From Octopus sinensis (taxonomy: Eukaryota), in NCBI RefSeq assembly GCF_006345805.1, contig NC_043006.1:39928001-39992000 (forward strand): 64,000 nt of DNA, in the 5' to 3' direction. The notes under the pieces are model-generated. The model had not been told where the DNA came from, did no database searches, and worked only from the letters and a program-made list of their open reading frames with translations. This document shows positions 1 through 64,000 of this stretch, in pieces (the stretch's first letter is position 1; every line of letters starts with the position of its first letter). Made by a program: the position numbers and the translations under genes.

Positions 1-164
1 GCTACAATAACAAGGATATTGAGATATCAGAAAAAAAAGAGCAAGAATTTGAGAGAAGAAAAGCAAGAAGGAAAATATGATCGACTAAAATTAAGTAAAA
101 AAAAGATATGGGAATAATGATGTGGATTATAAAATAAATGATGAACCTGATGAGTGATAATGAG

Positions 165-460
165 GAGGGTAGAAATAATGACGATGAAAATGATAACAAA
201 GTTGGTGATAATAACGGTGGCGTCGGTGGTAGTGGTGATGGTCGTGGTGGTGGTGGTGGTGGTGGTGGTGACGTCGATATTGAGCGCACATTTTAAAGAT
301 TGAATGTAACAAAGCATGCAACAGTGCAACTAACCGACATATCATAAAAATAACAACAACAACTACAGCAATATTGATGATGATGAGGAGGATGATGATG
401 ATGATGATGACGACGACGACGACGATGATGATGATGATAATGATGATGAATGATGGTGAT
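165..460. repeat. Compound trinucleotide microsatellites (GAT/GGT/GAC/AAC)
   Basis: Directly visible (GGT)n, (GAT)n and (GAC)n runs. These explain the homopolymeric ORFs in the track. Confidence 0.95.
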
Positions 461-721
461 GAAAGAGATGAAGAAAAAAGAGCATGCACAATGAACACAG
501 AAGAGATATTCATTGGAATAAAGGTGCACACACGGATAGAGCATGAAGATTACGACTTCAATCATGCTTGACAAGCACACAGAGTCCACCATCTGTGAAG
601 GTCACCTTTGAGAATAACTTTGTAACAAATAGCAAAAAAAAATTTCTTTTTTAATATGCACGCATACATTCATACATACATTTATATATATACACACGCT
701 CGCGCTCACACAAACACACGC

Positions 722-775
<54 letters not shown>

Positions 776-1825
776 GTGTGTGTCTGAGGCGGTTTGTATG
801 CCAGTGTGTATGTATTGGTGTATGTATGTATATCCCTCTTACTTTCCTCCTCTTCCAGTTGTAGCTACGGTTATATTCTATTGACTGCCTCTCCCCTCCT
901 ACCACAGTGCTGAACCCCTGTGTTTTGCTGCTCTGAAAGTTTTGCCGCTTCTCGTCTTCCTCTCTCTTCTGTCTGCCTGTCTGTCTGTTTCGCTCTCTCC
1001 CCCCTCTCTCTCTCTCTTTATATCTATGTATCTAATACTGTCAATATATCTTTCACTCCTCTACATTCTTTATACTTTTATCTCTCTTCCCCTCTCTTAC
1101 TCTCATCATTTTAAATTTATCCATCTGCCTTTCTCTTCCCCCTCTCTCTCTCTCTAAATATATATATATATATATATACATATATCACTCTATCTCTCTA
1201 TCTCTCTCTATCGTGTTTTCCTCTCCCTGTATATCTCTCTTTATCACACTCTCTCTCTCTCTCTATCTCTCTCTTCCATATTATTACAACTCCTTACTTG
1301 CCTTCGCCTACCTCTGTCTCTTACTTTCGTCCTCGGTAGTTCCTATTTTTTAAATTTTAATCAATATAAGCAGGAAACCAAATTTCGTAGGTGCGAGTTC
1401 AAATTACAAGCATGACCACATATAGTTTTCTCTTTTATCGGTTTCAAATTTGAAAAAAGAAATTAGTAAATAAAATCGACTGCAGCTGAATTTGAACTCA
1501 GAACATATAACTTGAAGAAATGACACAAAGGATATCGCCCGGTCGGTAACGTTTCCGCCAGATCGCTTCCGCAGCATTTTAGTCTTATTAGCAATTCATT
1601 ACTTGTGAATATAGAAGCAATCGTGAGGTTTAAAGAAAATCGGCGAGTTGACAGAATCGACCGGCAAAATTCTTAGCAGCATTTCTTCCCATTATCTTTG
1701 ATTTTTTTTTTATCTTCTGTTTGTTTCAGTAATTGAACTACGGCCATGCTGGGGCACCGCATAGGCGAAATTAGTAGAACGAGTCGACTCCACTACTCTT
1801 CAGTTCTTAGTGCTTATTCCGTCGT

Positions 1826-2460
1826 CTTGGAGGCTCATAGCTTTAGCTTAGTGGTTAGGGATGTTGGACTCATGATCGTGAGATTGTGGTTTCGATTCCT
1901 GGACCGGGCGATGCATTGTGTTCTTAAGCAAAACACTTCATTTCACATTTCTGTGGAGGTGTATGGCTTAGTGGTTAGGGTATTGGACTCATGATTGTAA
2001 GATTGTGGTTTCAATTCCTGGACCGGGCGATGCATTGTGTTCTTAAGCAAAACACTTCATTTCACATTTCTGTGGAGGTGTATGGCTTAGTAGTTAGGGT
2101 ATTGGACTCATGATTGTAAGATTGTGGTTTCAATTCCTAGACTGGGCAATGCATTGTGTTTTTAAGCAAAACACTTCATTTCACATTTCTGTGGAGGTGT
2201 ATGGCTTAGTGGTTAAGGTGTTGGACTCATGATCGTAAGATTGTGGTTTTAATTGCTGGACCGGGCAATGCATTGAGATCTTGAGCAAAACACTTCATTT
2301 CACATTGCTGTGGAGGCACATAGCTTAGTGGTTAGGTGTTGGACTCATGATTGTAAGATTGTGGTTTCAATTCCTGGATCGAGCAATGTCTTGTTTTCTT
2401 GAGCAAGACACTTCATTTCATGTTGCTCCAGTCCACTCAGCTGGCAAAAGTGAGTAACCC
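1826..2460 (+). repeat. Tandem array of five tRNA-derived SINE heads, 119-bp period
   Basis: The unit ctgtggagg..tggcttagtgg..gtttcaattcc..gcaaaacacttcatttcacatt recurs at 1951, 2070, 2189 and 2308, with a partial unit from about 1826. Each unit has A-box-like and B-box-like motifs. The last unit continues into a SINE body (gctccagtccactcagctggcaaaa). Confidence 0.85.
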
Positions 2461-2691
2461 TCCAGGTGGGAAATATACTCCCCATGGAAACCGGGGAACC
2501 GGCCCTTATGAGTCTATATGACTCGGGAAGGAACTTTCCTTTTTTTATATATATTATTATTTTATCATCTCTTTTTACCGAACCGCTAAATTCCGGGGTG
2601 ATAAGTTGTGGGGACGTAAACAAACCAGCACCGGTTTTCAAGGAGTAGTGGAAACGATCACAAAAACAGACACCAACTCACACGCACATAT

Positions 2692-2758
<67 letters not shown>

Positions 2759-2785
2759 AGACGATCAGTTTCCTTCAGTTTCCTC

Positions 2786-3014
2786 TTTCTTTATTGCCCA
2801 CAAGGGGCTACACATAGAGGGGACAAACAAGGACAGACAAACGGATTAAGTCGATTACATAGACCCCAGTGCGTAACTGGTACGTAATTTATCGACTCCG
2901 AAAGAATGAAAGGCAAAGTCGACCTCGGCGGAATTTGAACTCAGAACGTAACGGCAGACAAAATACCGCTAAGCATTTCGCCCGGCGTGCTAACGTTTCT
3001 ACCAGCTCGCCGCC
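2786..3014 (-). mobile_element. tRNA-derived SINE, family A (full length, tail 1)
   Basis: Reverse complement reads ggcggcgagctgg..gttagcacgccgggcgaaatgcttagc..gagttcaaattccgccgaggtcgactttgcctttc..tgtgtagccccttgtgggcaataaag. More than 10 related copies occur in the window. Confidence 0.9.
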
Positions 3015-3016
3015 TT

Positions 3017-3170
3017 ATTCTTTCAGATTCTTTCAGTTTCTGTCTATCAAATCCATTCACAAGGCCTTGGTTGACCCAGGGCTAAAGCAGAGGACACCTA
3101 CCCAAGGTGCCACGCAGTGGAACTGAACCTGAGATCACGTGGTTTGAAGGCAAGCCTCTTACTACGCAGC
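3017..3170 (-). mobile_element. SINE family B, 5' half
   Basis: Reverse complement matches the gttcagtcccactgcgtggcaccttgggcaagtgtc..aaagccttgtgagtggatttggtagacggaaactgaaagaa motif repeated at 34.5, 45.3, 55.1, 56.8 and 62.8 kb. Confidence 0.8.
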
Positions 3171-3834
3171 CTGTTCTTCACGTTCTGAGATCAAAACCCG
3201 CCGAGGTCAACTTTGCTTGTCATCCCTTCGTGGTCGATTAAATGAAGTTCCAGTCTAGTACTGGAGTCGATGTATTCGACTTGTTTACCCAGCCCCCTTT
3301 CAAAATTGCTAGCCTTGGACCGGCCTCCAATTCCGAGGGAGTATCGTGACCTTGGCCATTCATACACCGAGGAAACGGGAAAACCGGTTTTATGAGTCAT
3401 ATATTTCAAAGAGAAATCGAAGAAATGTGATTTTCAATATAAATGCAATTATTGAGTACAAGAAAGACGCTAGGGATTTTACAAGTGTGAGTGCTCCATG
3501 TTAAATTCAAGTACAAGGAGATATGAAATTTTAAGCAACAATTGGCAAGTGCGTGAGAAAAAGAAATTGAACATTTAGGAAGCAGAAATAATTGAAGCGA
3601 TAAACAGAGATGGTCCATCCAGAAGACAGTTTTGTTTTGAGTTCCGAGTCGGGGCAGTCATGGCTGGATGGTTAAGAAGCTCGTTTTGAAGCCATGTGGT
3701 TTCGGATTCAGTACTGCTGCGCAGTACCTTGGACAAGTGACTTTTGTTATAGCCCCGGGCCACCAATTTCTTGTGAGTGAATTTGGTTGAGAGAAAGTGT
3801 GTGTGAACTCATCAAATGTGTACGTGTGTGAACG

Positions 3835-3924
3835 TATATATATATATATATATATATACATACATACATACATGCATACATACATACATACATACATACA
3901 TACATGCATACATGCATACATACA

Positions 3925-3973
<49 letters not shown>

Positions 3974-3975
3974 CC
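3835..3975. repeat. (TA)n/(TACA)n microsatellite
   Basis: Directly visible. Confidence 0.95.
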
Positions 3976-4257
3976 ATGTATGTGTATGTGTACGTATCAG
4001 TCTATGTATGTGTCTTTGTGTCTTTCTATCTATATTCGTCACACACACCCTGCTGCTGCTTCACATCCATTATTGCTTTGCTTAATATAGAGTAATATAG
4101 CGGTTCGATAAAAGAGACCGACAAGTTTAATAAAAGGGGAAAATAAACAAACATTGGGATCGAGTTTTGGGTGGGGGTTGCAATAGTTCTATGTGGAGCT
4201 CCAGCATGACCGGAGTCCAATGCATGTGATAAGTGAAGTGTACAAGATAAAATACTT

Positions 4258-4505
4258 AAGGAGAAGGAGAAGGAGAAGAAGAAGAAGAAGAAGAAGAAGA
4301 AGAAGAAGAAGAGGTAGAAGAGGAGGGAGTAAAGGAGACAAGAGGGGAGCGGAGGAGAGCGGAGGAGTGTTGGGGGAGTGGAGGAGGAGGAGAAAGAGAA
4401 GGGGAAGGAGAAGAAGAAGAAGAAGAAGAAGAAGAAGAAGAAGGAAGAAAGGGAAGAAGAAGAAGAAGAAGAAGAAGAAGAAGAAGAAGAAGAAGAAGAA
4501 GAAGA
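4258..4505. repeat. (GAA)n/GGA polypurine tract
   Basis: Directly visible. It explains the poly-R/K/E/S/F ORFs. Confidence 0.95.
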
Positions 4506-5065
4506 TTTGATAGATGGAAACGCGAGAGCAAGAAGAAAATCTGACAAACTATATAAAGCAAAACCGGAAAATAGATTTAAATGAAGTAGTATTACCCAAT
4601 TTGTTATTATTTTTTTCTAAATAACGATTTAAAAAATTACCGCAAAAGAAAAAAAAAAGAATAAAATGATACAGAATTTAAGAAAACGGTGGAATATATA
4701 ACAGAAAGAAAGAGATAATATGTACAAGAAGAGCCAAGGCAAAAGGAGCAACGAAGAGCAACAACAACAACAACAACAGCAACAGCAAAAATAATAATTA
4801 ACAACGAAACTGCTGAGAAACAAAGAAACACAAAATTGAAACCCCACACCCTTGAAATAATAAATGAATAAATGAATAAGAGAATTAAGAAAAACGAATG
4901 AAGAACGAATAAATCGATAGCATACATAGAGAAGTAGAAATGAAAAAAAAAAATATTATGAAATAAAAGAAAAACGATTAAAACACAAAAAAAAAACTAA
5001 ACAAAACAAATAAAGAAAAGTATTTCAAATCGGCTTTGATATTCGAAATCTTCGATATCCACTAC

Positions 5066-5216
5066 TGACGATGACGACGACGACGATGACGACGACGACG
5101 ACGACGATGATGATGATGATGATGATGATGATGACAACTATGACGATGATGATGATGACGACAACGATGACGATGATGGTGATGATGATAATGACGACGA
5201 CAACGATGACGACGAC

Positions 5217-5273
<57 letters not shown>

Positions 5274-5295
5274 GGTGGTGGTGGTGGTGGTGACG
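5066..5295. repeat. (GAC/GAT)n-(GGT)n compound microsatellite
   Basis: Directly visible. Confidence 0.95.
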
Positions 5296-5629
5296 GCAGT
5301 GGTCGGGTGTTCGCGGTGCGGGCGATCACGTGCATCGTGAAGGTGGGGGAGGGTGGGTTGGGGAAGGGGTGTGTGGGTTGGAGGGTGGAGGAAATAAATA
5401 ACGATGAACAATATGAAAAATAATGAAGCTGATTTCTTCTAATTGCATTTTCTTCTGCTTGATCGATAGATCGATAGATGACATTTCTCATTCGAACCAC
5501 GGCAAACTGATTAAGAAAACACTTCGTTACGCCCCAGTGAATCCTGCTCAAGAGTGCGTATCGTAGCAATTCCCCTCTTCAGTGTATAATGAGGAAAAAT
5601 TTGGGTTTCGCCCCATCCTTCCCGATAAT

Positions 5630-6005
5630 GGCGACCACTACGATCATGATGCTTACTGCCACCACTACAACCACTACCATCACTACTACCATCACCACAC
5701 CCAACTCCATAACCATCACTGCCACCACCATATCACTACTACCATCGTCACACCCCGACTCCACCACCATTGCAACCATCGACACCACCATCACTATACC
5801 CCAACTCCACCACCACCGTCACCACACCCCAACTCTACCACCACTACCATTATTATCACCGCCGCCCCACCAATTCACAACCGTTACCACCACTTCCACC
5901 ACCATTACAAATACCACCGCCACTTCCGCCACCATACACTCACTGCTATAACTACCTCCACCATCGCCCCTACGACTACAAACACCACAACCATCATTGA
6001 TGGTG
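5630..6005. repeat. Degenerate (ACC/ACT/CAC)n low-complexity tract
   Basis: Directly visible. It gives His/Thr/Pro-rich pseudo-ORFs in several frames. Confidence 0.85.
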
Positions 6006-6164
6006 ATACACACCCATCAAGCGCTTAGTGCCAAATCGCCATCATCTACCAACCACCTACAGCTCTGCTAAAAACAGCAGTCAAATATTTCTCTCAAAGC
6101 AAACCCAGAACGTCTTAGAAATAGGAAAGGCAAATTATATAATGTAATCCACGCAATTGGCCCT

Positions 6165-6420
6165 CCGTCGGTTTGACCTGATCAACGGAACATCTGCTCG
6201 TGAATCGAACGTGCAAGTGGCTGAACACTCCGCAGACACGCGTACCTCTTAACGGAGTTCTTAGAGTGATTCAGCGTGATACAGAATGTGACAATGTTGG
6301 CCGTTTTGAATTACAGGTACAACTGGCTTTTGCCAGCTTAGTGGACTGGAGCAACGTGAAATAAAGTGTCTTCCTCCAAGACATATCGTGCCGCCTGGTA
6401 TCGAACTAACGACCTAACGA
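6165..6420 (-). mobile_element. SINE family E copy
   Basis: ctccgtcggtt..gatcaacggaaca..ctcgtgaa..aacgtgcaagtggctga..cagcgtgatacagaatgtgacaa is shared with copies at 33.9, 48.2, 52.1, 55.5, 59.7 and 61.6 kb. Confidence 0.75.
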
Positions 6421-7559
6421 TCGCGAGCCAAATACCTTGATCACTGAGCCATGCACCTTCACAGCAATCGAAGCTAAACCCCCAAAACAGGAAGGTCAAG
6501 TATGGCTTGTATTTGATTATAGGATTAATTCATCACAGTCGACGTGATGTTTAACAACATCGACAATTTTCACAATCATCACCATCAACCACATTGAATC
6601 AGCCATTGAGAAAGCTTCTATGAGGTCACGTGAAATGCTAGATACGTCAGTTAAATCTCTTTCAAATCCTAACCATCCTATCATTTTAAAAAAGGACATA
6701 TTTAATTCTTTGGGATCATTGACCGAACCTGGCCAAAGCTCACAACACCATTGCTATTCCTCTTATTTGAGATCTATTTTCACGCAAGTCCAGCTCTTTC
6801 ACAGATTTCTCTTGCCTCTATGCATTCATTTTAGACAAACATTGAGCATGTCTTAAGAACTTGGTCGGTTTTAGAATCTTTGGCAGAGTTACAAATGGGT
6901 GCATTATTTGTGACGAGTTAGTGTTTAGAGGAAAGATAACCATCTTCTTCTGAGTTTCTTTGTCAAAATGGTCTTGGAAACCACATGATATATTTGTAAT
7001 CTTCCATACAAGGTGGATTCTTGCTGATGGATCTACAGGAACCATGAATCGTCACAGACTTAAGAATACAGAAGGCGCTTTGTTGCAGCTAATATCATAG
7101 CAGCAATTTGATTGTGCATGTGACAAAGCTCTTTCTTACATCCTGTGGTGTCCATTTGAAAGCTGACTTGACCAGATATTTAGTTCTTAGTGATTAAATC
7201 CATCATCTTACTCAGCTTTAGATGAAATACCTTGGTCAAACATACAATAATGCGCCAATTTATGTATGTTTGGCCTGGAAGGACCTCTTCTCGAATTTCT
7301 GTCCGTTTGGAGTTGCAGATGAAAGAAAGGCAGAGTTCTGGCAGATATATATATATCTCATTGCATCCTGAATTCGATCATATAATTATCAAAGGCCACC
7401 GTTAAGAATTCAAGGAAGACAGCAAGAGAAACCCAACTCTCTTCTTGTCACATCTATTGATTGCATCTCATGGATTCACGTACGGGTCTTCTCCCAAAAA
7501 GGGAAGGAGAAGGAGAGGGAGAGAAATACAGAGATCGAAAGGGAGAGAAGGGAACAGAG

Positions 7560-7785
7560 GTAGGGACAGTGATAGTTACATACATGCATACATGCATACA
7601 TACATACTTTCATCCATATATACATTGATACATACATGCATACATGCATACATACATACATACATGCATACATGCACACATGCATACATGAATACATGCA
7701 TACATGCATACGTACGTACATACCTGACACATACATAGACAGACAGACAGACAGACTAGCAGACAAGTGGATAGATAGATGGATG

Positions 7786-7864
<79 letters not shown>

Positions 7865-7900
7865 GGCATATAAATAGACAGACAGACAGACTAACAGATA
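7560..7900. repeat. (TACA/TGCA)n-(GACA)n-(GATA)n microsatellites
   Basis: Directly visible. Confidence 0.95.
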
Positions 7901-8344
7901 GAAACAGAGAGAGGAAGGGAAAGAGAGAGAGGAATAGAGAAAGTGAGAGGGAGAGAAAGAGAGAGGGAGAGAAAAAGAGAGAAGGAGGGAAAGAGAGGTC
8001 GATATTTATATATATAATAGTTGGTTTTCATGTTAAGTTTTAAAAGTGATTTAACATTGAACTGAAGAATTACCTGATATTTTTGATAGAGTACATTTTT
8101 ATTAAATATTTACAAGGAGAGGGATGACACTAACTTCGAACGTTCGGCCTGCTAACCTTCGTCAGACTGTTAGGGGGTTATTGATATCTATCTATCTACC
8201 TATCTGTCTATCTATTTATCTATCGAGCTAATTATCTACTTATTTATCTATCAGTCTATTTGTCTATCTATTTATCAATCTACACACACACACACACACA
8301 ACACACACACACACACACACACACACACCACACACACACACACA

Positions 8345-8375
<31 letters not shown>

Positions 8376-8573
8376 TATATAATATAATATAATATATATA
8401 TATATATATATTCAAAGGCCGAGAGTTTCGTGCGTTGGTACTTATCAAACTTCTAAGACTAGATAGGTTCCAACCCACGAAAATCTCGGCCCTGGAGTTA
8501 CTCAGTTCCTTCTGCCAAAATATTAATAGAAGTATAGAAATACTTATAATTTGAGTTCTCATCATACGTGTAC

Positions 8574-8618
<45 letters not shown>

Positions 8619-8906
8619 GCAAACACAGAGGGAGAAAGAGAGAGAGAGGGATTAGGTGAAAGCAAAATGAAATTAGTATAGACAACAGAGTAATTATTTG
8701 ATGGATGAGAACTTAAGCGTCAACTTCTACATCCAATGCCGACATCTCGGCATCGAATGTTACCTATAAGAACAATTACTTTAGAACTGGTATAGGGGCA
8801 GTTATGAAGATAGACACAATTAGGCTACAGATATACAATTACATGGAGTACAAAATACAGACTGAAAAATAGAGAAATAAAAAAGCAAAGCAGAAATGGA
8901 GAAATA

Positions 8907-9159
8907 TGTAAAGTCTTACCTTGACAGCTGTTTCAAGGCGGCCATAATTTATGTAATAACCATATCCTTAAGTAATATGTGCATGACGCTGTGCGTCGAG
9001 TGACAAGTCCTGATGGAATTGTTAAAGTAACTTAGGTGTCCCTTTCCAAGAGCGGAGTGGAAAATGCACATTGTACCCATTATGCACATATTACTTATGA
9101 ATATGGTTATTACGTAAGCTATAACCGCCTTGAAACAGCTGTCGAGATAACACTTTACG
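8907..9159. mobile_element. MITE-like foldback element with TA flanks
   Basis: Imperfect inverted arms of about 80 bp (gtaaagt..gacagctgtttcaaggcgg..aataaccatat..taagtaatatgtgcat versus atgcacatattactta..atatggttatt..ccgccttgaaacagctgtc..actttac). TA lies at 8905-8906 and 9160-9161. Confidence 0.75.
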
Positions 9160-9294
9160 TAAGTTTGCCCCTCTATTTTTTGTTTTCTTTATCTTGTAAT
9201 CTGTATTATGTGCTCCTTGTAATAAAGCCTCACTGTATTTATCTAACATACTTCCTCTCTCTCTTTAGGTGCATGCATCATGTGTGTATGTATG

Positions 9295-9325
<31 letters not shown>

Positions 9326-9507
9326 ATGTGTATACAGCCAGCGACGGCATAACTGATCGAAACCTCGAAGTTACTATCAGCAATATTTTTGTTTAAGAAT
9401 AAATCTGAGCTCTTCAAAAGTGTTGAGTAAGCCTCAGATTAAAGTAAAATTGTTTTTCCTTTTACTTTAGCTAAACATAAAAACAAACATTAGCATAGAT
9501 ATATATG

Positions 9508-9629
<122 letters not shown>

Positions 9630-9779
9630 GTAACTGACACAGAAGAATATTGCATTTAGAAGAAAACAGACTTAATCTACTTAGTTATCGCTTACTATTT
9701 GTTGAGCGGTTATAGATATTCTGCGTCATAATGAACAGTAGCTTAGCAAGGGGTGGTCAGGGGACAGCTAGTGGGTAGC

Positions 9780-9864
9780 CTAGAAGAGGTCCAATTTGGA
9801 CGTCGGTTCCATAGCGTCGACACTTTTGAGCCTGTTGTATGGGTCTGAGTCAACTGTATAAGCC
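9780..9864 (-). CDS. Candidate terminal coding exon of an unidentified gene (xAYTVDSDPYNRLKSVDAMEPTSKLDLF*)
   Basis: Acceptor tttgtcatccttatccccag, phase 2, open to TAG, in a non-repetitive island. No homology recognised. Confidence 0.25.
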
Positions 9865-10055
9865 CTGGGGATAAGGATGACAAATTCAGAGATTGCCCCA
9901 GGCATAGCACACGCTATAGCTGCGCAGCTGACATTAGATAGGCCGGAATGCGTTGCGTTCAACACACGTCAAAATCACATTCTTCTCATTTACTGCGTTC
10001 TCTTCTCCATCATTCTTTGGCAGCTATTTTTTCTTCCGTCTTCTTCTTCTTCTTC

Positions 10056-10097
<42 letters not shown>

Positions 10098-10814
10098 CTT
10101 TTCTTCCTCTTCTTTTCTTCTTTCTTCTATCCTCTTTTCTTCTCCTTCTTCCTCTTCTTTTCTACTTTCTACTCCCTTCTTTCTTCTACTCCTTCTCCTC
10201 TCCTTTTCTTTCTCCTTCTTCTTCCTCTTCTCCTTCTTTTTTTTCTTTCTACTCCTTTCTATCTTCTACTCCTTCTCCTCTCCTCTCCTTTTCTTTCTTC
10301 TTTTCCTTCTTCTCCTTCCTCTTCTTCCATTCAGATAGCTCATTTAATGCTCGTTAAGAACAATGCAATTTCTTCGATGCAACAGAAATTAAACCAAAGA
10401 AGTAACAAATACCCCCTATTTATCGCTTAATCGAAAGAAATTTTTTAGTGGGATGAGGCAAATTTTTCAAGGATTTTCACTTTAATTTCATAATTTGTAG
10501 ATTGTTTTGTATATTTTGTTTCTTTGTTTTAGTATCTGGGAGATGAGGGTAGTTTGTTGGGTTTGTTGGGAGGGATGATATTAAGATGTTTGAAAATTTC
10601 CTTAATTATTTCATTTTTCTCTTTTTGTTTCTTACAAAATGTGCAGCGAACAAAACAGCTAACAACAACAACAAACGTGATCAAGGATAAGAAGAATGAT
10701 GCTGATGACGATGACAATATTGATGATGACGACGATGCTAAAGATGGTGACGACGAGACAATGATGATGAGGATGAGGATGACCATGACGAAGATGATGA
10801 TGATGATGATGATA

Positions 10815-10991
10815 AATCGACCCCAGTACTTATTTATTTATTTTTTAACCTGGTACTTATTCTATCAATCTTTAGCCAAAACCGCTAAGTTACGGGGAGA
10901 GTAAACAAGCCAGCACCGGTTATCAAGTTGTGGCAGAGTGGACAAACACAGACACAAAGACACACACACACATAGATATATACATATATAC

Positions 10992-11026
<35 letters not shown>

Positions 11027-11132
11027 GTGTATGTATATATATATATATATATATATATCTATATATATATATACACAGACAGACAGACAGGCAGGCAGAC
11101 AGACAAACAGACAGACAGACAAACAGACAGAC

Positions 11133-11212
<80 letters not shown>

Positions 11213-11370
11213 GGCTACAACGGGCTTCTTTCAGTTTCCGTCTATCAAATCCACTCACAATTCTTTGGTCGGCCCGAGGCTATACGAAGACACTTGCCCA
11301 AGGAACCCCGCAGTAGAACTGAACCCGGAACAATGTGGTTGGGTCGCAACCTTCTTAGCACACAGCTACG
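10815..11370 (-). mobile_element. SINE family B, full length with expanded internal microsatellites
   Basis: The 3' part (cagtacttat..ccgctaagttacgggga..gcaccggttatcaag) and the 5' part (ttctttcagtttccgtc..cccaagg..aactgaacccgg) flank (TA)(TG)(GACA)(GATA) tracts. Confidence 0.8.
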
Positions 11371-12464
11371 CCTGTTTACACAGGTTTAACACACCAGTGT
11401 TGTTTCTGTTGTGTCTTTGCACACCCCATGTCTTAGCGGTTCCAAATCGAAAACTCACGCTTAAGAGCGAAACAATTGCGTGATCTCTTCTGAAAACGTC
11501 ATTTTATATCGATGAATTATCTGCGAAAGGGTTACTGTGACCGCGCTGGTTGGCTTTGATACACGGTAACTGTTTACTGGTTTGGTATGAGATTCGTTCA
11601 TCGAAGAAATGCTGCTGGCGTTAAATGGACACTGCCGCGACTCGTGCAAATTCCGGCGAAGAGACAGACGATCAATCTATCCGCTCTCCCGCAGTTACTC
11701 GACAGTCTGGGATTAAAACAAACACAACTAGCATCGTAGGAAAGATGGAAAGTCTTGTAATATAATAGCGTTGCATTCATTGACAGGAAACAAGATAATT
11801 ATGGTATAATTATGCCAAGAATATGTTTACAAAGACGCCAGACATATATTAGAAAGAAATAAAATTACATAGAAAACCCAGCCAGAGGTAAACATGTGAG
11901 AATAAAAATGAAAATAGTGGAGCAAAATAAAATACTCACACAATCAAAAACAAGACATTTTCGTTATTATAACTATCATTATGATTCCTCTAACAGACAT
12001 GTTGTTTTTCACACCTTATACACTATTTCACATAACATATATTATCTTACGTGATAGCGCTGGATATGTAATACAAATACACTGTCTTTTCGTAATAATT
12101 ACTTTTCAAAAAATAAAAAAAAAGAAAATATCATTATTGAATTTCTATTCCCGATAAGTGTTTACAATTTTCGAGGAAATGTAAATTCTAGGTAGAGATT
12201 ATGCCATATATCATATTATAGAGTAACTTTATCTACTCACTCGTCTCCTTCTTCGCCTATGTAATCAATATACATATATATATATATACCTATTCATGTG
12301 TTGTATTGAAAGCACGACTATGTTCTAGCTTTATCATTTTTTATAATGGTATTTTTTTCGTTATTGCTTTGTCTGTGGTTATTAGATTAACCTTTCAAAA
12401 AATCGTGAAACTTATCGACTATATGTGTGTGTTGTGTATGTATATATATGCATGTATGCGTATG

Positions 12465-12517
<53 letters not shown>

Positions 12518-12530
12518 TATATATACATAT

Positions 12531-12574
<44 letters not shown>

Positions 12575-12964
12575 TTATATCTGAGAGGTTATATATTATA
12601 AGTTTCTTTCAGAAGTTTTATAGGTTTTCCTGGAGTAGTTTGCGTTGCTCATTTAGAAAGTAAGGGAGCACATTTCAGCTAAAATTAAAGTCAGTTTCTA
12701 AATAGCAAACCATCTACTTTTAAACATCTTTACAAACTACCATTCACCAGCGTAATCTATGAATTAGATTTTAAACGTGAGAAAGATGTAAACTTAAAGA
12801 CTCCAACTGTCATACTAACGATAAAAGGGCAACATTCATTCTCCTATTGATTCACAAGAAGCAATTGTAATACACTACAACATAATGAAAATAGCTTAAA
12901 ACAAAGACTAGGTGTCTGAACTATAAAATGTATCTCCTCTCATCTCTTCTTTATAGAAGAAAAA

Positions 12965-13450
12965 CATATATTCAAGTCGAGAAAGAAAACTGAACAGTTT
13001 CTACACGCGTTGTTTCATGATGTTTCTCAGAATCAGATGGCAAGGAAAGTCTTCCCACACCGAAGTGCCATCTCTCTACCCCATACCTAGATCCAGACGA
13101 CTCAAATGGTTAGAGTATGTTATGCGAATGGATGACTCCGGAATCCCAAGCACGTGTTCTAAGGAGAGCTAGCAGACAGAAAAAGGAGCATAGGGCGTGC
13201 AAGTCTACGCTTTAAGGACCAACGTAAAATTACCCTGAATGACTTCTCCGTCGATGATGGAAAATGGAAAGAGTCAGCAAGGGAGCGCAGCAAGTGGAGA
13301 TCAACTGTGTACAGAAAAACCCAAAGCTTCTGAAAGCAACTGTATTCAACGTGCTGAGGAGGCAAATATGTCAGGGATACAAGCTTCTGCCTCAACTTTG
13401 CTCTGAAGCAGGAATTTTCAAAAACCATGTTGACGAAGCATAGGGCTTAA
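12965..13450 (+). mobile_element. RTE-clade (BovB-like) LINE, decayed 3' end of ORF
   Basis: Translates with frameshifts to TYSSRERKLNSFYTRC..LRIRWQ..RSRRLKWLEYVMRMDDSGIP..GELADRKRSIGRASLRFKDQRK..DDGKWKESARERSKWRSTV. This matches the RTE C-terminal pattern RRLRWLGHVxRMxDxRIPKxxLYGEL..GRPxLRxKD. Confidence 0.85.
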
Positions 13451-14062
13451 CAGCCACAAAAAATACTGTACGGGAAGAAGTTACGTGGAGAGGTCGGCCG
13501 TAGGAAATGAAAACTATTTACTGTTTCTGTGACATCATCTTCCAATGATGTTTTTATTAGTAGAGCTGTTTATAATTCAAAATATAATTTTGTTCAACTT
13601 GTGCGGCGTTGTTGTACATCAGTCGATAAACTTTACAGTATTACAATTCAATTCATTTCGAGGTGACACGTGTATACGATGCTATTGAACTGAAAATGAC
13701 AGCGAAATATCGATATCAATCGTTCTCGTTCGCCTACGGGGTGAGTTGTCTCGCTTGGTTTCTGGATTCAGTTATTCGGTGTTTAATACTCGTCTTAAAG
13801 GGCCTTTTCCCACTGTTGCTATGCCGCAGCTAAAAGCTCATAAACAAAACTCATACATTAAGTATGCGACATCTGCAATGCTTACATTGCTAGAGCTGAT
13901 TCTAACGCAAAATTTATTATAGTTTGTTCCGTCTGCTAAGTTCAGTAGACGAAAAAAGCCACACCTATTGTCAATCAGTGGGTAACAAACACTGAAACTT
14001 AGACATACGCACACGCGCACATACATACATACATCTGTCTACATACACACACACACACACAT

Positions 14063-14165
<103 letters not shown>

Positions 14166-14346
14166 CATACATTTATATATATATATTAATTGTTATCGCC
14201 ATATTAATATGGCATTCTTATAGATATAAGAATAATCGCTGCCGCTGGTCAGCTCCATGAGGCCACCGCCTTAAGATAGCTATTGATACACGATCTGTAT
14301 CCATTATAACTTTCGAACAAGGGAGACTTAGTAATTTTAATATTTC

Positions 14347-14431
<85 letters not shown>

Positions 14432-14497
14432 CACATATATACATATACATATATACTTATATACATATATGCATATGTTTTATTTATTATTTTGTTA

Positions 14498-14539
<42 letters not shown>

Positions 14540-14864
14540 CAACAGGCTAGATTGGGCTTCATACTGGCAAGAAGGTATAACATTGCTATGTGATTTATCC
14601 AGTCATACAGTATCGCCTGATGAAATGGATCAAGGATGATGCCCACAGATAATACGGATTATACTGTACTAATTCCAAGGATACCGACTCTGATGTCAAA
14701 ATCATCTGATCTGTAGAAACGTACGTAGCAATGTGTTAAATATTTATAAATTCCATCCCGAGAATCTGACTCACTAGTCAGTAATAATAGACGGAAGCCG
14801 GCATAATGAAATAGGAGCTTTTTTTTGCACACCCTTAACGTAACCTTAAACGAATTTAAGATGC

Positions 14865-14904
<40 letters not shown>

Positions 14905-14909
<5 letters not shown>

Positions 14910-15205
14910 TGTGATCACCGTGACCGACCAGGCTATAAGATGTTGTTACACATCGCTGGTCACAATGCGTTCGCATTGTTTTAGCCTTCAAATGACGCCA
15001 CCCCGCTGGCTAAGCGAGCAGGCCAACAGAAGAAAGAGTGAGAGAAAGAGTGGTGAAAGAGTACAGCAGGGATCACCCCCCCCCCCCCCCACTGCCGGAG
15101 CCTCGTGGAGCTTTTAGGTGTTTTCGCTCAATAAACACACACAACGCCCGACCTGGAAATCGAAACCGCAATCCTACGACCGCGAGTCCGCTGCCCTAAC
15201 CACTG
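14905..15205 (-). mobile_element. SINE family D copy
   Basis: Reverse complement starts with a tRNA-like head (gtggttagggcagcggactcgcggtcgtaggattgcggtttcgatttcc). A related copy lies at 48365-48555. Confidence 0.8.
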
Positions 15206-15389
15206 TGTCTATATCTTCGATCACTGTCATTATTCCATTGAGTCAACCTCATTAGTGTCGTTGTTCATTGTTTATGTCTAATTCTGTCGTGTAGCTTAAG
15301 GGGCTCCTTAGTATATATAAAATAAGACATGTGTTATTTCGTTTTTGGATTTGGTTCGCAAGATTCTTTATGTGAGTTCGTGTGTTGAA

Positions 15390-15676
15390 GCATATTCTGT
15401 TGTTTCTGGGGAGACTCATTCTCTTTTGGTGTCTTATAATTTAACACACTCACCGGTAAAATTTCCACTCATTTACTTATTTATTTTTCTAAGATTTTTG
15501 TTGGGTCTTGTAACCTTTTCACTAATTGTTGACTCTCTACTCAACTATTGAAAAGGTTGCAAGACGCTACGCAAATTTTAGAAAAATAAATATATGAGTG
15601 GAAATTTTACCGGTGCGTGTGTTAAATTATAAGGCACTAAAAGAGAATGACTCTCCCCGGACACAACAGAACATGC
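15390..15676. repeat. Long imperfect foldback (about 140-bp arms, 8-nt loop)
   Basis: gcatattctgttgt..ggggagactcattctcttt..taatttaacaca..caccggtaaaatttccactcat..gttga, then loop ctctctac, then tcaac..atgagtggaaattttaccggtg..tgtgttaaatta..aaagagaatgactctcccc..acaacagaacatgc. Confidence 0.9.
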
Positions 15677-15960
15677 AATTGTTTATATTTTAGCTACCGT
15701 CTTTGCTTTATCCTTTTCTATTTATTTTACCGTTGTCTACACGCCTTGTTTATTTTTTCATATTAATTCCATTCTGTCCTTCATGTCGGCTCACATGTCC
15801 CAGCAGCGCTTTTGCAGTTGACACCACCAAACTGAAAAAAATCTTAACGATAATGGCGCGAAATTGTAATGGTTTTTGGCTGATAACTGATGAGGGTTAA
15901 GCGTATCCACGTGTTTTGTATATGTATTCCGTGTGTTTATTTGCCGCCTTTCTGTGCAGC

Positions 15961-16027
<67 letters not shown>

Positions 16028-16321
16028 TGCAATAAGATATTATAATAATATATAACTATATTAAGATATATTAAATATATTGTAATATAGGTGGCTATAA
16101 CAATTAGAACTAAAACGGTAAAATTAATAAATGAAGGCGCAAAATAGCTCCCACAATTGCTAGAAATGAGAACTAAAATTTAACTCGAACATCTACACAA
16201 AACCACTGACCTCATGAAATCCACATCTTTCGTTGGCGAAATACACTCGCAGAATGAAGTAGTTTGATAAGACCTCCTCACGTGATTTCGAAATCCGATG
16301 AACGGGATCTTGTTTCTCGTC

Positions 16322-16354
<33 letters not shown>

Positions 16355-18260
16355 TGGATGGATGGATAGATGTGTATGAGATATGTAAATGTATATATTA
16401 TATTTATATATATATTAAACATACATACATACATGTGTGTGTGTGTGTGTGTGTGTGTGAAGCATTTCATGAATTATCACGTATGAATTGAGGTATTGCC
16501 AGCTTTGTGGCACGAAACAATACCTCAACATTGGATTTATGTCGACTTAATGTATCATTTGGGCTTTGATCGGAGAATTTGTTAATCCTATGAAGACAGC
16601 ATTTAATCCAGCGCTATGTATCTGATTTATGTAATTGAAAGTTGTCATGCAATGCTGATTCGATTTGTAGCCAGCCAGTGCCACTCTGACCAGAATGACA
16701 ATACATAACATGGTTATGATTTTATTTTGTAAATAAAATATTCCTTTGTTTACAAAACCTAATTCATGACCGATCAATTGTTTCTCATTTCTTCTTATTT
16801 ATCTGTCACAGAGGAGAGCACTTCCAATATCAAATCACTCTGCGGGGATAGGCTGTGAACAATTAACTGGTCCGGGTTTATTACTGGTGCATGTTTTATC
16901 GATTCTTCAAGAATGAAGTACATTACAGAATTTGGAGTGTTCTCAAACGGGAATATAAAGGTGGCAAGTTTACAAAATCGTAGCCGTGCCGGACAAAATG
17001 CTTAGCAGCATTTCTTTCAACTTTACCTTCTGAACTCAAGTGCCGCGGGGCTTAACTTTGCCTTTCAGCATTTCGGGGTCCATAGGCTTTGCCTTTCAAC
17101 ATTTCGGGATCGATGACATCAACTTGGTTTTTAATGTAATCGACTTAATCCGCCCCACAAACGTGCTGGCCTTTGCCAAAATTTGAAACGAACAACGTGA
17201 TTAAAGTGACGTAATTACTGTTGGTATCCTACCTATCAGCTCCTAGTATTAAACTATTGACAACGTGTTTCAAATTTGGGACAAGGCCAGCAATTTCGGG
17301 GAGGGTCTAAATCAATTACATCGATCCCAAAGTTCAACTGGTACATTTTTTATCGATCCCGCACAGTTTCCGTCTGCTAAATTCACATAGCTATAATTGA
17401 AGAATCTTGCAGAAGGTGCTGCACAGTGGGACAGAACTTGAAACTACGTGGTTGCGAAGCGAACTTCTTAACCACATAACCATGCATGATATTGATATAT
17501 GATCTAATTTGAATTCATTTGATGTATTATAAGATACGAATGATACGATTATTCGAAATAACATTTGAAGAAAATAGTAAGCTGCAGTATGTGAAGATAT
17601 GATGAAAATATATTCAAGGTGAAAAGAATATAGATTGATATGCGTGATAAGACGTAACAAAATATAAGATTATTCACCAGAATTAATGGCAGACAAGTGT
17701 TGTTTTGCGTTGGTGTGAGTCTATTTAGAATTAAGGTGTAGTGCTATTTTAAAATCTATTTCATTTTGTACAATACTAACACGCATTGAAAGTTTAGTAT
17801 GTATTTCAGTCTAAGGAAGACTAACACACGCATACATGTCGTCTGTGTTTTTCCGTAGTAAAATATAAGATTAGATAAGAAAGGATAACGGGCAATATAA
17901 GAGAAAAGAAACCAAAACAAGAGGGGAAAAACAGCATGAAAAACATTGAATACACGAGTCATTCAGTGTGATTTTTCGTACTTGCTGCGTACTCTATCAA
18001 TCAGCCACATATTTATCAAGGCTCTCCCAGGTAACACTTGAAGTAGCGGTCACGTGTTATATGTTTTAAGTCTCAAAACAATATACCGACAAAAGCAAGA
18101 TGGCAATCTGGCAGAATCGTTGGCACGCTGGGGAAAATGCTTAGCAGCATGCCGTCCGTCTTTACGTTCCGAATTCAAATTCCGTCGAGGTTGAGAAAGA
18201 CACTATATTGCCATACACAAAATGTAGTCGACAGTTTCGTTCAATTAGATTCATTGGTGT

Positions 18261-18863
18261 AATTCTTTTCTACTCTAGGCACAAGAGACGAAATTTTGTG
18301 GGGAGGGAGCCAGTCGATTAGATCGACCCCAGTACGCAACTGGTACTTAATTTATCGACCCCGTTAGGATGAAAGGCAACGTCGACCTCGACGGAATTTG
18401 AACTCAGAACGTAACGGCAGATGAAATACGGCTACGCATTTCGCCCGGCGTGCTAACGTTTCTTAATTCTTTATTTCCCACAAATGGCTAAACATGCAGG
18501 GGACAAACAAGGATAGACAATGGGATTAAGTTGATTATATCGACCCTAGTACGTAACTGGTACTCAATTTATCGACTACGAAAGGATGAAAGGTAAAGTC
18601 GACCCCGGCGGAATTTGAACTCAGAACGTAACGGCACACGAAATACCTACTTCTTTACTACCCACAAGAGACTAAACACAGAGGGAACAAACAAATACAG
18701 ACAAAAGGATTAAGTCGATTACATCAACCCCAGGGCGTAACTGGTACTTAATTTATCGACCCCGAAAGGATGAAAGGCAAAGTCGACCTCGGCGGAATTT
18801 GAACTTAGAACGTAACGCTAAGCATTTCGCCAGTCGTGCTTACATTTCTACCAGTTCGCTGCC
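18261..18863 (-). mobile_element. SINE family A trimer (one full unit and two 5'-truncated units)
   Basis: Three successive gaatttgaact..tcgac..gaaaggatgaaagg cores, with tail-to-internal junctions at about 18647 and 18460. Confidence 0.85.
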
Positions 18864-19652
18864 TTATTCATTGGTGTAATTGTTGTACTGTAATCGTACA
18901 ACAGTAGAGATGCCTAGACATGGACAGAAACCCCACAAAAGAATAAAACAATAGAAATAAGATAACTTGATTCCGTTTGGCAGCACCCATTTACAAAAAC
19001 AAAAATGCAATAACATCAGTACATCTCCACCTGTGAATGACTCACAACTGAACCCTACAGCTTCTTGAATTTCTAAGTTTCCCATTTTCATGACATACCA
19101 CAAAACCCATATATCTAGATCCCATAAAAACCCATATATCTAGATATCAAGACGAGACCCTCTACAAGATCACCTAATCTGCCAGAACTAACAGTGAAAT
19201 TTCATCCAACTACCCTTCCGACCTATAAATGATACTACCATTTTAATTAAAACGATAGTCATAGCTGGAATACATTTTGTCATAGGTAAGTTCGATTAGA
19301 ATTGACCTATTGATAACAATAGCCCCACCTAAGTGCACTTTTCACATATCTGAGACAAGATAGCTGCTACACAAACAAACCTAGGTTAATAATAACATGT
19401 CACACTTACGATCACGTCTTCCGTACATCTTCTCTGGGAACACCACGTATCCTTATTCTTCTCAATTGCCAGTTATGTGATATCCATGTCCAGGAGTACC
19501 ACCATTCGTTGTCTGTCAAATCTAGTCGTTTCTGCCTGTACTCAACTGTTCGCCTAATCCGTTTCCATGAAATTCCTTGCAAGCCTATTAAATCCTCTTC
19601 TTGCCTATATTTTTTCTGTAACCAATTTTGGATGATCTAATCATAGAATTAT

Positions 19653-19955
19653 GTGGAGGCACATGCCCTAGTGGTTAGAGCAGCGGACTCGCGGTCGAGA
19701 GATCGCGGGTTCGAATCTCAGACCGAGCGATGTGTGTGTTTATGAGCGAAACACCTAAGCTCCACGCGGCTCCGGCAGAAGGTAATGACGAACTTCTGCT
19801 GACTCTTTCGCCACAGCTTTCTCTCACTCTTTCCTCCTGCATCTTGCAGCACACCTGCGAAGGACCGGCGTCCCATCCAGGTGGAGAACCTATACGACAA
19901 GGAAACCGGGAAACCGGCCCTATGAGCCAGGCGTGGCTCGAGAAGGAACAAACAA
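19653..19955 (+). mobile_element. tRNA-derived SINE family C, full length
   Basis: gtggaggcacatgccctagtggttagagcagcggactcgcggtcgagagatcgcgggttcgaatctc (A and B boxes) through gaaggaacaaacaa. Near-identical copies lie at 43979-44275 and 61810-62101. Confidence 0.9.
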
Positions 19956-21921
19956 TCATAGAATTGTCTATCTTTTGGGGGGATTAATACTAATAACAGT
20001 TTCAAATTTTCGCACCAGGCCAGGCATTTTAGGGTTGCGGGTAAGTTGATATCATTGATTCCAGTGTTCGACTGATACTTATTTTATCGATCCCGAAAGG
20101 ATGAAAGTCAAAGTCGATTCCGGCAGCATTTGAACTCAGAACGTAAAGCCGGAAGAAATGCCGCTAAGCATTTGTCCGGTGCAGTAACGATTCCGCCAAC
20201 TCGCCGCCTTGGTGTAGAAACTTATAATAAAACGATGATTTATTCCAATGGAACAAGACCAGAAAACCTGAAGACTGGATATATTTGAAGGAATTGATTC
20301 TGACGTCTGATTGATTTTTATTTCATTACATCTTTTAGTGTTTCTCTAAAAGACTGAATCCACTTTCGCAATAAACATTTGATGCTTGAAACATTATGCA
20401 GATACCAAGAAAGTGTAAGATGTCATTAGAAACAGTCAGAATTTTCCGCAATCTCTGCTGCTCGTATTTCTTTAAATTTTGACTTAACATGTTGAGCTAT
20501 TAAATATGTGCTTTTTCTTGTCAGAGTTCATGTTCTCTTTGTATTTTGTAATTTAATTTGTGTTGTCGATGCCAAAATAAAATCATCGAAGGTTTCTTCT
20601 GATTCAAAACAAAAAAAAAAAAAGATCCAATACAGACCAAACTTCAAATGTATTTATTTGATATGCTTTCACAAACTGCTCACGCAACAAGGAAAAAATA
20701 TCGGTTTCAAATTTTGGTACAAGGCATGCAAGTTCGCGGGGGGGGGGGGAGGGCAAGTTGATTACATCGACCCCAGTACTCAACTGGTACTTATCTTATC
20801 GATCCCGAAACGATGAAAAACAAGGATGATATATTAAGTGGTCCTTATCTCAAAGTCTGCTCCTTTTTGCAGGATGTAATGAGCTGGGCTTCTCCAGAAA
20901 ACATTTTTCCCATAGTATTATTATCTTATCTAGCAATTTTTCCTGCATTTTCTCAACTTGAAAATTCTCATTTCGTTAGTTCTAGACTACTCGGCATAGT
21001 TCAGCCAACTCATCAGAGATATTTATTATTGCACCCCGTATTATAAGAAAGTATTCTACAATAAGGACCGGGTTTTTATTTTCATTTTGTTCCAATTCGA
21101 AGTAATTCAGAATATTCTAAATCTCATGACAGTAAACATATATTACTATAAAGTGATATTTATCCCCACTCATGCGTAGATGTTGTGTTAGAACACAGAA
21201 TACTTTGTTAGTTACCATGAGAGAACCTTTCATATGAGTCGTGGTGCATTTAAGCTCTCGTATTTAAGCACTGGCATTTAAGCACTCGCATTTAAGCACT
21301 CACCGCTAGCAGGAGATAAGCGTTCACCATCATCGCCGAGACTACCAGGTCATGTGATTTTGGCCTTCCTTGGCCTGATGCACTTTAAAGTGCGAATAGA
21401 TATTACATTTTGGAACTAAAACTGCTTCTGTTGCTATAACTTCTATCACTAAAATTGATGACGATTTCACGGGTAATCAAAATAACTGTTGAGAAGGTAA
21501 GTATAAAAGTACACGATTCGTACCCGGTTTCGAAGTGCTATTGAGTTTTTATTTGGTTATTATAAATTGAAATCTCTAGTTTTTCCTTAGAATGAGTGAT
21601 ACAACGGTCTTGGTCCCATTTATGCATATCGATGCATTATCATCATTATTGGAAAATTACAAGTTCTATGCATTTGATATTAGTAAGGCGGCGAACTGAC
21701 AGAATCGCTTACGTCCCCATTATAGCGGTTCAGCAAAAGAGGACGATCAAATCAGTACTTAGTCCCACCTGTTTGACTAAAACCTTTGAGGCGATGCTCC
21801 AGTATGGCCGCAGTCCAGTTACTATAACAATTAAGAGATAAAAGATAAGATGGTTGTTGAGAGGCCGTTTGTAAAGTCAGGTTTCTAACAATGAATTCTA
21901 TTTGCCACAGAAATTTCACAA

Positions 21922-22357
21922 TAATTCATTTCTACTCTAGGCACAAGGCCCGAAATTTTGGAGGAGTCGGGGGGCAATAGTACGCAACTGGTACTTAATT
22001 TATCGACCCCGAAAGGATGAAAGGCAAAGTCGACCTCGACGGAGTTTGAATTAAGAGCGCAAAAACAGACGAAATAGCGCTAAGCATTTCGCCTGGCGTG
22101 CTAACGTTTCTACCAGCTCACCACCTTAAAGTTCACAATAATTCTTTTCTACTCAAGACACAAGGCCCGAAATTTTTGGTGGGAGGGGGCCAGTTGATTA
22201 GATCGACCCCAGTACGCAACTGGTACTTAATTTATCGACCCCGAAAGGATGAAAGGCAAAGTCGACCTCGGCGGAATTTGAACTCAGAACGTAACGGCAG
22301 ACGAAATACTGCTAAGTATTTCGCCCGGCGCGCCAACGTTTCTGCCAGCTCACCGCC
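21922..22357 (-). mobile_element. Two tandem SINE family A copies with tail 2
   Basis: Two cores, each ending (minus sense) in aaaatttcgggccttgtg..tagagtagaa. Confidence 0.85.
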
Positions 22358-22941
22358 TTCGTGGAGGTGTATTCTCCCAACCTTCGTACCATTCGTTTAG
22401 TCAAAACATCAACATTTTACAGATTTCAAAACTTCATTTATTTATTTATTTATTTATTTATTTGATCAACAATGATAATCACTTATTTCCTCGAAATTTA
22501 ATGTTTTTTTTCTTCCTCCCTTTTATTTTATTCTCTTTACTAATATCGGTTAAAGCTACAGTCATGAAACAAAAGTGGTCGATTCGATCAAAAATACATA
22601 TTCCACGGTGAAAATAGTTATTCTAAAACTAATACCAAGTTTAGTCACAAAGGAATTCATAAAAATAGTTATTATAAATGCACTTAAATCAATATTTCTA
22701 CAACTACTGCGGCTGTTACTACTGCTGCTGCTCGGGAAATATAGAGTGATACGCTTGTTTTGCATACAATTATTTCAGAGAAACAAAAGATGTCTGATAC
22801 TCGACAAAAACAATGACTTGTTGCATTGTGAGTGCGTCCAAACTGATTTATACGTATTTATAACAAATATATTTGATGAAGGTCTTTCAGAACACTAAAT
22901 CATATTGTGAGCGTGTATATATATAAATATATATATATATA

Positions 22942-23300
22942 CTAGCAGTTTCGCCCGGCGTTGCTCGGGTTTGTTAGGACCCTTTAGAATTGGAATTTTT
23001 GAAAAGTAAAAATTTTGCATTATGTAGCTTGTTATTCTCTTTAAGTGAACATTTTTTTCTAGTTGGAATACACCGAAAAATGGCGACACAGCAGTCAAAA
23101 AATCGTAAAAAATAGGGATTTTTGATGTAAATAATTTTTGGTGTTAACATGATCCGATTTGAAATTTTTCTTCTACGGAAGGAAGAACAAGCCTTCTTCT
23201 ATCATACTCTCAATTTTGGTCAACTTGCGCCGCAGGGTCTCGGAGGAGATAATGTTAGTTGAAGGCTACCAAACCTGCCATACACAGACAACTTCATCTT

Positions 23301-23310
<10 letters not shown>
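22942..23310 (-). mobile_element. Non-autonomous Helitron (Lep1-like)
   Basis: The minus strand ends CCCGAGCAACGCCGGG hairpin..CTAG|T (ctag at 22942-22945). The 5' end TATAAATAAAAAGATGAAGTTGTCTGTG abuts a (TA)n tract. Confidence 0.8.
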
Positions 23311-23332
<22 letters not shown>

Positions 23333-23339
<7 letters not shown>

Positions 23340-23540
23340 AAATCCGTTCTGTCTGTCTGTATGTGTGTCTTCTAGGATCTCGGGCATCCTCCATCCGATT
23401 GCGCTCAAATTTGATATGTAGATACCGACGGTATCAGAGCGTGTATAAGTCTTGGTAAAATTACAAAAATCGATTCCAGGTGAGAATGCGATCGATAAAC
23501 CCGTGGGAACGTGCATTTGTACGCGCAAGCACATCAGCTG
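23333..23540 (+). mobile_element. Helitron-like 5' head fragment
   Basis: atataaaatccgttctgtctgtctgtatg..ccatccgattgcgctcaaatttg is the typical head of microsatellite-containing non-autonomous Helitrons. No 3' end is assigned. Confidence 0.55.
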
Positions 23541-23793
23541 TCGCGATGTACTTACTGGTACTTTAAACTCTTCGGTTACATATTTGTGTGAATAAAATCG
23601 TTTTTCTTTGGAATAGAAAAAATGTCTATCTTTATTTCTTCTTTCGCTGGTGTCTCAAATTTAGGTTAAATCAGTGTTTCTCAAAGGGGAGGCCTATGGG
23701 ATAGCCGGACATGTTGTTTTGAGAAAATTTGGTTTAAATGTTTGACAACTCAGCAACGTCCATTGGACGTGGGGTGCGTTTTTCTCGTATATA

Positions 23794-24110
23794 TCTTTAT
23801 ACATATAAAACTGAGAATGTGTGTCTGACTGTCTGTCTGTGTGTTTCCCTAAAACTTGAGAACTATACAACCAATTTTATTCAAATTTTACACATGCCTT
23901 ACTCCGGGGAGTGTCATCGGCAAAAAAGCCCACAGCAATATCATATCTTCTCCACTACGATTCCCTAAAACTTGAGAACTACACAACCAATTCCATTCAA
24001 ATTTTACACATGTCTTACTTAGGGTCCATGTAGTTTCATGGGCAAAAAAGTGTTCAATTTCTTGCCTAGAGCGAGCCCATAGCAATATCATATCTTCTCA
24101 ACTATTTCAG
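23794..24110 (+). mobile_element. Helitron-like 5' end (A|TC) with an internal direct duplication
   Basis: a|tctttatacatataaaactgagaatgtgtgtctg. The block ttccctaaaacttgagaacta..caaccaatt..attcaaattttacacatg occurs twice (about 23845 and 23960). Confidence 0.6.
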
Positions 24111-24432
24111 TATTACGTGTTAAAAGTGAAACAAAAACGTTTCTCTATTTTATGTCAGATACTTTCACTTTAACAATAAAAATAATAATAACAATTGAAT
24201 TATATGTAGTAACTAATAATTAAAATCAAACTAAAGTAACATAACAAAAGTAAAAATAGCAATTGGTATAAAATTGCATCAGTGATTTGAACTTCAATAA
24301 GTGGTTTCACATGAATGGGAATAAATTTAAAATAAAATTAGCGTGCAGAAATGGAATAGTCCAGATGGATAATAAAAAATTAAATTAAAGAAAAGACTAT
24401 TGTCTATAAAGTATACAATGTAGAGAAAAAAG

Positions 24433-26095
24433 GTCGCGTTTTTTTGCGCTCTGTAAAATTCGGTTAAAAAAGAACAAAAAGTGAATTGTGGTTGCGGAAT
24501 TGGAACGTCGGTTGGTGCGGTTTCGCGTCGCACTGGTTCTGTGCGTCGCACGTTTTCTGTTCGGGAGGCCGTTTTTCGGTCTGAGGCGACTATGAGCCGC
24601 CTCTACCAAACGGATGAGATGGAAGGGAGAAATTTCTCTGAAAATTCGTCGACATCTGAGGAGGAGTTGGCGGTGAAAAAAATGGAAAGCACCTACGCAG
24701 GTATAACGAAGAAGTCAACAGAAAAAGAGATAGACCTGGCTAAGTTGACGGACTTCCAGGAGTTCATGAAGGAGGAGGAGAACGGAGAGGTTGAGCTGTT
24801 GCCTCTAGCAGGGCGCGGAGACTGGTTCCATCATAGAACCATTAAATATAAAGTATTTATGAATGGAGGTAGAAAAATGGAAGTGATTAACATGGAAGCA
24901 ATTGAAGAGGCTTTCAAACAGACAGGAGAAGAAATTGTGTACATGACAAAAGGATTAGAATATGGAACCATAACGGTACAATTTAAAAGTGAGAAAGCAG
25001 CCAGGAATATAGCAGCCAAGGTGGTGAGTACAGAAAAGTTTTACTTGTTCCCCTCGTATTTGAATAGAAGGACCACCAGAATTAGGGTGGAAGGAATACC
25101 TCCACACCTAGAGGGCGAATTAATAACGGCTGCGGTTATCAAAGGAAATGAAGATAAAGTGGACATCCTCCACGCCATTATGAAATATGAAGGCGTGAGA
25201 GGTGCCACACTAGTAATAAACATACAGACGGAGGCGGAAGTTATAGAAAAGCTTACGGACAGTATAAAAACTGGAAATATTATTATGAGAGTGTGGGTGG
25301 AGGGTAGGGCGCCCAGGTGCTACAAGTGTGGCCTGAGGGGTCACATAAGAGCCTACTGCCCTCCCCCACCAAAGGAAAAAGAAAAGGAAATTGTCGCGGA
25401 AGCCCCAAAAGAGGAAGAAACCAAAGAGAACCAAAGGGAAAAAGAAACGACAGAAGAAGAGGAGATGCAAGCAGAGTGGGAAGAAGGAAGAAAAAAGAGA
25501 AAAGAAAGAAAAAGAAAAACTGTGCGAAGCCCCAACCCACCCCAACACCACCCGCACCCTCTGAATCCCACCCTTCCCCTGCAGACAGTGAACCCACCCT
25601 CTCCCCTCCAACAAGAAAACAAAAGAAAAATACAGACAGACAAGAGTTTGAAAACGAACCCAGGCCGAACATTTATATTGTGACTGAACAGAAAGAGGTT
25701 GCAAGGGTAATGGAGGAGTATGAATGGTATGAAATGGATGGGACCAGATATGCAGTGCTGGAAAAGAAGAATATAGATGAGTTTGTGTTGAGGTGTGAGA
25801 GGGAGAATTGGGAGGTGAAGGATACAAGAATGAGCGATGAATTCGTGGAATATATGGAGGACAGTTTCGGAGTAAGAATGGATATGGATGGTCTTCGTAT
25901 TGGGAATGAACATTCAGGTGACAGTGAAAACAAAAGGACAGGTAAGTGATGCTGGCGGAGGGGGCCGTTAGCATCGCTTTCATATTATCATTTTTTCATT
26001 TTCATTTGCTCATAAATTTAATCATATTGTTCTATGTCCCCCATGTTTTGTTATGTCCGCCATTCTTCGTAGCCCCTGGTGGGTAATAAAGAAAT
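24433..26095 (+). mobile_element. ORF1-only non-LTR retroposon, copy 1 (no ORF2; SINE-A-like 3' tail)
   Basis: One gag-like ORF, about 145 bp of 3' UTR, then the tail gtagcccctggtgggtaataaagaaat. No endonuclease or RT sequence lies between the ORF and the tail. The 5' boundary is approximate. Confidence 0.75.
24592..25949 (+). CDS. L1/Tx1-like ORF1 (gag-like RNA-binding protein, RRM-like plus CCHC), about 450 aa with one -1 frame disruption
   Basis: ATG at 24592 (MSRLYQ..). RRM-like YGTITVQFKSEKAA and TRIRVEGIPPHLEGELI, zinc knuckle CYKCGLRGHIRAYC, then an E/K-rich linker. The frame changes at about 25530-25560 into the 25317-25949 frame (..PNIYIVTEQ..YEWYEMDG..*). Confidence 0.8.
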
Positions 26096-26108
26096 AACAT
26101 GGAGGAAA

Positions 26109-28014
26109 TCTATCCACATGTGTTGTGAGTTATTTTGTATGTGAAAATTGAAAAAAGACTGTTAAAAATTGTCAAAAATTGAATCCGCGAGGCGTTTGCC
26201 GCTACGTGTTTGAACCTTTTATAGAAGGTGTGTCGACCCTCAAGTCATGGAGACTTACGCGGGGGTCGCCACAACAAAAAGTGACGAGTCACTTAGAATA
26301 AAAGAAGTGTTCTTTAGAAAAGAACAATTGAAGGAATACGAGAAGTTCGTCAAAAGGGAGGGTGACAGCGTGAAGCTGGTCCCGCCTGTGGAAACAATAG
26401 AAGAGAAAAATAACATCACGATAACGTATAGAACGCAAGATAGAAACACGAGAAAACTGGTGAGAGTGACGATTGAAGAAATAGAGAAATGTCTGGGGAC
26501 ATCATGAAAAAAGCGACTTTTGTAGACAGAGGAAAGAAATATGGTACGGTGGAGGTGAGATGCGCAACAAAGGAAGTGGCGGCCTCATTGGCTTCCACTG
26601 TCCTGAAAGCGGAAAATTTCACCATGTGGCCGACGTATAAAGAAGACGAGGGGTACGGGTAAGAGTCCCAAAGGTGCCCCCAAATATTAAAACAGAAATG
26701 CTGGTAACAGCCATTATTGGGGCAGCAAAAGAGGAAGTAGAAATAGGGTCAATTAAGGAGACGAACGTTGTAATTGGAAGGGATTCGGAGTAGAGTTGTG
26801 GCTAATGGCCCAATGGAAGACATCGAAAGATTTCCCTTCCAAATAGAAATAGAAAACGAGAAGACATTAGTGTAATAGTGGAAGGCAGAAAACCGAATTG
26901 CTACCTGGGCGGATCAAGAGGGCACATAAAAAAGGAATGTCCGCTGTATGAATTCACAGCGGAGCAAAAAGAGACACAAAGTGGAGAGAAGGAAAACGAA
27001 CACGAAGAAGGAAAAGCGAAAACAAGGAAAAGGAAATAACGGAGAAACAACAAGAGAAGGGAAGTAACAGCGCACTGAAGGAAAATGAAAACAAAGGGAA
27101 GAAGATAGTAGAAAAGGAGCAAAATTCACAGGGTGCAGAAGTAGAGGAGAAGGAGCCAAGGCAGAAGCAAGAGAAAGAAAAGGAAAGTACTTAAAGGAAA
27201 GAGAAAAAGCAGGAAAAGAACAAGAGAAGGAACAGAACCAAGAGAAAGGAAAAGATGGTATGCAAAAAGGAAAAGAAACAACAGGAAAGGAACTTAAGGC
27301 ACAGGGTAGAGAGACGGCAGACAAAGAGCCAAAAGACAAGAGAAGGAAAAAGAAAGAAGAGAAAGCAAAAAGAGAGAAAGAGAGAAACCGAGGGAGGAGA
27401 AAAAAGAGGAAGTAAGTCCTAAGAGAAAAACTAGAGAAAACGCAGGTACGAATAGAAAATTCAAATACTATGGAACGTTGATCCATCACAAGCACTGTGA
27501 GGAGATGGAAAATTTAATAAGCGAAACAAACGGATATACGTGGGTCAGGATGGGCACCGAATGGAAAGAAACAGGTGCACTCGTCCACGAGAACGACGCC
27601 GAGGCGTTCATCGAGGCAGCTGGCGAGAACGTGTTAAAACATATGAAATGCCGACTTCCAAGGTGGCCTCGAACGATGGAAATTTACTCAGATTTGGTAG
27701 ACATAATGGAGTATATATAAAAGAAAAGGTATTGTGAAAACTTAATTTGGAAATGATAAAAGAACTTTAAATTCGGAAAAAAAAAAAAAAAGAAATGTTG
27801 AACTTTGTAAAACTTTTTGAAATGTATGTTGAAAATGTATAAAATGTTTTATTTGAAAATATTGTTGACGAATAAAAATAATGACGAAATGTAACCGCTC
27901 GATTACGGGGATCGAGTGGGCATTGCACCACATTGTACAAACTTCATAATTCATTATTCATTTTCCCGATTGTATTGTCCCATCTATGTAGCCCCTAGTG
28001 GGTAATAATAAAAC
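26109..28014 (+). mobile_element. ORF1-only non-LTR retroposon, copy 2, flanked by a perfect 13-bp TSD
   Basis: aacatggaggaaa occurs at 26096-26108 and 28015-28027. The tail is tatgtagcccctagtgggtaataataaaac. The internal ORF1 is homologous to copy 1. Confidence 0.8.
26247..27722 (+). pseudogene. Frameshifted ORF1 of copy 2
   Basis: METYAGVATTKS (copy 1: MESTYAGITKKS), DRGKKYGTVEVRCATKEVAA, RVRVPKVPPNIKTEMLVTAII, VIVEGRKPNCYL[G]GSRGHIKKECP (second Cys lost), C-terminal YTWVRMGTEW..ALVHENDAEAFI. There are at least four frameshifts. Confidence 0.8.
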
Positions 28015-28330
28015 AACATGGAGGAAAGCACCTTCGAAAAGTGTCTTGGTGCAACTATGAAAGGTATCTAATCAGAGGCGGTAAATTCGCCACAATAGAA
28101 GCAAAGTTCGAGTCAATGGAGCGTGCAAGGGAATACTCGACTCGAACTTGCAAAGTGGAAATATTTTACTTTTACCTTTATATCTGGGACGTAGGACGTC
28201 CTGGAAAAAATTGAAAATGCCCCCCCCCCCTGAAGTAGAGGTAGGCTGGATTGTAGCCACACTTCTATACAAGAGGGAGGACAAGATACAATTGATCGAA
28301 ATTACAAGAGACGGGCTAACAATTCCAGTT
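28015..28330 (+). pseudogene. Internal fragment of a third ORF1 family member
   Basis: NMEESTFEKCLG..YLIRGGKFATIEAKFESMERAREYS..LQSGNILLLPLYLGRRTSWKKLKMPPPPEVEVGWIVATLL aligns by eye to copy 2 (IEKCLG..DRGKKYGTVEV..WPTYKRR..VPP..MLVTAII) and to copy 1 (FPSYLNRRTTR..IPP). Confidence 0.7.
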
Positions 28331-28464
28331 TGTTATATATTTTTAGTATTGTTATCACTAGCGATATCAAGATATAACTTTGTATTTTGTATTTTATGTG
28401 TAGATGTATATATATATAGATGTACATGTAATATGTACACATATATATACACATATATACATGC

Positions 28465-28506
28465 ACTAGCACTATGACCCGGCAACGACGGGTCTTTAAT
28501 GCTAGT
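28465..28506 (+). mobile_element. Helitron 3' terminus (hairpin plus CTAG)
   Basis: gacccg-gcaacga-cgggtc hairpin at 28476-28494, then ctag|t at 28502-28506. The segment is quasi-palindromic (actagca..tgctagt), so it could be a stand-alone mini element. Confidence 0.65.
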
Positions 28507-28507
28507 A

Positions 28508-28570
<63 letters not shown>

Positions 28571-29051
28571 GAGAGAGAGAAAGAAAGAGAGATTTTATTT
28601 TACAAATATGTGTGTGTGTTTGTGTGCCCCTGGGCGTTTGTTGTGTATTATTTAATGTACACTGTATTAAATACACCGTATTAAAATGAAAGCTACTAAT
28701 AGTTTCTTCCCACTCAGACATGTGGTTAGGTAGATTCTTATATTGTGCCTTGTGTCTCCATGCAATCTACAGGCTCTGGTCACATGTTTTTTTTCTATCT
28801 GAAAATCAGGACGCTGACACATGAGAAGTTCCAAAAAAATAAACGAGAAGGTTGATGCAAAAGATGAAATGAAAAAACAAAGAGTAACTAAAGAGGGGAA
28901 AAAGAAAAGAAAAGAAAGGAAAGAAGGAAAATTAGACTTACGTTGCCTTTGACCGCAGAAATCATATTTAAACTACTTATTGTAGAATAATTCAACGAAG
29001 AGGATTCCGAGTTTGCGAGATAAGTGTTCAATCCGGGGAGGTAGATGTCTT

Positions 29052-29400
29052 TCAGTTCGGCAAAAGAAATTTTCCCGCATGTTTGCATTTGCTGAAAATT
29101 TCTGATCTGGAACTAAGTATTGTTGTAGAATTATTGACTCTAAAAAGAATGTCCGATCTTCAAGCAAAGCATAAGCTGCATTTCTTATATCCATTTACAT
29201 ATGGCATATATTTCCACGTGGTGTGCAGTTTCCCTTGAGGTTCATACGTGGCTGAAGATTGCTTGGAGACATGATTTGCGCCATAAAAATCTGCCTGACC
29301 ACGTGTTTCAATGGCAAAAAGTACTATCAGCACTTATTTTAATACAGTTTCAATTAAATGATATTTATCTCCAACTGGATGGAGTACTTTTCTTGTTGAT
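29052..29400 (-). mobile_element. Penelope-like element, GIY-YIG endonuclease C-terminal relic
   Basis: Minus strand WKYMPYVNGYKKCSLCFA*..TTILSSRSEIFSKCKHAGKFLLPN* matches the Penelope end motif PY..G...C.LCL.EK..LN.RSEL.SKCRH.NKFLL. Confidence 0.75.
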
Positions 29401-29537
29401 CCTACCTCAACTGTGTGTGTAAGTACAAATATATATATACGACGGAATTCTGAAAAGTTCCTGGGTTGGAGGCCAACTTTCGGAGTTCTCTTTAAAGACT
29501 TAAAAAAATGAGAGATCGCTTCAATGAGCAAGTCTTA

Positions 29538-29571
<34 letters not shown>

Positions 29572-29573
<2 letters not shown>

Positions 29574-29685
29574 GTATAGTTGAAATTTACAGAAAAACAA
29601 AAGACAAAGACGGGTGTATAAACAACAAGCAGGTGTATTAGTTTGATGCTCGAGAAAGTGAGAAAGTCTTTTACGTTTCGAGCCT

Positions 29686-29727
<42 letters not shown>

Positions 29728-29900
29728 TATGATGTTAATACCAATACGCTCTCCCTTTTTCCTCTCATCCCTTTCTATCGAAGAGCATAGGCTCGAAACG
29801 TCTAAGACTTTCGTATTTTTCTCGAGCGTCAAACTATTACTCGTCCTTGTTACTCCCTCACCTACCTTTGTCTTTTGTTTTCTATACATTTGAACTATAT
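29572..29900. repeat. Inverted pair of about 110-bp Penelope-type terminal repeats around (CA)(TA)n
   Basis: ttacgtttcgagccta (left) versus taggctcgaaacgt (right). The arms extend outward to gttgaaatttacagaaaaac and gttttctatacatttgaac. Confidence 0.7.
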
Positions 29901-30060
29901 ATGTATGTGTATGTATGCGCGTGTGTATGTGTGAGTGTGTGTGTGTGTGTGTGCGTGTGTGTTGGGAATAATAATATTATTACTGTCGTTAGTATCAGCA
30001 TCATTATTTTTACAACTATTATAACTACGTTTATTGCAGTAAATAATGATAATAATAATA

Positions 30061-30124
<64 letters not shown>

Positions 30125-30140
30125 CATTATTATTATTATT

Positions 30141-30670
30141 GAGTGAGACAGCAACGCATGTCATCAAAGTGACACTGAGGTAAAATATACGAAGCCCGAT
30201 ATACCCATCATAACTACCCGTCTGATAAGGGTACACTAGGCACATGCACCATAACCATATGCGCATGACATGGTGACCCTTTATCAATATAAACAGCGCA
30301 TGACATTTCAGGAGGGAGCCGGTTAGAATTTTCTTCAAGTTAAGTAGCTCATCCCGATCAAAAGGTCCCTGAATAAGGTTTGTGTAAGGATGATGAACGA
30401 AGCCCCCAAGTTTCCACAGATGAATTATTCAAACTCCGAAGAATTCCTCTCAACACATGCTCGTAATCAGAGATGCACATATTTTCAACCACCAAGGGAC
30501 ATGCTTAACTGGTTAAGGTCAAACAACTGACAAGCAAATCTGTGGTATTGAGCAGAATATTTGCTGTAGCCCATCTTTTATACCAAGACAAAACAATGTA
30601 CATGATATCACTTCCACTCAGTTAAGATCAGAAGCCGCGAGAGCCACTGCCTGGCACTGCATCACGACAT
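30141..30670 (-). mobile_element. Non-coding repeat of about 530 bp inserted in (TAA)n, copy 1 (class unknown)
   Basis: Starts gagtgaga immediately after (att)n and ends at another (tat)n tract. A second copy lies at 32353-32815. The orientation assumes an (AAT)n tail. Confidence 0.7.
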
Positions 30671-30692
30671 GTATTATTATTATTATTATTAT

Positions 30693-32334
30693 CTTTTTTC
30701 TTCTTCTTCTTTCAAATTTGCTTCCATTCCTTGCCGAGTGTCTTCCCGACTCCTAGGGCAAAGAAACTCATAGTATACATTGGTAGGCCATTAAACTAAA
30801 CTCACTAGTTCGTCCATTTTTTTTTTAAGTTAAATTAAAATACATGGGTAGTAATAGTACTCACATCGACAATGCTCTTCTCAATACGTGTGATGTACCA
30901 GTTAAGACAATCTTTTGCACTTCTTGCAGGGATGGTAAGCCAGGGATCATTCTCATATAATTTTCGGTTCCCTTCTTGATCATTCCTAGTGCTCCTACGA
31001 TCACTGGTATTGTAACCGCCTTGAGATGCCACATTTTCTCAGTTTCAATGAGCAGGTCTTTATATTTTCTGAGCTTGTCAAACTCTTTCGCCAAGATATT
31101 ATGATCACAGGGGATGCTCATGTCGATCAATAAGCAAACTTTATTGTTTTGGTCTTTCACAACAATATCCGGTTTATTGGCTTTGATGGTTCGGTCCGTA
31201 TGTAATGGAAAGTCCCACAGAATCGTTACATTTTCTCCTTCAGTTACAGCCTCAGGGTGGTGATTATACCACTTGTCGGCAGTTTTGATATTGTAATGCC
31301 GACTTATTAGCCAGTGTAGATATTGGCCAACTCTGTCATGTCTTAATTTATACTCCACTGGTGCTAAGACTTTATATCCAGAGATTAGGTGGTTCACTGT
31401 TTCAATCATGTCGTTGCAGAATCGGCATTTTGGGTTTGCTCCATTTTTCATCACATTGGCCTGGTAGTTCCGGGTTAATAGGCTTTGATCTTGAGCAGCC
31501 AGGATGAAACATTCGCTCTCTGCATTTAGCCCTGAGCTCCGTAGCCACTGATGGGTTTGCTTCTGGTCAACATCAGCTTGTTTGCTACGGGTCACATATT
31601 TGCCGTGCAGAGGTTTCTCCTCCCACCTATCAGCCAATTGCTCGTGCGCTTTTCTCGTTGCCATTATTTCACCTTCTTTGCAACAATAGTTGCCGTACTT
31701 CCCTCGGGTTGTTCAGTTTGGGTATCCTGCACGAGATCAATAGCAATTTTTTTGCTTTCCTTTATGATAGAATGAAGCTTCTTTCGTCTCTCGTGATTTT
31801 CCACGAGCTTTAGCATCCAGTCATTCGTTATTTCAAGATATTTGGCCAGTCCAATTGTGGTTGTTTTGTAAGATAGTTCAAATTGGGTCAGGCCTCGACC
31901 TCCTTGGGCTCTGGGGAGGTAAAGGCAATCTACGTCTGCTTTCGGTGGTGCATCATATTACAACTCAGCAGCTTGCGTATTTTCCTATCTATATTCTTTA
32001 CTTCACTCATATTCAAGTTCAACACATTGTAGCTATAAGTAACATCTGGAACTGCTAAGGAATTTATAGCTAACACCTTGTTACGTGCATTTAGTTCAGA
32101 TTTCAGGACTGCACAAACTCTCCTATAACATTCCTTCCTGATCTTCTCTTCATGCTTGCATGCTGAATACCAGAGCCTTCATTTATCCCTAAATATTTGT
32201 ATGTTTGTTCTTGCTCAAGCTCTCTTATGACTGTGTCAACGTCTAACACGACTGAATTTGTGGTCTTCACTTTCCCTTTCTGGAAAGTGGCCTTGGCACA
32301 CTTCTCAAGCCCAAACTCCATCCCGAACTCCTAC
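30693..32334 (-). mobile_element. 5'-truncated R4/Dong-clade LINE (RT end plus restriction-like endonuclease) inserted in (TAA)n
   Basis: GMEFGLEKCAK..YKYLGI..DRKIRKLL..LYLPRAQGGRGL..W..KPLHGKY..CRFC..ETVNHLISG..RHDRV..WDFPLHTDRTIKANKPDIVV..LIDMSIP..K..KY. Both ends are bounded by (TAA)n. Confidence 0.92.
30861..31664 (-). pseudogene. Open C-terminal 267 aa of the R4/Dong ORF (zinc knuckle plus RLE domain)
   Basis: ORF track entry with CRFC..H..[C>Y], RHD and KPD..D motifs. The upstream part is frameshifted and truncated. Confidence 0.85.
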
Positions 32335-32352
32335 ATTATTATTATTATTATT

Positions 32353-32815
32353 GAGTGAGAGAGCAGTTCATGCCATCAAAGTGACTCTGGGGTAAAATAT
32401 ACGAAGCCCAATATACCCATCATGACTACCTGTCTGATAAAGGTACACCAGGCACATGCATCACAACCATATGTGCGCGACATGGTGATCTCATATCAAG
32501 ATAAACAGCACATGACCTTGCGGGTGGGGCCCAGTTAGAATTTTCTTCAGGTTGAGTAGCCCATCCCGCTCAAAAGGTCCCTGAATAAGGATTGTTTAAG
32601 GATGTTGAAAGAACCACCCATGTTTCCAGAGGTGAATTATTCAAACCCCAAAGAATCCCTCTCAACACATGGCTATGATGCTCCCCCACTACTTCTGCTC
32701 GTGATCAGAGAGGCACATATCGTCAGCCACTAAGGGAAATGCTCAACTGATTAAGGTCAAACAACTGACAAGCAAATCTGTGGTATTGAGCAGAATATTT
32801 GCTGTAGCCCATCTT
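32353..32815 (-). mobile_element. (TAA)n-associated repeat, copy 2 (shorter at one end)
   Basis: Collinear with 30141-30670 up to gctgtagcccatctt, then (att)n. Confidence 0.7.
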
Positions 32816-32831
32816 ATTATTATTATTATTA

Positions 32832-32868
<37 letters not shown>

Positions 32869-33195
32869 TTGGCAGATTTCCTACCGCCCTTGCACTACAC
32901 TTCCTTTCACTTTTGCTAATATACTCCTTTTCGCCTCGCAAAGTTTCAGGGGTTTTTTTTTGTTTTGTTTTTTGTTTTGTTTTTTTTTTGTCTATCCGGC
33001 TACTAATTCCGGGACTATAATCATGGGGTTATAATAGAAAATACTTGCCATAAGTGTCACACCGTGGGATTGAATCCAAGACCAGAGTTGGGAAAGAAAG
33101 CTAATTAACCCCACATCCACGACAATGATTTTTTCCCCTTTCTTTCTTTTTTCTTTGTTTCTGTAATGCATTTTCTCTTGAAATACGACGAATTT

Positions 33196-33298
33196 TTAAA
33201 CCGAAACAACTGTATTCCGAGAATGCCATTCTGGAACTGACACTGGTTGTTCTATCAAGTAAGGCTTGAATTTTACGTCATCTTCTTCTTTGCAATAT
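33196..33298 (-). CDS. Candidate coding exon (xYCKEEDDVKFKPYLIEQPVSVPEWHSRNTVVSV*, or a 57-bp internal exon 33242-33298)
   Basis: Strong acceptor ttgtattattttttcaccatttcgtccag, phase 2. Open to TAA, with a possible donor gtcagt after 33242. No family recognised. Confidence 0.4.
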
Positions 33299-33945
33299 CT
33301 GGACGAAATGGTGAAAAAATAATACAAACATTTCAGAGATTGTGTTGAAGTATTTGCCTTCTAACGCTTAACTTACAACACACGTTCTACCGCTTTACAG
33401 GTGTGTTTACATCTACACAATGTAGGCCGACGAAGTCTTGTGAACAGGTAAATATAACCAATTCGCAAATGAAGTAATTGCAGTGAAATATACTGGTAAA
33501 CACAGGTGGTTTAGTTTATTTAAGAGACTACTGTATAATGTAGTTTGTATCACATTATTTATCGTATATTAATTGCTTTGCTTCTTTAACAACGAATCTG
33601 AGAAATCCATAAGCTGATATTTGTCCCTATTGAAAATCAAAACGCATTATATCATAGGAGCTATTCATCATTTCCTCACTCTATCATTCAATATTCAAGA
33701 TAATTCCTATGATATCTATACATATTTATAAAATAATATTTACAGTGTGCGTTTGTGTGTGCGCGTGTCTTAAAGATTATCTCTCCCCAGCTACTTTTCA
33801 TTTTCCTATTTCGATAAAATATAAACACAATTGATATGGGGAAAGATACTGTTTGAGATACAGTTTTTCTGTTTCTCCAATAAGTTTACCAAACCAGAAA
33901 ATAATCACTGTATGAGGAGGTTATACTTAAATATATATATATATT

Positions 33946-34210
33946 ACTCCGTCGGTTACGACGACGAGGGTTCCAGTTGATCCGATCAACGGAACAGCCT
34001 GCTCGTAAAATTAACGTGCAAGTGACTGAACACTCCACAGACACGTGTACACTTAACGCGTGACACAGAGTGTGACAAGGCTGGCCCCTTTGAAATACAG
34101 GTACAACAGAAATCGACTCAGGAAAGGATGAAAGGCAAAGTCGACCTCAGCGGAATACCGCTAATCATTTCGTCCGGCGTGCTAACGTTTCTGCCAGCTC
34201 GCCGTCTTGA
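33946..34210 (-). mobile_element. SINE family E fragment joined to a family A fragment
   Basis: actccgtcggttacgacgacgagggttcc.. is followed by gaaaggatgaaaggcaaagtcgacc..gtgctaacgtttctgccagctcgcc. Confidence 0.75.
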
Positions 34211-34454
34211 AACACATATTTTTGGCCTGTAATGTTTTGTGCAACCACACCCTCTGCCAGCATGATGAAGCTCTACTTAGTAGCATTTCGTCCGTCTTTA
34301 CTCTCTGAGTTCGAATTCCATCATGGCTGACTTTGCCTTTCATCCTTTCGGGGTCGATAAAATAAGCACTAGATGAACACTGGGGTCAATGTAATCGACT
34401 TACTCCCGTCTCCCAATGTCGCTGCTCTTGTGGCAAAATTTGAAACCAATTTTT

Positions 34455-34591
34455 ACTCCCAACCACATGGTTCCGGGTTCATTCCCACTGCGTGGCACCT
34501 TGGACAACTGTCTTCTACTATAGCCTCGAGCCGACCAAAGCCTTGTGAGTGGATTTGGTAGAAGGAAACTGAAAGAAGTCCGTCGTATATG

Positions 34592-34626
<35 letters not shown>

Positions 34627-34840
34627 TTGTATGTCTGTGTTTGTCCCCCAACATCGATTGACAACCGATGTTGGTGTGTTTATGTCCCCGTAAATTAGCT
34701 GTTCTGCAAAAGAGACCGATAGAATAAGTACTAGGCTTACAAAGAATAAGTCCTAGGGTCGATCTGCTCGACTAAAAGCGGTGCTCCAGCATGGCTACAG
34801 TCAAATGACCGAAACAAGAAAAAGAGTAAAGGAGTAATAC
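34455..34840 (+). mobile_element. SINE family B, full length
   Basis: ggttccgggttcattcccactgcgtggcaccttgg..(TG)n..gagaccgatagaataagtactagg..gcggtgctccagcatggc..aaaagagtaaa. Confidence 0.85.
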
Positions 34841-35495
34841 CAATTACTAATCTAAGCGGTGTTATGTTTATCCTGCTCCCTACCCTACGTCATTAATACG
34901 TCCGCATTAGACACAAGGCCATTTTTGATGCATTTCAGTATAAAAGCATGCGCCGTCTTATAAGTCAGTAAACGCTCTCTTGAGACATACACCGCCGATA
35001 AAACCCCGTTTAGGTAGCAATTTCCCTCCATAGTATTTCAGCCCCGAAAAAAATTCGATTGTGCTGGGACCACCAGTATTTTATGGGTTGCAAAGTAAAT
35101 TGTTCTCACATGCAGTTTACGTCCATAATTTCTGTAATCTATCCGATTGTCTACTCTGAAAATAAAAAAAGTATTCACTGTAAAAACTTCATTTAGCATA
35201 TTGTTTTATTCTTTTATTTGTTTCAGTCGTTGACTGCAGCCATGCTGGAGCACCGCCTTTTAGTTGAATTTAACTGATGTTCTTTTGTTTACATGTAAAA
35301 CGTTGTCCTCTCGGCGTTCATACTTCCATTACACCAAACACCTTGCTCTGCACTTTGCAACTATTATTATAACAACTCGTTATTTCTTCCACTGAATCTC
35401 TTCTTCCCTGGGTTCCACAGCGATTTCTGCTTTTGTAAACATTCTAGCCATATATTTACCCCGACTATAAACGTGGTTTCTGTCGTAATTTTTTC

Positions 35496-35965
35496 TTATT
35501 TCTTTATTGCCCATGAGGGGCTTAACATAAAGGGGACAAACAAGGACAGAAAAACGGATTAAGTCGATTACATCGACCTCCAGTGAGTAACTGGTATTTA
35601 ATTTATCGACCCCGAAAGGATGAAAGGTAAAGTCGACCTCGGCGGAATTTGAACTCACAACGTAACGGCAGACGAAATGCCACTAAGCATTTCGCCCGGC
35701 GTGCTAGTGTTTCTGCCAGCGTGCTAACGTTTGTTATTTCCTTATTGCCCACAAGGGGCTACACAAAGAGGGGACAAATAAGGACAGACAAACGGATTAA
35801 GTTGATTACATCGACCCCAGTACGTAACTAGTACTTATTTAATCGACCCAGGAAAGGGTGAAAGGCAAAGTCGGCATCGGCGGAATTTGAACTAAGAACG
35901 TAGCGGCAGACGAAATACTGCTAATAATTTCACCCGGCGTGCTAACGTTTCAGCCAGCTCGTCGC
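35496..35965 (-). mobile_element. SINE family A dimer
   Basis: Two cores with tail 1. The junction (minus sense) aataaggaaataac|aaacgttagcacgc lies at about 35733. Confidence 0.85.
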
Positions 35966-36655
35966 AATTTTTTCTATTCAGAGTAACAACTTTTTGTCTT
36001 ACCATTATCCTGCATAGTACACTGCCGTAACTTGCCTTATTCACCAGAGCAGAATCATTCTAGATCTTTCCAGGCTGTAAACGTTTCATGCCTACAGTAG
36101 TTATCTCCCATTAATTCCCCCGACCACCCTTACATCTGCAAAACATTCTGCGTAAAGAATTCCTAGGAATGTTAAAGGTACATCTCTTCTCAGAATAACA
36201 AAATCAAATCATGGATGCAAAAGACATGGGCCTACTTCGTTTTAGGACTTCCTTTGTACATTTTCCCGTATATTTTTGTTTATTTCTTTGTTTTGTTTTA
36301 TTCAAATCCGACTTCATCTGCTATCAACATCAAATGAAAGCCTAATCAGAAATTCTAGTCATCCATACATTCTACAATGCTCGGAATGGAAATTCACATG
36401 TCACATGCCGCATCTGTAAAACACAGGGAAGCTTTTATCCAATAACAGAATTAACTGACAAAAGGACATAGAAAATTTTGATATCAGGATCTCAAAACTT
36501 TTTCTCTTTCTTCATTATTTCTCACACACGAACACTTTCTCGTTCTCTCATTACGTTTCTAATTTCTTCCTTTCCAATTCCCCATCCAATTCTACCACCC
36601 CTCTCTCCCTCCCTCCCTCCCTCCCTCTCTCTCTCTCTTTCTCTCCTTATATATA

Positions 36656-36697
<42 letters not shown>

Positions 36698-36993
36698 CCC
36701 TTTTCTCTCTCTCTATCTCTTCTGCCAAACTCCAATCGCTTCTTTAAATTTGCCTATCTCTTTCTCTCCGCTTCTCATTCGCTTTCTTATTCTGGTGCAC
36801 GCATTCCGTTTGTGAGTGTGTGGGCTATTTACTGGGGAATTTTACTCAACATCTATGCGTAAATACACATGGGTATTCAAGTGCATGCATTCTCTATTTC
36901 TCCACAAGCACACACGTTCACACAAACTCTCTCACACACATACATACTACATTCATACATACTACATTCATACATACGTACGTACATACATAC

Positions 36994-37064
<71 letters not shown>

Positions 37065-37070
<6 letters not shown>

Positions 37071-37681
37071 AAATATAAGAGAGCCAACTTTGAATATGTT
37101 AACTCTAGTGCTAGAAATAGCTCCAGCGGTATAGTCGCCAACGATAATTCCACATAGAAATAGCACTACCCTCAACGTAATGAAATCGAAATGCAACTAA
37201 AAAATGGATTAATGTTGTACAATTGTTTCTTCATCAACAAAATGCAAATTATACTCACATAATTGTCTATGAATCATCAGCAACATTTGTCGATGCAATT
37301 AATCAGACCCCTACAGGCGACGATTACCCATGTGGTCTGATCAATTACAAATTCCCCGCCGAAAGCAAATGCTAAGACTTAGTGGAAGTGAATACCGCAT
37401 GTAATATTTACTGCAGTGTATCAAATTCATAAATTCAATAATGAGGGTGAAAAAACTTTAGATATTAATTCAATAATACCCTTATTTTAACACCAAGCGA
37501 CCTAGCACAATAAACCAGGGAGACAAATACATATTTATCCGTAAATATAAGAGAGCCAACTTTGAATATGTTAACTCTAGTGCTAGAAATAGCTCCACCG
37601 GTATAGTCGCCAACGATAATTCCACATAGAAACAGCACTACCCTTAACGTAATGAAATTGAAATACAACTAAAAAATGGAT
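37065..37681 (+). repeat. 145-bp direct repeat pair (37065-37209 and 37537-37681)
   Basis: atccgtaaatataagagagccaac..aactaaaaaatggat occurs twice, offset 472 bp, with about five substitutions. Confidence 0.9.
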
Positions 37682-37812
37682 CAAAACACTTTAATTTAAT
37701 TTCGTTGGTACTCCGAGTTTCAAGCGTGCTTCCAATTCAAAATGGCTGAAGGCTAGCATCACGCTTGAAACTCGAAATACCAACGAATTTGAATCAAACT
37801 GTTTTGATCCAT
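37676..37812. repeat. Small foldback/MITE-like hairpin
   Basis: atggatcaaaaca..ttcgttggta..cgagtttcaagcgtg versus cacgcttgaaactcg..taccaacgaa..tgttttgatccat. Confidence 0.85.
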
Positions 37813-37874
37813 ACATGTTACTCCCAATAAATGTGTTAAATGCCCTTCTTTTGTTTGTCCACTGACTCCTATAA

Positions 37875-37916
<42 letters not shown>

Positions 37917-37946
37917 TATATATATTATATATATATATATATATAA

Positions 37947-38790
37947 TAATAATAAGAGTAAATAATTTCTATAAAGGCTTTTAAAAAAAACCCAATTATT
38001 TACTGGTAGAATTCGGTATGTAAATATAGCCGATTACCGGCAGGAACTTCTGTAAAGTTCAGTATATATATTGTATATAAGAAAAAGGGACAGGCAAACA
38101 GGTTGCTTGACCGCATACCGAAAACATAGAAATAGCAGTCAAGAATGCTTATTTCTATCAAAGTTGGACTCCAGGCACGACAAACCCTGTAATTCACATA
38201 TGCAAAACAGAAGGAATAGATAACGAAAACGAAGTCTGGTGGTTATCTGTGAACATCATGTTTCTGGATTATAAACATATTGAATATATATTTCATATAT
38301 ATTTTTGATATATATTTCGTATACATTGCATATATATTTCACATCCTTCTTCAGCACAGCTTTCCATTGAAAAAGATTTATCATAGATTTATCAAATGCT
38401 ACGTACCTCAAACCTTCTGACCATGCGACATCAAAATATTTGAAGAAAGTGAGCAAACGCTAAACCTACATAGACGTTTGAATTCGTAAATCTTCCCTCC
38501 AAAATTTTGCCATGCGCACTACAAAAATAGTTCCATAAGATTGGGAACTATTGGGTTGTCATAATGGAGTGAAAAATCCAAATAGTAATATAATAATAAG
38601 AGTAAATAATTTCTATAAAGGCTTTTAAAAAAACCCCAATTATTTACTGGTAGAATTCGGTATGTAAATATAGCCGATTACCGGCAGGAACTTCTGTAAA
38701 GTTCAGTATATATATTGTATATAAGAAAAAGGGACAGGCAAACAGGTTGCTTGACCGCATACCGAAAAAATAGAAATAGCAGTCAAGAAT
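37947..38790 (+). repeat. 200-bp near-identical direct repeats (37947-38146 and 38591-38790) enclosing 444 bp
   Basis: Offset 644 bp. I found one mismatch by eye (aaaacataga versus aaaaaataga). The outer sides abut (TA)n tracts. Confidence 0.9.
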
Positions 38791-38912
38791 ATATATATAT
38801 ATATTATATATATAAATTAAGGATAAAACCTACGTTAGATTTTAGTATGCAATCATCCGGCTAAGGTCAAATTAATTCATAAATATATATCAAAGGCAAA
38901 CAAGTACGTATA

Positions 38913-39088
38913 CAAGTCGCCTACATGCTAGAAGAAGACGCCAATGTCTAAAAACTACCTAACATATCATCATAAAATAAAACACGCGCCCTATTCGTGC
39001 AGATAAGCAAAACAGATTCATGATTTTATGGTGATACGCTAGGTCCTGTTTAGACATTGGCGTCTTCCTCTATCATGTAGGTGACTTG
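38913..39088. mobile_element. MITE with TA flanks
   Basis: ta|caagtcgcctacatg..aagacgccaatgtctaaa versus tttagacattggcgtctt..catgtaggtgacttg|ta. Confidence 0.8.
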
Positions 39089-39090
39089 TA

Positions 39091-39656
39091 TTGGGTTGTT
39101 CGGAAAGTTCGTGCCGATTTTTAAAGGAAAGAAAAAGCTCAATAAATACTTGCCATTACATTTTTAATCAACCAAATATGAAACACTTTGTTGCACAATG
39201 CGTCTCCATCCTTCCTTTAACTTGAAAATACCCTCTTCCCAGAATTGAGGTGGTCTCATGGCAAAGAATTCATCAAGGTATCTTTTTATGTCATCCAAGG
39301 AATTTAAATTTTTACCATTAAGACTATCCTGCAGAGACCTGAATATGTGGAAATCCGAAAGAGCAATATCTGGTGAATATGGAGGGTGGGATAACACATC
39401 CCAGCCGAGCTGCAACAATTTTTGCCTGGTTCCCAAAGCATCAAGTGCCGAAAATGAACTTTCTTATCTTCAATTTTAAAGGGTTACAGAATTAACACAT
39501 GTTATAGGAACATAAACCTTCTTCCACGAAAAGATAGCTTAAACTACGCTCTAAATGGAGGTGTAGTCAAATCCTATTTTATGGACTCAACCATGTTCTA
39601 AAATAAGTCGAAAGGTAAGCTTCTATAAATCGGCACGAACTTTCCAAACAACGAAT
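39091..39656 (-). mobile_element. Internally deleted mariner element with both 30-bp TIRs and TA flanks
   Basis: TIRs ttgggttgttcggaaagttcgtgccgattt and aaatcggcacgaactttccaaacaacgaat. The minus-strand peptide LGWDVLSHPPYSPDIALSDFHIFRSLQ..FWEEGIFKL carries the mariner YSPDLAPSD motif. Confidence 0.92.
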
Positions 39657-40199
39657 TATATGTACTTGTTTTCTTTATATATATATATATATGTATATAT
39701 ATGATTATGCATACATATATGATTGTGCATGTGGTTGTGTTTATATCTGCAAGCAAATGTATGTGTGTGAGAGAGTTTGTGTGAATGTGTGTGCTTGCTG
39801 AGAAATAGAGAGAAGGAGGAAGAGAGAGAGAAAGAAAGAGAGAGGGAGAGCGAATATTAAATATGTGCATTTCTAACATAAGTCATGCAGGTTTATTATA
39901 ACGAATACACCAGTGACCAACCTTCCTGGACAAATCTCCACCTCTGACTGACGACCACTCAGTGCTAAAGACGTCTTTCCTACTTCTGATGTGACATAAA
40001 TCTCGAGATAATGTTGGTGAGAGTGTGTGGCAGGGGGAGAAAGGGACGTTTTTGAAAGTCTTCAGTTTCCGATCAATACCTTGATATAGTGTTGCCCTCT
40101 GGGAACTGTTCCACAATACGACCAGTAATAGAGTAATCATTTAAGCGCCTATTGATGTATGTTGATTCAGTGGCCTGGTCTGTAAGGTGGTAGATAGAT

Positions 40200-40208
40200 C
40201 GGTAGATT

Positions 40209-40290
<82 letters not shown>

Positions 40291-40595
40291 CAGATAGATA
40301 AATAGAGAGAGTAATAAGCGGGTGTTCAGACAGGAAGTCAGACTTAAACGCAACGCGGACAACATAAAGAAAAATATATAGGTTAGATTGATAGGCAGAC
40401 AGATAGATAATTTATCTCTCGACATCAGTCAATTTATCTCTCTTCTAATCTATTTTCATATCTCTTTATATATTTCTCCACTATTTCGCAAGCTCTCTCC
40501 CACACCCCTTAATTTTCTTTCTCTGTCTCTCCTCCCCCCAATCTTTCATTCTCCCTCTGCATACATATACACACATGCACATACACAAGCACGCA

Positions 40596-40641
<46 letters not shown>

Positions 40642-40718
40642 CATACATACATACATACATACATACATACATACATACATACATACATACTACATACATA
40701 CATACATACATACATATG

Positions 40719-40752
<34 letters not shown>

Positions 40753-40840
40753 TGTATGTATGTATGTATATATGTATGTATGTATGTATGTATGTGTGTA
40801 TGTATGCATGTATGTATGTGTGTATGTATGTATGTATTTA
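40200..40840. repeat. (GATA)n and (TACA)n/(TATG)n microsatellites
   Basis: Directly visible. Confidence 0.9.
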
Positions 40841-41339
40841 CATCGATGGTAATCAATATACAAAACCGTCAGAATTTACAGGTCGTGTCAAGGCAGTCAA
40901 AATCGAAATTGACTGTCTATGTTTTGTTTTTTAAGGAAAAAAAACTATAAAGTATGTATTTATGTTGTTAACATCTTTTACCAAACATCTTCTGCAAACT
41001 TAGATGTTCTTTATTCATAGAACACTTGAATATTATCTACATTAAGCATTTGAGAAACTGTTTATTCCATGCCAGGCACACGCACACACGTACACCCATC
41101 TGCGTATGCATATTCATAAATGCTTACGTATACATAGACACACACGGGGTTGTATGTAGCAAGGAAGGGTGTAGGTGTAAATTCAATGGCCATAAAATTG
41201 AGTTAAATATATGGTTAAATAGTTCTGCTTCAAGTATATAATGTTCACTGCCTGACCGCGAAGAAGCAGGGATCGATTTGATTGCACTGCAGATTGGGTG
41301 CTTTCGACAACTGTAGATTCGGGGTGAGCAATTTGGTGG

Positions 41340-41910
41340 GCGCACACACACATACACACGCGCGCACACACACACACACGAAACACACACAAACACGCAC
41401 GCACACACACACACACACATAAACACACACATACACAAATGCACTCAAACACACACATATACAAACATACACACAAACACACACAAACACACACAAACAC
41501 ACAAACACACACAAATACACACAAACACACAAGTACACAAACACACACACAAACACACAAACACACACGCACAAACACATACACAAACAAACGCACACAA
41601 ACACATACACACACAAACACACACACAAACACACACACACAAACACACACACACACAAACACACACACAAACACACACAAACTCACGCACATACACACAC
41701 ACAAACACGCACACACACACACACACATAAACACACACAAATACACACAAGCACACACAAACACACACACAAGTACACAAACACACACACAAACACACAC
41801 ACACACATAAAGACACACACACAAACACATACACAAACAAACGCACAGAAACACACACACAAACACACACAAAAAACACACACATACACACACACACAAA
41901 CACATACATT
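41340..41910. repeat. Long interrupted (CA)n / ACACACAA tract
   Basis: Directly visible. It gives the Cys/Val ORFs. Confidence 0.95.
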
Positions 41911-42071
41911 TAAATCGCCCAAATATACTGGTAATAACTACAAAAAAATCAACCGTCCGAAGGCAAACGGGCTATGACAATCTCCTTGCATACATTCAAG
42001 TATTTGGTCTTACGTGGACCCCGGTTTCTGCACTGGCATAACAGCCTCAGCTTTCTCAGCACATGTTACCA

Positions 42072-42113
<42 letters not shown>

Positions 42114-43688
42114 TATATGACAGGCTTCTTTCAGTTTCCGGCTATCAGATCCACTCACAAAGCCTTGATCGTGCCGAGGCTAGACTAGAAGACAATTGCC
42201 CAAGATGTCACGCAACGAGGCTGGGTCCTTGAATTATATGGAGAGCAAGCACTCTTATTACCACGTAACCAATTACCGCATTATTAAAGATATATTACAT
42301 TACAGTTAAGGGATCTACTTATTTGCATCACAAGGTCCAGTCCTTGTTGCGATGTGGTGGCCTGTATGCCTTAATGGTCTCTAGAGCTATGCCAGCAGAA
42401 CTCAAGCTCCCCATAAGGGCTCCCATGCTGGACAGGTCACAGGCTTGAGGCCAGGCTAATATGGATCATCTTTTCCCAGAGATAAAACGGTGTTGCGTAA
42501 GACCACCACTCCTATCTGGAAATAGCAAACTTACAGCTTCCAACCACATTGTTCCAGATTCAATACCACGGCGTGGTACCTTGGGAAAGTGTCTTCGGGC
42601 CTACGAAAGGCTTTTGAATGGATTTAGTAAACGGAAACTGAGAGAAATCCGTCCAATATGTGTGTGTCTCTGTCTATCTTTGTCTGTGTGTTTGTGTGCG
42701 TGTATCTGTGTCACCGTTTGTCTCCCGCCACCACTTGACAACTTGGTGTGTTTACGTCCCAATAACATCGCGGTTCGTAACATGGTGTTTACGTCCCAAT
42801 AACAGAATAACCGCCAGGCTTTAAAACAGAAAATAAGTAGTTGGTACAATTTACTCGACTAAAATTCTTCAGATCGGTGCCCCAGCAGGGGCGCAATCTA
42901 ATGACTGAAGTAAAAGACAAAAAACATCTCAAAGCTAGCCAGACCTAAGAGAAGAAGGTCTCCACTCAGTGATGGATAGGCCGGAAGGCCGACAGACCAT
43001 ATTTCAGGGAAACAAAAAAGGCAGCCCGGAGTCAAGAAGAGGTGAGAAAAAATTGTCGATGACTTGTACTCCTCAGATTCCTGAAGATTTAATCACAGTT
43101 GGGACCATGATTTTAATTGTGTACATGTATGGCTGTTAGGCTAAGTGATGTGTATATTTCTATTTAATGAGAATACGGATAGAGCGGAACAATTTGTATA
43201 GATCTATAAATAGGAATGAGTTACACAACTTATTGAATTAGTACTATCGGGTTACGATGATTTAAATGATCTACGAAACCTGATCAAAATGCATCGAAAC
43301 TGTTGTTATGGTAACAGAACTAGCGTACGCACAGGGAAGCGCTTGGCACAAATTGATCTTGAACTTGGTGACGAATGCACACTCAGTAATTGTATAGCGT
43401 TCTCGTTCATTTCCGTTGTTTATTAACAGTGCTTGGAAGTAAAGTGTGTAGAGTGTGGTCGTTTCACCACACCACAGGGGTTCCATCAGCGACGATGGCA
43501 GAGAAAGTGTGAATGTGCGTGCGTGAGAGATGGGGAGGGGAAAGGGGCAGGGAGAGAGGGGGCGGGAGAGAGGGGGCGGGAGAGAGGGGTGGGTGAGAGG
43601 GGCGAGAGAGAGGGGCGGAAGAGGGGGCAGGGGAGAGTGCGTTCGTGCGTGGAAGCAGGCACGACTTGAAGGTTATTACAGTCAAGAA

Positions 43689-43862
43689 TCGTTCCAAAGA
43701 TCAAATCCTACTTGAAAGAAAGAAGATTTCTTGATGTCGAGAAAATCCAAGAGAACGCGACGAGGAAACTGCTCGCCATCCCCAAAGCAAGGAGTACCAG
43801 GAATTCCTCCACCAATGGAAAAGCGTGTGGCTTCAGAAGGAGACCTCTTTGAAGGAGATTAA
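43689..43862 (+). mobile_element. Mariner transposase C-terminal relic
   Basis: VPKIKSYLKERRFLDVEKIQENATRKLLAIPK / KEYQEFLHQWK / VASEGDLFEGD* across frameshifts. This is the typical mariner ending KRWxxCVxxxGDYFEGD. Confidence 0.8.
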
Positions 43863-43978
43863 ATGCCAAATTGATACGTGTTGTAGATTTCTTTTTATAT
43901 AGCACCAGTCTCGATACCTTTTGACCAGACCTCGTATATATAGCACCATGCTAATAAAGGAATGCACTCACGGTCTTA

Positions 43979-44275
43979 GTGGAGGCACATGGCCTAGTGG
44001 TCAGAGCGGGTCGAGGGATGGCGGGTGCGAATCTCAAACCGAGAGATGTGTGTGTGTATGAGCGAAACACCTAAACTCCACGCGGCTCCGACAGAAGGTA
44101 ATGACGAACTTCTGCTGACTCTTTCGCCACAACTTTCTCTCACTCTTTCCTCCTGCATCTTGCAGCTCACATGTGACACACCGGCGTCCCGTCCAGGTGG
44201 GGAACCTATACGCCAATGAAACTGGGAAACCGGCCCTTATGAACCAGGCATGCCTCGGGAAGGAACAAACAACAC
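43979..44275 (+). mobile_element. SINE family C, full length
   Basis: Near-identical to 19653-19955. Confidence 0.9.
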
Positions 44276-44488
44276 CAACAACCCACGTTCTTAATACAGT
44301 TGGAACTTGCTGTTACAACATACCGTTAGATGAATATAAAAGACAGTGTATACAGTAACATAATGAAGAGGTTAAACGAAATTTCCTTTTGCAATAACTG
44401 AATGACGTAATTATTTTCTTTTTCTTTTACTTGGCCAAGGGTTATCATTTCGCGGTTAATTTGAATCTGAAGCATCCAATATATAGAA

Positions 44489-44559
<71 letters not shown>

Positions 44560-44845
44560 TATATATATAATTAATAAGGGTGAGAGAATTAGATACTAAT
44601 TTAATAGTATATCTATTCAACACCAAGTGGCCTAGTGCTCCGAGAACCTGGATTATTATAATATTTTATAATATATTATAATATTTTTACAAAATAAATA
44701 TAAGAGAGTGGTCACTATATGGCTCACTCTAGCACCAGTTAATCCAAAAGGTTTCAACCACAAAAATACATGTTTCCCATGAAAGTCAGTACGATTGTTA
44801 GCTCACACGGACAGGGCAAATAAAAAATAACAAAAATACAGATTA

Positions 44846-44926
44846 TTTTGGGACAATTGTTTCGCTATTAATGAATTAAATGTAATTTTACTTACAAAAA
44901 AATCCACTTGTAGCTCCTCAGCCAAA
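44846..44926 (-). ncRNA. Type I hammerhead ribozyme motif (Penelope-associated minimal type)
   Basis: Minus strand: UUUUGG-CUGAGGA-GCUA(42-nt loop)UAGC-GAAA-CAAUUG-UC-CCAAAA. It has a complete core, a 6-bp stem I, a 4-bp stem II and a palindromic stem III. Confidence 0.75.
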
Positions 44927-45123
44927 ACTATCTGGATGAAATCCACTCAATCACACGCCAGATTTTACCATAACGATAAATACGCGTGTGGTTCAATTGA
45001 TTACATCCGACGTTATAATTCAAATGCCCCAACTAACAGCGCGCCAAACTGGCGTGTGATTGAGTGGACGAAGGCAGGTGGAATACAAACAAACAATTGT
45101 ATTAGTATGGCGCTCAGGAACAC

Positions 45124-45252
<129 letters not shown>

Positions 45253-45254
45253 TG

Positions 45255-45655
45255 TAGGAGTGGTTATGTGGTAAGTAGCTTGCTTACGAACAACATGATT
45301 CCGGGTTCAGTCCCACTGCGTGGCACCTTGGGCAAGTGTCTTCTTCTATAGCCTTGGGCTGACCAAAGCCTTGTGAGTGCATGTGGTAGATGGAAACTGA
45401 AAGAAGCTCGTCGTATATATGTATATATACATATGTGTGTGTGTGTGTATTTGTCTGTGTTTGTCCCCACCCCCACCCCCAACATCGCTTGACAACCGAT
45501 GCTGGTGTGTTTACGTCCCTGTAACTTAGCGGTTCGGCAAAAAGAGACCGATAGAATAAGTACTAGGGGTCGATTTGATCCACTAAATGCGGTGCTCCAG
45601 CATGGCCACAGTCAAATGATTGAAACAAGTAAAAGAGTAAAAGAGTAAAGAGTAA
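45255..45655 (+). mobile_element. SINE family B, full length
   Basis: Same head, (TA)(TG) linker and aaaagagtaaaagagt tail as 34455-34840. Confidence 0.85.
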
Positions 45656-45689
45656 ACCATTTAAGTAGATTTTTCTGTTCTCTCTGGCC

Positions 45690-46300
45690 TCTGAAACAGA
45701 ATTAAGAATCACTTTGATCGATGTGATTGAAAAGGTGGTATTGAATCAAATAGAAAACGAATCTAAGAGGGCTGAATCCGTTGCTCTCCTTATAGTTGAA
45801 ACGTTCGATGCATCGAACTATTCACAACTGTCAACTGTTTTGCATTATAGTTCAAAACGCGGTGTTGCTAAGAAGCAACGTTAGCGCAGATCGTTCGGTA
45901 AAATTCTTTATCTGAACATGTTTTTTAAAAGCATCGAAACGTGGAGGTGTGGAAATAAATTAATTGCACAAACCTGTGAAGGTGCCGCTACAATAGAAAG
46001 ACAATTAAATGAGTTGCAGTCAAAGGTAAGGGAGAAACGAATCTGCGATCTTTATTCATTGTTGTGTCCATACGCTAAATTTAGTTCTTTCACAAGCATG
46101 TTCTGCTACAAAAGAATGCAAAGATATTTTTTCCGACAACAAATGAACTGGGTACCTTCTTTTTTTTACGAAATCACACAAAAGAACCAATGCATCGAAT
46201 TATATTGTTAAAAAGATTTCCCAAAGCAACAGTAACTAGATGGAATTATTCGTTGCATCTAATTAATAACGCAAAAGAAAATTGCGATTTCTTAATCAGT
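45690..46300 (+). mobile_element. hAT-superfamily (ZMYM1-like) transposase relic, part 1
   Basis: DVIEKVVLNQIENESKRAESVALLIVETFDASNYSQLSTVLHY..SADRS..CGNKLIAQTCEGAA..LFIH..HTLNLVLSQACS..RFPKATVTRWNYS across frameshifts. This matches hAT DETTD..QLS, AQTYDGA, HCxAHxLNL and TRW motifs. Confidence 0.8.
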
Positions 46301-46426
46301 TTTTTTTTTTTTTATTTAATCATTGGGTATCCTAATGCATAGAATGAGTCTACTTTAATTTCTGCCACTGGATTCCGCCACAATTTATAAATCCCGTTTT
46401 CCTGGTGTTAATTGTTGTTATTATTA

Positions 46427-46493
<67 letters not shown>

Positions 46494-46530
46494 GTTGTTG
46501 TTGTTGTTGTCATTATTGTTATTATTTTTA

Positions 46531-46746
46531 GGGTGGTGAGCTGGCAGAATCGTTAGCACACCGGGCAAAATGCTTAGCGGCATTTTGTCCGTCTTCACGT
46601 TTTGAGTTCAAATTCCGACGGAGTCGACTCTGCTTTTCATTCTTTCAGGGTTGATTAAATAAGTACCAGTTACACACAAGGGTCGATGTAATCGATTTAA
46701 TCCCTTCCCCCAAATTTGCGGCCTTGTACCACCAGTAGAAAGGATG
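46531..46746 (+). mobile_element. SINE family A with tail 2
   Basis: ggtggtgagctggcagaatcgttagcacaccgggc..cccccaaatttgcggccttgt..agtagaaagga. Confidence 0.85.
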
Positions 46747-46768
46747 CTTCTTCTTCTTCTTCTTCTTC

Positions 46769-46821
<53 letters not shown>

Positions 46822-46995
46822 ATTATTATTATTAGCTGAATTACCCAGCGTTTCCTGAGTTAGTACTGTTCTCATTCAGATTAGTAAATAATGAATATGA
46901 AGATTTTTTTTTTCTCATAATTATTTCAAAACGTATATTTTTTATCTAAAACTACCCATATTGTAGTGATAATAGAATTATGAACTGAAAATCTG

Positions 46996-47220
46996 TCAAT
47001 CTTGAAGCACATCAGAGTAAACAATATTCGTTGTGTAATTTTTTGTTGGTGTCCAAATGAATAAATTGTTCCTGCTTCCGACTCGTAAGCAACCAAACAT
47101 AGAGTTGGCCGTTCGAGAAGCATGTAGTAGAGAGATGACCTTGAGGGATTGACTCTGAGATTTGTTAATTAAAATACCAAAACTTACTTTGACTGCAAAC
47201 TGAAGCCTCTTAAATTCAAT
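46996..47220 (-). mobile_element. Helitron PIF1-like helicase C-terminal relic
   Basis: IEFKRLQFAVKVSFGILINKSQSQSLKVI..CFSNGQLYV..RVGSRNNLFI..TNIVYSDVL* matches Helitron FKRLQFPVRLAFAMTINKSQGQSL..CFSHGQLYVACSRV..KNIVY. Confidence 0.85.
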
Positions 47221-47630
47221 ATAATACGTGTATAAAATGTCCTTTACGTAGCGAACGCGCAATCACACACACACTGACAGACACAGACACACTCATGTAC
47301 AAAATGTGTCGTCGTCATCATGATATAAAATGTCCTGTACTATAGTTGACTATAGAAGGATTATTTTCGTGAAAATGTTATATTTTTATAATCCAAATGA
47401 AAATTAAAATTACATGATGACACTCGTGGGGTGTAATCGTATTACCTTGTAAAATTTGATTTGATTTGGTGGAGCCATTTTAGAACATATAGAGAACAGA
47501 CAGACAGACAGACAGACAAAGAATTTTATATAGAGATATGAGAGATTATTATTGTTGTTATTGTTGCTCTTGATTTTATGTTTTTGTTTTTGTTGTTGTT
47601 ATTGTTATTATTAGAAGTATTTAGTGATAT

Positions 47631-47699
<69 letters not shown>

Positions 47700-47774
47700 A
47701 TGTATATATATATTCTTTCATTGATGTTTTATTTAACATACTGCAGACTAAAAGTCTTGACATTGTATAAATTG

Positions 47775-48040
47775 AATGACTTTTCAATATTGAATGAAGC
47801 GCCAGAGGAAAATACGGAATCGATACAGCGATCCAAGTAAAGAGAACCAGGAATAGATCTATTGATCCACAACACTACAAAATGCCCAACAACAAAATTC
47901 TTGGCACAATAGTTGAGCAATTAAAAGCAAGATATTCACTATTAGAGAGCTTCAAGACATCTGAATTCTCAATACTAACAATGCTGAAAAATATAGCAAA
48001 ACATATTCAGTGGAGTCTTAATTCTTTAAAAGCCACTTAT
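47775..48040 (+). mobile_element. hAT transposase relic, part 2
   Basis: KILGTIVEQLKARYSLLESFK..SLNSLKATY resembles the later hAT region EILDTIxxQLxxRFSxLExL. It has the same strand and order as part 1. Confidence 0.55.
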
Positions 48041-48060
48041 ATATATATGTATATATATAT

Positions 48061-48139
<79 letters not shown>

Positions 48140-48175
48140 TATAAATATACACATATACATACATATGATGAAAGC

Positions 48176-48555
48176 ACTCCGTCGGTTACGACGACGATGG
48201 TTCCGGTTGATCCGAATCAACGGAACAGCCTGCTCGTGAAATTAACGTGTAAGTGGCTGAGCACTCCACAGACACGTGTACCCTTAAAGTAGTTCTCGGG
48301 GATATTCAGCGTGACACAGAGAGTGACAAGGCCAGCCCTTTGAAATACAAGGTACAACAGAAACAGGAAGTAAGAGTGAGAGAAAGTTGTGGTGAAAGAG
48401 TACAGCAGGGATCACCACCATCCCCTGCCGGAGCCTCGTGGAGCTTTAGGTGTTTTCGCTCAATAAACACTCACAACGCCCGGTCTGGGAATCGAAACCG
48501 CGATCCTATGACCGCGAGTCCGCCGCCCTAACCACTGGGCCATTGCGCCTCCACT
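48176..48555 (-). mobile_element. Family D head and body fused to a family E body
   Basis: actccgtcggttacgacg..gaaatacaaggtacaacagaaac (E) runs directly into gagtgagagaaagttgtgg..ccattgcgcctccac (D). Confidence 0.75.
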
Positions 48556-50651
48556 ATACATACATATATATACATATACATGTAACATATATATACATAT
48601 ATATATACACGAGTGAGTGCAAAAAAGGGAAAATGAGGCACTCAACATTTGTTTGGTGTTACATGTATTATTTAGTAACACTTTCACTAAGCTCCATGCA
48701 TCTTAAAGTTTCGTAAGCTCGTTGAACGAACCCAATTTGTCAGGAATGTTTCCAGATGCCTGACCAGTTTGGTATGTTTTACATGCCTACGAGACTTCAT
48801 GTTGCATATAACTTAATCAAACTGTTATTAAATTCTCTCTCTATACATACATACATACATACATACATACATACATACATACATACATACATACATACAT
48901 ACATACATACATACATACATGCATACATATATACATACAAAGAATGAGAGAGAAAGCGTGAGAGAGGTGTGTTGTCTTTCATCTTTCCGTTATAAATTTG
49001 CAATTTTGCAACAATCTAAGAAGTAATCATTATTATTGTTGCATTTATATGTTATTAAATACATTATATGAATATCTACACACTCACACACGCACACACA
49101 TATATATATATATATATATACAGCTACAGAGATAGAGAGAGAAAAATAGAAATATGTATGTGTATTGTGTGAGCCTCATACATAAATACATATATATATA
49201 TATACATATATTTATATACATATTATATGTGTTGTGTGTGACTGAATGAATAAATGAGTGAATGAAATATGTATAAGTAGATACATGCGTATATATAATC
49301 CTCAATCCATCCTCTTACAAATTGCCTATCTAAATGTTACGTTGTTCGAAATAAATTAAGCCTACTGCATTAATGTTTAAGTAATTATGTCTGCAACCAT
49401 TAATGTTTAATAACCGTTGAATAATCTGAAGTTATTTCCGGCACAAATTACTTCCGATCGATATCCAGGTTCGTTAAGGAATTGTCTAGAAAAACAAAAC
49501 AAAACAGGAAAGAAAAGGATAGTAGTTCCATTATTAGATTGTGTTCTCGAATATTCAATGGTCCATGAATAAATAGAAGACACGCCTCCGGTTTTCACTA
49601 TAATGAAAAACAACGTAGCGATAAATGTTTTCGGAGTTTTTCCCTGATACGTATCTTCATAGAAGTTATCTGATTTATAATTTACTTTCTAGTCTGTTAT
49701 ATTTATAAAACTTTTTGTGACGGTCATTTTCCAGTCCCTGTTCTCTACAAGATATCATCTGGTCCACGCGTTAGTAATCATTACACTCTACACTATAACA
49801 CCCAGTCGTATTTTGGAGCTAAAACTTTAAGGAACTGCATGATTATCTTCTGGTTTACAAGTCCCCGATATTTTCGCTGCCGAGGATCCCTTTTCTTATA
49901 AATGTGTTTTTCCACAGACCTAAAGTTTTAAAGTTGTTTTAATCAGCAAGCTGCTTCTATTAATTAACGACAATCACGTTTTCCTAGTTTCACCTCCAAG
50001 TAAAAAGAGCCACGTAAGTGTACATGAGTTTTTATGCAGTTTACACAGCAGAATTGACAAATTTTGAACAAAGTTCGCGGCTCAACCTGACTGTGGGACC
50101 CCGGTTATTATGCCAGCGTTTTGCATATGACAATCGAGAACAGCTTGGCTACATTCTGTTTGTATAACTGTTTCAATTTTTGGCACAAGGCCAGCAATTC
50201 CCGAGTAGTGGATAAGTCGAAAGGCGAAATCGACTTCGGTGGAATTTGAACTCAGAACGAAAAGACTGACGAAATGCCTCTTAGTATTTTGTTCGGCGTG
50301 CTAACGATTCTGCCAGCTCCACGCATTTTTCTGTGTATATTGAAATCTTATTCGTTTCATTGTAGTTAAGGACACATCTCTCATGAACGCTATGTCTCTC
50401 TGTCTGCGTTTGCATCTAGTGCCGTCAGGAATTGCAAATGACAGGCATTTGTGCCGCTGATGTTTTCACATTAATTTCAAATATGCATCCATTACGTAAA
50501 TGGAATCTTTTGAACGAAACTAATGCTCCCTGTCGTATTCCAGATGTAAATCTAATCTGCTGTATTCGAAATGAGTGACGGCATAACTGCTAACGTGAAG
50601 AAATAATTATCACATACAGTATGATCGTCGTTGGTTTAGATTCATTGATAT

Positions 50652-51670
50652 AAGTACGCTGAATAAGTACCCTGATACAGTACCCGGATACAGTACCCTG
50701 AATAAGCACCCTGATACAGTACCCTGATACAGTACCCTAGATAAGTACCCTGATATATTATTCTGAATAAGTACCCTGATATAGTACCCTGAATAAGTAC
50801 CCTGCTATAGTACCCTGAATAAGTACCCTGATATAGTACCCTGGATAAGAACCCTGATATAGTAGCCTGAATAAGTACCCTGATATAGTATCCTGAATAA
50901 GTATCCTGATACAGTACCCAGGATAAGTACCCTGATACAGTACCCAGGATAAGTACCCTGATATAGTATTCTGAATAAGGACCCTGATACAGTACCCTGA
51001 TACAGTACCCTAGATAAGTACCCTGATATATTATTCTGAATAAGTACCCTGATATAGTACCCTGAATAAGTACCCTGCTATAGTACCCTGAATAAGTACC
51101 CTGATATAGTACCCTGGATAAGAACCCTGATATAGTAGCCTGAATAAGTACCCTGATATAGTATCCTGAATAAGTATCCTGATACAGTACCCAGGATAAG
51201 TACCCTGATACAGTACCCAGGATAAGTACCCTGATATAGTATTCTGAATAAGGACCCTGATATAGTACCCTGAATAAGTACCCTGATATAGTATTCTGAA
51301 TAAGTACCCTGATATAGTACCCTGGATAAGAACCCTGATATAGTAGCCTGAATAAGTACCCTGATATAGTATCCTGAATAAGTATCCTGATACAGTACCC
51401 AGGATAAGTACCCTGATATAGTATTCTGAATAAGGACCCTGATATAGTACCCTGAATAAGTACCCTGATATAGTATTCTGAATAAGTACCCTGATATAGT
51501 ACCCTGGATAAGAACCCTGATATAGTAGCCTGAATAAGTTCCCTGATATAGTATCCTGAATAAGTACCCTGATACAGTACCCAGGATAAGTACCCTGATA
51601 CAGTACCCTGGATAAGTACCTTGATGCAGTACCATGAATAAGTACCCTGATATAGTACCCTGAATAAGTA
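50652..51670 (+). repeat. 13-bp-unit minisatellite (AGTACCCTGATAT/AGTACCCTGAATA, 26-bp dimer) with higher-order repeats
   Basis: The diagnostic variant agaaccctgatatagtagcc recurs at 50848, 51121, 51329 and 51511. Spacings are 273, 208 and 182 bp, i.e. 21, 16 and 14 units. Confidence 0.95.
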
Positions 51671-51781
51671 GGTTACATCTGTTAATCACTGCCATTCGTC
51701 TCAGAACTGTGAGCTTATTTCTTATGATATAGTACAAGCATGCTTTAATTGTTAAGGTATTTGGCTCACGATCGTAAGATT

Positions 51782-51948
51782 CTGGATAAGTACTTATTCA
51801 GGCTACTTACTCAGGGTACTATATCAGGGTACTTATTCAGGATACTATATCAGGGTACTTATTTAGGGTACTGTATCGGGTACTTATCCAGGGTACTATA
51901 TCAGGGTACTTATTCAGGATACTATATCAGGGTACTTATCCAGGGTAT
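51782..51948 (-). repeat. Inverted block of the same minisatellite
   Basis: tcagggtactatatcagggtacttat is the reverse complement of the unit. Orientation flips at the palindrome ataagtacttat (51786-51797). Confidence 0.92.
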
Positions 51949-52389
51949 TGTATCTTTGAGAAAGACACTTTATTCCACGTTGCTTCAGTCTACTCAGCAG
52001 GCAGAAAGGAACAGTACCAGTAATTCAAATGGCCAACCTTGTAACATTCTGTGCCAGGCAGAATATCACTGAGAACTACGTTAAGGGTAGGTGTGCCTGT
52101 GAAGCGCTCAGCCACTTGCACATTAATTTGACAAGCAGGCTCTTCCGTTGATCGGATCAAATGGAACCCTCGTCGTCGTCGTCGTAACCGTCGGAGTGCT
52201 GGTAGCACCCACTCCAGACAAATCATTAAAGTGGGCCCTATAGTATTTATTTATTGACAGAAAACCTCAGGTCACATAGATCAGAATTCGGATCCTAGTT
52301 CCGTGAGGCCTCGGGCAGCAACCCAGTTTGCCCGTGTGCCAAGATAGCACAAAGTCCGTGATCCTATTAACACAAACATCTTTGTACAA

Positions 52390-52808
52390 GGCGGCGAGCT
52401 TGCAGAATAGTTAGCACGCCGGGCGAAAGGCTTGGCGGTATTTCGTCTGCCGCTACGTTCTGAGTTCAAATTCCGCCGAGGTCGACTTTGCCTTTCATCC
52501 TTTCGGGGTGGATTAAATAAGTACCAGTTACGCACTGGGGTCGATGTAATCGACTTAATCCGTTTGTCTGTCCTTGTTTGTCCTATCTGTGTTTAGCCCC
52601 TTGTGGGCAGTAAAGAAATAGGTATTTCGTCTGCCGCTACGTTCTGAGTTCAAATTCTGCCGAGGTCGACTTTGCCTTTCATCCTTTCGGGATCGATTAA
52701 ATAAGTACCAGTTACGCACTGCGGTCGATATAATCGACTTAATCCGTTTGTCTGTCCTTGTTTGTCCCCTATATGTTTAACCCCTTGTGGGCAATAAAGA
52801 AATAATAA
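52390..52808 (+). mobile_element. SINE family A dimer (tail 1 plus tail 1)
   Basis: A full unit, then a restart at gtaaagaaata|ggtatttcgtctgccg (52620/52621). Confidence 0.9.
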
Positions 52809-53339
52809 ACATCTTTCTAGATGCATCTTTAAGAATATTTGTTTTACAGACATGCAATGAATGAATTTGATTGCATAAGGTTCAAAATACAGAATATTTT
52901 ATTGGTGTTCAGACATAAAATCACGCTGAACCATGCAGCAGAGTATAGGATCTTATTTCCACACATTTTGGGTGTTGATTCTATGAAATGATAAAGCGGT
53001 AAACATCATCTTGTGTGTATGTGTGTGTGTGAGTGTGTGCGAATGTATGTTTGAGTGTATGAGTGTATGTGTATGTGTGCGTGTATGTATGAGTGTGTGT
53101 ATGTGTGCGTATGTCTGTGTGTGTGTGATTTCATCTCATTTAGAGATAAATTTCGATAATACATGGATTTTAATTTTGTCTTTCCTTCTTTCATGAATTT
53201 TATGGAAATAATACATTGGTAGATTTATTCGCTACGAGTTTTTAAATGAAACATTAATTTTCTGCTCATATTAAATCTTAAAACTGACGTGAATCTAATA
53301 GAAACCAATTAATTTGTCTAATGGTGACGCTAATGGTAG

Positions 53340-53520
53340 TGACTGCGGCGGTGGCGGTGGTGGTGGTGGTGGTGGTGGTGGTGGTGGTTTGGTAATAGTG
53401 ATGGTGATGGTGGTGATGGTGGTGGTGGTCGTGGTGTTGGTGGTGGTGGTGGTGGTGGTGGTGGTTCTGATAGTGATGATGATGATTATGACTATGATAG
53501 TAGCAGCGGTGGTAATGAGA
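53340..53520. repeat. (GGT)n/(GAT)n microsatellite
   Basis: Directly visible. Confidence 0.95.
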
Positions 53521-54514
53521 GAATCAAACATAAAGCTGTGTTGTTAGCACTTCTATCATTAAAAACAAGTCAAATATTCTAATGGATAAATAAATATCTA
53601 AGAAAACTAATGTCCCGGCTTTTTTTCCCCTCTTCAACTGTTCATATATATTTTATAGTTTCTTCATTCAATTTCAATACAGATAATTATAAATAGGTTT
53701 TGATAGATTCTAGTAATAAATAGCGAATAGTGTAAAAGAGAGATGATCACCCAGTGTGCTACCAGTTGTAGATACTTATTGCTTTTTCCGGGCTTCAGTA
53801 TCAACATCACCCTCTCAATTCTTATTCATTGTAAATGTGATATCTCACAGACATATACATCTGTGTATGTATGTGTCTCCTATCTTTTATCTTTGGTTTC
53901 AGTCATTTGACTGTGGCTATGCTGGTGGCCTGGCATTTATTCTATCGGTCCCTTTTCTCGAACCGCTGAGTTACAGCGCCACTAACACACCAATACCGGC
54001 TTCAAGCGGTGATGGAGGACAAACAGAGGCACAAAGACACACGCGTATGTTAATCTAGACACGTTTTTTTCCCCTTTCGCCATCTTTTCTTTCCTTTCAT
54101 CATATCAGCTAGACAATATTTCGTATCTTCTTTTAAGAGATAAAGCTAGAATTCTCAGATAGACAAAGCCGCGGTTTCGCCATCCGTTAACTTCTGCTCA
54201 GCTTATGGAGAATTCTTAAATTAATGAAAAGAGTCCAGATACTTGTTCCCTGAAATTCCAGATATACTAGCACACACGAAAGTAAAGTTGTCTGTATGCC
54301 TTGCTTTAAATGAACAGAGATGTTGATAATAACGATCTTTAAAAGTATTCGTAGAGCGCCTTTTGTTATGCTTTCCGGTGGTGTACGGAAGGATATACAT
54401 TTTCTTTATCCCCAAAATTGACAGCTAGATGGAACTCAATCGTCACAAGCGTCTATGCATTAAATTGTAGTGTTTGGTGTGGGTGGTTATGGGGACTAGG
54501 TAGGATTAGCTGAC

Positions 54515-54619
54515 CTTAACGCTGTTTGTATTGTAAAGTTCATTTCCTTTGCTTCAGTAAAACGTGTTTGTTTAACTAAAGCCAGAGTATTCTTGTCAAT
54601 ATTAGAAGTGCCGTCCAAA
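54515..54619 (-). CDS. Candidate internal coding exon, 105 bp, phase 2-2 (xLDGTSNIDKNTLALVKQTRFTEAKEMNFTIQTAL R)
   Basis: Acceptor cttgtttatccccttttatag, donor AAG|gtcagc. The frame is open, the length is divisible by 3 and the context is non-repetitive. No family recognised. Confidence 0.45.
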
Positions 54620-55220
54620 CTATAAAAGGGGATAAACAAGATTACGTTACCGTGACTGATTCTTCTCTGGTGAAGGGTGGGTGTGATGTACTGTATGTAG
54701 CTTAACTTCTTACTGAAACCATTTCTAATTAATGCGTATTTGTCATAACAGATAATTGTTAAAATTATACCTGCTAAGGATGGACAGAAGACTTAGTATA
54801 TACTCTTTTACTCTTTTACTTGTTTCAGTCATTTGACTGCGGAGCACCGCCTTTAGTGGAACAAATCGACCCCAGAACTTATTCTTTGTAAGCCTAGTAC
54901 TTATTCTATCAGTCTCTTATGCCGATCTGCTAAGTTACGGGGATGTAAACAAACCAGCATCGTTTGTCAAGCGCTCTTGGGGGACAAACACAGACACACA
55001 AACATATACACACACATGCATACATACATATATATATATACATATATACGACGGGCTTCTTTCAGTTTCCGTGTGGTAAGTAGCTTGCTTACCAGCCTCA
55101 TGGTTCCGGGTTCAGTCCCACTGCGTGGCACCTTGGGCAAGTATCTTCTACTATAGCCTCGGGCCGACCAAAGCCTTGTGAGTGGATTTGGTAGACGGAA
55201 ACTGAAAGAAGTCTGTCGTA

Positions 55221-55252
<32 letters not shown>

Positions 55253-55445
55253 AATTAGAAAAAACTCCTTTTATCAATTCAAAATGAAAAATTGAATTAC
55301 ACCATCTAGAAAATTACATATAATAGAAATATTAAATATAAGATAAAAATAATATACCGATGATTAAGTAATGTGCAAAATAATAAATAAAACGTATATA
55401 TTTGGTAGAATAACGACACGTGTTTCGTGGCTATATTTAAGAAAT

Positions 55446-55497
<52 letters not shown>

Positions 55498-57113
55498 CAA
55501 AGGGCCAGCTTTGTTACATTCTGTGTCACGCTGAATCTCCCTGGGAAGTACGTTAAGGGTACACATATGCTCAACCACTTGCACATTAATTTCACGTGCA
55601 GGCTGTTTCGTTGATTGGATCGACTGGAAGCCTCGTGGTGGTAAGCGACGGAGAGCCAGTATATACATACATTTATACACACACACACAAACAAACAAAC
55701 AAGATACGTGTTCATAAATACATGTAAGGGGGTGTATACAGAATGGCTAACGCTAATTCTCCTCGTCTACGAAATGCTGAAATGCTCAATGTATATTCGT
55801 AAAGAGCCTTAAAGACCACAGTTAATGGTTGTAGTTACTTCAGTAACATGGCTTCGTATCATTATCCAAAAGTTTAGACACAGAAAACTTCAACGGAGTT
55901 TTGCAATGGCTGAAACATCAAAAGAAAACCCTGAATTTGATAGCAAATGCTTGAAAATACAATGGCGTTTTCAGTTGATATAAAAGTCCTTTAAAGATCT
56001 CTGTGCGCAAAATTCTGAATACTAGAATGATACCGTGATTGGAAAATAACTACTGGCATAAAACATGTGATTGTATGTATGTATGCATGTATGTATGTAT
56101 TTGCATGTACTTGAGTCAAGCCAACGAGATAGTTTCTTTATGCTCTCCCTATTTACTAAATATACCATCGAAATTCCATTCATATCGTACTCTGTCATCT
56201 TGCAAGATCAAGAACAAGTTTGAAAATTTAGATCTAATCGAAATGACGTCAGCAGGTATATTTTTCACAATGTGCAATAACTGTCAATTATTGTTATATT
56301 CAAATTCTACAGCCGTTGATTGCCTTTGATAAACTACATGACAATTATTAAGCATTCCGGCGAATTCTCTTAAACCTCGCTGTTGAGAAGGACTTTATGC
56401 GTTATAATAAAAAGGGAAACATGATTTTATGTCTTTTTTTCTTAAGTTTTGTTTTGAATCCATTCAATAGAAATGGTTAAATGACAAGAATAGAAGAACA
56501 ACGGTTTAAAGACCTAGCTGTATTGCGTTCGATCAATTTACATTCCGCGTTCAAATCCTGCATGATTTAACTATTTTATTTGTTTCAGTGTATTAGACTG
56601 CGGCCGTACTGGAGCAGCACCTTGGGGAATTTTAGTCGAATGAATCGACTATTTTAAACCAGTTACCTTGTCTATCGTCTGTTTTGTCGAACTGCTAAGT
56701 TATGGAAACGTAAACACACCAGCACCGGTTGCCAAGCAGTAGTAGTGAATACAGGACCAAAGACTCACACACACGAACACATTCAAACATATATACGATG
56801 GTCTTCTTTCAGTCTCCGTCGACCAAATCCACTCACAAGGCTTTCGTTGGGCCAAAGCTATAGTTGAAGATACTTGCTCAATGTGCCACGCAGTGAGACT
56901 GAACCCGGAACCATGTGGTCGGGAAGTAAATTTCTTGCCACATAGCCGCGCCTGCGCCTATGTAGCTATCTAATTTCTTCTGAAGATCGATAGTATAAGC
57001 ACCAGTCAAATACTTTGGATCAATTTATTGAGTAAATCTTTATCCATATGCTTAACCATGTGCCAATGTATGAAACCATTGTGATCTTTGAACTCATTAT
57101 CGGTGCATCTAAA

Positions 57114-57516
57114 GGCGGCGAGCTGGCAGAATGGTTAGCACACCGGGCTAAATGCTTAGCGGTATTTCGTCTGCCGCTACGTTCTGAGTTCAAATTCCGC
57201 CGAGGTCGACTTTGCCTCTCATCCTTTCGGGGTCGATTAATTAAGTACCAGTTACGCACTGGGGTCGATTTAATCGACTTAACCCCCTTGTCTGTCCTTG
57301 TTTGTCCTCTCTGTGTTTAGCCCGTTGTGGGTAGTAAAGAAATAGGTATTTCGTCTGCCGTTACGTTCTGAGTTCAAATTCGGCCGAGGTCGACTTTGCC
57401 TTTCATCCTTTCGTGGGGGTTGATAAATGAAGTACCAGTTGCGTACTGGAGTCGATCTAATCGACTATCCCCCTATCCCCAATTTCAGGCCTTGTGCCTA
57501 TAGTAGAAAGGATTAT
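57114..57516 (+). mobile_element. SINE family A dimer (tail 1 plus tail 2)
   Basis: A full unit, a restart at gtaaagaaata|ggtatttcgtctgccg (57344/57345), and a second unit ending cccaatttcaggccttgtgcctatagtagaaaggatta. Confidence 0.9.
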
Positions 57517-57747
57517 CGGTGCACCCAGGGTCAATATTCTTTGACTATTTTCAGTGTTTGGACGACAGCAAAGCTGAGTTGCCGCCATGATGAGTTCAGT
57601 CGAACAAATAGACTCCACTACTTATTCTATCGGTCCGTTTTGTCGAATCACTAAGTTACGAGGAGGTAAATAGCCCAACACAAGTTGTCAAGCGGCAGAG
57701 GGGCAAACACAAAGGCACACACATACACCCATCTCTCTATACATATT

Positions 57748-57786
<39 letters not shown>

Positions 57787-60498
57787 TTCTCTTTCTCTCT
57801 ATCTCTCTCTCTGTCTCTCTCTGTATATGTGCATGTGTATGTGTGTGTGTGTGTGTGTATGCGACGAACTTCCACACAACAGTTTCCTTCCACCAAATTC
57901 ACTCCCAAGGTATTAGCCGGCCTAGAGTTATGGTAGAAGACACTTTCCCAAGGAACGGCGATGTGGGACTGAACCCGAAACCATATGGTTGTGAAGCTAA
58001 CTTCTTAAATAAGCACTCGGCCATGCCTGCACTTCTCTTCATGTCATTTTCGTAAGTCATTCAATTCTAATCGTGTTTACAACATTGTGCTTAATATTGA
58101 TGTATCAACATCAATTGTCTTGGCCTTATCTCTTTTGTTAACATCTGATCAGACTTATACAGCTATTTGACTGCGAGCTGACAGAACCATTAGCATGTCG
58201 CACCAAAAGTCACGTCGAGGTCAACTTCGCCTTTCAGCCTTGAAGCTCCAACCAAGTACTCTTCTGGTGTCGATCACTTAAACGCCATAGGAATCAGGTA
58301 ACCGGTTTTGTGAGTCGGAAACTAAAAATCAAACACCGTGCTAAGAGAGAGCTTCAGTTCAGTTTCTGTGAAAGGTACACTCCGATTTCATCAGTGTTCT
58401 GTTTTAGCTCACATACCATCCACTATTGATATCCAGACATCTTAGCACTGAAATAAAAGTCCATTTTGTCTTCACAAACAGTTGTGTCAACAACAAGTAT
58501 TCTATAGGGAAGCAGCTACAAGAATTCTTGTGGTAAATAGAAAATATATCCTCACAGCGTTTTCCTGTAGAGTTCTATTAACAGATGTTTTAACTGTCTG
58601 TAAACCAGTCTGTGTTTGTATTAAAAAACCTCGCTTAAGTCATTTTGAATTGATACTTAATGTTGTCTGGTGTAAGTCTCATATATTTAAGGTTGTACTA
58701 CAAGTACCTCTCGTGTCTTTTGATTCAGTGCATCAGTCGAATCTCGTTTGTTTTCTTTGATACTGAACAAAACGTCTGACAAATTTTTGATAGGAAATAC
58801 ACACTGTACCTAAATATATAACGACAGAAAGCTCTGCGTGGTAATTTGACCTGCTAGAAACAGCAACCAAATCTCCTCACGTCACACTTTACTATATTTT
58901 GATGTGATAATCGGAGGCGGAAAAGCAGAGTCTCGGGAACTGATGAAGGGTGGGGAAGAAATCAATATCCGGAAACCTAACCCAGATTTTGAAGACATAT
59001 TTGAATGGTGGCATTGAACCGGCGAGAAATTAATTCAACAACCCGAGGACAGGAACATTTCCTCCTACGGGCTTCCACACAGTCTCCGTCAACCAATTTA
59101 CACGAGCGACTTTTTTAACCCGAAGCTATAATTGTTGAAAATTTTGGTACAAGGTCAGTAATTTTGAGAGGAGAGGGCAAGCTGACCAAATCGGTCCCAA
59201 TGCTTGACCGGTACTTTATTTTATTATCCCCTAAAAAAAATAAATGGGTAAAGATAACCTTGGCGGGATTTGAACATAGAACGTAAAGACTTGGAGCTGA
59301 GCATTTTGTCCAATGAGCTAATAATTCTACCAGACCACCGCCCAATCCTGAAGTTCTAATGAACGATATTTTATCCGAGGTGCCATGCTGTGGTATCGAA
59401 CCCAGAAACACATAGAGATGTGAAGAGATGCTCCTTAACCATGTAACCATGCATACATCTTAAAAAGAAAGGGAAGGGCACATGATATGATGTAGTCCTC
59501 AACGTAACACTAGTGGAGGCGCGTGGCTAAGTGGTTAGGGTATTCGACTCATGATCCTAAGGTTGTGAGTTCGATAACCGGTGGCGCCTTGTGTCCTGGA
59601 GCAAGACACTTTATTTGAAGTTGTTCTGGCCAACTCAACTGGTTATATCTGTATTTCAAAGGGCCAACCTTGTCACATTCTGTATCACGCTAAATCTCCT
59701 TCAGAGTTACGTTAAAGGTACGCGTGTCTGTGGAGTGCTCAACCGCTTACACATTAATTTCACAAGCAGGCTGTTCCGTTGACCGGACCACCTGGAACAA
59801 CAGTCATCGCAACCGACAGAATGCCGGTAAGTACAACACAATGGCTGCATTACAGAGGCGATGCACATGGCTGGAACGCGTTTGTTCATAGATTAACGTG
59901 ATCAAAGTTGATCAAGAGATAAATAACAATAACAAGGCAAAAAAATACCCTCGAAACTAATAAACTCGAAGACAGTAAAAAAAAATCTTTTAAACACCTC
60001 AACAATGGTCAATAAAAAGAAATTTATCAGTTTGGTTGTTTTTCCTAATTAAGATTTATTAAAGCCAAAAAATTAATTCAATTTATTTCTCTGTTTCTTA
60101 TTAAAGCCAAAAAATTAATTCAATTTATTTCTCTGTTTCTTCGGTATTGTTACGACTCCATTACGCTAGAATATATTAATTTCTTATTAATAGTGCATGA
60201 CCCATTGTTTGCTGCCAATTCAAAATACATATTAGTTTCTATTTTTTCATTTATATATATGTAATATTATATACAATAGACCGGAAACTTTGACAATCAA
60301 ACAACTAATCTTTTTAGTGAATTTAAAATGTTTAGAATCGGAATGCTTGTGTGATCGTCTTGGATAATTTCTGCATTCGTGACGAATTGTTCAAAAATGA
60401 AATTAATTTTAAAATGACTGTAAGGAAATAATCATTGTGAGTCGTCTGTCTAGGTTACTTGTGTATTGGTTGAGAGATCTAGATAAAAGCAATGATAG

Positions 60499-60778
<280 letters not shown>

Positions 60779-60780
60779 CG

Positions 60781-60945
60781 CAATTATTGGTACTACTGCT
60801 ACCCTTTTCATCGACCACAACTGCTTCACCTCCCAAGCTAACCTGTCATATCTATTGACTTTTCTTTCTTCCTTATCGCATACGTTGTTGTCAGCTGGAC
60901 AAGTTATATCTATGATCCAGCATCGTTTGCTTTCTTTCTCCATTA
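60781..60945 (-). mobile_element. R4/Dong RLE-domain fragment
   Basis: EKESKRCWIIDITCPADNNVCDKEERKVNRYDRLAWEVKQLWSMKRVAVVPII aligns to KVCLLIDMSIPCDHNILAKEFDKLRKYKDLLIETEKMWHLKAVTIPVI at 31 kb. It adjoins an (ATT)n tract. Confidence 0.8.
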
Positions 60946-60965
60946 ATACTACTATGATTATTATA

Positions 60966-61003
<38 letters not shown>

Positions 61004-61809
61004 CATTATTATTACGGAGATGTACTTGCATAGTAAGTGTCCTGATCTGAGATCGTGTGCTGGAACGAAAACAATTGCAGCGTGGAAGGTGTTTATAAGC
61101 CATTTAAGATACACACAAAAACCGTTAGATTCACTTCAACATTTGAATTTAATTTGCCAAAATATTTTCGTCGCTTTGAGACCGCGACCTATTCACTGAC
61201 AAAATTCCGTGCTGCATTATTATTATTATTGACGCGGCTAACAGGCAGAATATTGAGCACGTCGGACAAGTATTTATGGTAATTATTTCCATTCTTTACC
61301 TTCTGAATTCGAATCCGTCCTACTTAGATAAATTTTACCTTTTATCTAGTCGGGTTTGATGGAATAAAGCATCAGTTAAGTGCTGTGGTCAGTATAATCG
61401 CTTTGTGTCACCTCACTTAAAGTTACTGACCTTTTGCCAAAATTAGAATCATTGGCTTGCTTAGATTTTGGTAACGACATCTCATATATAGGGAAGGCGC
61501 GTGGTTTAATGGTTAGGGTAAACGGCTCATGATCGTAAGGAGATGAGTTCGATTCCTTGTAGCACATTGTGTCCTTGGGAAAGGCACTTTATTTCACGTG
61601 GCTCCAGACCGTTCGGCTGGCAAAAATGAATAGTACCTGTAATTCAAAGGACCGGCCTTGTCACATTCTGTTTTATGCTGAATGTCTCTGAGAACTGTAA
61701 AGTGCTCAGCCACTCACACATATATTCTCCGAGGAGACTATTCCGTAGATCGGATCAACAGGAACCCTCGTCATCGAAAGCGATGGAGCGCCAGTTATCT
61801 CGTATATAT

Positions 61810-62101
61810 GTTTGTTATTTGTTCCTTCTCGAAACGCCTGGCTCATAAGGGCCGGTTTCCTGGTTTCCTTGGCGTATAGGTTCCCCACCTGGACGGGACG
61901 CCGGTCCGTCACAGGTGAGCTGCAAGATGCATGAGGAAAGAGTGAGAGAAAGTTGTGGCAAAAGAGTCAGCAGAAGTTCACCATTACCTTCTACCGAAGC
62001 CGCGTGGAGCTTAGGTGTTTCGTTCATAAACACACACACCGCCCGGTCTGATATTCGAACCGCGAGTCCGCTGTTCTAACCACTAGGCCACGTACCTCCA
62101 C
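61810..62101 (-). mobile_element. SINE family C
   Basis: Reverse complement of the 19653-19955 element, with a short head deletion. Confidence 0.85.
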
Positions 62102-62249
62102 ATCTCATATATATATATATATATACAAAAAGAAAAAATAACAACTGGGAGATCTAACTTTAAACTGTTCAGTACATGGACAATATTTTCCATAGTGAAT
62201 GCGAGGTTCAAATATTGTGATAGTCGTTATTGAGTTTCAGGCGTAGCTG

Positions 62250-62437
62250 TGAGGAGGTGCATTCGTGGTTGTGTGATAAGAAGGTTGCTTCCCAATCACA
62301 TAGTTCTGGGTTCAGTCCCCTGTGTGACACCTCGGGCAAGTGTCGCCTACTATAGCCTTGGGTCGACCAAACCCTTGTGAGTGGACTTAATAGACGAAAA
62401 CTGAAAGACGCCTATCGCGCTCGGACGAGTGTGTGTG

Positions 62438-62470
<33 letters not shown>

Positions 62471-63200
62471 CCTGCACCACCGCTTGACAACTGCTGCTGG
62501 AGTGTTTACGTCCCTGTAACTTAGCAGCTCAGCAAAATAGACCGATAGAATAAATCCCAAGCTTAGAATAAAAATAAGGAAAGAGATCGATTCGCTAGAC
62601 TAAAAGCTCTTCCAGGCATTGACCCATCGATAGAATAAGTACTAGACATACAAAGAATAAATCCTAAAGGCGGTGCCCCAGCATGGCCGTAGTCTAATGA
62701 CTAAAACAAACAAAAAGATAAAAGATAATAAAGGAGTGGTTGTGTGGTAAGTACCTTGCTTTCCAACAACATGGTTCCAGGTTCAGTCTCACTGCGTGGC
62801 ACCTCAGGCAAATGCCTTCTACTAAAGCCTCGGGCCGACCAAAGCCTTGTGAGTAGATTTGGTAGACGGAAACTGAAAAAAGCCCGTCGTCTATGTGTGT
62901 GTGTCTCTGTGTGTATGCGTGTGTGTGTGTCTGTGTGTGCATGCGTGTGTGTGTGTCTCTGTGTGTATGCGTGTGTGTGTCTGTGTGCATGCGTGTGTGT
63001 GTGTGTCTGTGTTTGTCTCCTCCAGCATTGCTTGATAACAGATGCTTGTGTGTTTACGTCCCCGTAACTCAGCGGTTCGGCAAAAGTCACCGATTGAATA
63101 AGTACTAGACATACAAAGAATAAATCCAGGGGTCGATTTACTCGACTAAAGGCGGTGCTCCAGTATAGCCGCAGTCAAATGACTGAAACAAGCGAAAAGA
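62250..63200 (+). mobile_element. Two tandem SINE family B copies
   Basis: Two head, (TG)n and tail units (about 62250-62730 and 62735-63200). Confidence 0.8.
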
Positions 63201-64000
63201 TAACGGATAATAAATGATAATAAACATTTTAAAAAGCTACAACTTCGATGCATTACTTCTTTAAAGTTCTGAGAGTATTCTTGTACACAAGAATTTAATA
63301 CGTATCCGGAATTCTTATGTAAAAATATCTTCTGTGTGTTTCGATGTGTTTCTTTTTCAAATATTAAATGGTAGTATCTTATCAGCAGCATACCTGATAA
63401 TAAATCTTTTACGGAGAAGATATATTCGAAGACAAGTAGTATCTCTATGCGTGTTTCTTTGAACTCGCTAACCATTTCTTTTGAAGTTGGTTTGATGCAA
63501 CTGCTTCTCATCATTTGGACATCCTTATTCTATTTCACATTCGGTACGTACCCATAGTAAATACACCCTTTCAAGAACAGAATCCCTTTGTAACTTTTCT
63601 GTTTACGTTTTAAATTTAAGCATCATCCGGAAGCATTTGAAACTGGACATCAATCGTATTGATCTTGATAGAATAGTAAAGCGCTATCAACGGCCTACGT
63701 TCGCTTCCTATCTTCCTCAGACCAACTAAAAACAAAATAGTTATAGCAGCAGCATCTATAGCTTCAAAAACAGCAGTTAACGGTTAACAGTCTTGGCCAA
63801 GTCATTAAATGTAGATAAATCACTAAAAACAACTCTATGTTGATTATCTCCCTTGTTATGCGAACTCTTTTCCTCTCACTCTTCTCTTCTCCCCTTTTTT
63901 CCCTCTCTCTTCTCTCCCTTTCACTCACTCTCTTGCGCATATTCTGGCATTTAAAAAAAGTATTACTACATCACCCATCAGGAAAATAGAATTATGCTTG

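What the first reader, a model, noticed from the sequence alone, without database searches (positions are those of the whole stretch)
24433..28014. ORF1-only retroposon family sharing its 3' tail with the local SINE (a candidate HAL1-like system in a mollusc)
Seen: two tandem elements (about 1.66 and 1.9 kb) each have a short 5' UTR and a single gag-like ORF1, go straight into a short 3' UTR, and end in gtagcccct(g/a)gtgggtaata. No endonuclease or RT sequence is present in either. The two proteins are clearly diverged from each other, so these are not tandem duplicates. Copy 2 has a perfect 13-bp TSD, so it was inserted as a complete unit without ORF2. Established: TSDs with a 3' tail mark target-primed reverse transcription, SINEs parasitise LINEs through shared 3' tails, and ORF1-only HAL1 elements are known from mammalian L1. 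Inference: this is a non-autonomous family that keeps its own RNA-binding ORF1 and borrows RT in trans via the same tail as SINE A. I am not aware of such a family being described in cephalopods, but I cannot search.
Basis: partly seen in the sequence, partly recalled or inferred. Interest (0 to 1): 0.88.

Follow-up and report, generated by a model that had tools for sequence, protein, structure and literature searches.

The report
ORF1-only LINE derivatives in octopus arrays
The two elements are real members of octopus retroposon families that keep only the first (RNA-binding, gag-like) gene of a LINE and share their ends with a complete LINE and a SINE. The supposed 13-bp insertion scar is really the conserved first bases of the element, and these units sit head-to-tail in arrays on many chromosomes.

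Summary
Window 24433-26095 (c1) and 26096-28014 (c2) are two diverged units (about 30% amino-acid identity) built as 5'UTR, one CCHC-knuckle ORF1, 3'UTR and tail, with no endonuclease or RT. The tail box is shared with at least 8 SINE tails in the window.

Three corrections apply.
- Neither ORF is intact here. c1 has 1 frameshift; c2 has 8 single-base deletions and has lost a zinc-knuckle Cys. Intact copies of both exist in Octopus vulgaris.
- A third, 5'-deleted unit (c3) follows at 28015.
- The "perfect 13-bp TSD" AACATGGAGGAAA is not a TSD. It is the conserved 5' terminus of the family, and starts three separate full-length LINE copies elsewhere.

The main inference holds. In O. vulgaris I found the autonomous partner: ORF1 of the same type, APE, RT and zf-RVT, with the same 5' start and the same last ~55 nt. 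I also found more than 35 ORF2-less units on 6 chromosomes. ORF1 is under purifying selection (dN/dS 0.1-0.23).

All copies seen lie in mixed head-to-tail arrays without TSDs, so how they integrate is unresolved. This is a HAL1/HeT-A-like system in a cephalopod, not described in the papers I could search. Repbase and Dfam could not be checked.

The parts
24415..26095 (+). c1, an ORF1-only unit. The 5'UTR runs to 24591. ORF1 spans 24592-25949 and is split by a 1-bp deletion in the A-run at about 25500. The 3'UTR is 25950-26095.
   Evidence: It is 98% identical to O. vulgaris copies in L001 and L003. The L003 copy has one intact 453-codon ORF from the ATG.
25329..25373 (+). CCHC zinc knuckle of c1 (CYKCGLRGHIRAYC).
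   Evidence: Pfam zf-CCHC is weak in the window copy and passes the cut-off in the intact c2 copy. A PDB profile search hits retroviral nucleocapsid knuckles only.
26069..26095 (+). c1 3' tail box, GTAGCCCCTGGTGGGTAATAAAGAAAT.
26096..28014 (+). c2, an ORF1-only unit of a second, diverged family. The 5' terminus AACATGGAGGAAATCTATCC is at 26096. The ORF1 remnant spans 26247-27722, with 8 frameshifting deletions and a knuckle Cys-to-Gly change. The 3'UTR is 27723-28014.
   Evidence: It is 97% identical over its full length to L002:10413-12329, which has an intact 493-aa ORF.
26096..26108 (+). First copy of AACATGGAGGAAA. This is the 5' terminus of c2, not a TSD.
   Evidence: The same bases start the LINE in L003, in L002 minus strand and in L005.
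27988..28014 (+). c2 3' tail box, GTAGCCCCTAGTGGGTAATAATAAAAC.
   Evidence: The last ~55 nt are nearly identical to the tail of the autonomous LINE.
28015..28300 (+). c3, a third unit: the same 13-nt 5' terminus joined to the interior of a diverged ORF1 (MEESTFEKCLG...RGGKFATIEAKF...). It has no tail of its own.
   Evidence: It closes the arrays in L001, L003 and L004 as well.
23790..24414 (+). Left flank that travels with c1. It is shared with two O. vulgaris loci on different chromosomes; homology stops upstream of about 23790.
28301..28760 (+). Right flank that travels with c3. It is shared with L001, L003 and L004.
2791..3020 (-). SINE copy with a B-box-like GAGTTCAAATTCCGC and the same tail box, GCCCCTTGTGGGCAATAAAGAAA.
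35504..35965 (-). Two SINE units head-to-tail, with a 14-nt patch of internal SINE sequence at the junction.
52388..52797 (+). SINE dimer with the junction AGAAATA|GGTATTTCGTCTGCCG. The same junction occurs at 18471-18817 (-) and 57112-57466 (+).

Best explanation
c1 and c2 belong to two old, diverged families of ORF1-only LINE derivatives in Octopus. Each unit is a LINE that has lost ORF2. It keeps the LINE's 5' terminus (ACATG...), a 5'UTR, a gag-like ORF1 (N-terminal region, one CCHC knuckle, K/E-rich linker, C-terminal domain), a short 3'UTR, and the LINE's 3' tail box (GTCCCA...GCCCCTNGTGGGTAATAA...AAC).

Shown:
- A related autonomous LINE exists with ORF1 of the same type, then APE, RT and zf-RVT, and with the same two termini.
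- A tRNA-like SINE carries the same tail box.
- ORF2-less units occur in many copies on many chromosomes, some with intact ORFs.
- ORF1 has evolved under purifying selection within the ORF2-less lineages.

Inferred:
- The units are transcribed and make their own ORF1p.
- They are reverse-transcribed in trans by the LINE's ORF2p, which recognises the shared tail.
- New copies are laid down directly against resident family members. This would happen either by RT jumping from the 5' end of one RNA to the 3' end of the next, or by priming on a resident end. Both could be helped by the ACAT shared by the RNA's two ends.
- Arrays are then reshaped by unequal exchange.

The window holds one such small array, c1|c2|c3. 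Both window copies are dead, or mis-assembled.
For: Structure and lack of ORF2:
-.

Same unit elsewhere, with the same ends:
- c2 at L002:10413-12329 is 97% identical and has an intact 493-aa ORF.
- c1 in L003 has an intact ORF.
- c1b arrays of 9 or more units occur in L001 and L004.
- c2b arrays occur in L005 and L006.

Partner LINE:
- L003:13681-18896 is one copy.
- L002 minus strand, about 6195-1010, has an intact 438-aa ORF1 and an ORF2 with one frameshift.
- Pfam finds Exo_endo_phos, RVT_1 and zf-RVT.
- The best PDB match is human L1 ORF2p, E = 2e-37.

ORF1 homology:
- LINE versus c1, c1b and c2 gives 32-34% identity, E = 1e-38 to 1e-43.

Shared tail:
-.

Purifying selection:
- c2 versus c2b gives dN/dS 0.185 overall and 0.105 in the N-terminal domain.
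- c1 versus c1b gives 0.23.
- c2 and c2b share the ORF2-less 3'UTR layout, as do c1 and c1b.

Arrays fed from a common pool:
- Units of different arrays are as alike as units within one array.
- Tail subtypes are interspersed within arrays.
- 5' ends vary.
Against: - No solitary ORF1-only copy with its own TSD was found. All 6 loci fetched, and the window, are arrays. Part of that growth is plainly DNA-level, such as the 5.2-kb three-unit block duplicated at 99.8-100% in L001.
- The loci came from annotated gene models, so sampling is small and possibly biased.
- The LINE copies found have an ORF1 only about 33% identical to c1 and c2. They are therefore not the direct parents, and trans-mobilisation by them is inferred from the shared ends only.
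- dN/dS was measured between single genomic copies at near-saturated dS (1.1-1.4). For the C-terminal domain of c1 versus c1b it is about 1.
- The window copies themselves are disrupted.
- Expression was not tested.
Confidence: 0.78

Rival explanations
1. One reading: c2 was inserted on its own by ordinary target-primed reverse transcription into the c1/c3 junction, leaving a perfect 13-bp target-site duplication.
For: - The 13-mer occurs exactly twice, flanking c2.
- A related locus in O. vulgaris (L001) has c1 followed directly by c3, with a single copy of the 13-mer. This looks like an empty site.
Against: - The same 12-13 bases are the first bases of the full-length LINE in L003 after a c2-type tail.
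- They also start the LINE in L005 after a c2b tail.
- In L002 minus strand they follow non-tail DNA and are not repeated after that LINE's tail.
- c2b and c1b units also begin (A/C)ACATG.
- The L002 c2 copy has no TSD.
- L001 is not an ortholog. Homology to the window stops about 640 bp upstream.
Confidence: 0.07
2. These are not a mobile family. One or a few internally deleted LINE copies were amplified and spread only by DNA-level processes (tandem duplication, unequal exchange, segmental duplication).
For: - L001 contains a duplicated three-unit block (units 1=4, 2~5, 3~6).
- The flank-c1...c3-flank block recurs at 3-4 loci with shared flanks.
- No TSDs are seen.
Against: - Arrays lie on 6 chromosomes in different contexts; L002, L005 and L006 lack those flanks.
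- Unit boundaries coincide with the LINE's RNA termini.
- 5' ends vary by truncation and by extra bases.
- Different families (c1b, c2, c2b, LINE, LINE fragments) are mixed in one array.
- Units are not array-specific clades.
- ORF1 is under purifying selection.
Confidence: 0.1
3. The units are a host gene family: tandemly arrayed, domesticated gag-like genes that merely descend from LINE ORF1.
For: - Purifying selection acts on ORF1.
- Intact ORFs exist in several arrays.
- RefSeq and GenBank carry them as 'uncharacterized protein' models.
Against: - Most units are disrupted.
- Units retain the LINE 5' terminus, the UTRs and the tail box, which a host gene would not need.
- Arrays include full LINEs and LINE fragments.
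- Copy number and position differ between related loci.
Confidence: 0.05

Closest known systems
HAL1 (half-L1) of mammals
   Same: It is a non-autonomous LINE derivative that encodes only ORF1p, shares ends with its autonomous LINE, and depends on ORF2p supplied in trans. HAL1 arose several times (PMC5753468, citing Bao & Jurka 2010). Here too there are at least two deep ORF1-only lineages, c1/c1b and c2/c2b.
   Different: - The host and the LINE differ. This is a cephalopod LINE with a CCHC-knuckle ORF1 and a specific, non-poly(A) tail box that it shares with a SINE.
- HAL1 copies are dispersed with poly(A) tails and TSDs. All copies seen here lie in head-to-tail arrays without TSDs.
HeT-A / TAHRE / TART of Drosophila telomeres
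   Same: An ORF1(gag)-only element (HeT-A) coexists with an autonomous relative and builds mixed head-to-tail arrays without TSDs, including 5'-truncated members (own knowledge; PMC5932611 and PMC13534243 for the arrays).
   Different: - The arrays here are chromosome-internal, for example at 32 Mb of 119 Mb and 57 Mb of 80 Mb.
- They are not at chromosome ends.
- They involve a SINE partner.
- No telomere role is suggested.
Stringent-type LINE/SINE pairs with a common 3' tail (Ohshima & Okada model)
   Same: The SINE, the ORF1-only units and the LINE share a specific tail of about 40-55 nt ending in an A-rich stretch. The tail may form a stem (GTCCCA...TGGGTA).
   Different: A protein-coding parasite uses the same tail here. 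The stem-loop is only suggested: folding z-scores are not significant and covariation was not formally tested.
TE tandems formed by consecutive insertion and expanded by unequal exchange (McGurk & Barbash 2018, PMC5932611)
   Same: There are tail-to-head and tail-to-internal junctions, dimers that grow into arrays, and a block duplication inside the L001 array.
   Different: - Tandem arrangement is the rule here rather than the exception.
- Junctions are exact at the RNA termini.
- Short 12-14-nt internal patches sit at some junctions.

Membership tests
ORF1-only non-autonomous LINE derivative (HAL1-like, in the broad sense) | Encodes a protein homologous to the ORF1 of an autonomous LINE | tested here: met
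   blastp of c1, c1b and c2 against the LINE ORF1 gives 32-34% identity, E = 1e-38 to 1e-43. The alignment shows shared YGTV..V.F, PP, VEGR.P.C..CG..GH motifs.
ORF1-only non-autonomous LINE derivative (HAL1-like, in the broad sense) | No endonuclease or reverse transcriptase in the unit | tested here: met
   tblastn with the partner's APE and RT finds nothing in the window. Units are 1.7-1.9 kb, with ORF1's stop followed by 150-290 nt of 3'UTR.
ORF1-only non-autonomous LINE derivative (HAL1-like, in the broad sense) | Shares the 3' end recognised by the partner's RT with an autonomous LINE | tested here: met
   The last ~55 nt of c2 and of the LINE are nearly identical. c1 and c1b share the core box.
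ORF1-only non-autonomous LINE derivative (HAL1-like, in the broad sense) | Many copies produced as ORF2-less units, not one-off deletions | tested here: met
   More than 35 units were found at 6 O. vulgaris loci on 6 chromosomes, plus the window. None continues into ORF2.
ORF1-only non-autonomous LINE derivative (HAL1-like, in the broad sense) | Individual insertions flanked by their own target-site duplications | tested here: not met
   The claimed 13-bp TSD is the 5' terminus. No unit examined has a TSD, and all lie in arrays.
ORF1-only non-autonomous LINE derivative (HAL1-like, in the broad sense) | ORF1 kept by selection after loss of ORF2 | tested here: met
   dN/dS is 0.185 for c2 versus c2b and 0.23 for c1 versus c1b. 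Each pair shares the ORF2-less layout. Caveats: dS is near saturation, and the c1/c1b C-terminal domain gives about 1.
HAL1 proper (derivative of mammalian L1) | Derived from mammalian L1, with L1-type ORF1p (coiled coil, RRM, CTD) and a poly(A) tail | tested here: not met
   The host is an octopus. ORF1 has a CCHC knuckle and the tail is a specific box without poly(A). This is an analogue of HAL1, not a member.
L1/Tx1-group LINE (the partner element) | APE endonuclease, RT, and a C-terminal zinc-binding motif in ORF2 | tested here: met
   Pfam finds Exo_endo_phos (3e-15), RVT_1 (2.5e-25) and zf-RVT (7.6e-9). The best solved relative is human L1 ORF2p, E = 2e-37, against R2 at 2e-24.
L1/Tx1-group LINE (the partner element) | Phylogenetic placement of the RT inside the L1/Tx1 group | not tested
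   No reference RT set (Repbase) was available. The clade assignment is a lead only.
HeT-A/TART-type telomeric arrays | Arrays located at chromosome ends | tested here: not met
   The loci lie at 32.3/118.9 Mb, 13.9/41.2 Mb, 57.3/80.0 Mb, 37.7/84.7 Mb, 100.1/128.6 Mb and 64.2/225.7 Mb of their chromosomes.
Already catalogued repeat family (Repbase/Dfam) | A consensus for these units exists in a repeat library | not testable with these tools
   No repeat library was on hand. The papers searched describe only RTE and Dong LINEs in octopus (PMC9115989).

The most novel reading that the evidence does not exclude
The LINE, its ORF1-only parasites and its SINE form a self-concatenating system. Their RNAs begin with ACAUG and end with ...AACAU. 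When the RT reaches the 5' end of one template, the cDNA end would then pair with the 3' end of the next RNA, much as retroviral R repeats guide strand transfer. The RT would copy that RNA in turn, writing mixed head-to-tail arrays in single integration events at internal chromosomal sites. The short 12-14-nt internal patches at some junctions would be abortive jumps.
Probability: 0.22. Interest if true: 0.75.

Novelty: new member of a known kind. Interest (0 to 1): 0.5.

Why it matters
ORF1-only LINE parasites are well known only from mammalian L1 (HAL1) and from Drosophila telomeres (HeT-A). An independent case in a cephalopod has two old lineages that keep ORF1 under selection while borrowing ORF2. 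It bears on why a parasite of a LINE would pay to keep its own RNA-binding protein, whether for cis-packaging or for access to the partner's RNP.

The case also gives the abundant octopus SINE a candidate LINE partner. Its strict head-to-tail array habit at internal sites offers a natural system for studying either template jumping or end-directed integration, and for watching TE arrays turn into macrosatellites.

Practically, these units are currently annotated as 'uncharacterized protein' genes and chimeric gene models in octopus assemblies.

Tried and rejected
- TSD reading. It was accepted at first, after the 'empty site' in L001. It was rejected once the same 13-mer was found at the 5' end of the LINE in L003, L002(-) and L005.
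- Orthology of L001 to the window. Rejected: homology ends about 640 bp upstream, and a second locus (L003) has the same flanks.
- My early idea that c3's 13-mer is ORF1 coding sequence matching c1's AACATGGAAGC. Dropped as a chance 8-mer, because the codons do not align with c2 or the LINE.
- Pfam and PDB searches for an RRM or L1-type ORF1 fold found only the CCHC knuckle.
- Tail hairpin. Single-sequence folds were not better than shuffles. The alignment register differs between families, so I did not run a covariation count.
- P0003 locus: no DNA was returned because the gene range is too long.
- L003 never appeared in the script sandbox, so parts of it were brought in through alignments or pasted in.
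- Bao & Jurka 2010 could not be read.
- Rfam found nothing in the window, and ARAGORN found no tRNA.
- Structure prediction and the exhaustive HMMER search were not used. Only window sequences were admissible, and the window ORFs are broken.
Full report
**What is in the window.**
- Positions 24433-26095 (c1) and 26096-28014 (c2) are two adjacent units on the + strand.
- Each has a short 5'UTR, one long ORF1-type frame, a 150-290-nt 3'UTR and the tail GTAGCCCCT(G/A)GTGGGTAATA. A 20-mer search allowing 3 mismatches finds this tail four times in 64 kb, against none in 100 shuffles.
- The frames are not intact. c1 reads MSRLYQ...CYKCGLRGHIRAYC... up to a K/E-rich stretch and then continues in another frame to ...RTGK*.
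- c2 is broken many times.
- Directly after c2 lies a third, shorter unit, c3 (28015 to about 28300). It translates to MEESTFEKCLG...RGGKFATIEAKF..., an ORF1 interior.
- tblastn with the APE and RT of the partner LINE (found later) hits nothing in the window.
- Pfam sees only a weak CCHC knuckle.

**Relatives.**
- The c1 protein finds five Octopus vulgaris gene models, and the c2 protein finds nine. All are 'hypothetical' or 'uncharacterized'.
- Fetching their loci from assembly GCA_951406725.2 gave six loci on six chromosomes.
- L001 holds nine units of a c1-like subfamily (c1b, about 72% nucleotide identity to c1 over the whole unit, 80% in its alignable parts). A 98% copy of c1 follows, and then c3 directly.
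- L004 holds at least nine c1b units ending in c3.
- L005 holds at least four units of a c2-like subfamily (c2b), followed by a LINE.
- L006 holds at least five c2b units.
- L002 holds c1b pieces, a full c2 (97% to the window's c2, same ends) and LINE fragments on one strand. On the other strand it holds c1b, a LINE fragment, a full LINE and c1b.
- L003 reads: flank, c1, c2b, a c2b/c2 hybrid, a full LINE, c3, flank.
- None of the more than 35 ORF1-only units continues into APE or RT.

**Intact copies.**
- The L002 c2 copy has one uninterrupted 493-aa ORF with a proper knuckle, CYLCGSRGHIKKEC (Pfam zf-CCHC at 24.6 bits, above the cut-off).
- Against it, the window's c2 shows eight single-base deletions inside the ORF, mostly in short runs of a single base, and a TGC-to-GGC change at the second Cys.
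- The L003 c1 copy is a single ORF. The window's c1 differs by one missing A in an A-run at about 25500.
- Intact ORFs also occur in c1b (L001 unit 7, L004 unit 0) and c2b (L006 unit 2).
- Whether the window's lesions are decay or homopolymer assembly errors cannot be decided from the sequence.

**The autonomous partner.**
- L003:13681-18896 and L002 minus strand (about 6195-1010) are full-length LINEs.
- The L002 copy has an intact 438-aa ORF1 and an ORF2 with a single frameshift.
- ORF2 has Exo_endo_phos, RVT_1 and zf-RVT. Its best solved relative is human L1 ORF2p, E = 2e-37.
- This fits an L1/Tx1-like LINE, but I could not place the RT phylogenetically.
- The LINE's ORF1 is of the same type as c1 and c2: 32-34% identity, E = 1e-38 to 1e-43 (alignment).
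- Its last ~55 nt (GATTGTATTGTCCCATCTATGTTCGCCCCTTGTGGGTAATAATAAAACAAC) are nearly the same as c2's. c1 and c1b share the core.
- c2's 3'UTR also keeps AAATGTAAyC, which in the LINE follows the ORF2 stop. It may also retain a trace of the ORF1-stop/ORF2-start junction.
- The LINE copies found are too diverged in ORF1 to be the direct parents of c1 or c2.

**The SINE.**
- A tRNA-like SINE (B-box-like GAGTTCAAATTCCGC) ends in ...TTGTCCCCTCTATGTGTAGCCCCTTGTGGGCAATAAAGAAA.
- A looser 18-mer finds eight SINE tails plus the two ORF1-unit tails in the window, against 0.27 expected.

**The '13-bp TSD'.**
- AACATGGAGGAAA does flank c2, and L001 has c1 followed by c3 with one copy.
- However, the same bases are the first bases of the LINE in three separate contexts:
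  - after a c2-type tail in L003 (AACATGGAGGAAATCAATTTTTGCC);
  - after a c2b tail in L005;
  - in L002 minus strand, after non-tail DNA (…GAGACCCTTGAAC|ACATGGAGGAAATCAATTTTTTGCG). There the LINE's own tail is followed by GTGTTTGAG…, not by the 13-mer.
- c2b begins AACATGTCTGAAATC.
- Full c1b 5' ends begin CACATGTTTTTTTCGG.
- The L002 c2 copy starts 9 nt further in (GAAATCTACCC) and has no TSD.
- The 13-mer is therefore the family's 5' terminus, shared by c2, c3 and the LINE. Units abut tail-to-head with nothing between them.
- By the same comparison, c1 probably starts at 24415 (ACAATGTAGAGAAAAAAGGTCGCGTTTTTTTGCG, compared with the LINE's ACATGGAGGAAATCAATTTTTTGCG).
- L001 and L003 are not orthologs of the window in any simple sense. 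The three loci share about 640 bp of left flank and the c3/right flank, but nothing further upstream.

**Selection.**
- c2 and c2b share the ORF2-less 3'UTR layout, as do c1 and c1b. Each pair therefore diverged after ORF2 was lost.
- Pairwise Nei-Gojobori estimates for c2 versus c2b give dN/dS 0.185 over 458 codons. By region: N-terminal domain 0.105, linker 0.27, C-terminal domain 0.31.
- For c1 versus c1b the estimate is 0.23.
- dS is high (1.1-1.4), and single genomic copies include post-insertion decay, which pushes the ratio up rather than down.
- c1 versus c1b is a mosaic. The N-terminal half is saturated at silent sites, while the 3' half is only about 16% diverged with dN/dS near 1. 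This points to recombination between lineages.

**How the arrays grow.**
- Some growth is DNA-level. In L001, units 1/4, 2/5 and 3/6 are 99.8-100% identical, which is a duplicated 5.2-kb block.
- The arrays are not simply local amplifications, for five reasons:
  - Units of L001 and L004 are as alike (97.5-99.2%) as neighbours within an array (96.3-98.7%).
  - One L006 c2b unit is closer to L005 units than to its own neighbours.
  - Two tail subtypes are interspersed.
  - 5' ends differ between junctions.
  - Different families and LINE fragments are mixed.
- SINEs behave alike. Most SINE tails in the window are followed at once by another SINE unit. One dimer junction recurs at three loci, and one junction holds a 14-nt patch of internal SINE sequence.
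- Both L002 arrays hold a 12-nt patch of ORF2 sequence after a tail.
- Where tails are followed by non-family DNA, they end ...AACAT, and 5' ends begin ACATG. The RNA therefore seems to carry the same 4-5 nt at both ends.
- This would favour either end-to-end template jumping or priming on a resident element's end.
- Consecutive insertion followed by unequal exchange is the documented route for non-LTR tandems in Drosophila (PMC5932611). I cannot separate these routes with the data in hand.

**Comparison with known systems and novelty.**
- The closest analogues are HAL1 (ORF1-only L1 derivatives that arose several times in mammals; PMC5753468) and HeT-A with TAHRE/TART.
- This is not HAL1 proper, because the host, the ORF1 type and the tail all differ.
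- The arrays are chromosome-internal, so it is not a telomeric system.
- The only octopus LINE study I could read reports RTE and Dong elements (PMC9115989). Four literature searches found no description of this family. Repbase and Dfam could not be consulted.
- I rate it a new member of a known kind. It is well supported as an ORF1-only LINE parasite, with the TSD argument corrected and the integration mode left open.

Noticed in passing
window 18471-18817 (-), 52388-52797 (+), 57112-57466 (+); L002 30037-30449 (-): The SINE often occurs as a fixed dimer. A full unit is followed by a unit starting at internal position ~54, always with the junction AGAAATA|GGTATTTCGTCTGCCG. This looks like a dimeric SINE subfamily that itself amplified.
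   Followed up: partly
window 35700-35720 (-); L002 12330-12341 (+) and about 6212-6223 (-): Short 12-14-nt patches of internal family sequence sit between a tail and the next unit's 5' end. The SINE patch is AAACGTTAGCACGC; the ORF2 patch is TAAGGGAGACCC, found after two different tails. They lack tails of their own, so they cannot be separate insertions.
   Followed up: partly
window 23790-24414 and 28301-28760; L001, L003, L004: The DNA on either side of the c1...c3 block (about 640 bp on the left, about 460 bp on the right, bounded by microsatellites) recurs with the block on at least three O. vulgaris chromosomes. The whole block is itself a repeated unit of unknown nature. The window copy has an extra 116-bp tandem duplication at 23845-24076.
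   Followed up: partly
L002 14300-19810 (+): This is a second, different full-length LINE. It has a 463-aa ORF1 of the same CCHC type (about 30-35% identity), then APE and RT, but a different 3' end that runs into (AT)n.
   Followed up: no
L003 5108-7366 (+); P0004 C-terminus: An unrelated RTE-like endonuclease/RT element lies next to the arrays. The O. vulgaris gene models P0001-P0005 are chimeras spliced across several array units or into neighbouring TEs, and in P0003 into a CFAP65-like host gene.
   Followed up: no
window 26247-27722 versus L002 10554-12035: All 8 indel differences inside the c2 ORF are single-base deletions in the window copy, mostly in short runs of a single base. This pattern is typical of long-read assembly error as much as of decay.
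   Followed up: partly
window 27884-27905; L002 and L003 c2-type 3'UTRs; c1 25949-25977: The 3'UTRs carry a perfect small hairpin with a G-rich loop: CTCGATT(A/T)CGGGGATCGAG in c2 and GATGCTGGCGGAGGGGGCCGTTAGCATC in c1. The LINE has GGGGCTCGTGGGGTCCGAGC just after the ORF2 stop. This may be a second shared RNA element.
   Followed up: no
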